From the IMG/VR virus record IMGVR_UViG_3300036792_000096, positions 26,658-90,657 of that record: DNA of 64,000 nt; one strand, given 5' to 3'. Numbering within the stretch: position 1 is the stretch's first letter; each line of letters opens with the position of its first letter. Source of the stretch: a virus. Shown piece after piece: positions 1 to 64,000 of the stretch. Made by a program: the position numbers and the translations under genes. The notes beneath the pieces were generated by a model. It did no database searches. It was not told where the DNA came from and saw nothing but the letters and a program-made list of their open reading frames with translations.

Positions 1-177
1 CGCTACTTCAAGACGCTGGAAGAGGCTGAGCGCGACGAGCGGCGGAGCGTAGCCGTCAATCTACTCGGAGAGCATGGCATCGACCTCACCTATCGCTTCA
101 AGGGTTCGCTTGAGATGCTGGAAGCGCTGGCCGAAGTCGTCCGCACCGCCACCGTTGCCGAAACGGTGCAGGCATGA
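1..177 (+). CDS. Hypothetical protein, 5'-truncated by window edge
   Basis: Frame 1 open (RYFKTLEEAERDERR...VQA*), stop overlaps next ATG (ATGA). Confidence 0.7.
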   Translation, partial: RYFKTLEEAERDERRSVAVNLLGEHGIDLTYRFKGSLEMLEALAEVVRTATVAETVQA

Positions 178-536
178 GCAACACCCACGACCTGCGGGGC
201 CTCTCCATGCCCCACTCCGACGTCAAGCTTCCCGACGGTCGCTCGGTCAGGGTTGGCCGGGGGGGAGCGGAGTACCTCGGGCGCATGGCCCGGGAGCGCT
301 GCGTTCCCCGGGGCGAGGTCACGGGTTGGGGCTATGGGGGCCAGCGGGGACGCTGCGGCATCGGCACCCAGTACGAGTACCTCAACCGCCTCGTGACGGC
401 GGGTCTCCTGCGCTACCGGTTCGAGCTCACCCCCGCAGAGCGCCAGCGGACCTCCTCGCAGGCCATGGTGGAGATCACGCCCGAAGGTCTGTACGTAGCC
501 CAGCAGCTCGGATTGACGGAAGGGAGTCAGTCGTGA
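174..536 (+). CDS. Hypothetical protein, possible winged-helix C-terminus
   Basis: ATGA/GTGA coupling on both sides; YLNRLVTAGLL...VEITPEG pattern. Confidence 0.65.
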   Translation: MSNTHDLRGLSMPHSDVKLPDGRSVRVGRGGAEYLGRMARERCVPRGEVTGWGYGGQRGRCGIGTQYEYLNRLVTAGLLRYRFELTPAERQRTSSQAMVEITPEGLYVAQQLGLTEGSQS

Positions 537-742
537 ACGCAGGCACGTACTACGAGGTAGGAGATCAGTACGACATCCCGGCAGACGACCCGGAGGACCC
601 GACCGGGGACCCCACCGTCCACCACGGCCACCGAGTTACGGTCGTAGCAGTCGAACTCATCGCCGACTACGGGTCTGAGGGCGATGCTGTCACGGTTCAG
701 TGCTCGTGCGGCGAGAGCTGGACCTTCGCCGAGGAGGGTTAG
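533..742 (+). CDS. Hypothetical protein
   Basis: GTG start overlapping previous stop, acidic, CxC near end. Confidence 0.6.
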   Translation: MNAGTYYEVGDQYDIPADDPEDPTGDPTVHHGHRVTVVAVELIADYGSEGDAVTVQCSCGESWTFAEEG

Positions 743-744
743 CG

Positions 745-948
745 ATGACGATGCGAGTTCAGAATGGGATCAGCACCCTCATCCGCCAGCAGGTCGGTCC
801 CCACGCCCGACGCTCCGACATCGCCGCAGCCATGGCAACCGCCGGCATGGTGCGCCACGCGAGGCGGGCCGTAGACGAAGAGGAATTCGTGGATCAGGTC
901 GCGGAGGCATGGGCAGAGCGGGTCCGAGGCGAAGGGAGCGCCGCATGA
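745..948 (+). CDS. Hypothetical protein
   Basis: GGAGG upstream, ATGA overlap downstream. Confidence 0.6.
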   Translation: MTMRVQNGISTLIRQQVGPHARRSDIAAAMATAGMVRHARRAVDEEEFVDQVAEAWAERVRGEGSAA

Positions 949-1181
949 AGACTGAGAAGGAAGCAACGGAATCGAACTGGCGGAGCCCGGCAATGACGCA
1001 CTGCTGGCTCTGCCACGGCTGGGGCATGGTGGACCGTCGAACGCGGGACGAGACCTCGTGGTCGTACCCCACCGGGGGGCCAAATGGTCAGCGGTTCCCG
1101 GTCTATGAACTGCACCCTGCGTTCGCCTCGTGCGTCGGCGAACTCATTGAGTGCCCGGTTTGCAGGGGAGGCGCAACGTGA
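945..1181 (+). CDS. Small zinc-finger protein (DnaJ-type CxxCxG)
   Basis: CWLCHGWG ... CPVCRG. Confidence 0.65.
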   Translation: MKTEKEATESNWRSPAMTHCWLCHGWGMVDRRTRDETSWSYPTGGPNGQRFPVYELHPAFASCVGELIECPVCRGGAT

Positions 1182-1596
1182 AGACCACCCGAGTGCGAGG
1201 CCATGTACTGCTTGCTGGCGGTGACGCTTGCGAGCCTCGGATACCGCCAGTGTCCTATCGCCCAACGTGGGTGAGGTCAGAGCAGCGTATCGGCAAGGCC
1301 CTCTGCGAGTGCGGAGAGTGGAGTCCCGAACTCCCCAGCACCGCAGCCCGCCAGCGCTGGCACCGAGAGGTCCACAAGCCGGCCGTGGCTGCCTATATCA
1401 GGGACACGGCAGAGCGTACCGACGCAATTACTCTCACCGAGAGCCCCTCGCCGGTTCGGGACAGTACCGGGAAGCGATTGAGATCGCCCGGGATGGCGGC
1501 GATGAGGTGCGGGAACTCGTCATTGAGATCCCCGACAGCGCCGTGTCGAACCTGTTCAAGGTGCCCACGGTCGCTGGCAAGGCGGTGAGTGCATGA
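1178..1596 (+). pseudogene. Hypothetical gene(s) with apparent internal frame switch
   Basis: Coupled GTG start at 1178 is in one frame, while the protein-like C-terminus with coupled stop at 1596 is in the -1 frame. Confidence 0.4.
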
Positions 1597-1769
1597 GCGG
1601 CATCAACAAGGCGAGCAGATGGATCTACCGAGCTGGCCGGTTCTCGAGGGACATCCGGGCCGTGGAGCGCAGCGTCCAGACCGGCAGCCCCAAGCCTCTG
1701 CTCAAGCGTGTCGTGCGCAAGGCTGCGGGCCGGACCTACGGGCGCCTCATGCGGAGGGTGGGGTTGTAG
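1593..1769 (+). CDS. Small basic hypothetical protein (58 aa, not in ORF track)
   Basis: MSGINKASRWIYRAGRFSRDIRAVERS...RRVGL*; overlaps both neighbours. Confidence 0.65.
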   Translation: MSGINKASRWIYRAGRFSRDIRAVERSVQTGSPKPLLKRVVRKAAGRTYGRLMRRVGL

Positions 1770-2095
1770 TGGCCGACATCACGACGACAAGGAAGCCTAT
1801 GCCAGAGATCCAGCCTCCATCGGGGGAGTGGTTCATCGCGGTGAACAGCCTCTGGCGCTTGCTCCCCGAGTCTGAGCCGCATAAGTGCACCGTGCCGAGG
1901 TGGGGCCACGGGCGGTTCTCTCGGGATCCCCAGCAATGCTCGGGTCAGGCCATCGTGGGACTCGGGGGATCATTCTATTGCTCCGAGCATCTTGAGAGCA
2001 CGGGTCTCTGGATTGAGGACGGCAAGGTCGTCATGTGGGACTGGCCGGGCAGCGGAACCAGATTCACGCCCCTCGCCTCGGCGAGAGATCGGTGA
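1769..2095 (+). CDS. Hypothetical protein, possible Zn-binding
   Basis: GTG overlapping TAG; C..C..CxxH. Confidence 0.6.
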   Translation: MADITTTRKPMPEIQPPSGEWFIAVNSLWRLLPESEPHKCTVPRWGHGRFSRDPQQCSGQAIVGLGGSFYCSEHLESTGLWIEDGKVVMWDWPGSGTRFTPLASARDR

Positions 2096-2180
2096 CCTTG
2101 CGGGCGAGCCCTGGTGGAAGACCGAGGAGACCCGAGAGAAGGTCAGGGCGCAGCTACAGCGCTGCCTTGACTGCCTGAAG

Positions 2181-2315
2181 TTAGTCCGCCGTCGGCTCCT
2201 GTGGCTTCCTGTGCAGCGCAATCATGGTCTTTACAGCCATGACCCACATGAGCACGGCAGCCGTGCCAGTGACCTCAAGCAGGATGACCCAGAACGCCCA
2301 CTGCATGCCGCTCAT
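2181..2315 (-). CDS. Small membrane protein
   Basis: MSGMQWAFWVILLEV... hydrophobic; ATGA overlap. Confidence 0.5.
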   Translation of the reverse strand: MSGMQWAFWVILLEVTGTAAVLMWVMAVKTMIALHRKPQEPTAD

Positions 2316-2641
2316 GGCCTCTCCTCCGTAGTCTCGTTCTGCCAATACGGCCATGCGTCTTGATCCACGGGGGCATCCGGGGCAGGCCATGCTTGGATCT
2401 GCTTACCAGTCACCTTCCACGACCACAGGCAGTCTGGACAGATCCCTCTGTCTCCTACCTGCGCTAAGGGTTGAGAGCAGTCTGGACAGGCACCTTCGGA
2501 GACGTGACCGAGCATCGCGCTGAAACTCTGGCTCGGCCCCAGCAGGGACCACAACACGACTGACTCCAGGTCGGTGATGACGAAGAGACGATCTCCCGAG
2601 CATCCGTGCACTAGGACGCTCTCTGGTGGTGCTCCGCTCAT
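2312..2641 (-). CDS. Zinc-ribbon hypothetical protein
   Basis: CPDC...CPDC. Confidence 0.65.
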   Translation of the reverse strand: MSGAPPESVLVHGCSGDRLFVITDLESVVLWSLLGPSQSFSAMLGHVSEGACPDCSQPLAQVGDRGICPDCLWSWKVTGKQIQAWPAPDAPVDQDAWPYWQNETTEERP

Positions 2642-3018
2642 GACCCCTCCTCAGTGTGTTCGGCGTCTATTCGTCGCCAGCGGGTCGGTGTATCCCACCA
2701 CGTCTCCTCCCACGTCTCGAGGTGGCAGGTGTTCCCGAGGTCTCGCCAGTGCTCTAGCCAGTGCTGCGCATCCGTGATACCCCAGCGTCCCTCACGTCGG
2801 CTGTCGGCACTGTAGACGATGCCGGCGTTCGCATCGCTGACAACCCGCCAGTGCGTGACCTTCCGAGGCTCCAACTGCACCCACTTGCCGCCTACCTTCG
2901 CCCACCCGTCGGGGACGGCGTCGAGCGGGAGCCGAAACACGGCGGGGTACTGCTTGGCGTAGTCGAAGGCGGTCTCGCCCTGTGTCTCATCCGCTGCTGC
3001 CTTCGCTGACTCGCTCAT
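2638..3018 (-). CDS. Hypothetical Trp-rich protein
   Basis: ATGA overlaps on both sides. Confidence 0.65.
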   Translation of the reverse strand: MSESAKAAADETQGETAFDYAKQYPAVFRLPLDAVPDGWAKVGGKWVQLEPRKVTHWRVVSDANAGIVYSADSRREGRWGITDAQHWLEHWRDLGNTCHLETWEETWWDTPTRWRRIDAEHTEEGS

Positions 3019-3233
3019 GGGGCCACGTCCAATCCCAGCAAGCACCCGTAATCGTGCTGAAGGTGGGGAACGCCGGCCACCACCATGCAGCCGCACTCTG
3101 GACAGTGATACTGGCCGAGTGGGGCACCCGACAGGCGAACTGGATCCTCAGGACACGGCTGAAGTCCGTTGTGGTCCAGATGGGAACACACAGAGGCTTC
3201 GGCGCAGTGAATCGAGCACTGGGGTTCGCTCAT
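3015..3233 (-). CDS. Small Cys/His-rich protein
   Basis: GQYHCPECG motif; coupled. Confidence 0.65.
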   Translation of the reverse strand: MSEPQCSIHCAEASVCSHLDHNGLQPCPEDPVRLSGAPLGQYHCPECGCMVVAGVPHLQHDYGCLLGLDVAP

Positions 3234-4030
3234 GCTGCCACCGGGCCGTGAGCAAGGATCTGGTGCAACTCCTCAGCGGTGAGCAACTCCAAGTCGTTCG
3301 AGGACAGTGACCGCTTGAGGACCACGGACGCGGCCTTGACGACCTTGAACCGACCTCCGAAGTTTTTGATGGCATCGGCAAGGAGTTCTGCGGCTTCGCC
3401 TGCCGTGGGAGCCGTAGGAGCAGCGCTCGCAGGCGTCTCCTCGGGCCAGCCGTTGGCGTAGGGGTCGGGCGGAGCGGTGGCCGCGGGCGCTGGGGTCGGA
3501 GCCGGTGGCTTGGCGGCAACGGGCGCCGGAGTGGCCGGGCGCTGTGCTGGAGCCGCCGCCTGTGGGGCTGCGCTTGCGGGTGCGGCGCTGTTCTTCCGCA
3601 GCCAAGCGAGGCACCGGGAGGCTTCCCGCTCCATGTCGCTGAGATCCACCTTGCCGGCGACCACGAGGTCTTTCACGTACGCCCAGGCGAACGAGGGATG
3701 CTTGGCGGCTTCCTGAGCGTTGTAGTCCGGGGGTGTCCACGGACGACCGCCCCCACGGTTCCCGCCCCGCTGCTCGGCCTCCACGACGCCGGGAAGCCCG
3801 CTGATGGTGCGGCTGGTAACCTTCCCCTCGCCGTCCTTCTTCTCGTAGACCTCGTACTCAAGCACCTCGCCCTTGCGCTCCCGGATGGCGTCGGCCAGTG
3901 CCTTGCTCCACACGAGCCAGCGCTGATCGTCACCGTCCGCTGCGGTCCAGTAGACCTTGCTGGCGTCGGCCCGCGTCGGCGTCGGCTCGGCGGTGATGGT
4001 GACGAGTGCGAAGGTCTTGCGTTCCCCCAT
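3230..4030 (-). CDS. Hypothetical protein, possible OB-like ssDNA-binding/annealing protein with Pro/Ala linker
   Basis: GAGGAGG RBS; beta-rich N-terminus, Gly/Arg segment, PA-rich linker; near ssb. Confidence 0.55.
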   Translation of the reverse strand: MGERKTFALVTITAEPTPTRADASKVYWTAADGDDQRWLVWSKALADAIRERKGEVLEYEVYEKKDGEGKVTSRTISGLPGVVEAEQRGGNRGGGRPWTPPDYNAQEAAKHPSFAWAYVKDLVVAGKVDLSDMEREASRCLAWLRKNSAAPASAAPQAAAPAQRPATPAPVAAKPPAPTPAPAATAPPDPYANGWPEETPASAAPTAPTAGEAAELLADAIKNFGGRFKVVKAASVVLKRSLSSNDLELLTAEELHQILAHGPVAA

Positions 4031-4072
4031 TTGCTGCCTCCTCTTCTGTGGCGCTCCGGGTTCTTCCGGGCG

Positions 4073-4411
4073 CTATCCCTGTGGTGCTTCGGCTGGTGCT
4101 GTGGTCTCGGTGATGCTGACTGCGATATCGCTGATCCATGTGACTGGTAGGGACCGCTCAATGGTGACCTTGGCGCCGTACTCCTCCAACAGTTTCGCTC
4201 GCTCCTCGGCGGACTTGCGGGAGAGGTACGTCTTCACCCGCGGCCATGAGAAGCTGAAATCGGTATCAGGATCGCCGTTCCAGTTCTTAGCGCCCGGGTG
4301 CTCCCATCCCTCTGGCTGCCAGTCCCAATTCCATTCGCCCTCAGCCGTGTGGTGACTGGTCGGATGGTAGGTGACGTGGAGCCGGTAGGCGTACAGTCTG
4401 CGCTTGCTCAT
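4073..4411 (-). CDS. Hypothetical protein
   Basis: MSKRRLYAYRL...; ATGA overlap with ssb stop. Confidence 0.65.
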   Translation of the reverse strand: MSKRRLYAYRLHVTYHPTSHHTAEGEWNWDWQPEGWEHPGAKNWNGDPDTDFSFSWPRVKTYLSRKSAEERAKLLEEYGAKVTIERSLPVTWISDIAVSITETTAPAEAPQG

Positions 4412-4812
4412 GAGGCAACCTCCGCGGTGGTCTCCCCAGCGTCCCACGACCCGGGCCCTGACCGTCCAAGCTTCGTGACTGCGGCTGTGGCGTACGAGAG
4501 GTCCGGACCGATGGCGAAGGCGTTGATCTCCACCTTGGAGCGCTTGTCGCCCTCGGCGGTCTCCCACGAGCGGGATTCCAGCCGGCCGTTCACGATGATC
4601 CGGTGGCCTTTGTCCAGCGACTCTGCAACGTTTTCGGCGAGCTGCCGCCAGCACACCACATCAAGGAAATCCGTTGCTTCCACCTTCTCGCCGGCAGCGT
4701 TCGTCCACGAGCGGTTGACCGCTATCCCCAGCTTGGCGACTGCGACCCCGCCCGGGGTATAGCGAAGCTCCACGGAGCGGACGAGATTGCCCACGATTGT
4801 GATGTCGTTCAT
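4408..4812 (-). CDS. ssb: Single-stranded DNA-binding protein, actinobacterial type
   Basis: ITIVGNL..VELRYTPGG, VVCWRQLAENVAESLDKG, GRLESRSWET, IGPDL. Confidence 0.95.
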   Translation of the reverse strand: MNDITIVGNLVRSVELRYTPGGVAVAKLGIAVNRSWTNAAGEKVEATDFLDVVCWRQLAENVAESLDKGHRIIVNGRLESRSWETAEGDKRSKVEINAFAIGPDLSYATAAVTKLGRSGPGSWDAGETTAEVAS

Positions 4813-5033
4813 GCTGTCACCTTCCTCCCTGCGAGGGGAGCGGCGATGGTGGCTACTTCGCCCGCTGCGCAGAACAGCGACGGTGCCATGGGGGATTCCC
4901 CCAGCACCCACTTCAGGGCGATCTTGGTGGCGAGCAGGCCCTCAAGCTGCTCAGAGGGGACGGTAGCCCGCCAGAGAGCGGACTCGACCCGTCTGAGCTC
5001 GTCTTGGATCTCAGCTTTCGTCTGGGGACTCAT
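4809..5033 (-). CDS. Hypothetical protein
   Basis: Coupled ORF in leftward operon. Confidence 0.6.
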   Translation of the reverse strand: MSPQTKAEIQDELRRVESALWRATVPSEQLEGLLATKIALKWVLGESPMAPSLFCAAGEVATIAAPLAGRKVTA

Positions 5034-5278
5034 GCTGCACCGCCCACAACCCGGGCCACCGCGGCGAGAGCGTTAGCGCCGTCCTCGGCCTCCACGAGAG
5101 CCACCCTGTCAGCCGACATGGGAGGCACCTTGCGGAGCAACTTGCTCGGGCTCGCGAGCTGAGCGATGAAGTGGTCGGCCATGCTCACCAGCATGTTCAG
5201 GCCCCCGCCCCACGGGATCCATCCCTGACCGTCCATCCTGTTCACTTGCAGCCTGCACATCTCTTCCATCCTGACCAC
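5030..5278 (-). CDS. Hypothetical protein
   Basis: Coupled ORF, AAAGG RBS. Confidence 0.55.
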   Translation of the reverse strand: MVRMEEMCRLQVNRMDGQGWIPWGGGLNMLVSMADHFIAQLASPSKLLRKVPPMSADRVALVEAEDGANALAAVARVVGGAA

Positions 5279-5312
5279 CTTTCCCCTTTCTCGGTGTGGC
5301 CGGTGCTTGGGT

Positions 5313-5843
5313 TCAGACCTCTGCTTGGGCGCTCTCGGCTGCGTCGGCCAAGTCCAGGTAGTCCCGGATCTCCTTGCGGAGTCGGGCGTCCAGCATCCGA
5401 CGGAAGATCAGGGTGGACCGACCGATGAACGACGGGCCGTAGAGGCGGTGCCCGTGCCCGTTACCCTTCGCGTCTGCCACGCCGATGCTCATCTGCCAGC
5501 AGCCCTGGTAGTCCTTGAAGACCTCGAGCGCCACTGTCGTCCCTGTGGTCGTGGTCTCTTCGGGGGTCTCGGTCTCCCCCTCTTCCAACCACGCCTGGAA
5601 CTCCTCTTCGATGGCGATGGCACGGGCACCGTGGCGGGTGACCTCGGCCAGCGTGCCGTTCGCTGCTGCGGACTCCCCCTCCTCAAAGCCCGCCTTGAAG
5701 GCTCTGCGGAGATGGGTAAAGGCTTCATGCCCGGTCTCGGGTGCCTCGTAGGGGTTCGGCATGGCACTGTCGGCGCCGTGCTCGAAGCCTGCGACGAACG
5801 CTGCCCGTAAGGACTCCTCTGTGACCTCTGCTGCTTCTGTCAT
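5313..5843 (-). CDS. Acidic hypothetical protein
   Basis: RBS, high GC3, coupled. Confidence 0.65.
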   Translation of the reverse strand: MTEAAEVTEESLRAAFVAGFEHGADSAMPNPYEAPETGHEAFTHLRRAFKAGFEEGESAAANGTLAEVTRHGARAIAIEEEFQAWLEEGETETPEETTTTGTTVALEVFKDYQGCWQMSIGVADAKGNGHGHRLYGPSFIGRSTLIFRRMLDARLRKEIRDYLDLADAAESAQAEV

Positions 5844-6091
5844 CGCTCTCCCTTTCTCGGCTTGCTGTCCACGAATGGAATCCCGGCCTCCGCTGCCTTT
5901 CTGAGCGCCATCTGGAGGAAGTCACTCTCGGACTGGTGGGCTGGGAACAGCGCCCGCACTGCGTCGGATCGTTCCTGCCGGCGCACCTTCTCCGACCACT
6001 CCTCCATCTCAGGCGTCCACATGCGGTGCATGTCCAAGCACGCTGCTTCCCACTCCCGTAGTGCATCGGCGATGGGCCGGATGTCGGTCAC
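5840..6091 (-). CDS. Hypothetical protein
   Basis: Coupled ORF. Confidence 0.6.
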   Translation of the reverse strand: MTDIRPIADALREWEAACLDMHRMWTPEMEEWSEKVRRQERSDAVRALFPAHQSESDFLQMALRKAAEAGIPFVDSKPRKGER

Positions 6092-6450
6092 GAGGACGCT
6101 TCCTTGGCCTGCTTGAGCAGTGCCAGCACCTGATCCATCGTCTCATCGGGGTAATCGCTCCAGCGGGTATCGCATAGTTCGTTGATACGGTTCCGTCGCT
6201 CTCGGTCTGTCTGAGCAGCGGCGAGCCGTTCCCGGGCATCGGCTGGCGTGATGAGGTAGCGGCGGTGGTAGGTGCGACCTCCGATCTCGTGTCCGTGCGT
6301 GTTCCAGCGGGAGTCGTCGCTGAGGACAACTTGGGTGGCCGTGCGCTTGGAGACCGTAAGAACTGAACCGGAAGAGGGACCCCAATTCTGCGGCTCGATC
6401 ACTCCGACCTCGTCGCCGACGGTCAGGGTCTCAACGTTTAGGTACTCCAC
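6088..6450 (-). CDS. Hypothetical beta-barrel/SH3-like phage protein
   Basis: LTVGDEVGV...TVSKRTATQVVL. Confidence 0.6.
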   Translation of the reverse strand: MEYLNVETLTVGDEVGVIEPQNWGPSSGSVLTVSKRTATQVVLSDDSRWNTHGHEIGGRTYHRRYLITPADARERLAAAQTDRERRNRINELCDTRWSDYPDETMDQVLALLKQAKEASS

Positions 6451-6451
6451 C

Positions 6452-6694
6452 TCACACCACCTTTCCGGTTTGGCCTACGGGCTCCCCAACGGGCCGTACG
6501 AGCCACGAGTAGTCGGTCTCACTGTCGGGGAACCGTCCCCAGATCGTCAGCTGGTCCGAGCTCAGCCGCAGGCTGGCTGCGGAGTACCGGGGGCACTGGT
6601 GGAGGGTCTCAAGGGCTTGCAGCGCACCCAGCGGGCAGGTACGGAGGTGGTTGCCGTCAGCGTCGTAGAGGTTGACGCTCTGGGCTGCGGTCAT
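6452..6694 (-). CDS. Hypothetical protein
   Basis: Abutting ORF in leftward operon. Confidence 0.55.
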   Translation of the reverse strand: MTAAQSVNLYDADGNHLRTCPLGALQALETLHQCPRYSAASLRLSSDQLTIWGRFPDSETDYSWLVRPVGEPVGQTGKVV

Positions 6695-6696
6695 CG

Positions 6697-6954
6697 CTAG
6701 TAGGCGATCTTCTCAAGCCAGAGGATGACCGCCCTAGCCTCCATGGGTGTGATCTCGTGACGATGGGAAACCGTGGCTCCCATGATGTCGCCCTCGTGGA
6801 AGATCACGTACCCCGTGCCTCCGCCGGAACCGTTGGGCTGGAACACGGTCAACTGCATGCCGTTGGGACCTTCCCAAATCTGGAACTCAAGCACTCCGAA
6901 CCTCCCTCGTGTAGGTGTAGTGCCATTGTACGGGTCTACCGTTACACGAGTCAA
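6697..6954 (-). CDS. Hypothetical protein (start uncertain)
   Basis: First ORF of leftward operon. Confidence 0.5.
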   Translation of the reverse strand: MTRVTVDPYNGTTPTRGRFGVLEFQIWEGPNGMQLTVFQPNGSGGGTGYVIFHEGDIMGATVSHRHEITPMEARAVILWLEKIAY

Positions 6955-6980
6955 TAGGCTTGACCCATGTTTCCCCGTGG

Positions 6981-7009
6981 TTGACCCTAGCTACGTCGCG
7001 GCGTAGACT
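6981..7009 (+). promoter_or_regulatory. SigA-type promoter, probably leaderless, with near-palindromic spacer
   Basis: TTGACC-17nt-TAGACT; ATG 7 nt after -10 with no RBS; CTACGtcgcggCGTAG in spacer. Confidence 0.7.
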
Positions 7010-7015
7010 CCTGCC

Positions 7016-7237
7016 ATGGTCGTGCAAGCGGAGACCCTAGGTCAGCGCATCCGGCGTCTGCGTGGCGAGACCGGCATGACGCTCCGGGCCATGGCTGAGA
7101 AGGTGGACAAGCAGCCATCGACGCTTTTGGAGATTGAGAAGGACCGCTCGGACCCGAAACTCTCGACGCTTCGGGCCATCGCTGGCAAGCTCGGGCAGAC
7201 TCCGGCTGAGTTGCTTGAGGGAGTGAGGGAGCCGTGA
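7016..7237 (+). CDS. XRE/Cro-like HTH regulator
   Basis: LGQRIRRLR...MTLRAMAEK...IEKDRSDPKLSTLRAIA. Confidence 0.9.
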   Translation: MVVQAETLGQRIRRLRGETGMTLRAMAEKVDKQPSTLLEIEKDRSDPKLSTLRAIAGKLGQTPAELLEGVREP

Positions 7238-7614
7238 CGGCTTCTGCCCGGCAGTGGGAAGTCTTCAAGGGCAAGTACAGCCGCTTGAGGGAACCCGCCA
7301 TAAGCGTTCACCCGAACGGCACATTGGTTCTCAACCGCTCGGCCGCGGAAGCTTTGGGCCATCCTGCTCGGGTATCCCTTGTTTTTGACGCCGAGGAAGG
7401 GCTGATAGGGGTCACGATTCTGCGAGGGGATGACCCCGGTTACGCGCTCCGCGCCAACGGTCAGATCGCAGCCAGAGCCCTGCTCCGACGGATGGCGTGG
7501 GAGCCAACAGAGGTACGGCGCTATGAAGCCCGCTGGTATGACGACGTGCTCGCGATCTCTCTGCAAGAGCCTGGAACGGTTGTCACCAGAATGCCAAAAT
7601 CGGAGTCAGCGTGA
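7234..7614 (+). CDS. Hypothetical protein
   Basis: Coupled to HTH gene. Confidence 0.65.
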   Translation: MTASARQWEVFKGKYSRLREPAISVHPNGTLVLNRSAAEALGHPARVSLVFDAEEGLIGVTILRGDDPGYALRANGQIAARALLRRMAWEPTEVRRYEARWYDDVLAISLQEPGTVVTRMPKSESA

Positions 7615-7826
7615 GCGATCCCCGCTGGCGCTCCCGCCCCTTCGGTGCCGACACCTCCGCTCGTGGAGTGATAGCGGAGTGCCTGACGCTTCGCGACAGC
7701 TACTTCGAGCAGACGGACCCGCCACAGATTCCGCCGGGGATCTGGTCTGAGGCGGGAGCCATCGTCAACGCTCTGCGGGCTGCGGGGTTCGTGCTGCGCA
7801 GGACTAAGGAAGCGAGGCAACCGTGA
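7611..7826 (+). CDS. Hypothetical protein
   Basis: GTGA coupling. Confidence 0.55.
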   Translation: MSDPRWRSRPFGADTSARGVIAECLTLRDSYFEQTDPPQIPPGIWSEAGAIVNALRAAGFVLRRTKEARQP

Positions 7827-8011
7827 CTAGACGCCCATGGGAGATTTGGTACGGGCCGGCCGCGGATGGGACTCGGATACGACGGACGAAGTTCTACGAG
7901 ATTGACTGCGAGACCGGCGGGTGCGTGATCGACTCCACACCTAATGTCCGAGAGGCCGACAGGATTGCTCGGGTTCACCTAAAGACTCACCAGTCCAAGA
8001 GCACAGCGTGA
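7823..8011 (+). CDS. Hypothetical protein
   Basis: GTGA coupling. Confidence 0.55.
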   Translation: MTRRPWEIWYGPAADGTRIRRTKFYEIDCETGGCVIDSTPNVREADRIARVHLKTHQSKSTA

Positions 8012-8457
8012 AGCGGACCCAGATCCAGCGCCACACTCCCATGCCCCGCGGAGGCCCCCTGCGCCGCATCGTCGGCCTGACTTCCACCACGCCCCTCAAG
8101 CGCTACACGCCGGTCAACCCCGTCTCCCAGACCCGCAGGGACGAACGCCCGCAGCGTGACGCCTGCCGAGCCGTCGTGCTGGCCCGGGACCCGATCTGCA
8201 CCTTCCCCGGCTGCCGACGGTCGTCCACCGAGGTCCACGAGCTTCACCGAGGCGCAGGCCGGCACGCAGATTACTTGGACCCTGAGATGTGTCGGGGCGT
8301 CTGCGGGCTCCGTGTCGGTGGCCCGCACCATTCGTGGCTGACTTTGAACCCTGAGAAGGCGTACCGGCTCGGGATGGCGCTACGGACCGGCGAGACGCTG
8401 GCGGATCTGGCCGTGGGCACCGCGGCTCTGGCCCGGGAGTTGGGAGCTCCGGAGTGA
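8008..8457 (+). CDS. HNH-like nuclease
   Basis: RDPIC...C..STEVHE..RG.G...VC...HH.W...NP. Confidence 0.7.
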   Translation: MKRTQIQRHTPMPRGGPLRRIVGLTSTTPLKRYTPVNPVSQTRRDERPQRDACRAVVLARDPICTFPGCRRSSTEVHELHRGAGRHADYLDPEMCRGVCGLRVGGPHHSWLTLNPEKAYRLGMALRTGETLADLAVGTAALARELGAPE

Positions 8458-8636
8458 GGATCTACTTCGATCCTCGAGACTGGTGGATCGGCTATTACCG
8501 TGGCCCGCATCATCACTACGTCTGCCCGCTGCCGACTCTGGTGATCCGTTGGAGACGGCCCGTTCGGCTGGATGCGGACGGATTCTGTAGACATGGGCTA
8601 GCAGCGGGAGTCGGTTGCCATGTGTGCGATGCCTGA
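8454..8636 (+). CDS. Hypothetical protein
   Basis: FDPRDWWIGYY...YVCPLPTLVIRW. Confidence 0.55.
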   Translation: MRIYFDPRDWWIGYYRGPHHHYVCPLPTLVIRWRRPVRLDADGFCRHGLAAGVGCHVCDA

Positions 8637-8913
8637 CCGAACTCCCATGATCTTCGTTGAGCTCCAACTCCGCCCCTCGCCCCCAGAGGGCGCTGTCCCC
8701 TACTTCTGGGGGGTCTCCACGCTTACCTTCTACACCTCCTATGGCGGAGAGAAGATCTGGGAGGCTGACCTCTCGCCTCTCCCGTATCCCAAACACGTGG
8801 AGAAGCGAGACGGCTTCGGCTGGGTGCTCGTTCTCGAGTACACCCACGAGGATGCCAAGCGGGTGCTGGCCGGGATGGGGCTGCCGGAGTGCGTGGTGGG
8901 GGAGACGGCGTGA
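8620..8913 (+). CDS. Hypothetical protein
   Basis: Coupled to methyltransferase start. Confidence 0.55.
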   Translation: MCAMPDRTPMIFVELQLRPSPPEGAVPYFWGVSTLTFYTSYGGEKIWEADLSPLPYPKHVEKRDGFGWVLVLEYTHEDAKRVLAGMGLPECVVGETA

Positions 8914-9656
8914 TCCAGCCCTACTACGAGGATGACTTCACCAGCGTCTATCATGCCGACGCCAGAGAGATCCTCGCTGTCCTCCGGGAGGCGATGCCGT
9001 GGGAGGTTGCGATTGTGGATCCTCCCTACGGTGAGACCTCGCTCGAGTGGGACCGCTGGATAGACGGATGGCCCGCTCTCATGCCCGGGAACTCCATGTG
9101 GTGCTTCGGGTCCATGCGGATGTTCCTCGAGCACGCCTCAGAGTTTGCCTCATGGCGCTTCGCTCAGGACATGGTGTGGGAGAAGGGCAACGGGAGTGGG
9201 TTCGACACAGATCGCTTCAAGCGAGTCCACGAGGTTATCACGCATTGGTACCGAGGTCCGTGGGATGAGGTTCGCCATGTTACGCCCCGAGTCCAGGGCG
9301 AAGTGGATGCTGGTGAGGCGGTGCGGCGACGAACGCCTACGAGCGCTCCGCATCGGAGCCAGATTGGCACGAAGCGAGCTTGGGCTGAGGACGGTACGCG
9401 GCTCATGCGGTCGGTCGTCAAGGTTTCCTCATGCCGTGGCTATGCTCAGCACCCGACACAGAAGCCTGAGGGCATCCTTGCTCCCCTGATCGAGTACAGC
9501 GCCACTCCGGGCCCCCTCGTGTGCGACCCCTTCATGGGTTCGGGCTCAACCCTGGTCACCGCCAAGCGCCTCGGCCGGCGTGCGGTCGGTATTGAGATTG
9601 ACGAGAAGTTCTGTGAGATCGCGGCGGGTCGACTGAGCCAAGACGTGCTCGTGTGA
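8910..9656 (+). CDS. DNA amino-methyltransferase (N6-A/N4-C, beta class)
   Basis: DPPY, HPTQKP, DPFMGSGST, GIEIDEKFCEIA. Confidence 0.95.
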   Translation: MIQPYYEDDFTSVYHADAREILAVLREAMPWEVAIVDPPYGETSLEWDRWIDGWPALMPGNSMWCFGSMRMFLEHASEFASWRFAQDMVWEKGNGSGFDTDRFKRVHEVITHWYRGPWDEVRHVTPRVQGEVDAGEAVRRRTPTSAPHRSQIGTKRAWAEDGTRLMRSVVKVSSCRGYAQHPTQKPEGILAPLIEYSATPGPLVCDPFMGSGSTLVTAKRLGRRAVGIEIDEKFCEIAAGRLSQDVLV

Positions 9657-9901
9657 TCGTTGACCCCAAGCAGCTCGAGGGGTGCCGCTGCGTAGCGGAG
9701 GGCAAGTGGGGCGACGCCTTCACGGGTGAGTTCCGGCTGGACCCCGCTTTGGGTGGCTACCGGGTCTGGAAACCGAAATGTCCGGATGGCTCCCGATGCG
9801 AGTCTGTGTTGTTGCGGGGCGATGACGTGCGAATCATGTTCGGGCCACCGCCGAAGGCGACTCAGCGGACTTGGGGCGAGGCTCAGGGGTCGCTGCTCTA
9901 G
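9653..9901 (+). CDS. Hypothetical protein
   Basis: GTGA coupling; last gene of rightward operon. Confidence 0.55.
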   Translation: MIVDPKQLEGCRCVAEGKWGDAFTGEFRLDPALGGYRVWKPKCPDGSRCESVLLRGDDVRIMFGPPPKATQRTWGEAQGSLL

Positions 9902-10401
9902 CCCACCTGAATCTGCACAACCTGCTTGCCGTACTGCCTCGCCTCCCAGCACGAGGCCATCCACACGTCAAGGTCAGTCCCCCACCCGATGCGGTCCAGC
10001 ACCGTCGCCACGTAGCCGGCAAGGGGACCGGTGAGGATCCGGATGTGGGAACCGAGCGGCAGCATGTTCATCGCCACGACGCCAATAGCGACAGGTTCCC
10101 CAGAGGCCGTGATCCATCCCCCGCCGCAATTGACAGAGTAGGCCGTCGAGAGGACGGTGAGATGCCCCGAGCCAGCGCCCTCCGTTGTAGTGGGCGTGGG
10201 TACCGACCTTATATGCACGGCCGCTCCGTTTTCCCGCGCTGGCGGGGCAGGAATCTTGGGCGCCTGAGGCGGTGCAGGGGATGCCGTGACTTTGGGCAGT
10301 GTGGGGACTTCGGACCCGGCCTTCGCGGTCACCGAAAAGACCTGACGACTGCGCACCGTCGCCGAGCCTGAGCCAAGTAGGGGGCTCGCCAGCACCACCA
10401 T
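9898..10401 (-). CDS. 3D-domain cell-wall protein, probably exported
   Basis: TAYS...TASG...GVVA...LPLGSHIRI...VLDRIG...DLDVW...ARQYG; hydrophobic N-terminus and Pro linker. Confidence 0.8.
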   Translation of the reverse strand: MVVLASPLLGSGSATVRSRQVFSVTAKAGSEVPTLPKVTASPAPPQAPKIPAPPARENGAAVHIRSVPTPTTTEGAGSGHLTVLSTAYSVNCGGGWITASGEPVAIGVVAMNMLPLGSHIRILTGPLAGYVATVLDRIGWGTDLDVWMASCWEARQYGKQVVQIQVG

Positions 10402-10570
10402 GACTACCGCAGCGAGCCCCGCTAGGGGGGTTCGGGCCGAGATTCGGCAGAGTCTAGCGGACTATCGGGCGCAGTGGTGGATTTCGAGAGTCAGCGCCGC
10501 ACTAGCCAGCGACTGACGAAGAACGCTAGGAGGCCGATCACCGCTAGCCCGCCAATCGTCAGAGGCCAGT

Positions 10571-11056
10571 TCACGGCACTAGGCCCTTGGCGACCTTCAC
10601 TGCCTCGGACACGGCACCAAACACACGTGCGACTTCCTGCTTGGGGTCGGGAGGCTCCCAGTGGTTCAGTGGGACCACGGAGTGATCCTCTAGGCATTCC
10701 CCGACCGCTCTGATCCCGTCCCCGCCCAAGCCGTTGGCGAAGGGCTTCACCGTGACCGTGATCCGCACCCGGTGCCCACCCTCAAAGGTTCGTGCGATGG
10801 GGCCAGCGCAGCACTCCTCAAGGCCCTTCGGGAGACTGGTCATGCGGATTGCGCGGATATGCCCGTGGACTTGGGGAAGGTCCGTGAGGTAGAGGTGGAA
10901 GCTCGGCTGGTAGAAGGCTGGGTGCGCAGCCTCGTCCAGCATGGCGTTGAGCAGGCCCCGACGTCGGCTGCGCTTGCGGATCCGCAGGACTCCGAGCTCA
11001 CCCTCGTACGTGTGGCGCCCAGTCGGTAGCGGCTCGGCGAGAAGTGGCACGATCAT
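10571..11056 (-). CDS. Hypothetical protein
   Basis: RBS, coupled ORF. Confidence 0.6.
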   Translation of the reverse strand: MIVPLLAEPLPTGRHTYEGELGVLRIRKRSRRRGLLNAMLDEAAHPAFYQPSFHLYLTDLPQVHGHIRAIRMTSLPKGLEECCAGPIARTFEGGHRVRITVTVKPFANGLGGDGIRAVGECLEDHSVVPLNHWEPPDPKQEVARVFGAVSEAVKVAKGLVP

Positions 11057-11286
11057 TCCCCCTTCGCTTGCTTGGTCAACTCTCCTACTCTGGTGTGGGA
11101 GAGGCCGGTCACTGCTGCGATCTGGCGGATGCTCATGCCGGCGCCCTTCATGGTGTGGAGATCCTGAGCCCTCGCCGCTCGGAGCTCGGTCAGCGACTCC
11201 TCGGCGTAGGCGATGGCCCGCTCCCGTGCCCTCCACGCGTCGAGGTCGATGGGGAGATCTACGGAGGTGCGGACCGTGACCTTCAC
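11053..11286 (-). CDS. Small HTH protein
   Basis: GMSIRQIAAVTGLSHTRVGEL. Confidence 0.75.
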   Translation of the reverse strand: MKVTVRTSVDLPIDLDAWRARERAIAYAEESLTELRAARAQDLHTMKGAGMSIRQIAAVTGLSHTRVGELTKQAKGE

Positions 11287-11531
11287 GGGGTGTCTCCGTA
11301 CAACGCCTGAACGAGATCCTTCTCCGGGATCTCCAGTGCCTGAAGGAACTCCCACAGGGGAATCTGCACGCTTTCGATGTCTACAATGTGGTCATAGTGT
11401 CCCGAGATACTCAGGAGCCGAGATCGCTTGGTGTAGTGGATCCGCACCCCTGATTCAGCGCCGCCGGTCAGGACGGTCTGCTTCTCGGACTTGCACCATC
11501 CAAGACTGCTGGGTTCGGTTCTCACTGCCAA
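11283..11531 (-). CDS. Hypothetical protein
   Basis: GGAGG RBS, coupled. Confidence 0.55.
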   Translation of the reverse strand: MAVRTEPSSLGWCKSEKQTVLTGGAESGVRIHYTKRSRLLSISGHYDHIVDIESVQIPLWEFLQALEIPEKDLVQALYGDTP

Positions 11532-11707
11532 ACCTCCTCTCCGGTTCTAACGAGCTGACCCGCCTCATGTCGGGCGAGGATGACGCGAAGCTCGGCAGCG
11601 ATGCTCTCAAGAGTCTCTGCTGCGTCGCGGATCTCCTCAGCCGTGGGGCTATTGGCAAGCGTCACCGAGATCTCCTGCACGCTACGGCTGATACCGTTGT
11701 CAGCCAT
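11522..11707 (-). CDS. Hypothetical protein
   Basis: AGAGGAGAG RBS, MADNGISRS... Confidence 0.6.
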   Translation of the reverse strand: MADNGISRSVQEISVTLANSPTAEEIRDAAETLESIAAELRVILARHEAGQLVRTGEEVWQ

Positions 11708-11742
11708 CCGACTCTCCTCTCTGTGTGCTCCTGACAAGACAC

Positions 11743-11771
11743 AGTGTACACTTCTGCGGACGCTCTGGCAA
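11743..11771 (-). promoter_or_regulatory. Leftward SigA-type promoter
   Basis: TTGCCA-17nt-TACACT on minus strand. Confidence 0.7.
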
Positions 11772-11789
11772 TAGCCTAGGACACAATTC

Positions 11790-11826
11790 CTGTCCGTGGA
11801 CAGAACGTCGCTGGAAGTCGTACGAT
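11790..11826 (+). promoter_or_regulatory. Rightward promoter with palindrome over -35
   Basis: TGGACA-18nt-TACGAT; CTGTCCgtGGACAG at 11790-11803. Confidence 0.6.
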
Positions 11827-11837
11827 ATGCGCCACTC

Positions 11838-12044
11838 ATGACCCGCTTGCTTGGCGTCCCCGAGACCTGCCCCCACTGCCGCCAACCGACGCATGGGATC
11901 CTGTTCTGCGCCTGTGGGCGCCTCACGACAGAACGGGCCAAACCCGACCGTCAGGGCTACCGGGAGCGTAAGGCTGGCGGTAGGAGCCGGGATTCCAGCC
12001 CCAAGGCCGTAGCCCGACGTCGGTCCAAGTTGGCGGGGGCGTAG
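11838..12044 (+). CDS. Small zinc-ribbon basic protein
   Basis: CPHC...CAC. Confidence 0.55.
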   Translation: MTRLLGVPETCPHCRQPTHGILFCACGRLTTERAKPDRQGYRERKAGGRSRDSSPKAVARRRSKLAGA

Positions 12045-12353
12045 ATGGCGCTGCGCAGCATCGTGGACGAGTTCGTATGCGGGCCGAGCGGCATTGATCC
12101 CGGCTGCCCCTTCTGCGACGGCACCGGGACCGTCTGCGAGGATCACCCCGAGCGTCCATGGCACGGCACCGCTGGGGAGGATGTCGGTTGTCCGTGTCAC
12201 CAAGCCGGGATGCCCTGCAAGGACGGCCGTAAGCTGCTCGGCTCGCTTGACGGGCTGGCGCGGGAAGGCAGTCGGACGTATGTTCCGTACCCAGACTCCC
12301 CGACTGTTCCGGTAGGGGGCTACAACGACGCCAATCTCAGTGGTAAGCCATGA
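12045..12353 (+). CDS. Cys-rich zinc-finger protein
   Basis: CPFCDGTGTVCEDHPERPW...GMPC. Confidence 0.65.
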   Translation: MALRSIVDEFVCGPSGIDPGCPFCDGTGTVCEDHPERPWHGTAGEDVGCPCHQAGMPCKDGRKLLGSLDGLAREGSRTYVPYPDSPTVPVGGYNDANLSGKP

Positions 12354-12694
12354 GCGAGGTGCTCGCAGAGCCGACAAACCTCCAATGCGTCTGGTCCACC
12401 CCCGACTGCCCCATCCCGCCCGGGACCGTCCTGACCGCTCTCCCACCGCTCGAGGGCTCGCTCAGGGACGCCTATGACCTCGTGGTCGCCCTTGTGTGGG
12501 CCTATCCCCACCGTGGCGCGTCGCACCGAGAGATTGCCGTGGGGCTGGGGTGCTCCTCGAGCGCCGCTCACGGTTGGGTTGCCGAGTTGCGGAGGCTGGG
12601 ATACCTCACCGCCGGTCACGCCGTAGGCCGGTCGGGGAACAGGGCTCCGAACACCATCCGGCCGGCGGTAGTCCCGCACCGAGCCAGTGCCTAA
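12350..12694 (+). CDS. Winged-HTH protein (LexA DNA-binding-domain-like)
   Basis: SHREIAVGLGCSSSAAHGWVAELRRLGYL. Confidence 0.75.
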   Translation: MSEVLAEPTNLQCVWSTPDCPIPPGTVLTALPPLEGSLRDAYDLVVALVWAYPHRGASHREIAVGLGCSSSAAHGWVAELRRLGYLTAGHAVGRSGNRAPNTIRPAVVPHRASA

Positions 12695-12699
12695 CTGAC

Positions 12700-14376
12700 G
12701 TGCCCCCCGAACCGTGGCGTAACCGGATCGTCGGCGAGGGCGAGGAAGCGCCTGACCAGCTTCTAGCCAACCCGTTCAACTTCCGCATCCACCCCAAGGC
12801 ACAGCAGGACGGTGTAAGCGGGTCTCTGAACGATCTAGGCTGGATACAGCGGATTATCGTCAACCGGGCCACCGGCCATGTCATTGACGGTCACGCCCGG
12901 GTAGAACTCGCAATCAGCCGTGGTGAGCCGTCGGTGCCTGTCGTCTACGTAGACGTGACGCCGGAAGAGGAGCGCAAGGCCCTAGCCGTGTTCGACGCCC
13001 TCGGTGCCTTGGCTGCCATCGACGGCCCGAAGCTGGGTGAGTTGCTCGCCTCCATCTCCACCGAAGACCCGGATCTGGAGCGGATGCTGACGGATCTGGC
13101 TGGGGCCAATGGTGTGACCTTCGGAATGGGAGGCCGAGAACCGGAGGCGGACAACCTAGAGCAAGAGGTAGCCCGCGCAACCCTAGCGGAGCGGTTTCTC
13201 ATCCCGCCCTTCTCCGTCCTTGACGCCCGACAGGGGTACTGGCAGGAACGTAAGCGAGCGTGGCTCGCCCTTGGTATCCGGTCTGAGTTGGGGCGTGGGG
13301 AGACCCTGACGTATGTGGGCCGGGAGGACGAGACAGGAGAATCCGACGCGACGTGTCGTCCAGTGTCTCGTCCTCCCGGCCCACAGCGAAACGGCCAAGT
13401 GAGTCCAGGCGGGTCGCCGGGCGCGGCGACCCGCCTCAATCAGAACGGCAAGACGGAGCGGGGCGATGGCGCTGGACACCCGCTTACGTACAAGGGGCAG
13501 GAGTCGCTCCATGTGAACGAACCCGGATCGCGTTCAGCGACTCCTGCCCCTTCCCGTCGCATGACCTACGCTACGGGCTCTGCGGAGGACTTCACATCTC
13601 AGCGCATCCTTGAGCAGGTCCCTGCTCAAGGATCAGGAACGTCCATCTTCGATCCCGTGCTGTGCGAGGTGGTCTATCGCTGGTTCTGCCCGCCCGGGGG
13701 GCGTGTGCTGGACCCCTTCGCCGGGGGTAGCGTCCGTGGTGTTGTGGCGTCTCTTCTTGGGCGCTCGTACACGGGCATCGACCTATCCGAGGCACAGGTA
13801 GTGGCCAACAGAGGGCAAGGGGAGGCTCTCTGTTCACGTTCGCTAGATAGTGCAGTGGCACCTATGCCGCGGTGGTTCATGGGTGATAGCAGCAACATTG
13901 CCGCGGACTGGCCTCCGTCCGATGCCATGTTCGATCTCGTGTTCTCCTGCCCGCCGTACTTTGACCTTGAGGTTTACACGGATTCGCCTGCTGACCTCTC
14001 ACAGGCACCCGACTATGAGGCGTTCGTGGATGCGCTGGGCACCATCCTCACCGCCTCTGCTGGCCGACTCGCCGATGATCGGTTCGTGGTGTTGGTCATG
14101 GGAGAGGCCCGCAACGGGCGGGGCGACCTGTACGGGCTTGTGCCGGGCACCGTCAAGGCCGCCGGGCGAGCGGGGCTGACGTACTACAACGAGGCGATTC
14201 TTGTGACGATGGTCGGGTCGCTGCCGCTCCGGGTCGGGCGGGCCTTCCCCGTCTCTCGGAAGCTTGGGCGTACTCACCAAACCGTTCTCGTGTTCGTTAA
14301 GGGGGACGCTACCCGGGCCGCGGCTGCATGCGGTCATGTAGAGGTGGGGGATGTACCCGAGAGCGTCAACGCATGA
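12700..14376 (+). CDS. ParB-like N-terminal domain fused to DNA amino-methyltransferase
   Basis: LLANPFNFRIH...VIDGHAR; SIFDPVLCE, VLDPFAGGS, SCPPY. Confidence 0.9.
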   Translation: MPPEPWRNRIVGEGEEAPDQLLANPFNFRIHPKAQQDGVSGSLNDLGWIQRIIVNRATGHVIDGHARVELAISRGEPSVPVVYVDVTPEEERKALAVFDALGALAAIDGPKLGELLASISTEDPDLERMLTDLAGANGVTFGMGGREPEADNLEQEVARATLAERFLIPPFSVLDARQGYWQERKRAWLALGIRSELGRGETLTYVGREDETGESDATCRPVSRPPGPQRNGQVSPGGSPGAATRLNQNGKTERGDGAGHPLTYKGQESLHVNEPGSRSATPAPSRRMTYATGSAEDFTSQRILEQVPAQGSGTSIFDPVLCEVVYRWFCPPGGRVLDPFAGGSVRGVVASLLGRSYTGIDLSEAQVVANRGQGEALCSRSLDSAVAPMPRWFMGDSSNIAADWPPSDAMFDLVFSCPPYFDLEVYTDSPADLSQAPDYEAFVDALGTILTASAGRLADDRFVVLVMGEARNGRGDLYGLVPGTVKAAGRAGLTYYNEAILVTMVGSLPLRVGRAFPVSRKLGRTHQTVLVFVKGDATRAAAACGHVEVGDVPESVNA

Positions 14377-14873
14377 CCACTCCCACTCGGACGCCCCTCG
14401 CCGTCGTCGGGACAACCAAAGGACAGGACAAATCAGGCAACACGTCCGCGGCCTCTCGTCGCCAGATTGAAGCTGCCGAGAAGCAGCGACAAGCCGTAGC
14501 CCTTCGCCACCACGGGGCAACCTTCCAGCAGATCGCAGACCAACTTGGCTACACCAACCCGTCGGCCGCCCGCAAAGCCTTCCTCAAGGCCCTCGAGCGC
14601 TGGGGTGTGGAGGATGTCACCGACCTGCGCGCCGCCGAGGTGGCCCGGCTGGACTCCTACCTCCTTGTCGTCGCCACGAAGGTCAAGGCGGGTGAACTGA
14701 AGGCCGTTGAGACCGCACTCAAGATCAGCGAGCGCCGTGCGAAACTCTTGGGTCTAGACCAGCCTACAAAGGTGGTCATCACCGAGGATCTCTTGGAGGC
14801 CGAGCGTGACAAGCTCCGTGAGCGGGTCGCCACGCTCCGTGTCGTCGGAGGAGCGTCGTCTAGCGCTCCTTGA
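14373..14873 (+). CDS. terS: Terminase small subunit
   Basis: HTH (GATFQQIADQLGY), ERRAKLLGLDQP, directly upstream of TerL. Confidence 0.8.
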   Translation: MTTPTRTPLAVVGTTKGQDKSGNTSAASRRQIEAAEKQRQAVALRHHGATFQQIADQLGYTNPSAARKAFLKALERWGVEDVTDLRAAEVARLDSYLLVVATKVKAGELKAVETALKISERRAKLLGLDQPTKVVITEDLLEAERDKLRERVATLRVVGGASSSAP

Positions 14874-16338
14874 CGAGATCGCAGCGCTTCAGGCCGAGGA
14901 GCGGGCGCTACTGGCCGAAGCGGAGGTCACGAGGTTCTCCGGATACCGGGACCACCCTGTGGAGTTCGTCCGGGAGGTTCTCCGGGAGGAGATGTGGAGC
15001 AAGCAGGAAGAAATCCTCCGCTCCGTCTACCGGGATCGCCGAACCATCGTCAGTGCCTGTTTCGCTTCAGGGAAGACGTGGATAGCGGCCCGCCTCCTCG
15101 CGCAGTGGATCTCGACCGATCCTGGTGCGATCGCCATCACGACCGCCTCCGTCGGCCGGCAGGTAGCAGGACAGCTCTGGGGCGAGGTCCGCAACCTCTG
15201 GCGACGAGGAGTGACGCTGCCGGGCCAACTGGACCCCGCGCCCGGTGTCTCGCTTCCTGGGGATCTGCTCCCGAAGGCCCCTGAATGGATGGTGACGCCG
15301 GGCAGGAACTTCGCCATGGGCTTCAGCACGAACGACCCCAACCGCTTCTCTGGCTGGCACGGGGGGCGTGTCCTCGTGATCCTGGACGAGGCCGAGGGTA
15401 TTGACGATGACCTGTGGGACATCATGGAAGGCCAACTCTCCACAGGTGACACGGCCGTCCTGGCGCTCGGGAACCCCGACCCGGAGGGCATCCTCGGTGG
15501 CTTCCAGCACGCAGCATCTTCTCCGCTCTGGCACCACATCACGATCAGCGCCTTCGACACGCCGAACCTGATCGCCGGCCGGGACGACGTGGCTCCCTAC
15601 CTCGTGACCCGTCGCTGGGTGGAGGAACGCCGGCAGGAGTGGGGCGAGGACGACCCTCGGTGGATCACGAAGGTGCTCGGCCAGTTCGTGGAGGGCTCCG
15701 CGGCCAAGCACGTCATTCCTCTGTCGTGGTTCGAGCGGGCCGTGGACCGGCCCGGCGTGACGGCGGTGACTGAGAAGCCAGTGACGGGTTTGGACATAGC
15801 CCGGTTCGGCACCGACGACAGCGCCATTGTGATCCGTCAGGGTCCCCTCGTGCTCCACATGGAGCGCAAACACGGGTTCTCAGGCCCGGAGGTGGGGGGC
15901 TGGGCAATCGCCCGTATGCGCCAGCACGGCTCGGCAGTGGTGAACGGTGACAGCGGAGGGCTAGGCGGGCCGGTGCTGGATTTCATCCGTGAGACGCCGG
16001 GGATCCGCGTGCAGGACATCAATGCCGGCTCGAGGGCGGACGACAACGAGCGGTTCGTGCGCAAGCGGGACGAGCTCTGGTGGGGGGCTCGGGAACGCTT
16101 TGAGACCGACCGGATCGTCCTGCCGAGGAAGTTGGGTTCGGAGGTGGAGATCCTCAAGGGCCAAGTGACTCCGGTCCGCTACTCGTACCGGGTAGACGGC
16201 CGGATTGAGGTTGAGTCGAAGGACTCCATGGCGAAGCGGGGCCTTCCCTCGCCCGACCTCGCCGACGCTCTCTGTCTCGCCTTCATCGCCCCGTGGACGG
16301 CCCGCACCAACCTCCGCGACCTCATGGGCGGAGGCTAA
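14806..16338 (+). CDS. terL: Terminase large subunit
   Basis: Walker A (ASGKT), Walker B (VILDEAEG), GNP, GLDIARFGTD, SPDLADA. Confidence 0.96.
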   Translation: MTSSVSGSPRSVSSEERRLALLDEIAALQAEERALLAEAEVTRFSGYRDHPVEFVREVLREEMWSKQEEILRSVYRDRRTIVSACFASGKTWIAARLLAQWISTDPGAIAITTASVGRQVAGQLWGEVRNLWRRGVTLPGQLDPAPGVSLPGDLLPKAPEWMVTPGRNFAMGFSTNDPNRFSGWHGGRVLVILDEAEGIDDDLWDIMEGQLSTGDTAVLALGNPDPEGILGGFQHAASSPLWHHITISAFDTPNLIAGRDDVAPYLVTRRWVEERRQEWGEDDPRWITKVLGQFVEGSAAKHVIPLSWFERAVDRPGVTAVTEKPVTGLDIARFGTDDSAIVIRQGPLVLHMERKHGFSGPEVGGWAIARMRQHGSAVVNGDSGGLGGPVLDFIRETPGIRVQDINAGSRADDNERFVRKRDELWWGARERFETDRIVLPRKLGSEVEILKGQVTPVRYSYRVDGRIEVESKDSMAKRGLPSPDLADALCLAFIAPWTARTNLRDLMGGG

Positions 16339-16603
16339 GACTAGGATGGAACCTCGCGAAGTCGTATGCTTGGCGATACTTTTCGCGCTCTCGGGTGAGG
16401 GAGGAGCTTCAAGGTTGCCGGAACACCCTCGTCCCCTTGACGTTGCAATCGCGGCCAGAGCCGCGGTGAATGCGCGCCGTAGGCGTTCGCACAGTGTAAA
16501 ATGGATGGTAGGTAGGAGCCCCGCGTCGTCTGACCGACCGGGGCCATGGACGAAGCCTCTCAGGAAGGCACCGTCGTGTTACACACTACAGCAGGGTTGC
16601 CGC

Positions 16604-16876
16604 GTGGCGAAGTTTAAGCGCGCGGTCAAGCAATGTGAAGGTCCGCCAGTCTCCGTTGGGTTCAAAGTGTGTCGAGACTGTGGCGAGCATCTATGGATCC
16701 AAGACTTCACCACAACTCCGTGGACCAAGGACGGTCGGGGTAAATTCTGCTTCGTGTGGGACTTGCCGTGGGCGGTTCCGTCATCGACGGAGGTAGTCGC
16801 CAGAGCGATGCGTGTCTGGGTTGCGCCTGTGATTGTGTACAGCCTCCTGAGTGCGGTCCAAGGGCACTCGGCATGA
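16604..16876 (+). CDS. Possible degenerate zinc-ribbon protein or endonuclease remnant (start uncertain, may be 16346)
   Basis: KVCRDCGEHL..QDF...KDGRGKFC; stop overlaps next ATG; atypical codon usage. Confidence 0.4.
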   Translation: MAKFKRAVKQCEGPPVSVGFKVCRDCGEHLWIQDFTTTPWTKDGRGKFCFVWDLPWAVPSSTEVVARAMRVWVAPVIVYSLLSAVQGHSA

Positions 16877-17259
16877 AGCAAGAGGCGCCTACAGCGCTGG
16901 ATCTCCTACTGGGGTCGCTCGCTGTACTGCGGGCTACACATTTTCTGATTCATGATCAATGGCCACCTATGGTCCAAGCGCGCAACTGGCTATCGCGGCA
17001 TGTGGACGAAGAGTCCGTATGGATGGAGTTGTCCCGGTGTTCTTGGTGTCAAGGATTGTGGATAAGCCCCCTTGTGGCTTTGTCGATAAAGCGATACCCG
17101 AGGGTCAGATGGCTGCTGCTGGGGCCGGCGCTCTCGGGCGTGGTGGGGCTGCTCTCGACGGCTGACAGCGCCTTGGCTCGGATGTGGGCGACCGTGCCAG
17201 CAGAGAGGGAGTGGGAGCCTACGGGGCCCGGGGAGTGGAGACGCAATGCCTCCCTGTGA
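16873..17259 (+). CDS. DUF1360-like membrane protein
   Basis: LAVLRATHFLIHD.WP...R...ELSRCSWCQGLWIS. Confidence 0.75.
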   Translation: MKQEAPTALDLLLGSLAVLRATHFLIHDQWPPMVQARNWLSRHVDEESVWMELSRCSWCQGLWISPLVALSIKRYPRVRWLLLGPALSGVVGLLSTADSALARMWATVPAEREWEPTGPGEWRRNASL

Positions 17260-17268
17260 CGCCGTCTG

Positions 17269-17526
17269 ATGGCCGAGGCAGAGAACGGCGCTGGCCCCCT
17301 CAGCCTCTCGGCAGCCGAGGCGCTGGGGCTCCTGAGTCTCCATTCCAAGGTTCCCGTGGACAGCATGGACCCGGAGGCGCTGGGGGCGGTAGGGCGGATG
17401 CACGCCGAGCTCTGGCTTATCATGGAGGACGCCCGTACCTTGCAGGCCGGCGCCGATGAGGCGACAGGCAATGGCGCTACGCCGAAGCGCAAGCCCCGCT
17501 CATCCGTCCTGACGCCTCGCACGTGA
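17269..17526 (+). CDS. Hypothetical protein
   Basis: Coupled to portal start. Confidence 0.6.
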   Translation: MAEAENGAGPLSLSAAEALGLLSLHSKVPVDSMDPEALGAVGRMHAELWLIMEDARTLQAGADEATGNGATPKRKPRSSVLTPRT

Positions 17527-20102
17527 ACCGGGTTCTCACCCTCGCCGGTTCACCGCAGCGCACCCTTGCACCGTCTGATGTAACCCTGACGCCTGTAATG
17601 AAGATGCCCCGCCGTCGGGGTCTGATCGCCTCGGCAGCGCCCCTCGCCATCGACCTCGCATCGTCCATGGAAGTGCGCAGGACCCGGCAGGCGCAGCAAC
17701 AGATGGCGTGGCAGTTCTTCCGAGGTATAGGGGCTTGTTGGTATGGGTCGATGTTCAAAAGTAACGCTATCTCTCAACTGCGCATTTTTCCAGCAGAGCA
17801 ACGGGGGACCCGAGACGACCCGGTTCCCATTGATGACCCGTATTCCTTGCAGCAAGTCTGTCTGGACGACATGGCGAACGGGTTCTCCGGGCTGGAGCTC
17901 GGTCACGCCCCCATCCTCGCCTCGGCAACGCTGCAAGACTCAGTAGCCGGCGAGGCGTATTGGTACTCACGTCCAGACGAGGAGACCGGGGAGAATCGCT
18001 TTGAGATCCTCTCCATTGAGGAACTTGAGATGGGAGGTGCTTCGGGGTTCCAGATCCGCCGCTACCCGGGCGCCATTCCCGAGCCGATCCTTCCCGAGCG
18101 GGGAGACAAGATCGCCCGAATGTGGACGCCCTCGCCGGAGTGGAAGGATCTGGCTACCTCACCGATGCTTGTGCAGCACGACACGCTCGAGGAGTTGTGG
18201 CTACTGATCCAAGCTGGTATCGCGGCGGCGAAGTCCAGGCTCGTCGGCGGCAAGATCGTCACCATCCCCGAGGAGCTGGACCTCGATACGCCGGCAGGCC
18301 CAGACGATGAGCCGACACCCTTTGAGACGGAACTCCGCCGGGCCGGCGCTACAGCGATTCGAGACCCCGCCTCGCCTCTGCGCTGGTTCCCGGTTCTGAT
18401 CCGGGGCAAAGCCGACTACCTCAAACCAGAGTTCATCCATGTCGTTGACCTCTACAAAGACATGCCCAAAGAGGTCAGGGACGCAATCCTAGAGCTACGT
18501 ACGCGCTTCGCCCATGACTTCGACCTACCTACAGAACTTTTAACGGGTTTAGGTGACATGACGCATTGGAACGCCTGGATCGTGGACTCCATGACGTGGC
18601 CCCACCTCCGCCCCGTCGCTCAGAGGGTCCTCGCTAACCTCACCGTCTGTGCCTACCGCCCGCTCCTCATTGCCGGCGGCATGGACCCCCGAGAAGCCGC
18701 CACACAGGTCATCGGCTACGACGAAGGGCTTGTCGTCAGCAAGCCCGACCGCTCCGCCGCGGCGACGGTAGGCGTGGAGCACGGGTTCGTCGGCAACGAG
18801 GCATGGATGCGGAGCAACGGGTTCGACCCGGAGACGGACAAGCCATCCGAGGTCGAGCGGGCACGGATCTTCGGTATGCGCTGGGGCGACCCGGGCTTGG
18901 CGTCCGTCGGCTCGCCACCCGGGATCTGGGACAAGGCCACCGGCCGCATCGCCACCCGAGTCACCGAAGAGGAGAAGGGTGTCCCGGGCGTCAGCCCCGT
19001 CCAGCAGGACGCCGGCCCGGCCGGACCCGTCCAGCCTGCACCGGGCCCTCCCGAGCCGAAACCGGCACCCGGCGCCCCCGTACCCGCCCCGCCCGCTCCC
19101 GCCTCACGTCCACCGACCCCACCAGCGCAGCCCGCCGTGGCAGCGTCGGGCAACGGGCACGGCAAGCGCCTGGGAACCTTCGCCGCCATCCCGGCCGCCG
19201 ACCCGCCAGCGAACCACGTCAAGCGAGCCAAGCTGAAGCGGTTGGGGACGAAGCTGGGCGCCATCGACCGGGACCTCCTCCAGCGCCTCTCCGTCCTCGC
19301 CGACGACCGCCTCCACGCGACCGTCAGGACCGTGGGAAGCAAGCTTCGGAGCGCCGCCCAGGGCCGGCCGGTAGCGCCTACGCTGCGGGGCATGGACACG
19401 CTTCAGATCCCCCGCATGCTCGGCTCCAAGGGCTCCCACGCCCTCGGCCTCAACGACCACCTCGAAGTAGATGCTGCTGCGGCATCCTTCGCCGCCAAGG
19501 CCGTACCATGGCTCACGAGCGCTCAGGAAGCGGCCTTGCGCCAGATCGCCGATGCCACCGGCCAGGACTACGAGGAGTTGGCAGCCGAGTCCGAGTCTCA
19601 GCGCTCCGACTGGATCACGGCGGCGGAGGCGGCTCTCACCGCGGGCTTCGCCTCCATGGCCTTGGGGTTCTTGTACAACCCCTCGCAGCCGGAAGGACCG
19701 GGTGAGATGCCCGACACCATGGCCCCGCGGGACGCCATCCGTAGCGCCATGCAGCTTGCTGGCGGGGGAGACCCCGGCTCAGGCCCGCCGCTGGGGATCG
19801 GGACGGGGCCGCTCGCTACCGACGCCTTGGATTCGGGCGGGGCGGCCGTGGACGGGTGGACGTGGGACTACACCGACAGCGCCCGCACCACATTCCCGGG
19901 CCATCTACAGTTGGACGGCATAGAGTTTGCCTCTTGGGAGGACGACCAATTGCTAGTCCAGCCTGAGGACGATTGGGTTGATACGGCGCCGTATTATTCA
20001 ATTTCTGATCATCCGGGATGCTCTTGCGGTGTCACCCCGACTGTGATTCCAGTGGAGGATCTGGCGGCATCCGACGGGGAACTAGTGGGAGTGGAAGCGT
20101 GA
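17523..20102 (+). CDS. Portal protein fused via Pro-rich linker to MuF-like head morphogenesis domain
   Basis: QQMAWQFF, VAGEAY, RMWTPSP, LLTGLGDMTHWNAW; C-terminal H..LDG.EF...DHPGCSC. Confidence 0.85.
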   Translation: MNRVLTLAGSPQRTLAPSDVTLTPVMKMPRRRGLIASAAPLAIDLASSMEVRRTRQAQQQMAWQFFRGIGACWYGSMFKSNAISQLRIFPAEQRGTRDDPVPIDDPYSLQQVCLDDMANGFSGLELGHAPILASATLQDSVAGEAYWYSRPDEETGENRFEILSIEELEMGGASGFQIRRYPGAIPEPILPERGDKIARMWTPSPEWKDLATSPMLVQHDTLEELWLLIQAGIAAAKSRLVGGKIVTIPEELDLDTPAGPDDEPTPFETELRRAGATAIRDPASPLRWFPVLIRGKADYLKPEFIHVVDLYKDMPKEVRDAILELRTRFAHDFDLPTELLTGLGDMTHWNAWIVDSMTWPHLRPVAQRVLANLTVCAYRPLLIAGGMDPREAATQVIGYDEGLVVSKPDRSAAATVGVEHGFVGNEAWMRSNGFDPETDKPSEVERARIFGMRWGDPGLASVGSPPGIWDKATGRIATRVTEEEKGVPGVSPVQQDAGPAGPVQPAPGPPEPKPAPGAPVPAPPAPASRPPTPPAQPAVAASGNGHGKRLGTFAAIPAADPPANHVKRAKLKRLGTKLGAIDRDLLQRLSVLADDRLHATVRTVGSKLRSAAQGRPVAPTLRGMDTLQIPRMLGSKGSHALGLNDHLEVDAAAASFAAKAVPWLTSAQEAALRQIADATGQDYEELAAESESQRSDWITAAEAALTAGFASMALGFLYNPSQPEGPGEMPDTMAPRDAIRSAMQLAGGGDPGSGPPLGIGTGPLATDALDSGGAAVDGWTWDYTDSARTTFPGHLQLDGIEFASWEDDQLLVQPEDDWVDTAPYYSISDHPGCSCGVTPTVIPVEDLAASDGELVGVEA

Positions 20103-20671
20103 CGGACTTAGGATCGGTGACTTACCTCTGTGCCTACCTCTACGTAAATGGCGTACCCGCCATCCACGGCGCCGAGTCGGGCTCAACCACGTCCCTCTGC
20201 GGCTACCCAGTGACGCTCTCGGACGACCCATTTCCCCCCACGACTCCAACTCTGGTATGTGACGAGTGCTGGAAAGCGGTCGAATATCCACCCGAGCGAC
20301 TCGCCTACATGGAGCGAGCGAATGCGGCGGTGCGAAACCTCCTTCCCCGGTTCAGTGCGCAGCGCGGAGGGATCCGCTACCGACCTCCGTCTGAGTGGGT
20401 GCCACCCCCGCCGTCGGTACCGCGTCCCACGAGGCGTGAGCGGGTAGGGCTCTGGCTCTACCGACACCTTCCCCGGCGCTGGGTATGGGAGGCACGCGAG
20501 GTGGGCCACGATGGCGACTATTGGCAGGTCTTCTGCGGTACCGAGGCATGGGCGCGCTCGGCCTGCGAATGGCAGGCGGGCAAGCCCATCGACTGGTCAG
20601 ACGAGGATGAGTCCTTCCCCTACTCGGTAAGGCGGGTTCGGGCCAAGGTGATCCGCCGGGTGGAATTGTGA
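20099..20671 (+). CDS. Hypothetical protein
   Basis: GTGA coupling; H...LCG...CDEC. Confidence 0.6.
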   Translation: MTDLGSVTYLCAYLYVNGVPAIHGAESGSTTSLCGYPVTLSDDPFPPTTPTLVCDECWKAVEYPPERLAYMERANAAVRNLLPRFSAQRGGIRYRPPSEWVPPPPSVPRPTRRERVGLWLYRHLPRRWVWEAREVGHDGDYWQVFCGTEAWARSACEWQAGKPIDWSDEDESFPYSVRRVRAKVIRRVEL

Positions 20672-20880
20672 GCGATTCCAGATCAGTCCGTGTTCAACTT
20701 CGGATTGAGGTCCGTCAGCCTCCACCTATTTCGGACGCCCTAAATGCGGACATCCTGAAGTCAGGGGGTCTCTGTGAGCCATTGGGGCCTGAATGGGTGG
20801 AATTAAGGCCGGGTGCGATGTTCTGGGTTCCAGAGGAGACGCCCTTTGGGCAGATCCTCATGCGTCGTAAGTCCGAGTAG
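20668..20880 (+). CDS. Hypothetical protein
   Basis: GTGA coupling. Confidence 0.5.
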   Translation: MSDSRSVRVQLRIEVRQPPPISDALNADILKSGGLCEPLGPEWVELRPGAMFWVPEETPFGQILMRRKSE

Positions 20881-20893
20881 AGGGAGAACGCCC

Positions 20894-21181
20894 ATGACAG
20901 TCCGTGACAAGCTGCACCAAATCGCCGAGGACATCCGCCACGCCTTCCCCGGTCACGCCGAGGACCTTCACCAGGTAGCGGACACGGTTGAGATCCCGCC
21001 CGACACGAACGCGCCGCCGGCCGAGCAGGTCGACCTCGATGCGGCGCAGGCCGAGATTGCGAACTGGCCCGCTGAGGAAGCAGCCGCAGTGGAACCAAGC
21101 CCCGCAGCAGAACCGGCTCCCGCTGCGGCCACCCCAGAGGCGCCAGCACCGCCCGCAGCAGCACCCCCAGCGGCCACGTAG
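20894..21181 (+). CDS. Ala/Pro/Glu-rich hypothetical protein
   Basis: GGGAG RBS, high GC3. Confidence 0.65.
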   Translation: MTVRDKLHQIAEDIRHAFPGHAEDLHQVADTVEIPPDTNAPPAEQVDLDAAQAEIANWPAEEAAAVEPSPAAEPAPAAATPEAPAPPAAAPPAAT

Positions 21182-21193
21182 AAGGAGAGCCAC

Positions 21194-22075
21194 GTGGGCT
21201 CGGCAGCGACTCTCGTGATCTACCACGCTGACTGCTGGGATGGCTTCTGCGCGGCGTGGCTCATGCACCGCTACTACCCGGGCGACATTGCATTCCACGC
21301 CTCCCACTACGAGGATCCGCCTCCCAATGTGCGAGGCCACCGCGTCTTCGTGCTGGACTTCTCGTACCCCAGAGAGACCTTGGAAAAGATGGCGAAGGCC
21401 GCTGATGAACTGACCGTGCTTGACCACCACAAGACGGCAGAGGAAGCCTTAGCCGGGCTCCCGTACTGCACCTTCGACATGACGAAGTCTGGGGGGCAGC
21501 TAACTTGGGAGTGGCTCATGAAGGAGGGGTACCCGCCACCCAAACCGGCGGCTACCGGTTCGGCTTGGGAGCCTCCCGAACCGCCGTGGCTCGTGGACTA
21601 CACGGCCGACAGGGACCTATGGCGCTTTGCGCTACCCCGGTCCCGCGAGGTCAATGCGGCCTTGCGTTCCTACCCGCTCACCTTCGACGCGTGGGACGAT
21701 CTGGCTCGTCGCGGTCAGGGCCGTCTCCACGACGGGTTCGACTCGGAAGCGTTTGCCGACGAGGGCTCGGCCATTCTCCGGGCGGAATCTGTGGCTGTGC
21801 AGGCGCATGTCGCTGGGGCCAAGGAAATCGACATCGACGGCTATAAGGTGCTTGCGACCAACGCCACATGGCTGCATTCCGAGATCGCTGGCACGCTGGC
21901 GAAGGGGCGCCCGTTCGGCGCCACATGGTTCGAGCGGGATAACGTCCACCAATGGAGCCTCCGCTCAGACGAGCACGGCATCGACGTGGGAGAACTCGCA
22001 CGCCAGCACGGCGGTGGGGGCCATGTCCACGCGGCAGGATTCGAGGTACCTATCCCGGGAAGGACGAGCCCATGA
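21194..22075 (+). CDS. DHH/DHHA1 phosphoesterase (nanoRNase-like)
   Basis: YHADCWDG, LDF, LDHH, DRDLW, SLRS, GGGGH..AAGF. Confidence 0.92.
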   Translation: MGSAATLVIYHADCWDGFCAAWLMHRYYPGDIAFHASHYEDPPPNVRGHRVFVLDFSYPRETLEKMAKAADELTVLDHHKTAEEALAGLPYCTFDMTKSGGQLTWEWLMKEGYPPPKPAATGSAWEPPEPPWLVDYTADRDLWRFALPRSREVNAALRSYPLTFDAWDDLARRGQGRLHDGFDSEAFADEGSAILRAESVAVQAHVAGAKEIDIDGYKVLATNATWLHSEIAGTLAKGRPFGATWFERDNVHQWSLRSDEHGIDVGELARQHGGGGHVHAAGFEVPIPGRTSP

Positions 22076-24684
22076 CCAAGACCGCCACCCGAAGCCGCCG
22101 CACCGTGACTGCTGCTACCCCTCCGCCTCCATCTGGCCCCACGGCACCGGCCCCAGACACGCCAGCGGCCCCCGTCGACCCCATGCCAGCATCCGGCATG
22201 GTCTGCCTGATCCTTGACGACGACACGACGAAAGCGCTCGACGCCGCCTTCCCGCCACCCGACGGCGCCACCGTTCCTGTTCCCAGACACGTCACCTTAA
22301 ATTTCTTGGGCGACGTGAGCGCGCTGGACCGGGACACCGTGGAATCGGCCATCTCCGCTGCCCTGTCGGACGCTGGCGAGGACGGAGACGCGGGATCGGC
22401 CGACGGCACGGAGACCATCTCGGGAGTCTTCGGGGGACTGGCACGGTTCACAGCCGAGACCGACGAGGACGGCAACGAGGGCAACGGCTCCCTGACGCCC
22501 ATCGTCGCCCTGTTCGACAGCCCCGGCTTGGACGATATCCAGGATGCCCTCGAGGACGCCCTGACGGCTGTGGGGATGCCAGAGCCGACGCATGGGTTTA
22601 CTGCCCACAGCACACTTTTCAGGGCGGACCTGGGGGACACGGCCACCGTCGCCTTCCCCGCCCCGCCAGCGGTCAAGGCCAGCTTCACCCAGATCGCCCT
22701 TGTCTGGGGCGACTACGCGGATGCGGCTAACGTGACCATGTTCCCGGTCGGGGGCTCGGGCGAAGGCACGCCCGCGGCAGCCCCTGCCCCCGAGGAGACA
22801 GGCCAGCAGGCCCACGTCATCAAGCACACCCATGCCCCGGGGGACCCGCTCAAGGACGAAGATGAGAACATGGGGGCGAAGCTGGCTGAGTCAGACATGC
22901 CGCCTCCGGTTGCCGCCGTGCCTGCCGCGCCCGATCCCGACGCCCCGGCACCCGCCGAGGAGCCGAGCGGCCGGCCCCCCGCCGTTCCGGGCCCGTTGGG
23001 AAGGTTCGAATGCCTGCTGGTTACCGAGGGTGAACCAACGGACGATGGCCGGATCATCAAGCCTGGCGCTCTGAGGTTCCGTGATCCGCCCCTTCCCTTC
23101 ACCTTCACCCTGATCGACTCGGGCCATGCCGATGCCCGCTTGGGCGGTGTCCTGACCGCCGTCACCCGAGACGGGGACGCCATCATGGGCGAGGGAATCT
23201 ACGCCGACAACGAGGACGGGTACGAGCTCAAGGCAGCCGTGGATCAGGGCCTGCTCACATGGGTGTCGATCGACGTCGGGGACGACACGGTCGATATCGG
23301 CCTGGATGCCGACGGCACGGAGACGATGGTGCTGCTGGACGGGCTGCTCATGGGCGCCTGTGCCCTTCCCTTCGCCGCGCAGAACACGACTTGGATCCGC
23401 TCCGTCCCCGGCTCGGAGGCGCCGATGAGTCCGGACGGGCCCGGTGGGCCGAGCATGCTCCCGCTCCCGGCCCTCTTGGCGTCCGCCGGGAAAGTCACGC
23501 TGCGGAGCGTCCCGACGGATGATTGGCAGTACGAGTCCCTGACGGCATCGGCCACCGTATGTGCCTGCGCTGGTCAGGACGAAGGGTCGGAACGCTTCGG
23601 AGCGCCTCTGTATCCCGAGGACGACTGGTTCAGCGTCCCACCGCCCGAGGACCTGACGCCGCTAACGGTGCTGGCGTCTGGGCAAGCCTACTTCCACGCC
23701 TCCGGGAACACCTGCCACATCGCCATCCCCGGAACGTGCATCAAGGCGAACGATCCGATGATGGATCGGGACTTCTCAGCGTTCCACAAGGGCCTTGACG
23801 GTCTCTCTCGGGGGATACTGACCGCCTCTGGCGAGCAGATTCAGGTAGGCCAAGTGACTCTGTACGGAGGCCATGCCGATGTGGCCCTGTCGGCTGACGC
23901 CGCTCGGCGGCACTACGACGAAACACGGAGCGCCATCCTTGATGTGCGCGCCGTGTGGGACTCCCGCAATGAGACCTTGTGGTGCTGCGGAGCCCTGCGC
24001 TACCGGGCGACGAAGGCGGAGGTGCAGGAACTGCGGGCCACAGGCCACGTCTCAATCGACTATCGCCTCCTGCTGCCTGACGGCAGCCCAGGACTACCGG
24101 GCCAGCGCGGAGCCAAGCTGCGCCTGATTGCCCTGCCCGTGATTCCTGTGGGTGGACTCCCGCCGATCAAGGCGTTCGCAGCGTCGGGCAACCTCGTGTC
24201 AGTGATCCTCTCGGATTCGAGCGAGTTCGGGCCGACGGGTGGCAGCGTCACGGACAAGGACTGGGACGGCTCGGCCAGCCGCTTCAACGATGCCCAGTAC
24301 CAGAAAGCGGCAGCCGCCTGCGACCCCGCGGACAAAGGAACCGTCAAATCCCGTTGTTTCCTCCCACATCACGAACCGGACGGCACGATCAATCGTAACG
24401 GCGTCCATGCTGCGGCGCAGCGCGTGGGAGCGCTCGAGGGCCGAAGCCCCGACGCTGTCAGTGCGGCCAAGGCCCATCTCCGCAACCACTACCGCACGGA
24501 CCTTGACGAGGATCCGCCCGACAGCCTCGGCCAGCCCAGCCAAGCCATGACCGCCGATGGGCTGCTGCTGGATCTGGCGAAGGACATGTACGGCCGACGG
24601 CTGGACGACGAAGCCTCCGCGCTGGCCGGGGTGCATCGCCAGGAAGTGGACCGGCTCGGAGGGAAGATCCTGACGCCCCGGTAG
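22072..24684 (+). CDS. Capsid maturation protease with N-terminal 2H phosphoesterase (LigT/Acb1-like) domain
   Basis: HVTL.FLG (22288) and F.AHSTL (22606); EGEPTDDGRII...PLP, VSID; position between portal and capsid. Confidence 0.8.
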   Translation: MTKTATRSRRTVTAATPPPPSGPTAPAPDTPAAPVDPMPASGMVCLILDDDTTKALDAAFPPPDGATVPVPRHVTLNFLGDVSALDRDTVESAISAALSDAGEDGDAGSADGTETISGVFGGLARFTAETDEDGNEGNGSLTPIVALFDSPGLDDIQDALEDALTAVGMPEPTHGFTAHSTLFRADLGDTATVAFPAPPAVKASFTQIALVWGDYADAANVTMFPVGGSGEGTPAAAPAPEETGQQAHVIKHTHAPGDPLKDEDENMGAKLAESDMPPPVAAVPAAPDPDAPAPAEEPSGRPPAVPGPLGRFECLLVTEGEPTDDGRIIKPGALRFRDPPLPFTFTLIDSGHADARLGGVLTAVTRDGDAIMGEGIYADNEDGYELKAAVDQGLLTWVSIDVGDDTVDIGLDADGTETMVLLDGLLMGACALPFAAQNTTWIRSVPGSEAPMSPDGPGGPSMLPLPALLASAGKVTLRSVPTDDWQYESLTASATVCACAGQDEGSERFGAPLYPEDDWFSVPPPEDLTPLTVLASGQAYFHASGNTCHIAIPGTCIKANDPMMDRDFSAFHKGLDGLSRGILTASGEQIQVGQVTLYGGHADVALSADAARRHYDETRSAILDVRAVWDSRNETLWCCGALRYRATKAEVQELRATGHVSIDYRLLLPDGSPGLPGQRGAKLRLIALPVIPVGGLPPIKAFAASGNLVSVILSDSSEFGPTGGSVTDKDWDGSASRFNDAQYQKAAAACDPADKGTVKSRCFLPHHEPDGTINRNGVHAAAQRVGALEGRSPDAVSAAKAHLRNHYRTDLDEDPPDSLGQPSQAMTADGLLLDLAKDMYGRRLDDEASALAGVHRQEVDRLGGKILTPR

Positions 24685-24694
24685 GCGGGATGCG

Positions 24695-25033
24695 ATGATG
24701 TTGCGCATGAACGAACGGCCGATGCGCACCCCCGAGGTGGCCCGCATGCTGGGCGTGTCGTTCCGGCAACTCGACTACTGGTGTCGTGCCGGCTTCATCC
24801 CCGACGCCGAATCTCCCGGCTCCGGGCGTCAACGCTCATGGACCGCAGAGCAGGTACGGGCTGCGGAGGAGATCGCCACCGTCTTCGTCCTGCGAAGCGA
24901 CGAGAACCGTCACTCCCGTCCCGACTACGGGCGGCTCCTGACCCTCGTGCGCAACCTCCGGGCCATGGGGCTCGACCCGCTGGAGCTGGCAGGGGTGAAG
25001 GCCGATGCTGAGGCGACTCCGAGAAGCGCTTGA
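24695..25033 (+). CDS. MerR-type HTH protein
   Basis: EVARMLGVSFRQLDYWCRAGFI...GSGRQRSW. Confidence 0.85.
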   Translation: MMLRMNERPMRTPEVARMLGVSFRQLDYWCRAGFIPDAESPGSGRQRSWTAEQVRAAEEIATVFVLRSDENRHSRPDYGRLLTLVRNLRAMGLDPLELAGVKADAEATPRSA

Positions 25034-25220
25034 GCGGAGGCGGGACCGCAGGCAATGTCCCCACCCGGAGCACCGGGTACGCTGCGTGCATGGAGACGAG
25101 GCGGTGCTCTGCCGCTCCCGGCGCAAGTGCCTTGAGTGCAGTCGCTACCTTCCCGGCCCGCTTCCCGAGCGGTGCTGGTACACCGGGGAGCCCCACGTGT
25201 CGCTGAGGAAGCCTGAGTGA
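25005..25220 (+). CDS. Small Cys-rich protein
   Basis: CPH...RCVHGDE...KCLEC. Confidence 0.6.
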   Translation: MLRRLREALERRRDRRQCPHPEHRVRCVHGDEAVLCRSRRKCLECSRYLPGPLPERCWYTGEPHVSLRKPE

Positions 25221-25579
25221 GCCTCATTGACGACCTTGCAGCACTCCTGCGGAACGCGCAGGATCACGAACGGCTGTTCGCAGCCATGACCCGATTGGAG
25301 ACGAGAATGGGAGCGATAGAGGACGCACTGGCAGCAGTGAACACGCAACTTTCGGACGCAGCGGCAGCCGCGAAGACCCGGGATACAGCAGAGCAGGCCG
25401 CACTGACGGCGCTGAACGACCACGTCGCGACACTGGAATCCGAACTCGCCGGAACCACGATCTCCGCGGCTGCGCAGGCGTCAATCGACGGGATCAAGGC
25501 ATCGATCGGTGTGATCGGCGGTCTCGATCCGGCTGCGGCTGCGGTCCCCCCTCCCGTCACGCCACCGGCCACGCCCTAG
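25217..25579 (+). CDS. Coiled-coil hypothetical protein
   Basis: Ala-rich heptads, Pro tail, GTGA coupling. Confidence 0.65.
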   Translation: MSLIDDLAALLRNAQDHERLFAAMTRLETRMGAIEDALAAVNTQLSDAAAAAKTRDTAEQAALTALNDHVATLESELAGTTISAAAQASIDGIKASIGVIGGLDPAAAAVPPPVTPPATP

Positions 25580-25589
25580 CGTTTTCCCA

Positions 25590-25870
25590 AATAGGGGCAG
25601 AGGCACCGAAGCGACTACAGCCAGGGATGAGCCCTCCAGCCGAGCAAGGTGAGGGACGGGTATGGCACAGCCGGGAGTGTGCTGCCAAGGGTCGCTGAGC
25701 CGAAGCCCCGCTCAAGAGAAGAACGGTGACAAACCGGTACCGGAGAGGACACACTCGGCTTGCTCTCCGGACCGGTCACCGCTAACATCGGATCGTCTAC
25801 AGCGAACGGAGGGACCTACCGGTTCCTCAGCGACGAGGCCCTACTTCCTTGGGGGCCTCGTTCCTTTTCG
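25590..25870 (+). ncRNA. Candidate structured non-coding RNA
   Basis: Large intergenic gap with nested stems (GGGGC/GCCCC, GCGAC/GTCGC, CCCTC/GAGGG, TGGCA/TGCCA), long stem 25724-25781, ending in a terminator. Confidence 0.55.
25834..25869 (+). terminator. Intrinsic terminator
   Basis: CGAGGCCC...GGGCCTCG stem followed by TTCCTTTT. Confidence 0.7.
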
Positions 25871-25879
25871 TGGGACTAA

Positions 25880-25913
25880 TTGACAAGTCTCCACATCGCC
25901 AATCATGATGTGG
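25880..25913 (+). promoter_or_regulatory. Promoter for major capsid gene with overlapping inverted repeat
   Basis: TTGACA-18nt-CATGAT; CCACATC-9nt-GATGTGG. Confidence 0.65.
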
Positions 25914-26041
25914 CCCAAGCACACCAGCGTCCAGACGGGCGCTAGCGGCGAGGGCGTCCAAGACGGGCGTCCGGCAAGGAAGCACCTCGGAGCCATCACG
26001 GCCCGTGATCTTGTCGGCGCGTCCTGTCGAAAGGCCCTCCC

Positions 26042-27913
26042 GTGCAACCCCACCCCCGCACCACAGGCTTCCGCTTTCCCGCGGGCAGCCCGTTCCCGCT
26101 GTGGCGACCGTTCCAAGTCTGTCTCGCCCCCGACGACGACAAGCCGGGCGCCGAGCCGCAGCCCCTGGTCCCCGAAGACCTCACCGCCCTCGACCAGAAG
26201 ACCCTCGCCCGCACCGAAGCGGACCTCCTGAAGAAGGGCAAGCGCCTCCAGGACGCCCCCGCCTCCGCCGAGACCGTGGCGGAACTCCGCGAGGTCGTGG
26301 GAGCGCTCGGCAAGGTCCGGGCCGAGGTCACCCGCCGAGCCGAGGAGGCAGCCCAGCACGAGGACGAGAAGGCAGCGCTCCTCGCCGAGCTCGAACCAGC
26401 CGCTGTCGCCGATGTCGAAGACCCCGAAGGCACAGAGCCCGCAGAGGGCGAGACCGAGGGCACCGAAGGCGAGCCGGCCGAGACGGCACCGGCCGCACCC
26501 GAGCCCGTGGGTATCGCCGCATCCGCCGACCCCGCGCCTGTCCCCGTCCGCACCCGGCCCCGGGCGCCGTCGGTCCGGGACATCCCGGCGAACGCCATCC
26601 GGCCCGAGCACCGCCCTCGCCTCGAAGCTCCCCGCTCCAAGGTGACCATCACCGCCTCGGGTGACGTGCCCGGCTTCTCCGCCGGAATGGCCCTGGATGA
26701 GAGCGAACTGGGGAAGGCCTTCGCTGACAAGGCCTGGTCCATGCTCCGCGGTGCGCCGAAGTCCCGGGACTACTCAACATCGTCGTCCGTGGTCTCCATC
26801 GGAGTGGAGTACCCCGAGGAGCGCACGCTCCGGGACAATGACACCACCACCTCCAACATGGCGAAGATCGAGGCGGTGACCGCCTCCGGGGCCCGCAAGC
26901 GGGGTCTGACCGCCAAGGGTCCGAACGCCATCGTCGCCGCCGGCGGTCTCTGCGCCCCCGTGGCCGTGGACTACAGCCTCATGACGCTCGGCACGCCGGC
27001 CCGGCCAGTCAAGGACGCCCTGGTGCGCTTCGGTGCCGAACGAGGCGGTCTCCGCTTCATCACCCCGCCGCACCTCAGCGATGTCGCCCCCGGCGTCTCG
27101 CTCTGGACGCACCAGACGGACGCCGCCTGGACAACGGGGATGCCGACGAAGCCCTTCGTCATCGTCACCTGTGGTACGGAGACCGTCGTGCAGGTCGACG
27201 CCATCACGCTCGGGATCGTCGTCGGCAACTTTGATCGCATGACCTTCCCGGAGCACTTCGCAGCTTGGTACAAGCTGGCGCAGGTCTACTTCGGCCGCTT
27301 CGCCGACTCGCACCTCCTCGACCAGATCGCAACCGCCTCCGTGGCGACCAACACCACCCAGGACCTTGGTGCCGCCCGGGACATCCTGGTCCACTTGGGT
27401 ACGGCTGCGGCCGGCTATCGGTCGCGCAACCGCATGGAGACCGACGAGATCCTCCAAGTGCTTCTGCCGGCGTGGACCCGGGACCTCATGCGGGCGGACT
27501 TTACCCGCCAGCACCCCGGCGACGAGGCGGTGCAGCTCGCGGACGGCGAGATCAACGGCTACCTGGCAGCCAGCAACCTCGAGCCGACGTGGTACCTCGA
27601 TGGCCCGAACACGGGCGTGAACCAAATCTTTACCAGCCAAGGCGCCGGGTCGCTCGAGGGATTCCCCGGCACCGTCCAGGCCTTCATGTTCGCCCCCGGC
27701 TCGTTCCTCCACCTGGACGGCGGAATGCTGGACCTCGGAGTGGAGATTCGGGACTTTACGTTAGATCTCCAAAATAGGGTAGGTGGCTTTCTTGAGACCT
27801 TCGAGGCAGTGGCGTATCACGGCGTTGAAGCCCTTCAAGTGAATATGCGGGTTTGTCCGTCTGGTGGAACGAGCGCTGCCGTTCTTCCATCCACGCCTTG
27901 CTACGGAAGCTAG
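26042..27913 (+). CDS. Major capsid (hexamer-type) protein with N-terminal scaffold region
   Basis: Coiled-coil/acidic N-terminus; AAGGLCAP..DY, RGGLRF, GGMLDLG..RD; resembles Rosebush/cluster B capsid family. Confidence 0.9.
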   Translation: MQPHPRTTGFRFPAGSPFPLWRPFQVCLAPDDDKPGAEPQPLVPEDLTALDQKTLARTEADLLKKGKRLQDAPASAETVAELREVVGALGKVRAEVTRRAEEAAQHEDEKAALLAELEPAAVADVEDPEGTEPAEGETEGTEGEPAETAPAAPEPVGIAASADPAPVPVRTRPRAPSVRDIPANAIRPEHRPRLEAPRSKVTITASGDVPGFSAGMALDESELGKAFADKAWSMLRGAPKSRDYSTSSSVVSIGVEYPEERTLRDNDTTTSNMAKIEAVTASGARKRGLTAKGPNAIVAAGGLCAPVAVDYSLMTLGTPARPVKDALVRFGAERGGLRFITPPHLSDVAPGVSLWTHQTDAAWTTGMPTKPFVIVTCGTETVVQVDAITLGIVVGNFDRMTFPEHFAAWYKLAQVYFGRFADSHLLDQIATASVATNTTQDLGAARDILVHLGTAAAGYRSRNRMETDEILQVLLPAWTRDLMRADFTRQHPGDEAVQLADGEINGYLAASNLEPTWYLDGPNTGVNQIFTSQGAGSLEGFPGTVQAFMFAPGSFLHLDGGMLDLGVEIRDFTLDLQNRVGGFLETFEAVAYHGVEALQVNMRVCPSGGTSAAVLPSTPCYGS

Positions 27914-27930
27914 TGAGACAGGTTCAGAGG

Positions 27931-29019
27931 TCAGGCTGGGGTCGGCTTCGGCTGGCCCCAGCCGGGCATGTCCCGCGGGTCGTAGATCACGCCGAGGCTT
28001 CCGGGCTCAGACCCCATCCGTCGCTCCTTACGGGCGCGGGCCTCACGCCACTCCTCCGGCGTCCGGTTGTACTTCTCGTTGTTGCAGGGTTGGCACGCAC
28101 CCGTCACGTTCCAGCGCGTGTGGGAACCCCCGCGGGCCAAGGGAACGATGTGCTCGACAACGAGGGGTGGCCGGTGCAGATGGCAGTACGAGCAGACGCC
28201 GACCTGTTCGGCCATCATCTCTGCGACCTGCTCGCCGGTCAGGTCATTCACGGGGGCTCCGAGCTCGAGTGCCCTGCGCTGGTTGGTGTAGTTCCGGTAC
28301 CGCTCTGGGTCCTTTGCCTTACCTTTGCGGTACGCTGCCGCTCCCTTGCCCGCTTGCTGAAAACGGATCTGGCGCAGGGCCTTGAGCTGAGGATTCTCTC
28401 CCATCGCTGGCATATGCGGCAGCACGCCTTGCTCACGTCGGCGCACCTTCAGAGCGCCCTTGGTGCAGGCCTTGCATACTGGCGAGGGACCCTCGTAGTT
28501 GTCCCGTTTGTTCCTCACGATGTAGTAGTCGGTGAGCGGCTTCCACTTGCCGCAGAGGAAACAGACCTGACCCTCCACGCTCTCCACGGCCGTGACCTCG
28601 CGGAAGCGCCGGATCTCCATGCCAGCAGCCCGGCGGGCCTTTTCACCAGCCACCTTCATCCCAGCAGTAGTGCAGTCCTTGCAGCGGTAATCCGTGATCC
28701 CGTCCTCTCGTGGATAGAACTCGCTGACCGGCTTCACCTGATCGCAGGTCCGGCACAACCGTTGCCCGTCACCCACCACGACCTCCCGAGAAGCGTCAAG
28801 GTGGGCGAAGTGGTGTTCGGGGCAGCGTCCTCGCATGTAGGCAGGAACGGAGCATCCGGGCTCTTGGCAAGGCAACGCATCCGGTCCCACCGATTCCAGG
28901 AACCGCTGCGTCTTGGTAGCCCGCATGTCGTGCATCCCGCAGAGTCCGTGCGTGCGGGAGGGCTTGTCGCACGAGGGATGACCGCAGATTCCGCGGCTCC
29001 CTTTGATACCCTTGGGCAT
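27931..29019 (-). CDS. Free-standing HNH homing endonuclease with four Zn-binding repeats
   Basis: CSYC..VEHIVPLARGG.H..WNV..ACQPCNNEK; two C..C..C..H and two CxxC..K..F/Y..CKxC modules; antisense to structural operon. Confidence 0.93.
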   Translation of the reverse strand: MPKGIKGSRGICGHPSCDKPSRTHGLCGMHDMRATKTQRFLESVGPDALPCQEPGCSVPAYMRGRCPEHHFAHLDASREVVVGDGQRLCRTCDQVKPVSEFYPREDGITDYRCKDCTTAGMKVAGEKARRAAGMEIRRFREVTAVESVEGQVCFLCGKWKPLTDYYIVRNKRDNYEGPSPVCKACTKGALKVRRREQGVLPHMPAMGENPQLKALRQIRFQQAGKGAAAYRKGKAKDPERYRNYTNQRRALELGAPVNDLTGEQVAEMMAEQVGVCSYCHLHRPPLVVEHIVPLARGGSHTRWNVTGACQPCNNEKYNRTPEEWREARARKERRMGSEPGSLGVIYDPRDMPGWGQPKPTPA

Positions 29020-29094
29020 GTCGCTGACCTCTCGCTAGGTTGCGGCCGGGTCCCCGGGTGTCTCACCACCGCGGGGGCCTTCTCTTCTCCCACC

Positions 29095-29116
29095 ATTCTA
29101 CGGATGGGTACCGACA
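29095..29116 (-). promoter_or_regulatory. PafBC/RecA-NDp-type DNA-damage promoter upstream of HNH gene
   Basis: Minus strand TGTCGG-TACCCATCCG-TAGAAT matches TGTCGG-N10-TAnnnT. Confidence 0.7.
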
Positions 29117-29138
29117 CCCAGAGCCGGGAAATGGCCGC

Positions 29139-30137
29139 ATGAAAGAACCCTCAGAAATGCCCCGGCGCATCGCCCTGTGGGGAAACTTCGGAGTGCCTTG
29201 GACGACGGAAACTCACGTCGCTCTGTCTCTCGAATCCCTCGGCCACACCGTCATCCGGCTGCAAGAGGGGACGGTACGGGCGGTGGACTTCGCTGAGCGA
29301 GTCATCGCCGAGGGATGCTCACTGGCAATCTGGATTCAGACGTACGGTTTAGCCGTCACCGGTGGCACCGCAGAGGAACGCTACGGCGCGCTAGCCCGAC
29401 TCCGGGAGGCCGGCATCCCGACCATGGGGTTTCACTTGGACAGGTTCTGGGATGTCAAGGACGGCCGAGCAGACCGAATCCCCACGGAGCCCTTCTTCCG
29501 CACGGACCTGCTTGCCACGGCCGACGAGGGTGGGGGGCGGTGGCAGGAACAGGGGATCAACGCCGTGTGGTCCCCGCCAGGCATCTACCACGGCGAGGCG
29601 GTGCGAGGGACGCCTCGCCGTGAGTACCGCAGCCCCGTCGTCTTCGTCGGCAGTTGGCGGGGGGTCTACCACCCCGAGTGGACGCACCGCCGGGAACTCG
29701 TCCAGCATCTCCAAACCCGCTGGCGCCATGAGTGCGCCTTCTGGCCGCGAGGCGAAGCCGTCCGTGGCCAAAACCTGATCGACCTCTACGCCTCCGTCGA
29801 TATCGTGGTGGGGGATTCGTTCATGACGCCCGGTTCCTACGCTTTCCACTCAGATCGAATTCCGGAGACTTTGGGTAGAGGGGCGTTTTTGGTCCATCCG
29901 TACAATCCGGGCTTGGAGACTCTGTACGAGGACGGCAAGCACCTCCGCTACTGGCCGCTCGGGGACTGGGCAGAACTGGACCGGCTCATCCGCTACTACC
30001 TAGACCACCCCGAGGAGCGGCAGGCCATCGCCGACGCCGGCCAGCGACACGTACAGGAGTCCCACACCTACAGAGAACGCATGAAGCGCCTGCTGCCGAT
30101 GGCTCTCGCCCTCAAGCCCGCTGAGGCTGCGGTATGA
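29139..30137 (+). CDS. Glycosyltransferase, GT-B fold (CgeB/Glyco_trans_1_2-like)
   Basis: VVFVGS...YHPEW..R, LYAS..IVVGDS, SDRIPETLGRGAFLVH, EERQAIA.AG. Confidence 0.88.
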   Translation: MKEPSEMPRRIALWGNFGVPWTTETHVALSLESLGHTVIRLQEGTVRAVDFAERVIAEGCSLAIWIQTYGLAVTGGTAEERYGALARLREAGIPTMGFHLDRFWDVKDGRADRIPTEPFFRTDLLATADEGGGRWQEQGINAVWSPPGIYHGEAVRGTPRREYRSPVVFVGSWRGVYHPEWTHRRELVQHLQTRWRHECAFWPRGEAVRGQNLIDLYASVDIVVGDSFMTPGSYAFHSDRIPETLGRGAFLVHPYNPGLETLYEDGKHLRYWPLGDWAELDRLIRYYLDHPEERQAIADAGQRHVQESHTYRERMKRLLPMALALKPAEAAV

Positions 30138-30787
30138 GCGTGGATTGGGTCACGGAGGCCCTCACGGACGCCGAGCGGGAGCGGGCCTACTGGGACGCCA
30201 CAGCCGCATCCGAGAACGTCTGGGGCGAGCTGTGGTCGATTCCCGGCATGGGGTGGGAAGAGGGGATCGAAGCGTGTCTCGCCCAGATTGAGCCGATCCT
30301 CCACGGCTGCTCGGCTGGGCGCGTGCTTGAGCTCGGGTGCGGCATCGGGCGCCTTCTGCTCCCGCTGGCCGAGCACTGGTCTGACATGTCCTTCATCGGC
30401 GTGGACTGCTCCGCGGCCCTGCTGACGAAGGCACGGGCGGCAACGAAGAGTGCCGGGCTCGGCAATGTCCGCTACATCGCCGGGGATGGCCGCAACCTCC
30501 CCCGCTCCCTCCCGGCGCGGTTCCAGGCGGCGTACTCCGTGCTGACCTTCCAGCACGTCCCGCCCGAGGCGCAGAGTTCCTACCTCAGCCAGATCGCAGC
30601 CAAGCTTGACGCTGGGGGCCTCCTGCGCCTGCAGTTCGTCCAGGCCGACATCGACCACTTCCTCTCGCATGGCATACCGCCCGAGACGATGGCGCAGTGG
30701 TGCGCTGAGGCGGGCCTGACGGTCGTCGCGCTGGACCGGGGCGTCATTGACGAGTCGTGGGCATGGATCACGGCGACGAAACTGTGA
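30134..30787 (+). CDS. Class I SAM-dependent methyltransferase
   Basis: VLELGCGIGRL, GVD, YSVLTFQH, GGLLRLQF. Confidence 0.92.
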   Translation: MSVDWVTEALTDAERERAYWDATAASENVWGELWSIPGMGWEEGIEACLAQIEPILHGCSAGRVLELGCGIGRLLLPLAEHWSDMSFIGVDCSAALLTKARAATKSAGLGNVRYIAGDGRNLPRSLPARFQAAYSVLTFQHVPPEAQSSYLSQIAAKLDAGGLLRLQFVQADIDHFLSHGIPPETMAQWCAEAGLTVVALDRGVIDESWAWITATKL

Positions 30788-30981
30788 GCGGCGACATTAT
30801 GGACGACAGCATTCGCAGGGTTCGCTTCGAGGCACTGAAGTTGGCTGTGGGACGCGCAGACGAGCACCACAACGCTGACCAAGTCGTCCGTGCCGCGAAG
30901 GTGTTCGCATCGTTCATCGGTAACGGATCATCGCCGCTTGATGACGAAGACTCGGCAGAGACCGAGGAACCCAAGCCGTGA
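30784..30981 (+). CDS. Small hypothetical protein
   Basis: RFEALKLAV...VVRAAKVFASFI; coupled. Confidence 0.6.
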   Translation: MSGDIMDDSIRRVRFEALKLAVGRADEHHNADQVVRAAKVFASFIGNGSSPLDDEDSAETEEPKP

Positions 30982-31811
30982 CCGTCCAGACCCCGCACCC
31001 CAACGCGATGATCCACTGGCCCCGGATCGAATGCCTCCGCGGCCACGAGACGCACGACTCGGGATCGTTCCGCATCCGCCTCGGCGGTTCCACGGGCTAC
31101 CACGACTTCCCTCCGATCCCACAGCGCTTCGCCCGCGACTTCCACATGGAACTGTTCGACTGGACGAAGTACCGAGAGGTGGGGCCGTGGTGCCCCGGGG
31201 CTGGCGTGGAGTCCGAGGCCATCGCCGAGCTCGGTGTCTGGGAACCACGGGAGACCATCGTTGCCCTGACCGTCTTCGAGTCGGCCGATCCGGGCTCGCT
31301 GTGCGTGGACTTCGGGGCGCATGTCGGCTGGTACTCGCTCCTCGCCGCCTCCAGCGGTCTCGAGGTGCTGGCGTGGGAGTGCGACCCGGAGCCCCTCCGG
31401 CTGCTGCGCACGTCGGCCAACCTGAACGGCTGGAAGATCCGCACCCGCGGGACCCGCATCGGGGCGGACACGAAGCCTCTCCCGAAGACTGCGATTCGGT
31501 TGGCGAAACTGGACATCGAGGGAGCCGAGGAGCATGCGATCCGGATCCTTGGACCCTCCATCCGGGCCGGCCTCGTGGACCACATTCTCATGGAGGTCTC
31601 ACCCGTGTTCGCCGACTACTACCCGGCCCTAGTCCTCTCCCTGATCTCCAGAGGCTATGAGGCGTACCGGTTCCACGACAAGGCCCTCCCGCCACACCCA
31701 CTTGAGGAACTGCCACGGGATCTGATCCCGCTCATGCGGAACGTGGAGGCCGAGGTGGCGTCGTGGCATCAGGAGAGTGTCTGGTTCAAGCGGGTGGGGG
31801 CCTCGTGGTGA
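30978..31811 (+). CDS. FkbM-like methyltransferase
   Basis: GVWEPRET, VDFGAHVGWYS, KLDIEGAE, LMEVSP. Confidence 0.88.
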   Translation: MTVQTPHPNAMIHWPRIECLRGHETHDSGSFRIRLGGSTGYHDFPPIPQRFARDFHMELFDWTKYREVGPWCPGAGVESEAIAELGVWEPRETIVALTVFESADPGSLCVDFGAHVGWYSLLAASSGLEVLAWECDPEPLRLLRTSANLNGWKIRTRGTRIGADTKPLPKTAIRLAKLDIEGAEEHAIRILGPSIRAGLVDHILMEVSPVFADYYPALVLSLISRGYEAYRFHDKALPPHPLEELPRDLIPLMRNVEAEVASWHQESVWFKRVGASW

Positions 31812-32023
31812 GCGATCAGTCTGCGTGCCTCGGCAAGCGGTACCGAGACCCCATCACGGAGTACGAGGGCATCGCCACAGCACGGGTGGAGTACCTCGGC
31901 GGGGGTCGCGTCCAGATCCTCTTGGAGCGCGCTCGGTCGGATGGCAACCCGCAGGAGCACTACTTCTACGAGTCCCGGCTTGAACTCGTCACTCCGAAAC
32001 CGCCGATGGGGATCGGATCATGA
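31808..32023 (+). CDS. Small hypothetical protein (SH3-like)
   Basis: LGKRYRDPITEYEGIATARVEYL.G. Confidence 0.65.
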   Translation: MSDQSACLGKRYRDPITEYEGIATARVEYLGGGRVQILLERARSDGNPQEHYFYESRLELVTPKPPMGIGS

Positions 32024-33777
32024 CCACCATTCCCGTGATCTACGTCTCGCGGCATGAGGGTATCTTGTCCCATCTGTACGCAGATATGGGCCTGCTGGAA
32101 TCCATCCTCGCTGGCACCGTCTGGAACCCGCCTGGGGCGTTCACCTTTGAGCACTACGTAGACGTGGGTCGGCCCGGCTCCGCCGATCCCGACGCCTTCC
32201 CGGCCGTGGCTGGCGCCGTTGTCATGGTCCCCGCCCGCCACCACACCTCTCCCGAAGATGTCCAGTGGCTGCTGGCCCAACTTGACCGCCTGTCGTGGTA
32301 TGTGACCGTCCTATGTGGTGACGAGGAATGGGCATTTCCGTGGCAGCGCATCCCCCGCTCCGAGCACCGGAAGGTGTGGGTCATGCAGCCCCGGCCAGAG
32401 CATGCCGGGCGCGTGGACGGGATGATCCCCGGTGGCTGGTATCCGGGGACGCGGGAGGGCATCAGTGTTGCTCAGGCCCGTCGGACAGCCTTGAAGCTCG
32501 ACGCATCCGATGAGCGCTACTGGGATGTTTTCTTCGCCGGTCAAGTCACCCACAGACGTCGCGAGGAATGCGCTGCCGTGCTGAGGGCGATGGACCCCCA
32601 GAGGCGGTTCCTCTACGAAACGAAGGGCTATCTCCAAGGGATGGCGCAGGACGAATACATGGCTCTCCTCTCCTCGGCCAAGGTAGTCCCCTGCCCGTCC
32701 GGGCCCTACACGGTAGACACCGCCCGGCCCTTGGAAGCGCTCGAGGCGGCCTGCGTGCCTGTCGTGGACACCCTGACGCCCCGGGGTGACGACTGGGACT
32801 ACTGGGGTCTTGTGTTCGGCCCTGATTGCCCCCTGCGGCGGATCCGGGATTGGGAGACCTTCCCCAAGGTGCTCACCGAGGAGTTGGCCGACTGGCCCAA
32901 CAACTCGAATCGTGTGTTCGCTTGGTGGCAGGGCTGGAAGCGGAGGATCACCCACCAGTTGCACGACGACATCGCCAGCGCATCGGGGGTTCCCCTAGTT
33001 CTTGACGGACCCGACGCCCTCGTGACGGTCCTCATTACCACGTCTCCCGCACCGTTGCACCCCTCGACCGCCCATCTTGAGGAGACCGTCGCGGCGGTGC
33101 GGGAGCAACTCCCTAACGCGGAGATCGTCATCGCCTGCGATGGGGTACGGCCGGAGTTGGCAGAGCGCGCTGCGGACTACGGCGAGTATCTCCGTCGGGT
33201 GCTGTGGCTGTGTAACTTCGAGTGGCGCAACGTGGTGCCGTTCGTCGCTGACGAGTGGCTACATCAGGCCGAGCTCACCCGCCGTGCTCTGAGCCTCGTG
33301 CGGTCCCCGCTCATGTTTTTCGTGGAACACGACCGGCCGCCCGTGGGACGGATCGACTGGCCGGGGCTCTGCGCCGTGGTGGGGTCGGGGGAGATCGACA
33401 TGGTCCGACTGCACGCCGAGGAAAGCATCCATCCCGAGCAGATGCACCTCATGCTTGGTGCCCAGACGCCGATCAGCGGAGTCCCGCTGCTCCGGACGGC
33501 GGCGTGGTGGCAACACCCGCACCTCTGCCGCACGGAGTGGTACCGGGGCATCCTCGCCGAGCACTTCCCGCCCGGAAGCCGGACGTTCATCGAAGACCGC
33601 CTCTACCAGCTTGCCGAGAATGACTTCTTCGACCACGGCCCCGGTTCGTGGCAGCGGTGGAAGCTCGCCATCTACTGCCCGCCGGGGAGCATCCTCCGCA
33701 GCCGTCACCTCAACAGCCGCAGCGATGCTCCCAAGGGCGAGATTTGGTTCGGCGAGACGGCGGAGGTGCCCGTATGA
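32020..33777 (+). CDS. Two-domain glycosyltransferase: exostosin/GT47-like plus GT-A (GT2-like)
   Basis: DVFFAGQ, Y...LSSAKVVPCPSG, R..EALEAACVPV; VTVLITTSP, VIACDG, FFVEHD. Confidence 0.8.
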   Translation: MTTIPVIYVSRHEGILSHLYADMGLLESILAGTVWNPPGAFTFEHYVDVGRPGSADPDAFPAVAGAVVMVPARHHTSPEDVQWLLAQLDRLSWYVTVLCGDEEWAFPWQRIPRSEHRKVWVMQPRPEHAGRVDGMIPGGWYPGTREGISVAQARRTALKLDASDERYWDVFFAGQVTHRRREECAAVLRAMDPQRRFLYETKGYLQGMAQDEYMALLSSAKVVPCPSGPYTVDTARPLEALEAACVPVVDTLTPRGDDWDYWGLVFGPDCPLRRIRDWETFPKVLTEELADWPNNSNRVFAWWQGWKRRITHQLHDDIASASGVPLVLDGPDALVTVLITTSPAPLHPSTAHLEETVAAVREQLPNAEIVIACDGVRPELAERAADYGEYLRRVLWLCNFEWRNVVPFVADEWLHQAELTRRALSLVRSPLMFFVEHDRPPVGRIDWPGLCAVVGSGEIDMVRLHAEESIHPEQMHLMLGAQTPISGVPLLRTAAWWQHPHLCRTEWYRGILAEHFPPGSRTFIEDRLYQLAENDFFDHGPGSWQRWKLAIYCPPGSILRSRHLNSRSDAPKGEIWFGETAEVPV

Positions 33778-34868
33778 CCGGGCCCCGCTGCGCTCTGCTG
33801 GTGCGTTCGGATCATAGGGGCCTCGGATATCAGTCCCACGGTTACTACCAGCACCTCTCGCCGGTCAAAACCCTCCACGTCCACATGACCTCGAACCTTG
33901 GGACATGGACACCCTACGCAGAGCACCGGGAGGCGTGGTATCCCGACGTGCGCTCAGCCAACTATGACGGCCACACGGGGCGGCTGGACGACGAGGCTGC
34001 TATTCGCTGGCTGCTGGCTGACGTGGATGTCCTGCTCTCGGCCGAGACCTTCTACGATTTCCGGGTCATCGGCTGGGCGCGGGAAGCGGGCGTCAAGACG
34101 GTCCTAGTCGGGAATCCGGAATTCCTCAGACCCGAAGTTCTGGTCAGTCCTCCTGACGTCCTCGTGATGCCCTCCCGCTGGCGGCTGGACACCATCCCCA
34201 ACGCCGTCCACCTCCCCCAGCCCGTGGACCGCAGCGTGTTCGCCTTCACGCCCCGCCCGCTGGTTCCTGACCGGCTCCGGTTCCTGCACGTCGTGGGCCA
34301 CCGGGCGGCGAGGGACCGGGCTGGGACGGATCTCGTGCTCGACTGCATCCGCTTCCTGCGCCACCGCATCGACCTCACCATCCGTTGTCAGGGCTCGCTC
34401 TCGGCCCCTCAGCAGTTGCTCCTACGGGGACTCAGGCGCCACCAGATCCCAACGGTGCTGTTGGGCGACGTGGACGATCCCCGGGCGCTGTACGAGGGCT
34501 ACGACGTGCTCCTGGCGCCGAGGAGGTATGGGGGCCTCTCGCTCACGCTCAACGAGGCAACTTCCTGCGGGCTGGCAATCATCGCCACGGACCGGGAGCC
34601 GGAACGCTTCGCCCTGCCGGCGGAGGCCCTCGTACCAGCCTACCGGGGGCGGGACGTGCAGTTCCAGGGCGGGACCTTCACGCTGGACGATGCCAACCCT
34701 CGGGACTTGGCCGAGGCCATCGACCGGCTCGTGGACGACCCCGCCGCGGTGGCCCGGCTCTCCGCGGCCTCAGACGCCTATGGGGAGTCCATCTCGTGGG
34801 AAACGCTGGCCCCGAAGTGGCGAGCGCTCCTTGAGCGGGCCACGACCATGACGGGAGTGGGACCGTGA
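33774..34868 (+). CDS. Glycosyltransferase, GT-B fold (GT4-like)
   Basis: GLGYQS, DRAGT, LYEGYDVLLAPRRYGGLSLTLNEA..CGL.IIATD. Confidence 0.88.
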   Translation: MTGPRCALLVRSDHRGLGYQSHGYYQHLSPVKTLHVHMTSNLGTWTPYAEHREAWYPDVRSANYDGHTGRLDDEAAIRWLLADVDVLLSAETFYDFRVIGWAREAGVKTVLVGNPEFLRPEVLVSPPDVLVMPSRWRLDTIPNAVHLPQPVDRSVFAFTPRPLVPDRLRFLHVVGHRAARDRAGTDLVLDCIRFLRHRIDLTIRCQGSLSAPQQLLLRGLRRHQIPTVLLGDVDDPRALYEGYDVLLAPRRYGGLSLTLNEATSCGLAIIATDREPERFALPAEALVPAYRGRDVQFQGGTFTLDDANPRDLAEAIDRLVDDPAAVARLSAASDAYGESISWETLAPKWRALLERATTMTGVGP

Positions 34869-35896
34869 TCGACGCCCTCGCTTCGCAACCCCACTACTTG
34901 AGGCATCTGTATCCCGTGTGGCAGGCGCTTCCAGAGGAGTACCGGGGGACGCTCTACCTGACCGGGCGAGCCTCGTGGGAGGCACCGTTCTACGACACCG
35001 GCCGGGTCTACAGCGGCCTCTTCCAGCGCCCCGGTCCCCGCGTACTCGTGGCCTCGCAGACCGACTACCGGCAGGTCAGCACGGGCCGGCGGGTCATCTA
35101 CATGAACCATGGCGCCGGCCAGAGCTACGGCGGAGACCCCGACCCGGCCGTGTCCCGGGACGCCTCCTATGCCGGCGGGGACGGCCAGGACCGCACCGAT
35201 CTCTTCCTCGTTCCCGGCCCGCATCCTGCGCAACGATGCCGGGAGCGCTATCCGGACATACCCGTGGTGGAGATCGGGTGCCCGGCACTAGACTCGTGGC
35301 TTAACCGGCCGGCGCGCCGGGAGCCACATGAGAAGCCGGTCGTTGCGCTCGCCTTCCAGCGCGCCACCCGCCACGGGGACTACCCGCTCTGCCCGGAGCA
35401 CGTCTCGGCGCTGCCCCACTACCTCTCGGCGCTGCCCGCTCTGATGGAGCGCTTCGAGGTGCTCGGCCACGGCCACCCGCGCGCTAAGGCCGGGCTCGAG
35501 GCGGTCTACGGCCCGCTCGGCATCCCGTGGGTGGACTGGGAAACGGTGATGCTCACGGCCGACGTTCTGTGCGTCGACAACAGCTCCATTGGGTTCGAGG
35601 CAGCCGCCATCGGCTTACCTGTCATTTGGCTGAACGCTCCGTGGTACCGACGAGAGATCGACCACGGGCTGCGCTTTTGGGGCACCGCTGGTGTGGGCAT
35701 GGAGGTAGACGAGCCGGCCGCTCTCGTCCCGACCGTTGAGACCGCCCTCCGAATCTGGCTAGGGTGGTACGGACTCGCACCAGCCGATCAGCAACTTTCG
35801 TATGTCTACACGCGCCTCGACGGGCACTGCGCCCAACGAGGCGCTGCGGCCATCGTCGCTCTGGACGCGGCCGAGCTCGCCGAGGTGCCCTCGTGA
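34865..35896 (+). CDS. GT-B enzyme resembling CDP-glycerol glycerophosphotransferase (TagB/TagF-like)
   Basis: YMNHGAG, IGCPALD, GHPR, ADVLCVDNSSIGFEAA..GLPVIWLN. Confidence 0.65.
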   Translation: MIDALASQPHYLRHLYPVWQALPEEYRGTLYLTGRASWEAPFYDTGRVYSGLFQRPGPRVLVASQTDYRQVSTGRRVIYMNHGAGQSYGGDPDPAVSRDASYAGGDGQDRTDLFLVPGPHPAQRCRERYPDIPVVEIGCPALDSWLNRPARREPHEKPVVALAFQRATRHGDYPLCPEHVSALPHYLSALPALMERFEVLGHGHPRAKAGLEAVYGPLGIPWVDWETVMLTADVLCVDNSSIGFEAAAIGLPVIWLNAPWYRREIDHGLRFWGTAGVGMEVDEPAALVPTVETALRIWLGWYGLAPADQQLSYVYTRLDGHCAQRGAAAIVALDAAELAEVPS

Positions 35897-37068
35897 GCAT
35901 CGGAGGCCCCCGCACCCCCATCTTAGCCCCGGATCTCCTGCCGCCGATCACGTCGTTCATAGAGACCGCCCTATCGCCAGACGCATCAGAGATAAGAGAT
36001 GTAGGCGTGCGTTGGGGGACGGGGGCGGAGTTTCGGTCCATCGCCTGCTCGGGCGACGCCTCCGCGTTCGACGTCTGCGCGCTCCCGACCTTTCCCGACG
36101 GTGCCCGCTCGACGCTGGCGGACGTGGACCCCTTCGCCGTCGTGGTGCCGGACACATGCAGCGCCCTCGGCTACCTCTACAACGACTACCAGGCCCGGGC
36201 GCTGATGAAGCACAAGGCGTGGGAGTCCTTCGTCATCGCGCAGCAGTTCTGGTCAGGTGTCGTGATCCCGAACAGCTTCCACCTCGCCTCCGGCGGAGCT
36301 GTGACGGACATCTCCCCAAGCGGTGCCTCGCTGGCCCCGCATGAGGCTCTGGGGCTCATGGAGAGCGAACTAGGTGAATGTCTCCGGGGAGCCCGGGGCA
36401 TGATCTACGTCACCCCCAGGATCTTCGGCGAGCTGTTCCTGGCCGCCGGGCTCTACCGGCCCAACAACGGGCGGCAGGTCTTCACGCACATGGGAACCAT
36501 CGTGGCAGCCGACGCCGGATTCCCGGGCACGGACCCGAATGGCAATGTCGAATCCCCGACCGTGGAATGGATGTACGGGACGGCGCCCGCCAAGGTCTAC
36601 CGCTCGAACCCGGTCGTGTATCCCACCGAGGCCGACTACCGGAGCAATCCGAAGGCGTGGCAGGCGGTGGCGCGCGACCGCAACGACGTGACGTTCCGGG
36701 CGGAGTCCCTTGCGGCGATCGCTGTCGATCCGTGCTGCCTGTTGGCGATCCGGGTCGCGGTCGGAACGGCTACCGAGGAGGCGGTCAGCATCGGCTCGAC
36801 CGTGGTCGACCGCTCAGGCACGATCGCCGTCGGTGGCACACAGCAGACCCTCATGGCTGCCAACCCGAGCCGGCGCTACATCTTGATCGAGAACGTCTCC
36901 GCCGCTGATCTCTGGTTCAACTTCACGACGAACGCCGTCATCGGTGAGCCGTCGTTCCAGTTGCCCACCGGGGCCTCCTACGAGATGTCCGGGGACTTCG
37001 TGTCCACGGAGCGGGTCTCGATCATCGGTGCTGCCGGCGGTCAGGCGTTCACAGCGAAGGAGGGCTGA
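35893..37068 (+). CDS. Putative major capsid pentamer protein with extra C-terminal beta domain
   Basis: RWGTG.EF...C, PFAV..PD.CS, T.MGT.V..DAG.PG, WMYGT; about 95 aa extension DRSGTIAVGG...AFTAKEG. Confidence 0.65.
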   Translation: MSIGGPRTPILAPDLLPPITSFIETALSPDASEIRDVGVRWGTGAEFRSIACSGDASAFDVCALPTFPDGARSTLADVDPFAVVVPDTCSALGYLYNDYQARALMKHKAWESFVIAQQFWSGVVIPNSFHLASGGAVTDISPSGASLAPHEALGLMESELGECLRGARGMIYVTPRIFGELFLAAGLYRPNNGRQVFTHMGTIVAADAGFPGTDPNGNVESPTVEWMYGTAPAKVYRSNPVVYPTEADYRSNPKAWQAVARDRNDVTFRAESLAAIAVDPCCLLAIRVAVGTATEEAVSIGSTVVDRSGTIAVGGTQQTLMAANPSRRYILIENVSAADLWFNFTTNAVIGEPSFQLPTGASYEMSGDFVSTERVSIIGAAGGQAFTAKEG

Positions 37069-38352
37069 GTGGGGTTCTCCTTCCCGTCCGGCGGGGCCGT
37101 CCTGAACCCAGGCGTCAACGTCAAAACCGCCTACGGTGCCAAGGGCGACGGCGTGACGGACGACACGACCGCCATCCGCAACGCCATCAACACCGAGGTT
37201 GCCAACTGCCAGACCGCCGGTACCTACTACGCTGAGCTCTTCTTCCCACCCGGCATCTACGTAGTGAACGGGGCCTACGTACAGGGCGGGGCGACCAGGG
37301 GCAACTCCATCCTCCCGCTTCCGGTCATCGCCACGACCATCCAGAAGGTGACGCTGGTGATCCGGGGTAGCCACGACGCAAGCGCGCTCCCGCACTGGCA
37401 GCAGACCGTGACGCAAAAGAACGGGGCGGTGCTGAAGACGACCCGCACTGACGGGACGAACGACGGCACCTATGGTGAGGCCAGCATCCTCGGGGGGCCT
37501 ACGCCAGCGCAGGGGTACGGCTTCGACACCTCCGTGTTCTCCAACATGCTCCTCACGGTCGATGGGCTCGTGCTTGTGGCACCTGCCAACCCGACCGTCT
37601 CGGGTCTCGACGCCCGGGGCTTGGCCGAATTCAACTTCGGGACGCTCGGCTTCGAGGCCGACCAGAACCCCACCAACGCCACCATCCCCGCCCACGCCTG
37701 GCAGTTCGGCGTCGGCATGCCCCAGAGCAACAACAACGACAACTGCAACGGGCTCTGGTACTCGTGCGAGGGGGCCTACTTCGGGATTCTGGTCGCCGAG
37801 CACACCTGCATTCAGAGCGTCAGGTGCATCTACTGCACCGACGGCATCTACTTCCAGCACGGCACGACCTTTCATGGATCCTGGATCGGCTACGCCTCGA
37901 TCGAGGCGTGCGCGGTTTGCCTGAACGGCTCAACGTCGAACAGCTTCAGCAAGGTCTACATCGACGTGCTGGACTTCGAGAACGGTGCTGGGGGGTTCGC
38001 ACCGCAGGCGCACATCTACGACCCGAACAACCTCATGTTCGGCAAGGTCGGGCTGGCGACGAACGACGCCATCTCAACGCTTGTCGTCAGCGGTGCGGCC
38101 AACCTCGAAGTCAAGAGCCTTCAGGCGGGCATCGGCCACGTCACTGCACCGGGCCTTCCTGCCACCACGGTCACCCTTGTCAACCCGTTCTGGCGCGACG
38201 CGGCGGTGACGATCACGGGCGGGACGGTTACGGCCATCGCCGTGGACGGGACCGCATCCGGCCTCACGTCTGGCACGGTCATCGTCCCCAGCGGCAAGAG
38301 CATCACGCTCACCTATTCGGTAGCCCCGACATGGACTTGGGTCATTTTCTAG
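37069..38352 (+). CDS. Beta-helix spike/depolymerase-like protein (pectate lyase 3 family N-terminus)
   Basis: NVKTAYGAKGDGVTDDTTAIRNAIN...LFFPPGIYVV. Confidence 0.8.
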   Translation: MGFSFPSGGAVLNPGVNVKTAYGAKGDGVTDDTTAIRNAINTEVANCQTAGTYYAELFFPPGIYVVNGAYVQGGATRGNSILPLPVIATTIQKVTLVIRGSHDASALPHWQQTVTQKNGAVLKTTRTDGTNDGTYGEASILGGPTPAQGYGFDTSVFSNMLLTVDGLVLVAPANPTVSGLDARGLAEFNFGTLGFEADQNPTNATIPAHAWQFGVGMPQSNNNDNCNGLWYSCEGAYFGILVAEHTCIQSVRCIYCTDGIYFQHGTTFHGSWIGYASIEACAVCLNGSTSNSFSKVYIDVLDFENGAGGFAPQAHIYDPNNLMFGKVGLATNDAISTLVVSGAANLEVKSLQAGIGHVTAPGLPATTVTLVNPFWRDAAVTITGGTVTAIAVDGTASGLTSGTVIVPSGKSITLTYSVAPTWTWVIF

Positions 38353-38380
38353 GCAGGCGACGACAGGAAGGGAGTGAGCA

Positions 38381-39028
38381 GTGGCAAACATGACGTGTAC
38401 GACAGCCTCGTTCGGCGCCTGCGGCATGCGGGTGGCACGACTCGGCCCGACGGGGATCCCCACGCCGGGAGCGAACAACCTCTATGAGACGGGCGCGCCT
38501 ATCGAGGTCAAGGCGACGTGGAACGTCAAGTCCGGCAACCGCTTCGAACAAAGGAACGGCTGCGGTGGGGTTTGCACCGTCGTCCAGCAGCAGGACGACA
38601 TTCAGGGCCTGACCCTCGCCATGACGCTCTGCCAGCTTGACGCCGAACTCATGGAGATGCTGACGGGTGGCTCGGTCATCTCGGTCGGCGGGAACTCGCT
38701 CGGCCATATGGTGCCGCCTCTCGGCCAGCAGCAGGCCAATGGGGTGTCCTTTGAGATCTGGACACAGGCGCAGATAGGCGGGGCGCAGGCCACGCAGTAC
38801 CCCTACATCCACTGGGTCTACCCACGGGTCACGTGGAGAGCGGGCGACGAGACATTCAATGAGGGCATCCTGAATGTCCCCTTTACGGGGGTATGCTACG
38901 AGAATCCGAATTACGAGGATGGAATCCTCGAAGAGTGGCCTACCAATATCACCGCAATACGGGCATGGATGCTAGACACCGCACTTCCGCCAAGCCTCTG
39001 CGGCTATCAGACTCTCGCACATTCCTAA
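38381..39028 (+). CDS. Major tail protein
   Basis: MRVARL...G, FEQRNGCGGVC, LCQLDAELMEMLTG, SFEIWT, YIHWVYP. Confidence 0.8.
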   Translation: MANMTCTTASFGACGMRVARLGPTGIPTPGANNLYETGAPIEVKATWNVKSGNRFEQRNGCGGVCTVVQQQDDIQGLTLAMTLCQLDAELMEMLTGGSVISVGGNSLGHMVPPLGQQQANGVSFEIWTQAQIGGAQATQYPYIHWVYPRVTWRAGDETFNEGILNVPFTGVCYENPNYEDGILEEWPTNITAIRAWMLDTALPPSLCGYQTLAHS

Positions 39029-39077
39029 TAACGGATAGGACGCCTGAGCGTTACGGCGCTCGTAGAGAGGAGCGAGC

Positions 39078-39389
39078 ATGGCAGACGTACAGCCAGGGCA
39101 GCGGTGGCGGCTGGTCAACGGGATCGGCAACACCGTCCCGGTTGGCGAGAACGCCGATGCCGTGCCCCTACCGTCGGGCATCGTCGGGGTGGTGCGGGAG
39201 TTGGTTCCCGCCGAGGTGCCCGGGGCTCACAACTTCGAGGAGGACTGCGCGATCTTGGAGTTCCCCATGGGTGACGTGACCTATGAGAACGGAGTTCCCC
39301 AACTCATTCAGACCTCGCGGGCCGTGTCCTTCGGCCTCCAGCACTTCGATGACCCGGGCTACTTCGCGCAGGTCGGAGAGGGGGAGTAG
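39078..39389 (+). CDS. Hypothetical virion-region protein
   Basis: GAGGAG RBS. Confidence 0.65.
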   Translation: MADVQPGQRWRLVNGIGNTVPVGENADAVPLPSGIVGVVRELVPAEVPGAHNFEEDCAILEFPMGDVTYENGVPQLIQTSRAVSFGLQHFDDPGYFAQVGEGE

Positions 39390-39812
39390 ATGGCGGGCTC
39401 CGGCCAGTTCTCACGCCTCGGCAAGACACGGGCCCTGAACGTCGTTCTGGGGCTCTCAGCCCCGACGACGTACTCGGGCTACATCGCCCTCACCACGACG
39501 GCGCCGACCGACTCAACTATCGGCACGGAGTACGCTGCCACCGGCTACGCCCGCCAGGCGGTGGCATGGACCTCCCCCACGGCCGCCGACCCGCCCGTGT
39601 CGTCCAACTCAGGAGCCCTCACCTTCGGACCCTTCACGGCCGGTACTGGCTCGACGATCTCCTACGGGGAACTGACCGACCAGAGCGCCGGGGCGATCAC
39701 GGCCACGACCCAGATGTATGCGTGGTGGACGTTCGGGACTGCCAAGACGCCGGCCAACGGAGACTCGGCCACCATCGCCATCGCGGCCCTGTCCATGAGC
39801 TTCACCGTCTGA
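39390..39812 (+). CDS. Fibre-associated structural protein
   Basis: YIALTTTAP...YARQAVAW...SNSGALTF. Confidence 0.7.
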   Translation: MAGSGQFSRLGKTRALNVVLGLSAPTTYSGYIALTTTAPTDSTIGTEYAATGYARQAVAWTSPTAADPPVSSNSGALTFGPFTAGTGSTISYGELTDQSAGAITATTQMYAWWTFGTAKTPANGDSATIAIAALSMSFTV

Positions 39813-39813
39813 C

Positions 39814-40053
39814 GTGGCCTTCTACTCGGTGGAGGTGGCGGACCATGTGGAGCCGGAGCAGGCGCTCACGAAGCTCAGGCGCTTCGCTCAGCAGCTCGGG
39901 CAGGGGGAGGCGCTATTGGTGCCTCTCCCTGCCGGCTTTCCGCCCGAGGCGGTACCAGGGCTTGCGTTCCACGTCCGCCACATCATGGAGCAGATCATCA
40001 AGGGCGACGTGCCCGGGGAGGTGCCGGAGCAGACCGAGCCGGTAGCGATGTGA
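39814..40053 (+). CDS. Hypothetical protein
   Basis: Abutting ORF. Confidence 0.55.
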   Translation: MAFYSVEVADHVEPEQALTKLRRFAQQLGQGEALLVPLPAGFPPEAVPGLAFHVRHIMEQIIKGDVPGEVPEQTEPVAM

Positions 40054-40057
40054 GTCC

Positions 40058-40993
40058 GTGCCCGTCACCCTTGTCCAGAAGGCGGGAGCCCAGAGCGCAG
40101 GCAACACCACGGGCCTCGTGGTCACGCTGGGCTCGCCCCCCACGGCCGGCAATCTCCTCGTGGCCGCGTGCAACTCGGACGCCACGGTTGCCACGCCGGC
40201 AGGCTTCACTCTCGCCGTGTCTGCCGTCTCGGGTCAGGGCCTCTACATCTTCTATCGGGTTGTCCAGAGCGGCGACGGGTCCAGCGTGACCTTCGCCCCC
40301 AATGTCGCTGACTCATGTGCCGGCGGGGTGCTCGAGTATTCGGGCCTGACCGCCACGCCTCTTGACCAGACGGCATCGAACACGACTGGTAGCTCGGCAT
40401 CCTCGCTGGCGACGGGGACAACGGGGACAACCTCGCAGGCGGATGAGCTGATAATCGTCGTCGTCGGACCCCACGCCGGCAACAACCATCCGTGGGTGCT
40501 CCAGTCGTGGAGCGCGGGGTACACGTCGCAGATCGAGGAGCCCAACGGCCTCGCCACGGTCGGGTCTGCCTCGTCGGCGTGCCACATCGGTGACCGCATC
40601 GTTTCCGCAACGGGCACCTACTCGGCGACGGGGACATGGGCCCCGGCCTCAAGCGATGCGGGTGCCGCCATTGCCACATTCAAGATCACCCCGGGCGGAG
40701 CTAATCTGTCTCTCGCGGCGGACGGGCTGGCGTCCTCGAGCGGTACGGCCAGCGTCAATCTCACCGAGCCGCTCGCTGCGACCGGCCTCGCTTCCTCATC
40801 GGGGACTGCTGCAATCCGCGGCGTTTCGGGGCTCGCTGCTGGGGGCCTCGCGTCCTCAAGCGGTACGGCTACGATCAACCGCCTCATCCCGCTTGTGGCG
40901 CAGGGATTGGCCGCTAGCTTCGGTCAGGCGTCGTTCCCCACCACCGGGCCTCCCTACATCCCCGGCCCGACGTCGGCGAGGCGCATCGCATGA
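40058..40993 (+). CDS. Ser/Thr/Gly-rich fibre/appendage protein with 20-aa repeats
   Basis: PTAGNLLVA, EYSGL; four LAAxGLASSSGTA-type units. Confidence 0.7.
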   Translation: MPVTLVQKAGAQSAGNTTGLVVTLGSPPTAGNLLVAACNSDATVATPAGFTLAVSAVSGQGLYIFYRVVQSGDGSSVTFAPNVADSCAGGVLEYSGLTATPLDQTASNTTGSSASSLATGTTGTTSQADELIIVVVGPHAGNNHPWVLQSWSAGYTSQIEEPNGLATVGSASSACHIGDRIVSATGTYSATGTWAPASSDAGAAIATFKITPGGANLSLAADGLASSSGTASVNLTEPLAATGLASSSGTAAIRGVSGLAAGGLASSSGTATINRLIPLVAQGLAASFGQASFPTTGPPYIPGPTSARRIA

Positions 40994-42390
40994 GCGCCGA
41001 CGCCTTCTTCATCCGCCAGGGCGACACCTTGCCGATCTTCCGCTACCAACTGCTGGGGAGCAACGGCGCTCCGGCGGATCTCTCCTCGGCGCTCGGCGCC
41101 GTGCTTCAGATGGCCCCGCTGCTGGGGGGAGCGCTGAAGATCAACGCCCCCGTGACTATTCAGGCTGCCAACCCCGTTGCCGTGGTCACGAAGGCCCTCG
41201 CGAACAACGTGGCGACCCTCGGAACGTCGGGACCGCACGGGCTCATCCCCGGCACGGTGGCGCTCGTGGTAGGGGTTGACGCGACCTTCAACGGCGTTCC
41301 GGTCGTGGAATCGACCCCTACCCCCACGACGTTCACCTTCGCCCTTCAGGCCCCCAACGTCGCCTCGCAGGTGGCAAGCGGGACTGTCTCGGCACCCGGC
41401 ATCGTGACCTACTCGTGGCTCGCCGCAGACACGAGTGTGATCGGCAACTACGCCGGGAGCGTCGTCGTCACCTTCACGGGTGGCACCCAGACCTTCCCGT
41501 CGGGGCCCGACTCCTACATTCCGATTACCGTCACGGAGGCGATCCCCGCCGTCGAAGGGCTGCAAGCGGGGCCCTGCCTGCCGTGGACGGACGCCAACGC
41601 CGTGCGTGCATGCGTGGGCGGGCTTGACCCGAACCAGGATCTGGACACATGGATCGACGCCGCCTCCCAGATCCTCTACGCCTTGACCGGCCGGCAATAC
41701 AAGGGGCTCTGCATGGCGAAGATCCGCCCGGCCCATACGGAGTGCTCGTGCGGCGGAGCGTGCGGGGCGCACCTGTGGGGCTGGCCGTTCTCGGGTGGCT
41801 ACGGGTTCGGGCCGTTCGGACTCCCGGGCTGGGGTTACGGGTGGGGCGGTGGAGGAGGGGCGCGCTCCATTCTGCTCTGCGCCTCGGAGATCGACCTGGG
41901 CCAGGACGCCCGCGAGGTGCTCTCAGTGACCATCAACGGGGTGGCCGTGGACCCGGCGACGTACCGGCTTGACCCCCGCGGGAAGCTCGTACGCCAACCA
42001 GATGCGAACGGGAATCGGTTGATATGGCCCTGCTGTGCCCGTCTAGACGTGCCAAGTGGTGCCGTAGGCTCCTTTGAAGTCGTCTACACATATGGTCAGG
42101 CACCGCCCGAGAGTGTCGTCATGGCCTGCAACATCCTTGCCGGGCAGTTCGCCTTAGCCTGCAATCCCGGAACGGCTGGGATGTGCAAGCTTCCCAAACA
42201 CGTTCAGACCCTTACCCGACAATCGACCACTATGACCTTTGTCACCGATACGACGGTATATCTCGAAAAAGGTTATACGGGTCTGGAACTTGTGGACATG
42301 ACGATTAAGGCGACAAATCCAGCACATCTGGCACGCCGCGGCCGGGTTGTCTCCCCCGACATCCTTCCTCATCGGCTGATGAATCCGTGA
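40990..42390 (+). CDS. Head-to-tail adaptor with N-terminal BppU-like domain
   Basis: FIRQGDTLP...DLS, GIVTYSW...DT; then GPCLPW, ASQILYALTGRQY.G.C, YTYGQAPP, CKLP, TGL..VD. Confidence 0.75.
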   Translation: MSADAFFIRQGDTLPIFRYQLLGSNGAPADLSSALGAVLQMAPLLGGALKINAPVTIQAANPVAVVTKALANNVATLGTSGPHGLIPGTVALVVGVDATFNGVPVVESTPTPTTFTFALQAPNVASQVASGTVSAPGIVTYSWLAADTSVIGNYAGSVVVTFTGGTQTFPSGPDSYIPITVTEAIPAVEGLQAGPCLPWTDANAVRACVGGLDPNQDLDTWIDAASQILYALTGRQYKGLCMAKIRPAHTECSCGGACGAHLWGWPFSGGYGFGPFGLPGWGYGWGGGGGARSILLCASEIDLGQDAREVLSVTINGVAVDPATYRLDPRGKLVRQPDANGNRLIWPCCARLDVPSGAVGSFEVVYTYGQAPPESVVMACNILAGQFALACNPGTAGMCKLPKHVQTLTRQSTTMTFVTDTTVYLEKGYTGLELVDMTIKATNPAHLARRGRVVSPDILPHRLMNP

Positions 42391-42809
42391 GCACCTTCGC
42401 ATCCGACCTGGCACAACGGGTGCGCTACCGCGCCGCCGAGATAGCCGGGAATGCGAGAGCCGACCTTGAGCGGGAACTACAGCGTGCGGCTCCTGTCGGC
42501 ACGCCGGCCCCCTACCAGACGCACGAGCCGGGCGCTCTGCGAGACTCTGTAGCTGTCAACGTGCGGTTCGACCAGACCGTGTTCACCTTCACCGCCGTCG
42601 CTACGGCAGAGTACGCGAGTTTCACGGACTCAGGGACTTCGCCCCATCCGATCATTGCGGTAAATGTGCGAGTATTACGCTTTGAATGGCCCCGTGGAGG
42701 GTTACATCCCGCCTTTTTCAAACATGTCTCCCACCCCGGCCAGAATGCCTCTCACTGGTTCTCAAATACGCTCAGTCGCTGGCCCGACATCCTCGCGGGT
42801 GCCCAGTGA
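42387..42809 (+). CDS. Tail completion/neck protein (HK97 gp10-like)
   Basis: APV...GALRDS, YA.F.DSGT.PH.I, LRF, V.HPG. Confidence 0.75.
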   Translation: MSTFASDLAQRVRYRAAEIAGNARADLERELQRAAPVGTPAPYQTHEPGALRDSVAVNVRFDQTVFTFTAVATAEYASFTDSGTSPHPIIAVNVRVLRFEWPRGGLHPAFFKHVSHPGQNASHWFSNTLSRWPDILAGAQ

Positions 42810-43279
42810 GCCTCGTTACCACTGCTCAGGCCATCCTCGCTACCGCCGTGACGGCATTGGGCTCGGCGGCTCCCGCCCGGCAGTACGTGGCGGCGGGTCT
42901 CGTGGCATACGACCAATGCGAGCAACTTACGTGTTCTTGGACCGTGGGAGGGATGTACCTCGCTGATCCCTTCCCGTCCCGCACCCTGAAGCCGGTTCGC
43001 TGTGCTGCCGTGGTCGCCGCTGATTTCCTGCTGGAATGCACGCGCTGCGTGCCGGTCATCACGAGCGATGCGGCACCTGATCCCGCCCTACTCACGTCCT
43101 CGGCCGAGGAGATCATGAGCGATGCCCAGACACTGTATTGCGCTCTCGTGGATGCCGCCCCGACCCTGTTCGGCGCTTGCCGGCTCTACTCGCTCGGCCC
43201 TGCTGTCCCCTACGGACCATCGGGAGCGGTCGGGGGGACTCGGATATCGATCACCGTGCAGATGGACTGTGGCTCTTGA
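42806..43279 (+). CDS. Tail terminator-like protein
   Basis: D.C.QL, RCVP, GPSGAVGG; position. Confidence 0.65.
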   Translation: MSLVTTAQAILATAVTALGSAAPARQYVAAGLVAYDQCEQLTCSWTVGGMYLADPFPSRTLKPVRCAAVVAADFLLECTRCVPVITSDAAPDPALLTSSAEEIMSDAQTLYCALVDAAPTLFGACRLYSLGPAVPYGPSGAVGGTRISITVQMDCGS

Positions 43280-43323
43280 AACCCATCGAATTGGCGGCAT
43301 TCAGAGAGAGGAAGGAACAGGCA

Positions 43324-43731
43324 ATGGCTGACCCGAACAACCCGGTCGGGGATGAGGTTGTGGCGAACAAGAACGGCACCATCCGCATCGGGCTCGCCGG
43401 GCACATGTACTCGTGGCGCCGGCCGACGATTGGCGAGTTCCGGAAGTTCAACGAGCAGTGGGCGGAGGTGGCGACTCAGGAACGGGTGATTGTGGACACA
43501 GCGAATGCCATCCCTGTCGCCGAACGGTCAGCGACGTGGCGGTTCGACTATGAGGCGAAGTTGGCGGACCTCTTTGCTGAGTGGGCGCTCGGCGTGTTCC
43601 GGGTGTTGTGCGACAAGGAGCCGCCCGCGGTGGACGACCTTCCGCCGTGGATGGCGACGGCTCAGTTCCGCATGGATCTGGTGGAGCACTGGACGACGGT
43701 CCCTTTGGCGGCCTCTTCCAGCCGGCCGTAG
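43324..43731 (+). CDS. Tail assembly chaperone (short form)
   Basis: Upstream of tape measure; slippery site near its end. Confidence 0.75.
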   Translation: MADPNNPVGDEVVANKNGTIRIGLAGHMYSWRRPTIGEFRKFNEQWAEVATQERVIVDTANAIPVAERSATWRFDYEAKLADLFAEWALGVFRVLCDKEPPAVDDLPPWMATAQFRMDLVEHWTTVPLAASSSRP

Positions 43732-44024
43732 CGGGGGAGGCTTCCTCGCTGGCCGGCGTGGGGCTCAGCGAGGTTGAGTCGCTCTACCGGCTGTTCTTCG
43801 AAGCGAAGGGGTGGAGTCCGAGGCAGGTTGACGAGTTGGAAATCTGGGAGGCAGCCGTGATGCTCGGGATCGGCAAGAGGGACTCTGCTGGCGGTGGAAC
43901 GCTCACGGGTAGGGCACTTCTTGCTGCCCGGGTCAAGGCTGCGGCCGAGGGCCGCCCACCGCCCTCAATCAGCCTCGTGCCGACCTCCTTACCGCCCGAC
44001 ATGGACCGGGGCTCGGGGGTGTAA
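43701..44024 (+). CDS. Tail assembly chaperone -1 frameshift extension (full product 43324-44024)
   Basis: C CCT TTG heptamer at 43701-43707; -1 frame open to 44024 with GWSPRQVDELEIWE. Confidence 0.75.
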   Translation, partial: PFGGLFQPAVAGEASSLAGVGLSEVESLYRLFFEAKGWSPRQVDELEIWEAAVMLGIGKRDSAGGGTLTGRALLAARVKAAAEGRPPPSISLVPTSLPPDMDRGSGV

Positions 44025-47000
44025 ATGGCGGGCTTGACGGAGGAATTAACCCTCGATATCAGCGCAGCGCTCAGCAGCGTTGATGATCTGGCAAGCGCGC
44101 TCCAAGGTGCCGTCAGTGGTATCGGGGACGACCTCGCATCCCAGATCCAAGGCTCTCTCTCTGCCGTCGACCCATCCTCCCTCGGGGCCTCGATCACCGA
44201 GGAAGGCAATGCCGCCGTAGCGGCCATCGACCCCACGGTCGTGCTACAAGCCGACACGTCGCAGTTGGAAGCCGAGGGCAACGCCGCCCTGCAGGCGGTC
44301 AACGAGCAGGCGATCAGCAACGTCGCCACCGGGGTCGGGGACACGAGCGGGGTCATCGCCAAGGGGCCCTCAGTTACTGGCGAGACAGGCAAGGCCGTGG
44401 CCGAGCTGGGGGCGGCGGAGGCGGCAACGAAGGCCCTCGGAACGGCGCAGGCGGGGCTTGAGGGCAATGTCCAGGGCGTCACGTCGGCGCTGGGGCCATT
44501 CGGAGCGGCTCTCGGGGGCGTGGCTGCGGCTGCGGGGGTCTTCTACACCGAGGCCGTCAACGACGCAACTGCTCAACAGCGCCTCATCACCGTGTTCGGG
44601 GACTCGAAGGACGCCATCGAATCCGTGTCCCTCCCGGCCAACAACTTCAACCAGACGCTGGCCCAGATAGCCCAGAACACGGGTGCCTCCCTGCCGGGCC
44701 TCGAGGCTGCGAACGCCCACATCGGGGATCTGGGGCACTCGGCGGGGGCCACGAACACGCAGATCGCGGAGACGGCGAACCAGCTCACCGCCCTCGCCTC
44801 CTACCTGGCCGTGACGAACCCGGCCCTGGGCTCCGCGGACCAGATCGTCACCGGGCTCACGTCGTCTCTGGCTCGAGGCGGCCGAGCCTTGGCGAACTTC
44901 GGCCTCGCCATCCCGACCTCGGAGATCCTCACCCGGGCCGAGCAAGACACGGGGAAGCTCAGCACGCAGCTCACCGTCTACGACAAGACCGCCGCCGGCG
45001 CGGCGATCGCCTCCGAGCAGCTCGGGACCTCGCTCGGGAACGCCTATACCAAAGGCCAGAACGAGGCGGCGCTGGCGTTGCCGAAACTCGAGGAGACGCT
45101 GAAGGAAACGCTGGCGCAGGTGGGCACGCCGCTCATTGCCCCCATTCAGGAAACGTTCAGCGCGATCACTCCCGTGCTGGCGGAACTGGCGCAGACCATC
45201 GGCTCCGTGCTGGGGCCGGCGATCTCCACGGCCGCGACGATCTTCCAGGTGCTCGGGCCGATCCTCTCGACGGTCCTGAGCCTCCTCCAAGCCTTCAAGC
45301 CGGCTATCGAGCCCATGATCATCGCCTTCCTCGCCTTGAAGGCCGTTGCCCTCGCTGAGTCTCTTGCGACATGGGTTGCCGGGATCCTGGACATGGGCTC
45401 GGCACTGCTCACGGGTGCCGGCGCTGCGGGGACGCTGGCTACGGCTGAGGGGACGCTCGCCGCCTCTGCCGGGGCTGCCACGCTTGCTGAGGGTGAACTC
45501 GCCGCCGGGGCTGCGGCCACTTCTGCGGCGCTGACCACGACGGCAGGTGCCGCGAGCACGGCGAACCTCGCGCTGATTCCCCTTGTCGGCGCCGTGGTCC
45601 TCGGCGGGAACGAGCTCAAGAAGATCGACCCGTTGCCGGGGTTCTTCAAGAACCTCATTCAGGGAACCTCGGATGCCAACGACAAGATCGTGACTGCTAC
45701 CGCCTCCGCAGGGGCGCTCGGTGGGGCCTTGCAGGGAGCCGCTGGGGCAGCAGTCGTGGCGTCGGGTGCCGTGGCGCAGTTCGGCAACGACCTCGCCGCG
45801 GCCATGGTCAAGGCTGCCGGGGTCACAACTGCTGTGTCCGACGTGGAGAAGGCTAACGCCTCCCTCGTTACGAGCGCCACGGGGCAACTGAAGGGCGTCT
45901 CCACGGCGTTCGGGGACACGTCCACCGCCATCGACGCCGCCGCGAAGGCTGCCGAGAAGCAAGCCACGAGCACGGGTTCGGCGTCATCGGCGATGGCCAC
46001 CGCGGCCACCCATGCCAAGGATCTTCGGGACGCCGAGGCTGCCCTCGTGACCACGGAGCAGAACCTTGCCACGCTGGCGGCCGGTCCCACGGCGGAAGTC
46101 GTCGCGGCGGGACTGCTGAGTATTGAGTCTGCCGCCAAGACCACGCGGGACGCGCTTCAGAAGGTCAACGACACCAAGGCTGCGCTGGACACTCTTGCCG
46201 CGGGCCCGGGGGCGGAGCAACTCGCGGCGGGCTACCTCAGCATCGCCCAAGCCGCCGCCTCCACCCGGAATGCTCAGCAGGCCGTCGTGGACGCCCAGAA
46301 TGCTCTGAACCTCCTCGCTGGCGGCCCATCCGCTGCTACCGAGGCTCAGGCCCGGGAGAACGTCGCCAAGGCGCAGACCAACCAGGAGAAGGCGACCCTC
46401 GCCCTCTCTGACGCCACGACCTACCAGAACGCCGTGGACGCCCTAAGCTACGCCACGGCGCGCCAGCGGGAAGACGCACAGATCAAGGTCACCGAGGCGC
46501 AGTACGCCCTGACCGACGCCACGACCGCTCTCACCACGGCGCAGGCCGCCCTGCAGAAGCTCACGACCGACTCCCTGCCGGGCAGCCGGGCCATGGTGGA
46601 CGCCACGAACAAGCTTGCCGATGCCCGCCTCGCCGAGCAGGCCGCAGCCGACAACCAGGCCAAGGCGCAGAAGGCACAGGCGGACCTCATCGCCGCATCC
46701 GTCCCCGGCTCGGCTGCCATGACCGCAGCCACGAACGCCTTCTCCGATGCCCAGCTCGCCCTTGCCCAGGCGCAGGCGAACCAGGAGAAGGCGCAGGACG
46801 CCCAGAACAAATTGTTCACGGATGCGCTGCCGGGGAGTGTCGCCTACACCGCCGCTCTCAAGGCCGTTGCCGATGCTCAGGATCACCTTGCCTCGGTACA
46901 GGCATCGGGGGCCGCCACGGCTGCCAAGGCGGCGTCTGCGCAGGCTGCCACGAGCGTTGACGTGCTGGCTGACCTCGGCAAGAACCTTGATGCCCAGATC

Positions 47001-47888
47001 AAGCTGGAAAACGACTTCTATACGAACCTTCAGAAACTTCAGGCCGAGGGCGACACCGCCATCGTGGCGGAGCTGCTGGCCGAAGGGCCGACGAAGGGGG
47101 CCGCGGAGGCTTCTGCAATCGTCACCGCTACAGCGACGACTCGGCAAGCTCTGGAGACCAAAACCGAGACCCTGAAGACTGACGAGAAACAGCATGCCAA
47201 GGACATCGCCACCATCTTCGGGGCTAGCCTCAACCAGAACCTCATCGATACGTTCTCCACGCAACTCGCCAACGAGACTGCCTTCTTTGCGAACGTCAAG
47301 AAGATTTTTGACGCCGGGGACGCGGACCTTGCCAACGCACTCCTCGCTCAGGGACCCGTCCAGGGAGGCGCGCTGGCCCAAGCCGTAGCCAGCGCCACGC
47401 CTGCCGTGCAGAAGGCTCTTGAGGCGCAGGCCGAGCAACTGAAGGCATTCGAGAGCGGTGCGGGCAAGGACACCGGCACGGCCTACGGGCAAGGCGTCGT
47501 GGCCGGCATCGGGGCAGCCATCCCTGCCATCACGGCGGCTGGGGCCGTGGCTGGGGCGGCTGTGCATTCCGGTGCTGTCACGGCGCTGCAAGCGAAGTCT
47601 CCCTCTCGCCTCGCCATGGAACTCGCGGGCAACTACACCGACGGGCTCGTGCTAGGGCTCACGGGAGGCGTCCCCCTCGTGGCCTCGGCCGCCGTCCAGC
47701 TTGCGAACGCCATGGTGGTCTCGCCGGCCGTCACGGGTGGCCTCACGGTCGGGCAGGGCGGCACGACGACAGCAGTCACGGGCGGGGCCAACGTTACGCA
47801 GCACGTCACCGTCAATCAGGTGGCGCAGGACCCTGCGGCTACAGCATTCGCCGTATCCTCCCGGATAGCCCAGCAGGCGATGCGCTAG
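44025..47888 (+). CDS. Tape measure protein
   Basis: 1287 aa, Ala-rich helical repeats, hydrophobic segment, KSPSR motif. Confidence 0.93.
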   Translation: MAGLTEELTLDISAALSSVDDLASALQGAVSGIGDDLASQIQGSLSAVDPSSLGASITEEGNAAVAAIDPTVVLQADTSQLEAEGNAALQAVNEQAISNVATGVGDTSGVIAKGPSVTGETGKAVAELGAAEAATKALGTAQAGLEGNVQGVTSALGPFGAALGGVAAAAGVFYTEAVNDATAQQRLITVFGDSKDAIESVSLPANNFNQTLAQIAQNTGASLPGLEAANAHIGDLGHSAGATNTQIAETANQLTALASYLAVTNPALGSADQIVTGLTSSLARGGRALANFGLAIPTSEILTRAEQDTGKLSTQLTVYDKTAAGAAIASEQLGTSLGNAYTKGQNEAALALPKLEETLKETLAQVGTPLIAPIQETFSAITPVLAELAQTIGSVLGPAISTAATIFQVLGPILSTVLSLLQAFKPAIEPMIIAFLALKAVALAESLATWVAGILDMGSALLTGAGAAGTLATAEGTLAASAGAATLAEGELAAGAAATSAALTTTAGAASTANLALIPLVGAVVLGGNELKKIDPLPGFFKNLIQGTSDANDKIVTATASAGALGGALQGAAGAAVVASGAVAQFGNDLAAAMVKAAGVTTAVSDVEKANASLVTSATGQLKGVSTAFGDTSTAIDAAAKAAEKQATSTGSASSAMATAATHAKDLRDAEAALVTTEQNLATLAAGPTAEVVAAGLLSIESAAKTTRDALQKVNDTKAALDTLAAGPGAEQLAAGYLSIAQAAASTRNAQQAVVDAQNALNLLAGGPSAATEAQARENVAKAQTNQEKATLALSDATTYQNAVDALSYATARQREDAQIKVTEAQYALTDATTALTTAQAALQKLTTDSLPGSRAMVDATNKLADARLAEQAAADNQAKAQKAQADLIAASVPGSAAMTAATNAFSDAQLALAQAQANQEKAQDAQNKLFTDALPGSVAYTAALKAVADAQDHLASVQASGAATAAKAASAQAATSVDVLADLGKNLDAQIKLENDFYTNLQKLQAEGDTAIVAELLAEGPTKGAAEASAIVTATATTRQALETKTETLKTDEKQHAKDIATIFGASLNQNLIDTFSTQLANETAFFANVKKIFDAGDADLANALLAQGPVQGGALAQAVASATPAVQKALEAQAEQLKAFESGAGKDTGTAYGQGVVAGIGAAIPAITAAGAVAGAAVHSGAVTALQAKSPSRLAMELAGNYTDGLVLGLTGGVPLVASAAVQLANAMVVSPAVTGGLTVGQGGTTTAVTGGANVTQHVTVNQVAQDPAATAFAVSSRIAQQAMR

Positions 47889-47890
47889 CC

Positions 47891-48934
47891 ATGCAAGGCT
47901 ATTTGGTGCTCGATAACGTCGAAATCACTAATTCGGCCCGCACGCTCGCCTACCTCAGCCAGTTCATGCCTGTACAGGTCATGACTCCCACCTCGTGCGT
48001 GCCGTGCTCCGCGCTGGCGGGGACCTTCGGGAGCCCCTACTCGGACCCGGCGCCGTGGTATGACGCCTCCCGGCCCGAGAGCGCCTTCTTCTACGGGGTG
48101 CTCTTGGACTCGCTGGAATCCGCCTCCCCTCTCACGCGCTCCACGAAGCAACTGGCGAGCGGGGGACAGAGCATCGGGCAGACGACCGTCAAGGGGCGCA
48201 TCGTGCAGGCGTCGGGAGCGATGTACGCCGCCTCCGAGCAGGCGATGGACTACGGCGTCCGGTGGCTCGGCGCCGCGCTCAAAGGCCAGTGCGAGGATGT
48301 CTGCGGGCTCTCCACGCTCTGCCTCCTGCCGGCCTGCCCCGATCCGGGCCTACCGACCCGCTGGAGACGGCTCTACGACGCGGGCCTGATCGACGGGCCG
48401 GTTGTAGCTCCCATCGCCGGCATGAACGGCTGCATCCTGCGGAGCGTGTCGTGGCAGATCGCGGCGTCGAAGGGCTACCTCTTCGCCGAGCCTGTGACGG
48501 TGCTCAATCAAGCCCTCGTGGCGAACGTGAACGCCTGCGGCATCATCTCGACCACGCAATGGCTCGGGGACTCCACGACTCGCCTCACGGTCACGGCGGG
48601 CGGCCCCAGCTTCGTCCAGAACCTCTCCGTCAGCCTTGCCCCGCTGCGCTCGAACGAGTCGTGTCCGTCGCCGACGCCCCCGGTACTGAGCTTCACCGTC
48701 TCCCAGATTCCGCCCGGGACGAAGCTCTCCATTGACGGAGCACGGCGACGGGTGGAGGTCGTGGAGCTGGCCTCCGGGCTCGTCGTGGGAGGGCTGAACG
48801 TCATCGGGACGGGCGGGACGCCGATGGGGTGGATGGACATCGGACCCTGCGCCCGGGCGTGTGTCTGCGCCAAGGCCACAACCGTGAACTCCAACACGAC
48901 CGTCAAGCTTGAGCAGATAGACCGCGAGATTTAG
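47891..48934 (+). CDS. Minor tail protein (distal-tail-like)
   Basis: EITNSARTLAY, DPAPWYD..PES..FYG; follows tape measure. Confidence 0.8.
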   Translation: MQGYLVLDNVEITNSARTLAYLSQFMPVQVMTPTSCVPCSALAGTFGSPYSDPAPWYDASRPESAFFYGVLLDSLESASPLTRSTKQLASGGQSIGQTTVKGRIVQASGAMYAASEQAMDYGVRWLGAALKGQCEDVCGLSTLCLLPACPDPGLPTRWRRLYDAGLIDGPVVAPIAGMNGCILRSVSWQIAASKGYLFAEPVTVLNQALVANVNACGIISTTQWLGDSTTRLTVTAGGPSFVQNLSVSLAPLRSNESCPSPTPPVLSFTVSQIPPGTKLSIDGARRRVEVVELASGLVVGGLNVIGTGGTPMGWMDIGPCARACVCAKATTVNSNTTVKLEQIDREI

Positions 48935-48945
48935 GAGGAGCGACC

Positions 48946-49557
48946 ATGACGTGCGTGGATCAGACCTCGGGGTGCGGCTGCCACCTGAGCGGGGGCAACT
49001 GCATCTCCATCACGGGCGATGGCTCAAGCGGCAACCCCTACCAGATCGCCCCGATCATCGACCCGTCCGGCTCGAACGCCCTCTCGTGTGGCGCGTCGGG
49101 TTTGCTGGCGGTCAACGCCGTACCGGCGGGGGCAATGATCCTCTGGCCCTCGAACGTCATCCCGGCGGGCTGGCTCGTATGCCAGGGGCAAGCCGTCTCC
49201 CGCACGACCTACGCGGGGATCTTCGCCGTCGTCGGCACGACCTACGGCGTCGGCGACGGAGTCACGACGTTCAACCTGCCGAACCTCCAGGGCCGGGTTC
49301 CCGTCGGCGTCAGCACGTCGGACTCAAGCTTCTACCTCTCGGTGACGGGCGGCGAGAAGACGCACACCCTGATCACGGCCGAGATGCCGAGCCACATCCA
49401 CAGTTACCCGAACGCCTCGACCGCGGGGGGTGGTGCGAACATCGTAGAGGGCTCTCCGAACGTCGCCACCGGGAACAACATGAACGCTACAGGAGGCGGG
49501 GGAGCACACAACAACCTCCAACCTTACCTCAGCGTTAACTACTTAATAAAGACGTAA
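48946..49557 (+). CDS. Tail collar domain protein
   Basis: PAGWLVCQGQAVSRTTYA.IF..VGTTYG.GDG.TTFNLPNLQGR...HNNLQPY. Confidence 0.9.
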   Translation: MTCVDQTSGCGCHLSGGNCISITGDGSSGNPYQIAPIIDPSGSNALSCGASGLLAVNAVPAGAMILWPSNVIPAGWLVCQGQAVSRTTYAGIFAVVGTTYGVGDGVTTFNLPNLQGRVPVGVSTSDSSFYLSVTGGEKTHTLITAEMPSHIHSYPNASTAGGGANIVEGSPNVATGNNMNATGGGGAHNNLQPYLSVNYLIKT

Positions 49558-49563
49558 CCGACA

Positions 49564-50427
49564 TTGGCAACCATCTCCGTCGTTGGCTCAATGAAGACGG
49601 CGAACAACAACACCGCATTCGCCACTTCCATCGCGCTCACGCCGACCGCGGTGGGGAATCTGCAAGTCCTCGTCATTGAGACCAAGTACGCAGGCAACGC
49701 CAACCGGAAGGTGTTGGCGATCACGGGCGGGGGCGTGACCCTATGGACCAACGTGCTCCAGCGGTTCATGGCAGACACCATCCACGGTGCTGAGGTATGG
49801 ATCGGAGTCGTGACCTCCGTAGGCTCCCTCACGGCGACGGTGACCTATGTCAGCACCATCGGGCAGCAGGCGGGGTCGATCAACGGGCACGAACTGACCG
49901 CCGGCACTGGCTCGCTCACGATCTGGGCGGTCGACAAGACGGGGTTCAATGACCCGAACACGAACGCCACGACGTTTACCTATCCGGCCCTGATCTCAGC
50001 CAATGACGGGGAAGCGTACGTCGGGTACTTGGCGGTCACCTCTAGCGCCTCGGCCGGCTCCGGTTCAGGGTGGACCTACTCTCAGGATCTCCGTGGGAAT
50101 TGGGACGCGGTAAACCCTGCGGTAGGAGCAGCGGGGACCAGTGCCAGTACCTCGCAGACATCGGGCTCGGGACAGAAGTGGTTCACGGTGGGGGTGCTGA
50201 TCTCTGCTGCCGCTGATCCGGTGGCTCTGACCGGGATGGTGGGGACGAAGATGCAGACCACCTACACGGGCTCGAATGGCCGCTCCCTGACGTGCGTGGG
50301 AACGCTCACGTGGGTAGCAGGAAGCACGCAGGCGTGCGTCCAGACCCCGAGCGGGTACAGCGCCTTCGACATTGCGGCGATCACCGCGGCCTCTCCGTCG
50401 TCGGGCAGCCCCAGCGACCCGCACTAG
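49564..50427 (+). CDS. Thr/Gly-rich tail fibre-like protein
   Basis: Composition; similar to N-terminus of next gene. Confidence 0.65.
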   Translation: MATISVVGSMKTANNNTAFATSIALTPTAVGNLQVLVIETKYAGNANRKVLAITGGGVTLWTNVLQRFMADTIHGAEVWIGVVTSVGSLTATVTYVSTIGQQAGSINGHELTAGTGSLTIWAVDKTGFNDPNTNATTFTYPALISANDGEAYVGYLAVTSSASAGSGSGWTYSQDLRGNWDAVNPAVGAAGTSASTSQTSGSGQKWFTVGVLISAAADPVALTGMVGTKMQTTYTGSNGRSLTCVGTLTWVAGSTQACVQTPSGYSAFDIAAITAASPSSGSPSDPH

Positions 50428-52467
50428 ATGGCGATCACCGCTGTCGGCTCGCTCGACTCGGCGACGGGTACGGCCCTTACCACACTTGCCCTGGCCGTCG
50501 GCTCCGCGTGCGCGGTGGGCGATGTGCGGGTCTTCTATGCCAAGGTGAACTCGAACACGATCACGGTGTCCTCGCTGTCGGGGGGCGATGTCACCACATG
50601 GCACAAGGGACCGTCCTACAACGACAATGCCGGGACCGTCGGCCATCACGAGATGTGGTGGGGGATCGCCACCGCGGCGGGCCACACGACGATCACGGTC
50701 ACGTGGTCATCGACCCCCACCGGGCTCGGCACAGACTTGGATTGCCGGACCTTCAGCAACGGGAACACGTCAACAACCTGGACGCTGGACTCCTCGAACA
50801 CAAGGGACAACGCCGCCTCTACGACGATCACCTACGCCAGCATCACGGCAGCGGGGACGGGGGAACTCGCCTGCTACCACGCCCGGTGTCCCTCTGGGGG
50901 CTCCTACGGCACCCCTTCGGGCGGTGGGACATGGGTGACGGCCACCGACGCCAACGGCAACCCGTACATCTACTCGCTATCGGTGGGATCGGGCGCGATA
51001 GCACCCACACAGACCACGACCTCCACCGACTCGCACACCATCGGCCTGCTGCTGATCGCCTCCGTGGGGGGTGCCAGTCTGCCCTTGGCGGCAGATGGGC
51101 TGGCGTCCTCGAGCGGTACGGCCTCGATCACCCTGACGGAACCGCTTGTCGCCGCGGGGCTAGCCTCATCGTCCGGCACCGCGACGCTGCCCGTTCTCAG
51201 GGCGCTGTCAGCCGCCGGTCTCGCATCCTCGTCCGGGTCCATTCAATTCACGGTCCTTCTCGCTGCCGATGGCCTCGCTGCGTCCAGCGGCACGGCGACT
51301 CTGCTCATTAAGCGAGTCCTGGCCGCAGCGGGCCTCGCGTCCTCGAGCGGCACGGCCGTGCTTGGTGCCATCCATCTCCCCGACCCCTTCACGGTCGTGG
51401 TGGGGGCGTACAAGCCCGCGATCCTCGGGTGCGGGACGTGGCGGGTGTTCCTCGCCTCGCGGGGAGGGATGCAGCTCCTGACCGAGCTCGACTACGAGAC
51501 CCTCACCGTCCAGCGCACCCTTGACAGCGCCTCCCAGACCTCCGTGATCCTGCTGGCAGACCGCAATCCGTCGTGCGCACCGCTGCTGGCTCAGGTCGAA
51601 CCGTTCCAGCACGAGATCGTGGCCTTCCGGGACTACCAGGCTGGGGATCCGCAGACGTGGGCCGGCCCGGTGATGGTCCCAACCTGGGACCCCATCTCCC
51701 TCCACATCGACGCCCGGGATCTCTTCTCGTGGTTCGATGTCCGCAACCTCCCTACTGATCGGGTGAACTTCTCCTCTGATCTGGCGGACATCTTCTCGGT
51801 CTACGTTCAGGACGCCCTCTCCCTCGACCCCTCCCCGGGAATCACCGTGTCCTTCATGGGAGAGATCGGCACTACCGGTATCCGTTCCGTCACCGCCCAG
51901 TCGGCTACCATCGCCGGGGACGCGCTGCGCGAGCTCTCCCGGTCGGGAGTGGACTTCACCACCGTCGGGCGCTCAATCCGGATCGGGGGCATGCCTCCCA
52001 CGGCCGCCACGACGATCCTCTACGACTCCGCTGTGATCCAGGACGCCAGTGGGGCTACCCCCAAGTTCGTCAAGCAAGGGCTCAACCTCGCCACGTCGGT
52101 GACGCTCAAGGGGGGGCAGGATGTGCTGGGGAACACGCTCTCGTCTACCGTGGGAGACAGCGACGGCATCCACGGCCTCGTCTCCCGGACCTCATCCGAG
52201 CCGCTGATCCTGGATCTTCTCTCGCTGACGAAGGCGGCAGCAGGCCGGCTCGCCTTCCTGAACCCCGCACCCCTCTACCTCACCTTGACCCTCAGTCCGC
52301 AGGCACCGATCCGCTTCGACCAGCTCATTCCCGGGATCCGGATCGACACGGCTTTCACGCTGGGGCTGATCCAAGTTGTCGGGAAGTTCCGCCTCAATCA
52401 GGTCGATGTGACCGTGGACCAGAACGGGGAGGCGGTGGCCCTCACCCTGACGCCGATGGTCGTATGA
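50428..52467 (+). CDS. Minor tail (hub-like) protein with N-terminal appendage domain and 20-aa repeats
   Basis: Five LAAxGLASSSG units; LGCG.W, HEIV..RD, WAGPV, GVDFTTVGR, QLIPG. Confidence 0.75.
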   Translation: MAITAVGSLDSATGTALTTLALAVGSACAVGDVRVFYAKVNSNTITVSSLSGGDVTTWHKGPSYNDNAGTVGHHEMWWGIATAAGHTTITVTWSSTPTGLGTDLDCRTFSNGNTSTTWTLDSSNTRDNAASTTITYASITAAGTGELACYHARCPSGGSYGTPSGGGTWVTATDANGNPYIYSLSVGSGAIAPTQTTTSTDSHTIGLLLIASVGGASLPLAADGLASSSGTASITLTEPLVAAGLASSSGTATLPVLRALSAAGLASSSGSIQFTVLLAADGLAASSGTATLLIKRVLAAAGLASSSGTAVLGAIHLPDPFTVVVGAYKPAILGCGTWRVFLASRGGMQLLTELDYETLTVQRTLDSASQTSVILLADRNPSCAPLLAQVEPFQHEIVAFRDYQAGDPQTWAGPVMVPTWDPISLHIDARDLFSWFDVRNLPTDRVNFSSDLADIFSVYVQDALSLDPSPGITVSFMGEIGTTGIRSVTAQSATIAGDALRELSRSGVDFTTVGRSIRIGGMPPTAATTILYDSAVIQDASGATPKFVKQGLNLATSVTLKGGQDVLGNTLSSTVGDSDGIHGLVSRTSSEPLILDLLSLTKAAAGRLAFLNPAPLYLTLTLSPQAPIRFDQLIPGIRIDTAFTLGLIQVVGKFRLNQVDVTVDQNGEAVALTLTPMVV

Positions 52468-53126
52468 CGTATGGCGGCGAGCCACAGTTTCTCGGGGGCA
52501 TGATCGCCTCGCTCACGGAGCGTATGCGGGCGCTGGAGGCCCGGTTCCTGATCCCGGGCCCCCAGGGGCCACAGGGCCAGGTGGGGGCCATCGGCCCGCC
52601 CGGCGTGACGCTGCTCGGCTCTGTGCTCGTGACAGGATCCCCGGTGGCAGATGCGACGATCACGCTCCCCGTCGGTGCCGCGAGTGATCCGGGCCTTCGG
52701 ATCGGCTGCCACGTCAGGGGAGACGCAGCCGCGACGAACGCACTCTTGCAGGTCCAGATCAACCTTGACACCAGCTCCACGAAATACGATTCCTACCTCG
52801 CCGATGTGTCGGGCACCACACCCGCCTGGGCAGCGGCCGAGGTCATCGCTGGCAACTGGATGTCGCTCGGGGTCATGCCGGCCGGGACGGCGCCTGCGGA
52901 AACGTTCGGAGCCACGTTCATCGACATCCCGCACTTCTCGAACGGCACGGTTCACAAGACTCTGGCGAGCCGTACCGGCTACAAGCTGGCGAACTCGACG
53001 GGCAACGTCCAGACCGGCATAGGCGTGGGGTTCTGGCGCGTGACCGACCCGATCGTGATCCTGCGCATCTTCCCCTCGGCCGGCAATCTTGACGTGGGTA
53101 CGTTCATCTGGATCGCCCCCATATAA
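52464..53126 (+). CDS. Minor tail protein with short collagen-like segment
   Basis: LTERMRALE, GPQGPQGQVGAIGPPG. Confidence 0.7.
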   Translation: MTYGGEPQFLGGMIASLTERMRALEARFLIPGPQGPQGQVGAIGPPGVTLLGSVLVTGSPVADATITLPVGAASDPGLRIGCHVRGDAAATNALLQVQINLDTSSTKYDSYLADVSGTTPAWAAAEVIAGNWMSLGVMPAGTAPAETFGATFIDIPHFSNGTVHKTLASRTGYKLANSTGNVQTGIGVGFWRVTDPIVILRIFPSAGNLDVGTFIWIAPI

Positions 53127-53138
53127 AGGAGAGCCGTC

Positions 53139-53471
53139 GTGAGCACCCCGCCCGAACGTCTCGTCGTGAACCTGGCTGGTGGAGGGCCGCAGCGCGTCCC
53201 CCTGACCGGGGCGGACCTGGACGACTACAACGCCCGTTTAGCGGCTCTACCGGCTCAGGTCGCCGCGGACCAGACCGTCCAGGACAACGCTGCCACGATT
53301 CGCCAGCGAGCCCGTCAGGCCATCGCTGCCAACCTTGCCTATCTCGCCCTTCCGGCTCCCACCACGCAGGCTCAGGCGGTGACTCAGATCCTTGCGCAGG
53401 TGGCTGCTCTGACCCGACAGGTGGACGCCCTGATCCGCCTCGCCTTGGGAGCGTTCGATGACGTTACCTAG
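53139..53471 (+). CDS. Hypothetical tail-region protein
   Basis: AAGGAG RBS; QVAALTRQVDALIRL. Confidence 0.7.
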   Translation: MSTPPERLVVNLAGGGPQRVPLTGADLDDYNARLAALPAQVAADQTVQDNAATIRQRARQAIAANLAYLALPAPTTQAQAVTQILAQVAALTRQVDALIRLALGAFDDVT

Positions 53472-53601
53472 TGGCCCCGGCCCGTCCACACGGCATAGAG
53501 CAGGATTGCTGCCTGCACGGCGAGCGCGACGGCAAGCGGTATCAGAGCGGCGATTGGGGTCCCCCCTGTCGGCGTGGGCTGGACCGTCTACGATAGGGCC
53601 T

Positions 53602-53691
53602 GTGATGGCCCTGACTCGGCTAGAGCGGTTCCTGCTCGCACTTGCCTTCGCCTTCGCCCTTATCGACCTCTGGCTGAGGCACGTCCGGTGA
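53602..53691 (+). CDS. Very small single-TM protein
   Basis: (V)MALTRLERFLLALAFAFALIDLWLRHVR; TACGAT -10-like element upstream. Confidence 0.45.
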   Translation: MMALTRLERFLLALAFAFALIDLWLRHVR

Positions 53692-53714
53692 GCCCGCGGA
53701 TGGGAGGATAGCGA

Positions 53715-54647
53715 GTGACCATCGCCAGCATGCACGCCGTCTCCCTCGGCTTCCCTGAGAACCAGACGATGGCGGTTGACTACTCCGCCGGCCCGGTTGA
53801 TCCGTCGGAACTCGTGGCCGCGGGCTTCCTCGTCGTCATGCGGTACTTGGCACCGCTCCCGAACGGCAAGGTCATCACCATTGCCGAGCGTCAGGCCCTT
53901 CATGCGGCCGGTAGGGGCGTGGGGCTCGTGTGGGAGTGGTACGCCTCCCGTTGTCTCGAGGGTGCCGCAGCGGGCCAGCAGGACGGCACGGACGCTCGGC
54001 TACAGGCCGCGGCGCTCGGCTTCCCGGCGAGCTGGCCGCTCCTCGGCGCCGTGGACATGAACCCCACCGCAGCCCAGCGTCCGGTCATCGCTGCCTATCT
54101 TGAGGCTGGCGGTCTCTACCCCTACGGCAACGCCGCCATGATCGCCTACATGGAGGCCCGCGGGACCGCAGGGCACTCGTGGCTGATGGACTGGGGGGGC
54201 GGAACCTACGGGGACTACCACATTCACCAGACGGGGGGTCAGGTGACCATCGGCGGGGTGCAGTGCGACGTGAATGTCGTGGCGAACCCCGACTGCATCT
54301 GGTTCCCGCCCGGGGTCGTTCCCGTTGTCACACCACCCAGTGCTGTCCCCACGCTCGCCCCGAAGGAGGACGACATGCTCACGTTCACGAACCCACGGAC
54401 GGGCAAGCATTACCGTTGCTTCCCCGACGGCTCGGTCTACGTGTTCAACGCCGACGGTTCCCCTGGTGGTCCGTGGCTCGGGGGCCTCAACAACCATCCC
54501 GACTGGAAGGCGGGCGGAGGAATGGTCAACGGAGACCCGTTCATCTTCGGCGAGACTCCCGACGACGGCTATGTCATCACGACCCGGGACGCCGCGGGGA
54601 ACTTCCATCCCTACGCCTTCCCGCCCTCGGGCATCCTGGCGAAGTAG
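53715..54647 (+). CDS. Endolysin: DUF1906/GH25-like catalytic domain plus C-terminal binding domain
   Basis: VDYS, VMRYL, K.IT..E, LVWE, G.QDG..A, AVD, VQCDVN; Pro linker. Confidence 0.85.
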   Translation: MTIASMHAVSLGFPENQTMAVDYSAGPVDPSELVAAGFLVVMRYLAPLPNGKVITIAERQALHAAGRGVGLVWEWYASRCLEGAAAGQQDGTDARLQAAALGFPASWPLLGAVDMNPTAAQRPVIAAYLEAGGLYPYGNAAMIAYMEARGTAGHSWLMDWGGGTYGDYHIHQTGGQVTIGGVQCDVNVVANPDCIWFPPGVVPVVTPPSAVPTLAPKEDDMLTFTNPRTGKHYRCFPDGSVYVFNADGSPGGPWLGGLNNHPDWKAGGGMVNGDPFIFGETPDDGYVITTRDAAGNFHPYAFPPSGILAK

Positions 54648-54650
54648 TCA

Positions 54651-55028
54651 GTGCCCCCTGACGACCCCTACGACTGGCGCTCGGAGTTCATCGCCAGAAT
54701 CTCCCGTATCGAGGGGATTCTGGACAAGCTGGCCGATAAGATTCCCGACCTTCGGGAGATAGACCGGCAACGCTCGGCCATCGACAGTCTCACCTCCCAG
54801 GTAGGTCAGACGAAGGATCTGATCCAGTCGGCCGGGTTCATACGGGTTGAGGTAGGGGACGCCCGGATGGAGACGATCCGGATCGACAACAAGGCCAGAG
54901 ATGCCCGGATCAGCGCCTTGGAGGGCTCGGCCCGCTCGAACCGGAACCTGATCTACTCCACGCTCGCCTCAGTGGTCGCAGCGGTGCTCGGGGGTGGCAT
55001 TCTGCTCGTGCTGCGGACGAAGCCGTGA
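54651..55028 (+). CDS. Coiled-coil protein with C-terminal TM (lysis region)
   Basis: RISALE...LASVVAAVLGGGILLV. Confidence 0.7.
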   Translation: MPPDDPYDWRSEFIARISRIEGILDKLADKIPDLREIDRQRSAIDSLTSQVGQTKDLIQSAGFIRVEVGDARMETIRIDNKARDARISALEGSARSNRNLIYSTLASVVAAVLGGGILLVLRTKP

Positions 55029-55609
55029 AGCGCTTGGCGGGGTTGCTCGCGTACGTCCGGGACCGGTTCCCTATCGTTCTCTCGGTGACGGTCATGCTCG
55101 TAGTGACGATTGTCGTGCTGGGGGTGCTGTTCTTCCGGGTGGGAGCCGCCGGCCGGGCCGATGCCACCCGGGCAAAGCAGATCGCGGACCTCAAGAGCAA
55201 CGTCACGACCCTGAATGCCAACGTAGCCACACTGACGACTGGCTACTCGAGCCTCGCCGCTAACTATGTGGACCTCGCTAACAAGTACAACGACCTTGTA
55301 GGCGCGTACAGAACCCAAGCGGCGAGCAACTCTGCGCTGACGGATGCCGTCAACGCCTTCGGGGTGGCGCTTGGCAAGGCCGGGAGCGGACTCACCGCCG
55401 CGCAGGTAGCCCAACTTCGGACGCAACTGGCAGACCTCCGCCAGAGCGTAGGGGGGTCTACCGGGGCTCCCGTAGGGCAAACTCCCTACGCCACCCCCAT
55501 CCCCAAGGCCACCCCCACGCCCGTGCCGATCTGTCCGAATGCTCTGTTGAGCGTAGCCCCCGCCAGCATCTTGAACGTATGCTTGTCCAAAACCGGCCCA
55601 GCCCCGTAA
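55025..55609 (+). CDS. N-terminal TM, coiled-coil and Pro-rich tail protein (lysis region)
   Basis: TM, heptads, TPTP, terminal Cys pair. Confidence 0.7.
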   Translation: MKRLAGLLAYVRDRFPIVLSVTVMLVVTIVVLGVLFFRVGAAGRADATRAKQIADLKSNVTTLNANVATLTTGYSSLAANYVDLANKYNDLVGAYRTQAASNSALTDAVNAFGVALGKAGSGLTAAQVAQLRTQLADLRQSVGGSTGAPVGQTPYATPIPKATPTPVPICPNALLSVAPASILNVCLSKTGPAP

Positions 55610-55628
55610 CCCCCCGACGGGAGCGAAC

Positions 55629-55787
55629 ATGCCCGACGAACCGAAAGCCTCGCCCGAGGAGGACCCGTGGCGCACGGTGGTCGTGGACAAGTTAGACGGA
55701 GTACTATCCAAATTGGACAAGCTCCTTGCCCGACTGGAGACTGAGGAGCCGGTCCCGGTGCCGCGGAGGGCAAGCAATGGAGATTGA
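55629..55787 (+). CDS. Small coiled-coil protein (not in ORF track)
   Basis: GGGAG RBS; MPDEPK...DKLDGVLSKLDKLLARLE. Confidence 0.55.
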   Translation: MPDEPKASPEEDPWRTVVVDKLDGVLSKLDKLLARLETEEPVPVPRRASNGD

Positions 55788-56196
55788 CGACGCCAAGCTA
55801 GCTGCGCTCATGGATAAGCTCACCGCCGTCGAACCCCGGCTTGATGAGGTTGTCCAGGTTCCTGTGAGGCAACGTCGGCAACGGAACGGCCTCATCGGTC
55901 TCGCCGTCGCCAGTGCGATCTTTGCCGCTGGGCTCTCCGTGGTGACATATCGGACTTCCTCCGAGGCTCAGCGCAACGCCGCGGCCGTTCGGCAGGCGGC
56001 AGTAACCCAGCGTCAGACATGCGAGTCCGGGAACGCCTTCCGGGCAGCGGACTTGGAGACGTGGAACACAGTGATCCAGACCTTCTCGGCCTCCCCGGGC
56101 CCGAACGCCAATCCCGCGCAGGTAGCAGCACTACAAGAACGGTTCAGGAAGATCCAAGCCATCATCACCACTAAGGACGCTCCCCGGAAGTGCTGA
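55777..56196 (+). CDS. Membrane-anchored protein (lysis region)
   Basis: TM; CESGNAFR...RKC. Confidence 0.7.
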   Translation: MEIDDAKLAALMDKLTAVEPRLDEVVQVPVRQRRQRNGLIGLAVASAIFAAGLSVVTYRTSSEAQRNAAAVRQAAVTQRQTCESGNAFRAADLETWNTVIQTFSASPGPNANPAQVAALQERFRKIQAIITTKDAPRKC

Positions 56197-56243
56197 ACGG
56201 GTAGGCTTTTCACGTAGGCTCCCCCGACGAAAGGAAGGCGGAC

Positions 56244-56474
56244 ATGAGCACTCCCGCAGATACCACCCCAGCACCCGCCGCGCCGCATGTGAGTCTCCTC
56301 GCCCACTTGGAGTCGTTCATCCCCAAGTTCGAGTCCAAAGTGGGACTCGCTGAGCACGAGATGCCCCTTGCAGCCGACACGATCAAGGGCATCCTGGCCG
56401 TGTTCACGGACATCGAGGCGATGATCGCGGGTCTCCACCAGCCCACGGTTCCGACCACTGGGGGCCAGCAGTGA
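56244..56474 (+). CDS. Hypothetical protein
   Basis: AAGGAAGG RBS. Confidence 0.6.
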   Translation: MSTPADTTPAPAAPHVSLLAHLESFIPKFESKVGLAEHEMPLAADTIKGILAVFTDIEAMIAGLHQPTVPTTGGQQ

Positions 56475-56653
56475 CCGGCTTCCTTGACCTAGCCGTCGCT
56501 GCCCTGAACTTCCTCGGGAGCATCTTCGGGACCTTCGGCCACGTGGGGACGTTCTGCACGTCGATCCCGACGGCGCTGCACGTCACAGCGAACAGCGGGC
56601 TCGAGCTCTCCCCCACCATCCGTACGGCGCTGATCGGTACGCCTACCTGCTGA
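56471..56653 (+). CDS. Small hydrophobic protein
   Basis: GTGA coupling. Confidence 0.5.
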   Translation: MTGFLDLAVAALNFLGSIFGTFGHVGTFCTSIPTALHVTANSGLELSPTIRTALIGTPTC

Positions 56654-56835
56654 TGGGCGAACCCCAGACTCACTTCACGGATGCCGATGTTGTTGTGGTT
56701 CGGGTGCTTCATGAGGACGCCGACTTCATGACCCTAGAGATTGCAAAAGACGAGAACCGGGAACTTCGACTGGAGGAAGGGGACCGGTTCTACACGGTCA
56801 TCTTCACCAACGGGAAGCCTTGGGAGAACGCCTGA
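56653..56835 (+). CDS. Hypothetical protein
   Basis: TGATG coupling. Confidence 0.55.
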   Translation: MGEPQTHFTDADVVVVRVLHEDADFMTLEIAKDENRELRLEEGDRFYTVIFTNGKPWENA

Positions 56836-57275
56836 TGGGGTTCGCACCCTTTCAGGCGTTCAAAAGCTTCGGGCAGACGTGGCTGCCGAACGCCTCCAAC
56901 TCGGTACCCGTTGTTGCCTCTCCCCCGACCCCTGCCGCTGTTCCTGTACCTCCTGCTGCGGGGGCTGGCCCGGGGGGTATGGCGCCTGTGGCACCGCCTA
57001 CGCCCGTGCTCCCCGTCACGCCGACGACTCCCGTTCTTCCGTCGGGGCCCACGCTGCCGATTGCGGGGACGATCACGACGCCGCAGGCGGACATAGGAGC
57101 GCGGACGCTGAACACCGGCTGGCAAGCTGGCCTTGTGGCGCTGCTCGTGGGTCTGCTCGGGCTCATCGGAGTCCATGTGAGCCCGGCCACGGTGGCTGGT
57201 ATCTTCGTGATCCTGACGCCAATCGTGACCTTCCTGTATCACCTGTTCCTGCACAAGAAGGCGGCAAAGGTCTGA
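56835..57275 (+). CDS. Holin-like 2-TM protein with Pro-rich N-terminus
   Basis: RTLNTGWQA, two TM helices, basic C-terminus HKKAAKV. Confidence 0.6.
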   Translation: MGFAPFQAFKSFGQTWLPNASNSVPVVASPPTPAAVPVPPAAGAGPGGMAPVAPPTPVLPVTPTTPVLPSGPTLPIAGTITTPQADIGARTLNTGWQAGLVALLVGLLGLIGVHVSPATVAGIFVILTPIVTFLYHLFLHKKAAKV

Positions 57276-57487
57276 TGTCCTCCCTGCCCCCCGAACCGGA
57301 TCCCGTCCAGCCCGCCGACGCTCCCGGGGCCGGGCCCCTTCCAGCGCCCCGACCTCTGCTGCTGGCGTTCCTTCAGCGGCCTCAGTTCGGGCGTAACGCG
57401 GACGGGCTGCGATGGCCGACGTTCTACCTCGGTCCAGACGGGCTCCGGCTGCCTCTCGGACCGTGGGTCGTGACGTGGAGGACGTGA
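57275..57487 (+). CDS. Hypothetical protein
   Basis: TGATG coupling. Confidence 0.5.
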   Translation: MSSLPPEPDPVQPADAPGAGPLPAPRPLLLAFLQRPQFGRNADGLRWPTFYLGPDGLRLPLGPWVVTWRT

Positions 57488-57669
57488 GAGGACTGCTGGC
57501 GGTGCCCTTGGCTCTCGCCTTGGGCTATGTGCTGACCGTGATCGCCGCGCTCGTGGCCTATCCCCGTTTCGGGGTTGCCCGGTGGATCAGGGATGTGCTT
57601 GCCCTCGAAGGGTGGGTGTCCGACACGTTCTGGGGCACTGTGGGATGGTTGGCGTTCTGGTCACGCTGA
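57484..57669 (+). CDS. Small membrane protein
   Basis: Hydrophobic, GTGA coupling. Confidence 0.5.
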   Translation: MRGLLAVPLALALGYVLTVIAALVAYPRFGVARWIRDVLALEGWVSDTFWGTVGWLAFWSR

Positions 57670-57973
57670 GACGGGCCGGGTGGATTCTGCCGGCGGGCCT
57701 TGTAGCCGGGCTCGGCTTGTATCTCGTGGTGCTGACGCCCTTGGGCCTGATGTTCCGGCGTCGGCCGCGCATCATGCGCACCGATGCGGGCTATGGGCTA
57801 CGGGTTGCCGTTCCTCACGTGGGGAGGGCTGTATCTGCCTGCTGGGCGCCGGCTGGTGTGGTGGCCCGCTGACCCGAGGGCGCCCGATCCAGTGCCCTAG
57901 CGAAGTCTAAAGGGAGGTGACGCCCACGCCGGTTCCCCAGCCCACCACAGCCCCTCTCCCGGGCTACACGTTA

Positions 57974-58006
57974 CAGAGCCCCCTGCCTTCGCGGCAGGGG
58001 GCTCTG
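57974..58006. terminator. Hairpin terminator between convergent operons
   Basis: Perfect 14-bp stem CAGAGCCCCCTGCC/GGCAGGGGGCTCTG, loop TTCGC. Confidence 0.85.
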
Positions 58007-58030
58007 TTCGTTGCGGGTTGTGAGGAGTTA

Positions 58031-58711
58031 TTAGCTGCCCATCAGGGACAGCAGCGAGTCTGCGATGACCTGCGGGTCGGTCTCGGAACCGAAGGTGACG
58101 ACACGGAAGTTGTCGGGGTGATGTGCCTCCACCTTCTTGTAGGCGTTGAAGGTCTGGTCGTGCTCGGGACCGTAGCCGATGACGGCCATGACGACGTAGA
58201 CGGTCCCGCGGAGCTTCTCCATCTCGGCGACGAAGTCCTGGTAGTCGGCGGCTTCCCCGTCGGTGATGACGACAGCCAGAATGGCTGGACGCTCGTCCGC
58301 GGGCCGAGAACCGAACTCGTCCTTGTAGGTCTCGACCAGCACTTCCCAGCCGGGGACGATGTAGGTGCCCCCGCCCCACTCGATGGCACCCCACTTGTCG
58401 CGGACGTTCTCTGAGGAGAGATCGTCGATGCTGACCGCGTCCTCGGGCCCGCTGAAGAGAATCGTCATGACGCCCCCGGCGTCCTCCCCTGCCGCAGCTT
58501 CCTTCTCGGCTTGGGAGTCCTTGCCTTCCAGTGCCGCGACGAGAGCGCTGATGGCCTCCCCGATGACTTCGCGCCGCTGGATGTGGGAGTGCTCGGCCGC
58601 CTTGTAGGACATGGAGCCCGAGGTGTCGATCAGGAACATGGGTTCGGTCTCGGTGCCTGACGGCGCGACTGGACTCAGGTCGTTCTTGCTCGGTTCTGTG
58701 GTCACTGCCAT
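58031..58711 (-). CDS. vWA domain protein with intact MIDAS
   Basis: FLIDTSGSM, GGT, VVITDGE. Confidence 0.9.
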   Translation of the reverse strand: MAVTTEPSKNDLSPVAPSGTETEPMFLIDTSGSMSYKAAEHSHIQRREVIGEAISALVAALEGKDSQAEKEAAAGEDAGGVMTILFSGPEDAVSIDDLSSENVRDKWGAIEWGGGTYIVPGWEVLVETYKDEFGSRPADERPAILAVVITDGEAADYQDFVAEMEKLRGTVYVVMAVIGYGPEHDQTFNAYKKVEAHHPDNFRVVTFGSETDPQVIADSLLSLMGS

Positions 58712-58745
58712 GGTGCGTTCTCCCCTTCTGGATAGGTTGGTGCTG

Positions 58746-59534
58746 CTAACTGAAGAGTGCGTCCGTTCCCTTCACCGCCGCGTCCCGCGGCTCGTCTCGC
58801 TTCCCCCCTTCTGGTAGTGCGTCGCGGACTCTGGTGGCCTTAACCGGCTGTGGGGCTTCGTCTGCCCACCCCGCCATCAGCTCGTCGGCCGCGCCGGTCT
58901 GGGCAAGCGTGCTGTCGTCTAGCCCCATAGCTGCGGTGTCGAGAGCGTGCAGTTGCCCAGAGGCCCGCTCCTTGGCGAGACCCTGTTGGACCCGCTCTCG
59001 GACCTCGTTCAGGGAAGGTGTGGCCCGGGCTGCCATGCTGGCGATGTCCTCGTTGGCCCGGTTCAGGTTGTGCTGGACGGCCTGCTGGTCGACCTGGGCG
59101 TGCAGGGTCTTGGCGTCGGCGAGCGCCGCCGCCAGCTTCTCGCCGTTGACCCTGAAGGCTTCCTGAGCGTCGTCTGCGGCCTTCTTGGCGTCGTGGTAGG
59201 TCTGCTCCTCGATCGACAGCCGTTCCCTCGCTGCGGCCAGTTGCCGGGCGATGCCTGCCGCTGCGTCGCGGTGCCCCGCGGAGAAGGCTGCCTTGCCCTG
59301 ACGGTCCAGCCGGTCCACCAGGGCCAGATCCCTCTCGTAGGCGCCCTTGGCGGTCTCGGCCTGCCCCATCACGGTCGCGACGGCGTTCTCAAGCCGGTCG
59401 TGATCCTCTTGGTATTGCCGGATCGTCGTATCGATCACGGCGTGTGGATCAGCGTGGGCCTCGAGCGCCCTCGTGGCGCCGGCCTTCGCCAGGTCGTTCT
59501 CTCGCTGGAAAATCTCTCGCCATTTGAACGGCAT
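58746..59534 (-). CDS. pspA: PspA/IM30 (ESCRT-III-like) family protein
   Basis: N-terminal amphipathic helix, ADP..VIDT.IR, VATVMG, GKAAFSAGHRDAA, long coiled coil, PSLNEVRERV. Confidence 0.8.
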   Translation of the reverse strand: MPFKWREIFQRENDLAKAGATRALEAHADPHAVIDTTIRQYQEDHDRLENAVATVMGQAETAKGAYERDLALVDRLDRQGKAAFSAGHRDAAAGIARQLAAARERLSIEEQTYHDAKKAADDAQEAFRVNGEKLAAALADAKTLHAQVDQQAVQHNLNRANEDIASMAARATPSLNEVRERVQQGLAKERASGQLHALDTAAMGLDDSTLAQTGAADELMAGWADEAPQPVKATRVRDALPEGGKRDEPRDAAVKGTDALFS

Positions 59535-59538
59535 TCGT

Positions 59539-60003
59539 CTACCTCCTCTGGGTTGATGGGAGTTCCTCTATTTGCGGGGGCCACAGGATCAGCCCGGCCA
59601 GTTTCCCGGCTGCCTTGGCCTTGCGGACAGTGTCAGCGGTTCCGCGGCTCTTTCTGTCCCAAAAAGCCTGCACATGATCGGCTGCCTCCACAAGTTGCCC
59701 GTTGCGCCAGAACGCGGCAGCAGGGAAGGTGGGGAAGGTCTGCTCAAAGACGTGAACACTCCTTCCCTCAGTGAGCGGACCTGTAGAGATGACTGTGACC
59801 CGCCATACCCCATCGACTTTGATGGGACGCCACGAATGGACGATGAGCCCAGACATTGCCGCCGCACGCTCCGCCTCCTGATCAACCCCTTGGGCCCCGC
59901 CCGAGACCACGACGGAGTCGTTCGGGAGGGTTCGGACGAACGCACGAACGGCGCCCAGATCCCCGTACCCTCGCGAGCCGACGATGGCCCACGTCTCACC
60001 CAT
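59539..60003 (-). CDS. SLOG superfamily protein (YspA/DprA-like)
   Basis: AIVGSR, VVSGGAQGVD..AE, RN..LV..AD.V.AFWD.KSRGT. Confidence 0.88.
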   Translation of the reverse strand: MGETWAIVGSRGYGDLGAVRAFVRTLPNDSVVVSGGAQGVDQEAERAAAMSGLIVHSWRPIKVDGVWRVTVISTGPLTEGRSVHVFEQTFPTFPAAAFWRNGQLVEAADHVQAFWDRKSRGTADTVRKAKAAGKLAGLILWPPQIEELPSTQRR

Positions 60004-60268
60004 GCTTGGGGCCTTTGTGGGCGATGGCGGTGAGGGCGTCGTTCTCCGCTCGCAGGCGTTCCAACTCGGCGTTGGCCTCGTCCAACTCGGCCCGAAGGTG
60101 CTCAATCTCAGCCAGCATTATAGGCGCGTATTTTGCGAACGCTACCGACCACGTCGGGTGCGTTTTCGCAGCAGCAGCCCATAGCGTTACTTCGTCTATT
60201 TCGTCTTGGGAAAGCGGTGCCATGGGGTCCCTTTCTGGCATGGTTGGGAACAGCGGTCTATCCCACAT
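59996..60268 (-). CDS. Coiled-coil hypothetical protein
   Basis: MLAEIEHLRAELDEANAELERLRAE. Confidence 0.6.
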   Translation of the reverse strand: MWDRPLFPTMPERDPMAPLSQDEIDEVTLWAAAAKTHPTWSVAFAKYAPIMLAEIEHLRAELDEANAELERLRAENDALTAIAHKGPKHG

Positions 60269-60773
60269 TCTCGACTCTCCGCAGGCGTTCTATGACGTAC
60301 TGCACGACCATGGAATCATTCGCCTTCCACGGGCGCCCGTCGGATGCCACCCGGGGCCATGCCAGCGTTGCGTTGGGGATCAGACGGGTCAGTTCGGCTC
60401 GGGTCCACATGGCCAGCGCCGTCTTCGTGGTGTGTCCCTGCGGGATCTCGCCACCCTTGCAGCGCGCCATGGAGCCGGGGGGGAGTTCGGGTGGACCCTC
60501 GTCTCGCAGGCGGTTGAGCGCCGACTCGATGCCGATCCCAGCCCGGTTGACCCGCGCTCCCGGGCCGAGCGCCTTGGCTGCCTCCTCAAGCGCCATCGCC
60601 TCGGCTACCGGGGACAGGTGGATCAGGAACGTCCCCTCATCCTCGGTTGGTAGCAGGCCGACAGCTTGAAGGCGCTTCGCGTCCTCGGGGTCCTTCTCGG
60701 CCATGAGCGCTGCAAGGAACTTGACGCCGCTCCAAGGGGAGCGTATCTGGTCGGTTGCTTCTGTCACTCGCAC
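60258..60773 (-). CDS. Hypothetical protein
   Basis: AGGAG RBS; first gene of leftward operon. Confidence 0.6.
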   Translation of the reverse strand: MRVTEATDQIRSPWSGVKFLAALMAEKDPEDAKRLQAVGLLPTEDEGTFLIHLSPVAEAMALEEAAKALGPGARVNRAGIGIESALNRLRDEGPPELPPGSMARCKGGEIPQGHTTKTALAMWTRAELTRLIPNATLAWPRVASDGRPWKANDSMVVQYVIERLRRVENVG

Positions 60774-60880
60774 CTCCTAGGCGTTTGCCCGTGAGTCTAG
60801 CAGGCCGTGGATGCTGTGGGGCGGATTGTGTGGTACCTTCTCCCCAGCGGGAACCTGCCAAGGGCGACTAGCGAGCCAAG

Positions 60881-61144
60881 GTGCCCGGGACGGAAGGGGA
60901 GGCCACATTGACGGAGAACGGTTCACCGAGGTACCTCGTCTCAGGTGAGGCGGCCAAGATGCTCGGTGTCTCGCCGAGAACCGTCGGGCGTTGGGCCGAA
61001 GCGTACGGGCTGCCGTACTTCCTTACGCTCGGGGGTCACAGGCGCTTCCTTGAGGAAACGATCCTCGCACTGCGCGAGGCACTGACGGAGCCGGGGGTGG
61101 GGATCGAGGTGGCTGCGGGTCGGGTTCGGCGAGGACAGGCGTGA
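60881..61144 (+). CDS. BldC/excisionase-like HTH protein
   Basis: GEAAKMLGVSPRTVGRWA...TLGGHRRF. Confidence 0.85.
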   Translation: MPGTEGEATLTENGSPRYLVSGEAAKMLGVSPRTVGRWAEAYGLPYFLTLGGHRRFLEETILALREALTEPGVGIEVAAGRVRRGQA

Positions 61145-61593
61145 AACAGGCCGCGGGGGATCTCTGGCGCTTCCCCTGCGACACCCTCTGCATCACGACC
61201 AACGGCACGCGTAAACACGACGGGCAAGCGGTCATGGGCCGCGGTGTGGCTGCTCAGGCGGCTCAGCGATGGCCGTGGCTGCCACAGGTGCTCGGGGACT
61301 CGCTGGTTGAGCACGGGAACCACGTCGCCGCCCTGTGGAAGCTGTTGGACACTCCGCTTCTCCTGTCATTCCCGGTCAAGCACCATTGGAGGGAGATAGC
61401 CGACTTGGGCCTGATCGTGCGCTCGTGCAGGGAACTCATGCGCCTCGCCGGCAAGCTCGGCCTCGGGCAGATCGCCCTTGTTCGGCCCGGCTGCGGGAAC
61501 GGCGGGCTGTCGTGGAAGGTGGTCGAGCCCCGCATCGCCCCGTTGCTGGATGACCGGGTGACCGTCGTCTACTCGGACGTGGTGGCCAGATGA
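61141..61593 (+). CDS. Macrodomain protein (DarG-like ADP-ribose binding/hydrolase)
   Basis: GDLW, ITTN...VMGRGVA, FPVKHHWR, LVRPGCGNGGLSW. Confidence 0.9.
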   Translation: MKQAAGDLWRFPCDTLCITTNGTRKHDGQAVMGRGVAAQAAQRWPWLPQVLGDSLVEHGNHVAALWKLLDTPLLLSFPVKHHWREIADLGLIVRSCRELMRLAGKLGLGQIALVRPGCGNGGLSWKVVEPRIAPLLDDRVTVVYSDVVAR

Positions 61594-61611
61594 GCCCGCG
61601 CTCCTCTGCTC

Positions 61612-62004
61612 ATGATGTATGCTACGTCGGCACACATGGATAGAACCTTTGGGGAGACGGTACGTCAGCAGCGCCTAGCCAAGCGTCTCGGCGTTCGGGA
61701 GCTGGCTCGCTCCCTTGGGCTGAGTGCCTCCTACGTCTGCGACATCGAGTTCGACCGAAGAACCCCTTCAGAGGACGTCCTGCGGAATCTCGCCATTGCC
61801 CTCGGGTTGAACGTTAACGACCTCATGGCACTGTCAGGGCGACTTGGGGAAGTGGGCGAGAACTACATGCGCCGCACGCCGGCCGTGGCGGATCTGGTGC
61901 GGGCCCTGGCGAGGCGCCGAGTGCCTAACGCTCAGGTGCGGGCCATCATCGGAGACCTTGACGATCTGCTCCGTACATACGAGGAAGGACGGACTGTGGC
62001 CTAG
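61612..62004 (+). CDS. XRE-family HTH regulator
   Basis: FGETVRQQR...RELARSLGLSASYVCDIEFDRRTPS. Confidence 0.9.
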   Translation: MMYATSAHMDRTFGETVRQQRLAKRLGVRELARSLGLSASYVCDIEFDRRTPSEDVLRNLAIALGLNVNDLMALSGRLGEVGENYMRRTPAVADLVRALARRRVPNAQVRAIIGDLDDLLRTYEEGRTVA

Positions 62005-62148
62005 ACGCGGAGAGGCCCCCACGGGGGTGAGGGCCTCGCTGGTTCCCGTTGGACTTCCCCCGCCAAAAAGGAAGTGCCGGAAAGGACTTGCTATGACTCT
62101 ATCACCGAACGGTGTAGAGGTGCAGGATTCGTCGCGCTCGGTGCGCTC

Positions 62149-62592
62149 ATGAGTGCGCAACGCATCGTCCGCGGGTCAGGCGGTGGAAACCCCGCGTTCC
62201 CTCCGCACCTTCGGGAGCTCGAGGAGTCGTTCCTGTCGTCGCTGGGGTGGGGCCTCCACGTCAACTACGACCGGGAGGAACGCTTCGGCCGGCAGGTCTC
62301 AGAGGGCTTGGGGCTTGCCCCGGGTGACATCGCCTACCCGGATCTGCGAGACCTCTTCCTTGCCATCCGGGACGACTACCTCACCGCCGACGCGTTCACC
62401 TGGCAGGGGACCCGTCAGAAGCTCTGGCAGCGAGGCTGGTTCCAGGAGGACTGGAAGCGCCACACGACCTACGTAGACATTGTCTGCAACCAGTTCACCA
62501 CGGTCGGGGCCATCCCACGTCTGCGGACGCTGATTGAGCAGGAGGCGGCATTGCGCCGGGGCGAGAAGCACATAGACGGAGCCTACGAATGA
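62149..62592 (+). CDS. Hypothetical protein
   Basis: ATGA coupling on both sides. Confidence 0.6.
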   Translation: MSAQRIVRGSGGGNPAFPPHLRELEESFLSSLGWGLHVNYDREERFGRQVSEGLGLAPGDIAYPDLRDLFLAIRDDYLTADAFTWQGTRQKLWQRGWFQEDWKRHTTYVDIVCNQFTTVGAIPRLRTLIEQEAALRRGEKHIDGAYE

Positions 62593-63884
62593 GCCTCCGC
62601 CGGCCAGAGGCGCAGCGCATCGGCGACGACTTCCTATTCACCTACCCCGTCGGTGGGATCAAGGTTGAGATGAGCTCGGTGAGCGAGTCTCGCCGCGAGG
62701 GAACACACGCCATGGTCGTCGTCCGGTCGAACGCGGGCAAGCTGTGCTGGACCCGGCTGAAGCTGGACAGCGACCGGGAGCGGAGCTCGCTGGCGAAGAC
62801 GCTGGCGAGCAAGAATGGCACTGCCGACTTCCCGTGGGCTGACGCTCTCGCTCAATGCGCCGAGATGGCCTGCGAGATGTATCAGGCGGGGGAGCCGACG
62901 GTGTTGCTGTGGGACGTACCGGCTCCCATGGAACCGTCCTACCTCTTAGATCCTCTCCTCCCTCTCAACGAAACGACGACGCTCTACGGCGATGGCGACG
63001 CGGGGAAAAGCTTGGTCGCCTTGAGGATGGCGCTTGCGGTGACATCCGACGCCCCGATGGAAGGCGTGAAGCTAGCGAGCAAACCGGGAGCGGTCATGTA
63101 CCTCGACTGGGAGACGAATGCGGAAACACACGCTAGGAGGATTCGACGTTTGGCCGCGGCGGAGGGGATCGTGACAGCCCCAAGGATCCACTACCGGAAG
63201 ATCAAGCGGGCTGTTGCCGACGAGATACGTGGGCTTCAGTACGAGATCGTAAAGCTTGGCGTGGTCCTGGTCATTGTGGACTCGCTGGGGGCTGCGGCCG
63301 GGATCACCTACGGAGATTCGATCAACGACCCGTCCGTCGGAGCCGGCGTGATGAACGCTCTGCGGGGGCTCAACGCAACCCGTCTCCTGATCCACCACAT
63401 GACCCATGATGCGGTCAAAAACGGAGGTTCGACAGCCCCGTTTGGATCGAGGTATTTCCGCAACTATTCACGGTGTTTGTGGGAGATGCGGCGAAGTCCT
63501 ATTTCAGAGGATGTAGCCCGGATTGCCCTGTTCAACCGAAAAATGAACGATGACGCTCGGCGGGAGCAACCAGTCGCCTACGAGATCGACTATGGGGGGC
63601 GAGGTGGTCCAATCCGTTTCCACAGCGTGGAGCTCGCCGACGACGCCGAGTTGATCCAGCACCTTCCGCTCGTTGACCAGGTTGTCCACTACCTTGAGCG
63701 CCAGCATGGGGCGCCGATGACGACGAAGGATCTCTGCGACCGGACTGGGAAGGATGCTGGCTCCCTTCGCCGGACCCTGAAAGGCAGTCCTCGAGTGACT
63801 GAACTTGACTCCGGCCAAGGCCGTTCGGGAGGCACCTACTGGGCGCTGGCTGCGCGAAGTTTGCGCGAGGTTGGGCATGAATGA
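62589..63884 (+). CDS. RecA-fold AAA helicase (RepA/AAA_25-like) with C-terminal wHTH
   Basis: GDGDAGKS, YLDWE, VIVDSL, LIHH, PFGS. Confidence 0.88.
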   Translation: MSLRRPEAQRIGDDFLFTYPVGGIKVEMSSVSESRREGTHAMVVVRSNAGKLCWTRLKLDSDRERSSLAKTLASKNGTADFPWADALAQCAEMACEMYQAGEPTVLLWDVPAPMEPSYLLDPLLPLNETTTLYGDGDAGKSLVALRMALAVTSDAPMEGVKLASKPGAVMYLDWETNAETHARRIRRLAAAEGIVTAPRIHYRKIKRAVADEIRGLQYEIVKLGVVLVIVDSLGAAAGITYGDSINDPSVGAGVMNALRGLNATRLLIHHMTHDAVKNGGSTAPFGSRYFRNYSRCLWEMRRSPISEDVARIALFNRKMNDDARREQPVAYEIDYGGRGGPIRFHSVELADDAELIQHLPLVDQVVHYLERQHGAPMTTKDLCDRTGKDAGSLRRTLKGSPRVTELDSGQGRSGGTYWALAARSLREVGHE

Positions 63885-63959
63885 ACCTCGCGCAGTGCGC
63901 GAGGTGGGTGCGCGAAGTGCGCGAACCTCTACCCAAACCCGACGAAACAACCTCGCGCA
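63851..63959. repeat. Cluster of 10-bp direct/inverted repeats (TGCGCGA[A/G]GT), probable origin iterons
   Basis: Copies at 63851, 63862, 63896, 63909, 63918 (partial) and inverted at 63885, 63950; more AT-rich tract follows. Confidence 0.75.
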
Positions 63960-64000
63960 CTTGAATATACACGGATGTCTATATCCGCAGGTCAGAGGCA

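Follow-up and report, generated by a model that had tools for sequence, protein, structure and literature searches.

A LigT-like 2H phosphoesterase domain in a predicted capsid maturation protease of a high-GC phage, and its relation to an upstream DHH phosphoesterase gene

Introduction

What are two phosphoesterases doing among the head genes of a phage? The question is raised by a 64-kb stretch of viral DNA (the window), which belongs to a 90.7-kb IMG/VR virus record, about 99% complete, of a high-GC phage. A stand-alone DHH/DHHA1 phosphoesterase gene is followed here by the gene of a large head protein that carries a 2H phosphoesterase domain. An earlier note on this DNA had read the pair as a two-step module that destroys defence signals and is both expressed with and tethered to head assembly.

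Several published reports bear on this proposal. Prohead proteases have been reported as triggers of CBASS (10.1101/2023.05.21.541620; PMC12991175), a premise of the earlier note that is upheld by the literature, and many CBASS cyclases sense prohead protease activity (PMC12991175). Fusions of 2H domains to MuF and portal proteins were predicted to be packaged and to counter nucleotide signals (Iyer et al., 2017, PMC5512222 section 20; Iyer et al., 2022, PMC9503650 section 3.4.5). The general design of a head protein joined to a 2H enzyme has already been predicted in print. Phage DHH phosphodiesterases were in turn predicted to counter SMODS and type III signals (Iyer et al., 2021, PMC7824862 section 3.4.8).

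Results

Gene order and coding junctions

The gene of the 870-aa head-maturation protein (22072..24684, plus strand, as are the DHH gene and the parts and junctions described below) is placed between a portal gene (17523-20102; phrog_776, E 7e-53) and a major head protein gene (26042-27913; phrog_777, E 3e-69). Its product comprises a 2H domain, a linker, a protease, a Cys/His domain and a C-terminal module, so that an effector enzyme domain is joined to a morphogenetic head protein within the head module. Immediately upstream lies the DHH gene (21194..22075), which starts with GTG and codes for 293 aa. The preceding ORF ends at 21181, leaving a 12-nt gap, and direct reading of the sequence finds a Shine-Dalgarno-like GAAGGAG (21181..21187) six bases 5' of the GTG. 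The interval from the portal gene to the protease gene contains no promoter- or terminator-like site.

The two genes meet at GGGAAGGA (22057..22075), a ribosome-binding site followed by ATGA. GGAAGGA precedes the ATG at 22072, which overlaps the DHH stop codon TGA (22073-22075). The gene call of the source record begins at M43 of the 870-aa protein. The 42 N-terminal residues that follow from the ATG at 22072 are kept in seven of eight homologues in the alignment, and the ATGA overlap is therefore a real junction. Thus, the complete DHH/DHHA1 gene overlapping the protease gene, as described in the earlier note, is confirmed. The interval given there, 21194-22745, covers the DHH gene and the 2H part; the second gene runs on to 24684.

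The 2H phosphoesterase domain

The LigT-like 2H domain occupies residues 38-232 (22183..22767). Its two HxT motifs, HVT (22288-22296; H73-V-T75-L) and HST (22606-22614; H179-S-T181-L), lie exactly where they had been reported. Both are invariant in nine orthologues and in sets of 19, 57 and 70 wider relatives, and together with the modelled fold described below they amount to far more than two chance triplets. An added HGF motif is conserved ahead of the second HxT in the phage 2H clade. The domain of the window protein scores only 15.2 bits against Pfam PF13563 (cut-off 27; E 0.023), and its assignment for this reason rests on homologues, profile search and fold. Eight of the nine orthologues match PF13563 (best E 8.7e-7), as do 66/70 and 57/57 members of the wider clade.

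A profile of the 2H family found the LigT-like chain 1vdx in the PDB at E 1e-9. The AF2 model of the domain (pLDDT 86.4, pTM 0.83) matched Escherichia coli LigT (5ldm) in Foldseek at E 5e-8. In VIA comparisons it gave Z 16.2 to the Deinococcus CPDase 5h7e (171 residues aligned), 15.4 to LigT 5ldm (162 aligned) and 14.5-14.8 to human Usb1, which is among the top structural matches. The Acb1 chains 7t26, 9q2g and 9q2y gave Z 10.0-10.3, values that are lowered by the shorter length of Acb1. This comparison with Acb1 and LigT was the check proposed in the earlier note; the 2H fold is present, and the objection that the domain might have no such fold therefore fails.

The best profile and structure matches of the window domain are the LigT/ThpR-type enzymes, namely LigT, the Deinococcus CPDase and Pyrococcus PH0099 (1vdx), with which it shares size, topology, and HxTL and HxTLxR-like motifs. 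Those proteins are free cellular enzymes, whereas the window domain belongs to a phage-specific clade with the HGF motif and fusion to a head protein. With Acb1 (T4 gp57B; Erwinia phage FBB1, 7t26/7t27; PMC9117128) it shares the 2H fold, two HxT motifs and a phage origin; the likeness may plausibly extend to a predicted role in nucleotide-signal destruction. Acb1, however, is a compact protein of about 150 aa with a C-terminal lid, and no fusion is described in the part of Hobbs et al. (2022; PMC9117128) drawn on here. The profile of the 2H family matched Acb1 at E 8e-3 and over the second half only. Pfam Acb1 (PF23474) is absent among the matches of the window protein at E up to 0.1, and it is matched by 5/70 members of the clade, more distant ones, at a best E of 1.4e-8. 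By profile and modelled structure, the domain is placed nearer to LigT-type 2',3'-cyclic phosphodiesterases than to Acb1.

The protease and the remaining parts of the protein

A Pro/Ala/acidic-rich linker (residues 233-304; 22768..22983; GC 0.74), poorly conserved and of varying length in the alignment, leads to a prohead serine protease domain of the assemblin/T4 gp21 fold (residues ~305-463; 22984..23460), assigned by VIA and conservation. H352 (23125-23127) and S399 (23266-23268), 47 residues apart, are invariant in the nine orthologues and almost so in 30 sequences (as H50 and S97 of the aligned segment), and probably form the catalytic pair. In VIA the domain gave Z 10.5 to T4 gp21 (5jbl; 120 residues aligned at rmsd 3.0) and Z 8-10.2 to herpesvirus assemblin proteases. 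Foldseek searches with a two-domain model returned probabilities of 0.99-1.0, but with E values of only 4e-3 to 2e-2. The window protease had no match to Pfam S78, S78_2, Mu-like_Pro or U9 at E up to 1. By tblastn it matches actinophage genes named 'capsid maturation protease' at 25-29% identity, and phrog_859 and phrog_21470 also match the 870-aa protein. The assemblin fold is shared with T4 gp21 and HK97 gp4, and the conserved His/Ser pair is a probable further likeness. Fold and position between the portal and major capsid genes bear out the view that the carrier of the 2H domain is a capsid protease.

Downstream lies a conserved Cys/His-rich domain (residues ~502-692; 23575..24147), in which blocks were modelled at pLDDT 85-95 and C548, H549, C556, H572, H601 and H614 are conserved. 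It has no PDB or Pfam match and accompanies this type of protease. In Microbacterium phages of about 190 kb it occurs as a separate 'hypothetical protein'. The alignment further delimits a C-terminal module with a conserved tail (residues 725-870; 24244..24684) bearing the motif ADGLxLxLAKDxY. The module of about 90 aa ahead of the tail has no Pfam match and is found between the 2H domain and the protease in one homologue (P0013). Module and tail together are a possible capsid-interior anchor. Eight homologues share the full architecture of the 870-aa protein.

Fusion partners of the 2H clade

Among 70 representative proteins of the 2H clade, the partners were portal (11), XkdF-type protease (5), MuF (3), S78 (2) and capsid (2). 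A set of 57 IMG/VR ORFs gave a similar list: portal (11), S78 (8), Mu-like protease (6), XkdF (3), DUF2213 (3) and capsid (2). Large proteins prevail, with 69/82 2H-bearing ORFs having at least 500 aa. Cultured actinophage proteins annotated as 'RNA ligase', 'putative structural protein' or 'capsid morphogenesis protein' carry the same fold as the window 2H domain. Outside fusions to head-interior proteins (portal, S78, Mu-I or XkdF proteases, MuF and capsid) the clade is hardly ever seen.

The DHH enzyme and its linkage to the 2H domain

The product of the DHH gene is a NrnA/NrnB-like protein that matches phrog_4771, 'DHH phosphoesterase', at E 3.8e-76. Its Pfam scores fall slightly below the cut-offs for both DHH (20.1 bits; cut-off 28.1) and DHHA1 (24.5; cut-off 25.9). 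Across 20 homologues D55, D77-H78-H79, D139/D141 and the GGGGH of residues 273-277 are invariant. Motif I of the family is a variant, H11-x-x-C14-x-D16-G17, in which C14-x-D16 replaces DxD. The family profile matched 6mtz (E 9e-8) and NrnA/Rv2837c (7e-5) in the PDB. The protein resembles NrnA/NrnB, Rv2837c (CnpB), TM1595 and the catalytic domain of GdpP in its DHH and GGGH motifs, two-domain layout and length of about 290 aa; it differs from them in the invariant Cys in place of the first Asp of DxD and in belonging to a phage accessory family, phrog_4771. Judged by their motifs, the DHH and 2H active sites both look intact.

More than 3000 homologues of the DHH protein were found, many with PF02272 and the COG name NrnB/cAMP-cGMP phosphodiesterase. 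Their usual neighbours are early or accessory genes, including DNA methylases, RusA, antirepressor, integrase and DUF2303, and several phage records label a family member as a single-stranded-DNA-specific exonuclease. Within 10 kb, none of 80 DHH loci had a 2H domain and none of 80 2H loci had a DHH gene. When whole 2H-bearing viral records were considered, DHH was encoded in 1/50, and in 0/11 of those at least 90% complete. In G001, the nearest complete relative, no DHH gene stands in the portal-to-protease interval; the genome has it about 14 kb away from the gene of the 2H-protease. Three further loci (L166, L002 and L086) have the 2H-protease architecture in common and no adjacent DHH. The two genes do co-occur in the small lineage to which the window belongs (G000, G001 and a contig common to P0006 and P0140), and within it they may have some functional link. 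The DHH gene is a roving phage accessory gene, unlinked to 2H and with no conserved partner. Rather than a conserved system, the proposed two-step module is a chance outcome of local gene order, and nothing beyond operon position ties the DHH protein to head assembly.

Discussion

The 870-aa product is best explained, with moderate confidence, as a capsid maturation protease with an intact LigT-like 2H domain that is probably head-loaded counter-defence cargo, the upstream DHH enzyme being independent. The flexible linker would join the N-terminal 2H domain to the protease part, which is predicted to co-assemble in the procapsid and to carry the 2H domain along. Maturation cleavage may then release the domain, which would act either in the cell late in infection or, once ejected, in the next host. 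Its substrate could be a nucleotide with a 2',3'-cyclic, 2'-5' or 3'-5' phosphodiester, for which a defence signal or the product of one is the likeliest candidate. Because prohead proteases activate CBASS, the domain may plausibly work against that system. Against the cargo reading, a folded 2H domain of about 22 kDa would have to unfold for passage through the tail, and ejection is a prediction. The DHH/DHHA1 enzyme belongs to a large mobile phage accessory family of the NrnA/NrnB kind; enzymes of this kind act on short oligonucleotides, pAp or cyclic dinucleotides. It probably landed in the portal-protease operon of this lineage, where its translation is coupled to that of the protease gene, and could contribute to degrading the same nucleotide pool, as an independent gene and not as an obligatory second step.

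In T4, the protease processes proteins that are directed to the prohead core, and these are injected with the DNA. Compared with T4 Alt and the internal proteins, the cargo predicted here forms one chain with the protease instead of being directed there by a short capsid-targeting sequence. The fusion habit of the 2H clade fits the idea of head-packaged effectors (Iyer et al., 2017; 2022). The same clade is involved, with relatives of the window domain fused to portal, MuF and capsid proteins, and the logic is alike: the enzyme is attached to a protein destined for the head interior. An association with RNA ligases is likewise absent. Here, however, the carrier is a maturation protease, whereas MuF and portal are the only carriers named in the cited sections of those papers (PMC5512222; PMC9503650). 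Moreover, the window protease is of an actinophage type that Pfam does not recognise, has the extra Cys/His domain and is coupled to an upstream DHH gene.

If the 2H domain is indeed loaded into the capsid, or works alongside the protease, and breaks down defence nucleotides, a large class of phage head proteins would turn out to be vehicles of counter-defence. The fusion would moreover join an evasion enzyme physically to the prohead protease, which has only recently been reported as a CBASS trigger. The same domain is present in large head-module proteins of cultured actinophages, and the prediction is therefore directly testable.

Two other activities have to be considered for the 2H domain. 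The fold suits an activity on RNA ends equally well, because the closest solved structures are cyclic phosphodiesterases of the housekeeping type. The domain might then heal tRNA or mRNA cut by metal-independent host RNases (anticodon nucleases, toxins) while DHH clears short RNA fragments. The LigT/ThpR-type RNA 2',3'-cyclic phosphodiesterases are its closest structures (Z 15-16; profile E 1e-9) and SEA-PHAGES-style annotation calls such domains 'RNA ligase'. Such healing is nevertheless very improbable, as the 90.7-kb genome has no RNA ligase (PF09414), RtcB (PF01139) or AAA_33-type kinase, polyvalent-type 2H domains are described as never associated with RNA ligases (Iyer et al., 2017, PMC5512222 section 20), and it is difficult to see why a repair enzyme should be fused to a protein of the head interior. 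Attack on host RNA at entry, for example CRISPR RNA, tRNA or mRNA, is the first of two options in the relevant part of Iyer et al. (2017; PMC5512222). A 2H domain acting like Usb1 or other 2H RNases would suit the high rank of human Usb1 among the structural matches, and PBECR RNase fusions to MuF or portal offer a parallel (PMC5512222 sections 19-20). The 870-aa protein, however, shows no evident RNA-binding module in the Pfam search, and from sequence alone such an attack is indistinguishable from signal degradation; we regard it as improbable.

The remaining alternatives concern the DHH enzyme. In a dedicated two-step module, the 2H domain would linearise cyclic oligonucleotides of the CBASS or cOA kind in the manner of Acb1, and DHH would degrade linear pApA- or pAp-type products to mononucleotides, both being expressed with head assembly. 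One operon with ATGA coupling, two apparently intact active sites, the Acb1 matches in distant clade members, the activation of CBASS by prohead proteases (PMC12991175) and co-occurrence within the lineage all speak for it. The chemistry is compatible, since the named solved proteins closest to DHH, NrnA and Rv2837c, are annotated as oligoribonuclease/pAp phosphatases. The locus counts, the distance in G001, the 2H-protease loci without adjacent DHH, the missing Pfam Acb1 match of the window protein and the closer fit of LigT in fold make this module unlikely. A further reading, the 'trigger with built-in antidote', in which the welded 2H domain and the co-translated DHH erase the alarm that the protease provokes, seems more doubtful still. 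Each late-made trigger molecule would bring its own 2H signal degrader, DHH would clear the linear products, and packaging for the next host would not be the purpose, or not the sole one. Alternatively, DHH may be unrelated to defence, serving as a nanoRNase, in nucleotide salvage or as a RecJ-like exonuclease in phage DNA synthesis or recombination, with its place in the head operon an accident of insertion. Its neighbours elsewhere, the exonuclease labels, the absence of a conserved partner and the DHH-free interval in G001 favour this possibility. It is tempered by the predicted anti-SMODS and type III role of phage DHH enzymes (PMC7824862 section 3.4.8), and accessory regions rich in methylases are typical of anti-defence islands as well. 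Tight coupling to late genes would moreover be unusual for a replication enzyme, and on balance a role outside defence is a real but somewhat unlikely prospect. The negative result on the pairing matters as well: it is an accident of gene order, and the two-step module should therefore stay out of annotations.

A 2H domain joined to a capsid protease

The N-terminal part of the 870-aa protein encoded at 22072-24684 contains two HxT motifs, HVT at 22288 (H73/T75) and HST at 22606 (H179/T181), from which a 2H phosphoesterase domain had been proposed in the earlier note. Both motifs are located as described there and are invariant in nine of nine orthologues; this conservation, together with profile and fold, rules out a chance occurrence of the two triplets. 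The domain itself matches Pfam PF13563 weakly (E 0.023), and the N-terminal 300 aa, searched against the PDB as a single sequence, returned low-complexity noise and nothing else. PF13563 is matched by eight of the nine orthologues and by wider relatives (66/70 and 57/57), many of which also match PF02834. A profile built from 19 relatives, most of them stand-alone, identified the LigT-like structures 1vdx (E 1.1e-9), 2fyh (E 5e-9) and 5h7e (E 9e-9), and was far weaker on E. coli LigT (E 7e-3) and on the anti-CBASS nuclease Acb1 (9q2g, E 8e-3).

The AlphaFold2 model of the domain (pLDDT 86.4, pTM 0.83) was matched by Foldseek to E. coli LigT at E 5e-8. Re-alignment with VIA-align ranked the Deinococcus cyclic phosphodiesterase highest (Z 16.2), followed by PH0099 (15.6), E. 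coli LigT (15.4), human Usb1 (14.5-14.8), AKAP18 (about 14), MHV ns2 (12.3), rotavirus VP3 (11.5-11.7), Acb1 (10.0-10.3) and the penguinpox cGAMP phosphodiesterase (9.6-10.0). Because of this ranking, the modelled domain is assigned the fold and active site of the 2H superfamily, with the LigT-like branch as its probable closest kin. Of the two structures with which comparison had been proposed, LigT and Acb1, the model therefore bears out the shared fold and lies nearer the LigT-like proteins (Z 15.4-16.2) than Acb1. The substrate cannot be read from the fold alone.

Residues 303-714 resemble the products of actinophage 'capsid maturation protease' genes (25-29% identity), some of which are fused to MuF, and also match phrog_859 and phrog_21470. 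Even at E 1, Pfam gave no match for the protease, the Cys/His-rich domain that follows it or the C-terminal module, and a profile of the whole protein left the protease part without a match in the PDB. An AlphaFold2 model of the 412-aa stretch spanning protease and Cys/His domain (pLDDT 80) shows two confidently predicted domains with a disordered loop between them; all Foldseek matches to this two-domain model were above E 1e-3. VIA re-alignment resolved the protease domain, residues 305-463 approximately, which aligned with T4 gp21 (Z 10.5, rmsd 3.0 over 120 residues) and with herpesvirus assemblins (Z 8-10). H352 and S399, invariant in the nine orthologues and nearly so across 30 homologues, may form the catalytic pair. 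The structural match to gp21, the actinophage homologues and the position between portal and capsid genes agree that the carrier of the 2H domain is a capsid maturation protease, as had been claimed. The 2H domain is covalently joined, through a variable Pro/Ala-rich linker, to a protease of the assemblin fold.

The second domain (residues 502-692 approximately, window 23575-24147) is confidently modelled and has conserved C548, H549, C556, H572, H601 and H614; no PDB or Pfam match to it was found. Microbacterium phages of about 190 kb encode it as a protein of its own, annotated 'hypothetical protein', at 36% identity. In one IMG/VR phage (L120:8087-11453), a 795-aa ORF with a C-terminal 2H domain is followed by an ORF consisting of the Cys/His domain alone, which is a split or rearranged form of the same architecture. 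A module of about 90 aa (DKDWDG...CFLPHHEPDG...HLRNHY; window 24244-24560) lies on the C-terminal side of the 870-aa protein. In the homologue P0013 a near-identical copy separates the 2H domain from the protease, and other homologues have a divergent version; this suggests that domains have been shuffled within a single protein family.

Fusion partners of the 2H clade

An exhaustive search with residues 38-232 yielded 127 cluster representatives. Partner domains were counted in 70 multi-domain representatives and in 57 non-redundant IMG/VR ORFs (loci L086-L165). The portal domain Phage_portal was present in 11 of the 70 and 11 of the 57. Proteases were represented by Peptidase_S78 (2 of 70; 8 of 57), Mu-like_Pro (1 of 70; 6 of 57) and the XkdF-type S78_2 (5 of 70; 3 of 57). 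Other partners were DUF2213 (3 and 3), MuF (3 and 1), Phage_capsid (2 and 2), Zeta toxin (3 and 2) and ADP-ribosyltransferase families (1 and 2), while NUDIX, not listed for the 70, was found in 3 of the 57 and GNAT acetyltransferase models hit at most 2 of the 70. Further fusions among the 57 were to inteins (2), an ATP-dependent DNA ligase (1) and a uracil-DNA glycosylase (1). Most 2H-bearing ORFs are long, 69 of 82 reaching at least 500 aa.

By tblastn against cultured phages the 2H domain gave no match at E 1e-3, but fold search does retrieve cultured relatives. In BFVD the fold is present in cultured actinophage proteins of 880-1100 aa; their annotations are 'RNA ligase', 'putative structural protein' (Gordonia phage GMA2) and 'capsid morphogenesis protein' (Microbacterium phage OneinaGillian). 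Gordonia phages Tardus, MelBins and Lilbeanie are further carriers of the domain in large head-module proteins. Partner counts and cultured-phage proteins together therefore identify the 2H domain as one that regularly rides on proteins destined for the procapsid interior, and the clade as one specialised for fusion to head-interior proteins. A metagenome scan added a single relative, as did a viral scan with the whole-protein profile.

In the excerpted text of Iyer et al. (2017; PMC5512222), 2H domains are described as fused to MuF or portal proteins and never with RNA ligases, and are proposed to be RNases or degraders of nucleotide signals. The pattern is that of the clade described here. 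The excerpt of the group's 2022 paper (PMC9503650) again takes these fusions to suggest packaging in the head and injection to act against SMODS, cyclic-mononucleotide and CRISPR signals; for the DHH phosphodiesterases of phages, the group's prediction is an action against SMODS and type III signals (PMC7824862). To judge from these excerpts, the 2H-protease protein is new by its carrier, within a class of fusions that the literature had predicted before. Such fusions are common in metagenomic phages, and their function is a predicted one.

The DHH gene and its association with the 2H domain

Immediately 5' of the fusion gene lies a DHH phosphoesterase gene (21194-22075, plus strand), whose product matches phrog_4771 'DHH phosphoesterase' at E 3.8e-76 and scores just under the Pfam cut-offs for DHH (20.1 bits) and DHHA1 (24.5 bits). 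Alignment with 19 homologues showed the metal- and substrate-binding motifs D55, D77-H78-H79, D139/D141 and GGGGH (273-277) to be invariant. The family profile matched the solved DHH-DHHA1 proteins 6mtz (E 9e-8), NrnA and Rv2837c (both 7e-5) and GdpP (0.02). Motif I (residues 11-17, window 21224-21244) reads H-x-x-C-x-D-G throughout the phage DHH family, with Cys at the position of the first Asp of the canonical DxD; this substitution may point to an altered metal site or to redox sensitivity of the enzyme.

The source's call for this gene (P0139, 270 aa) begins at M24 and would delete motif I, so GTG 21194, preceded six bases upstream by GAAGGAG, is the credible start. The DHH stop codon TGA overlaps ATG 22072, itself preceded by GGAAGGA. 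The source's call for the fusion gene (P0005, 828 aa) begins at M43, and seven of the eight homologues keep the 42 residues upstream. This establishes the ATGA overlap as genuine, and the earlier description of a DHH/DHHA1 enzyme overlapping the protease gene stands. The later Met starts are rejected on the conserved upstream residues, including motif I, and on the good ribosome-binding site at each upstream start. Both genes were called too short at their 5' ends (window 21194-21265 and 22072-22197). Judged by their motifs, two apparently intact phosphoesterases are encoded in one predicted late operon.

Co-occurrence of the two genes is confined to a small lineage: the window's own phage, its closest relative with a complete genome, G001 (98.9 kb, terminal repeats present), and a 25.9-kb contig holding the homologues P0006 and P0140. 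In G001 the 2H-protease is 46% identical and lies at about 16.2 kb, some 14 kb from a DHH homologue (62% identical) at 1.6-2.4 kb. Loci L002, L166 and L086 share the 2H-protease architecture, and no DHH gene was found in their fetched flanks. None of 80 IMG/VR loci with a DHH-family gene had a 2H domain within 10 kb, and none of 80 2H-clade loci had a DHH gene. Over whole records, DHH was encoded in one of 50 other 2H-bearing viruses and in none of the 11 records at least 90% complete; in the sole co-carrier, G009, it lies at 39234-40016, on the opposite strand and about 34 kb from the 2H domain. No neighbour cluster of DHH occurred in more than 8 of 80 loci. Recognisable neighbours, namely PrtN, a KilAC antirepressor, DNA methylases, RusA, integrase and DUF2303, place the family among early or accessory genes. 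These comparative data make the DHH gene an apparently independent, mobile accessory gene, and do not support the two-step signal-destroying module of the earlier note as a conserved system; its observations hold, and its interpretation does so in part.

Possible roles of the 2H domain

The protease would enter the procapsid as prohead proteases do, taking the 2H domain along, and maturation cleavage would free it. Its substrate would be a nucleotide of 2',3'-cyclic, 2'-5' or 3'-5' chemistry, attacked in the next cell after ejection or in the late-infected cell, and the DHH enzyme may help by clearing short linear nucleotides. Action in the late-infected cell gained interest because prohead proteases are reported, as the earlier note stated, to trigger CBASS: activation of type I CBASS and escape from it depend on them (10.1101/2023.05.21.541620), and they switch on CD-NTases by cleaving an activation loop (PMC12991175).

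From the same reports it could be argued that a signal-degrading 2H enzyme has been welded to the very protease that sets CBASS off, as an antidote carried by the trigger. Such a countermeasure, if true, would be neat and more interesting than the confirmed fusion itself. As a general explanation it is opposed by the presence of the same 2H domain on non-protease carriers (portal, MuF and capsid proteins), and we consider it improbable. A role for the 2H domain in RNA repair is also ranked low, because the phage genome was searched for the repair partners RNA ligase (PF09414), RtcB (PF01139) and AAA_33 kinase (PF13671) and none was found. The preferred reading remains a 2H enzyme carried into the procapsid by its protease.

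Gene order in the head module

The record is 90.7 kb long, with completeness judged to be about 99% and GC of about 65%; the window is its bases 26658-90657. Among cultured phages, those of Microbacterium, Arthrobacter, Gordonia and Mycobacterium have the head genes most closely related to these. All genes of the module are on the plus strand. The portal gene (17523-20102; phrog_776, E 7e-53) is followed by three small ORFs (20018-21181) with third-position GC of 0.59-0.74, below that of their neighbours, and without Pfam or PHROG match. The DHH and fusion genes come next, then a MerR-type HTH gene (24695-25033; PF13411, E 1.6e-6), a 120-aa coiled-coil, scaffold-like ORF (25217-25579) and the major head protein gene (26042-27913; phrog_777, E 3e-69). 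In G001 the portal-protease interval differs and is without DHH, so this part of the head operon may be a variable site of insertion.

Within the head module, the site between protease and coiled-coil ORF is an odd one for a regulator such as the MerR-type gene. A consensus scan from the portal to the 870-aa gene revealed no promoter- or terminator-like sites. Between 16.5 and 28.5 kb a single strong match to a sigma-70-like promoter is present (TTGACA-18-CATGAT, 25880-25909); it is the first in the module and lies in the gap of about 460 bp 5' of the major capsid gene.

Follow-up and report, generated by a model that had tools for sequence, protein, structure and literature searches.

Our analysis of the gene-free interval that precedes the major capsid gene of a soil phage suggests that positions 25580-25870 are the hairpin-rich 3' untranslated tail, together with the terminator, of a lineage-specific gene cassette, a reading to which we give about an even chance. 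The stretch belongs to no described RNA family, and its kind, a hairpin-rich operon tail with a terminator, is a familiar one. Transcripts arriving from upstream would run through this tail and stop at a plus-strand hairpin (25832-25862) that carries a U-rich tail; an 8-bp hairpin and a long hairpin ahead of it would probably assist, by adding sites of pausing or termination or by blocking 3' exonucleases. The upstream unit would in this way be insulated from the capsid gene, which would be transcribed separately from a promoter at 25880-25909 and carry its own conserved 125-nt leader. We infer both the termination at 25832-25862 and the absence of any role of the tail beyond termination and RNA stability. 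An earlier note on this DNA had proposed a novel structured noncoding RNA here. That the stretch is noncoding, that it holds strong hairpins and that it matches no Rfam family all stand, but the multibranch domain, the motifs and the loop pairing on which that proposal also drew are at chance level, and support for a new folded RNA gene is weak.

The window, the whole 64,000-nt stretch of DNA that we analysed, comprises bases 26658-90657 of a 90,657-bp IMG/VR virus record with an estimated completeness of 99%; GC content is about 65%. The source is a soil phage with an actinophage-type capsid, for which the best cultured relatives come from large phages of Arthrobacter, Gordonia and Microbacterium, with 33-42% amino-acid identity. 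A 148-bp direct repeat is found at both ends of the record (genome 1-148 and 90510-90657, the latter being window 63853-64000) with 99.3% identity, and the genome is probably complete, the repeat being either terminal or an overlap left by circular assembly; despite it, IMG/VR lists the record as linear and free of end repeats. The head module and the features around the capsid gene are as follows, in window coordinates, with L002 and L003 denoting the nearest accessible relatives.

14806-16338, large terminase (head module)
17523-20102, portal (head module)
between the portal and the head-maturation protein, DHH phosphoesterase (head module)
21952-24684, head-maturation protein (protease), 910 aa (head module)
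24695-25033, MerR-like helix-turn-helix protein (MerR_1 / HTH_17), with weak excisionase and small-terminase PHROG matches
25005-25220, small Cys/Arg-rich ORF, 71 aa
25217-25579, plus strand, orphan ORF, 120 aa, Ala-rich and coiled-coil-like, the last gene of the cassette 24695-25579
25594-25709, plus strand, 5' multibranch domain, stems present, fold no better than chance
25724-25781, plus strand, long hairpin or inverted repeat, three blocks with 19 Watson-Crick pairs in all, 15-nt loop
25809-25828, plus strand, 8-bp hairpin GAGGGACC/GGUUCCUC with one G-U pair
25832-25870, plus strand, terminator-like hairpin, a GC-rich stem of 9-11 bp followed by UUCCUUUUC
25880-25909, plus strand, predicted capsid promoter TTGACA-18-CATGAT, the sole promoter-like site in 24600-26300
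25916-26041, plus strand, structured 5' leader of the capsid mRNA, about 125 nt, 77-79% nucleotide identity to L002 and L003
26042-27913, plus strand, major capsid protein gene (phrog_777, E = 3e-69)

The GTG start of the capsid gene at 26042 is backed by the conserved N-termini of ten metagenomic homologues (11 homologues were aligned), which sets the true gene-free interval at 25580-26041, about 460 nt. The earlier note had correctly placed its candidate upstream of the capsid gene, and its statement that the stretch holds no credible ORF is borne out: GC content by codon position is flat across 25580-25900, unlike in the genes on either side. Candidate ORFs in the stretch have no Pfam or PHROG match. 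The translations are Arg/Ser/Pro-rich strings, no frame of the stretch retains residual protein similarity, and a 1-nt insertion after 25714 in one strain (X2), seen in one contig at depth 3, would put all three candidate ORFs out of frame. A small peptide gene was rejected, and so was a tRNA or tmRNA, ARAGORN having found none. The earlier note recognised no RNA family, and a scan of the whole window against Rfam 15 likewise gave 0 matches at the gathering threshold; when 25400-26100 was searched at E<=10, the only match was HCV_X3 on the minus strand, with 17.4 bits against a gathering threshold of 65 and an E of 1.2, which is chance level.

All of the stems named in the earlier note are present in the minimum-free-energy fold. 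The whole 301 nt fold with a z of -2.77, and the 300-nt windows of the stretch rank 67-87 of 1808 genome-wide by GC-adjusted folding energy. This places them in the top 4-5%, which is not extreme; several other loci show far more structure. Within the 280 nt, moreover, the signal is confined to the 3' half. The long stem at 25724-25781 is present in the fold and clearly above chance (25720-25785: minimum free energy -32.6 kcal/mol; z = -4.73 on the plus strand and -5.27 on the minus strand), with pair probabilities of 0.93-1.00; it contains no G-U pairs and is equally stable on either strand. The 3' segment that follows (25786-25872, holding both terminal hairpins at 25809-25868) has a z of -3.15 on the plus strand and -1.59 on the minus strand. 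This plus-strand bias results from G-U pairs, and the one in the 25809-25828 hairpin points to plus-strand specificity of that hairpin. The terminator that the earlier note saw at the end of the stretch is recovered as a terminator-like hairpin at 25832-25862 with the U-rich tail CCUUUUC; it lies 250-290 nt beyond the stop codon (25577-25579) and 12 nt ahead of the sole predicted promoter. A strict consensus terminator scan did not call this hairpin because its loop exceeds 8 nt and its tail has fewer than 5 T in 8.

The elements proposed for the 5' half fared less well. The stems of the multibranch domain are there (GGGGC 25594-98 with GCCCC 25705-09; AGCGACU 25610-16 with GGUCGCU 25690-96), but the stability of 25590-25713 is that of chance, with a z of -0.72 on the plus strand, where 49 of 200 shuffles are at least equally stable, and of -0.01 on the minus strand; pair probabilities of the inner hairpins are 0.37-0.44. 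CAGCCR does recur at 25618, 25637 and 25668, but at a frequency expected by chance: seven other 5-mers also have at least three copies in the stretch, and the maximum multiplicity is equalled in 45% of shuffles. We rejected it as a motif for that reason. The loop of the long stem, ACACUCGGCU, is complementary to upstream segments as had been described. The best duplex joins CACACUC-GGCU to AGCC-gg-GAGUGUG at 25668-25681 with -17.1 kcal/mol, a value that shuffled targets reach in 5% of cases, shuffled loops in 27% and random genomic 15-mers in 24%. Because random sequence gives such complementarity as often, a kissing loop, pseudoknot or switch was rejected. The abundance of GGA motifs that had been remarked upon disappears against base composition (9 GGA in 287 nt versus 6.7 expected), and without enrichment of GGA a CsrA/RsmA-type sponge RNA was rejected as well.

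The three-gene cassette 24695-25579, between the genes for the head-maturation protease and the capsid, is lineage-specific. Differences between strains in its first two genes fall mostly at third codon positions (where positions are listed), which argues that these genes are real and constrained. Its last gene, the 120-aa ORF, has only weak coiled-coil matches in Pfam and no homologue except itself among 5.8 billion proteins; a search for related loci was empty, and the ORF was not found in L002 or L003 (full records G001 and G002). In the present phage the slot upstream of the promoter and leader is occupied by the cassette and its 290-nt tail. The corresponding contents are a 126-aa ORF in L002 and about 2 kb of reverse-strand genes in L003, so what lies between protease gene and capsid promoter varies from phage to phage.

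A blastn search with 25200-26300 against 50,697 phage records gave no match. Capsid-anchored searches in IMG/VR and JGI yielded two close relatives only, both of them without the stretch, and the same approach in GTDB genomes yielded none. Exact and degenerate patterns built from the long hairpin and the closing stem found 0 occurrences in IMG/VR and 0 in GTDB genomes, as searched with records very close to the window possibly withheld. The stretch was not found anywhere in the full records of L002 and L003, nor does its own genome hold a second copy. Homologues of the stretch outside the near-identical strains in soil metagenomes were thus not recovered by these searches. L002 and L003 are the nearest accessible relatives; the closest capsid homologues are P0003 (82% identity) and P0004 (73%), from Logan assemblies. 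Homology to L002 and L003 starts at the promoter and leader (from about 25916 onward) and is absent upstream.

The predicted capsid promoter is the one promoter-like site found in 24600-26300, against 0.1 expected from shuffles. L002 and L003 carry TTGCAC-17/18-GAGACT/CATGCT, equally far from the leader. The loci inspected in Arthrobacter phage Mimi (L025 1549-1756) and Gordonia phage Mareelih (L027 1870-2038) run from a compact terminator hairpin through a promoter and a leader of about 70-100 nt to the capsid gene, which suggests that in this group the capsid gene probably forms a transcription unit by itself. The locus described here shares with them the GC-rich hairpin and U-rich tail, then the sigma-70-type promoter, the untranslated leader and the capsid gene. 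It differs in the roughly 220 nt of extra noncoding sequence, with the 19-bp hairpin, that precede the terminator, in a longer terminator loop and in a broken U-tract (UUCCUUUUC). In phage DSL-LC01 (L026 1690-1810) there is a 121-nt gap between the protease and capsid genes.

Taken in this setting, several observations favor an operon tail that ends in a terminator. The last hairpin has its U-rich tail, and the 3' segment folds well on the plus strand only. The only promoter-like site in 1.7 kb starts 12 nt beyond that hairpin, and homology to L002 and L003 begins only at the leader. The same order of elements recurs in Mimi and Mareelih. The confinement of structure to the 3' half, the chance-level stability of the 5' domain and the lack of a matching Rfam family point the same way, as does the variability of the slot, the relatives having neither the element nor the 120-aa ORF. 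Against this reading, a terminator needs about 40-60 nt and not 290, which leaves the extra 220 nt unexplained, and the strict scan did not call the hairpin. The long hairpin, free of G-U pairs and as stable on the minus strand, may have a role at the level of DNA. Finally, the stretch diverges less among strains than does adjacent coding DNA.

This last point comes from four soil metagenome runs, from four studies, that hold parts of 24700-26700. One of them (X1) is probably the source sample; the other three contribute the following pieces.

25664-25860, X2, 8 differences and one 1-nt insertion after 25714
25546-25711, X3, 6 differences
25466-25706, X4, 14 differences and 4 gaps

The stretch is 4.1% different in X2, compared with 12.4% in the adjacent upstream coding pieces, and 3.6% different in X3, compared with 8.2%; pooled over both strains, the values are 3.9% for the stretch and 10.0% for the adjacent coding DNA (Fisher p = 7e-5), on strain contigs that are short, of low depth and cover the stretch in part. 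A neutral spacer would be expected to differ more than constrained genes, and this one differs less, which hints at constraint on its nucleotide sequence. Divergence is mosaic, however. The capsid piece of X2 has 0 differences in 191 nt, whereas those of X3 and X4 differ by 15-17%, so that low divergence need not mean selection.

It is possible, though unlikely in our view, that the stretch instead gives rise to a small phage RNA, discrete, stable and about 275 nt long (25590-25868), either transcribed from its own weak promoter or processed from the tail, and acting in trans or as a decoy. The strong hairpins and the 3' terminator would suit such an RNA, as would the lower divergence relative to flanking coding DNA and the position of the X2 insertion after 25714, the only indel reported inside the stretch, in an unpaired linker between the two domains. 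TAGCGT at 25577-25582, about 7 nt before the first stem, can be read as a possible, weak -10 element. Yet the promoter scan found no site upstream of 25590, the stability of the 5' domain does not exceed that of shuffles, the loop complementarity is that of chance, the homologues found in our searches are limited to near-identical strains, and the mosaic pattern, with the invariant X2 capsid piece, weakens the argument from conservation. The bolder version, in which the stretch of about 275 nt yields a stable, lineage-specific RNA that is cut from or terminated at the end of the cassette, is kept by purifying selection and has a new function, we regard as quite improbable. Such an RNA might, for example, serve as a decoy for a nuclease or defence factor of the host, or regulate the capsid leader next to it.

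At the other extreme, the stretch may be a functionless relic, a decayed gene or recombination scar left in the variable slot, of which only the final terminator is still in use; its apparent conservation would then reflect recent divergence of the strains that carry it. We consider this improbable too, to much the same degree as a discrete small RNA. In its favor, each relative has different content in the slot, the neighboring ORF of 120 aa is an orphan, the 5' half shows no coding signal and no fold stability above chance, and the mosaic divergence fits such a history. A relic is harder to reconcile with a stretch that is less diverged than adjacent coding DNA in both X2 and X3 and that has no residual protein similarity in any frame. 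A site acting at the DNA level seems very unlikely. Here the 19-bp inverted repeat at 25724-25781 would serve protein binding, for instance by the MerR-like protein, or recombination or packaging. Its arms pair entirely by Watson-Crick pairs with equal stability on both strands, and a MerR_1 / HTH_17 protein is encoded 700 nt upstream. The arms are, however, separated by 15 nt and broken by bulges, an uncommon arrangement for an operator; no other copy of the long hairpin occurs in the genome; and nothing links the MerR-like protein to the repeat.

The stretch also has parallels among known systems. 3'-UTR-derived RNAs and protective 3' stem-loops of bacterial operons are known kinds, and the stretch resembles them in lying directly after a stop codon, in ending at an operon terminator and in its stable hairpins. 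By comparison with 3'-UTR-derived RNAs it is a candidate known from its sequence. Small RNAs have been described from intergenic regions of mycobacteriophages, among them an RNA between genes 63 and 64 of D29 and a stable RNA at the right end of L5, D29 and StarStuff; these came to light through RNA-seq and Northern blots, show conservation throughout a phage cluster and have no known function (PMC5712189). The stretch shares with these RNAs (PMC5712189) that it is an actinophage noncoding sequence of a few hundred bases with no conserved ORF. Unlike them, the stretch is absent from sister phages and has been seen only as sequence. If it is indeed a cassette tail with a terminator, the architecture is an ordinary one for phages, in which terminator and promoter make the capsid gene its own transcription unit, and the main use of the result lies in annotating this uncultured phage group. 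Of modest interest is that the tail, and the adjoining capsid leader too, are better conserved among soil strains than the neighboring genes.

The leader itself offers more. Its counterparts in L002 (4872-4998) and L003 (4846-4973) precede capsids that are 69% and 63% identical, respectively, to the one here. The consensus fold of the three phages has 38 pairs, 3 of them with compensatory changes, and the single-sequence z is -2.1; the leader has no Rfam match. Four elements make up the fold: a 5' hairpin, a long helix that is invariant (GCGUCCGGCAAG with CUUGUCGGCGC), an apical hairpin, and a base helix. In the last of these, GGCGAGGGC is paired with GCCCUCCC, a segment directly before the start codon, and the helix overlaps the likely ribosome-binding site GAAAGG. 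This conservation and fold indicate that, of the sequence upstream of the capsid gene, it is the leader that forms the conserved structured element, and it lies outside the coordinates given in the earlier note. It is a candidate cis-regulatory or mRNA-stabilising element and, being conserved in three diverged phages with its base helix over the ribosome-binding region, a better candidate than the 280-nt stretch for a new cis-regulatory RNA.

Two other regions of this genome stood out in the folding analysis. The most hairpin-dense part is window 13290-13570, within ORF 12496-14376, at 5.2 sd below the GC-adjusted mean folding energy. It contains perfect inverted repeats of 22 nt (13314-13335 / 13364-13385) and 17 nt (13492-13508 / 13536-13552), and it separates, in frame, the ParB-like part of the ORF from its DNA-methyltransferase part, with TGACGTATG and TGACCTACG as flanks; it may be an inserted element that preserves the reading frame. 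A second very hairpin-dense region, at genome 2300-2700 and upstream of the window, has 300-nt windows 3.5-4.5 sd below the GC-adjusted mean and includes a 20-bp perfect stem near genome position 2503.
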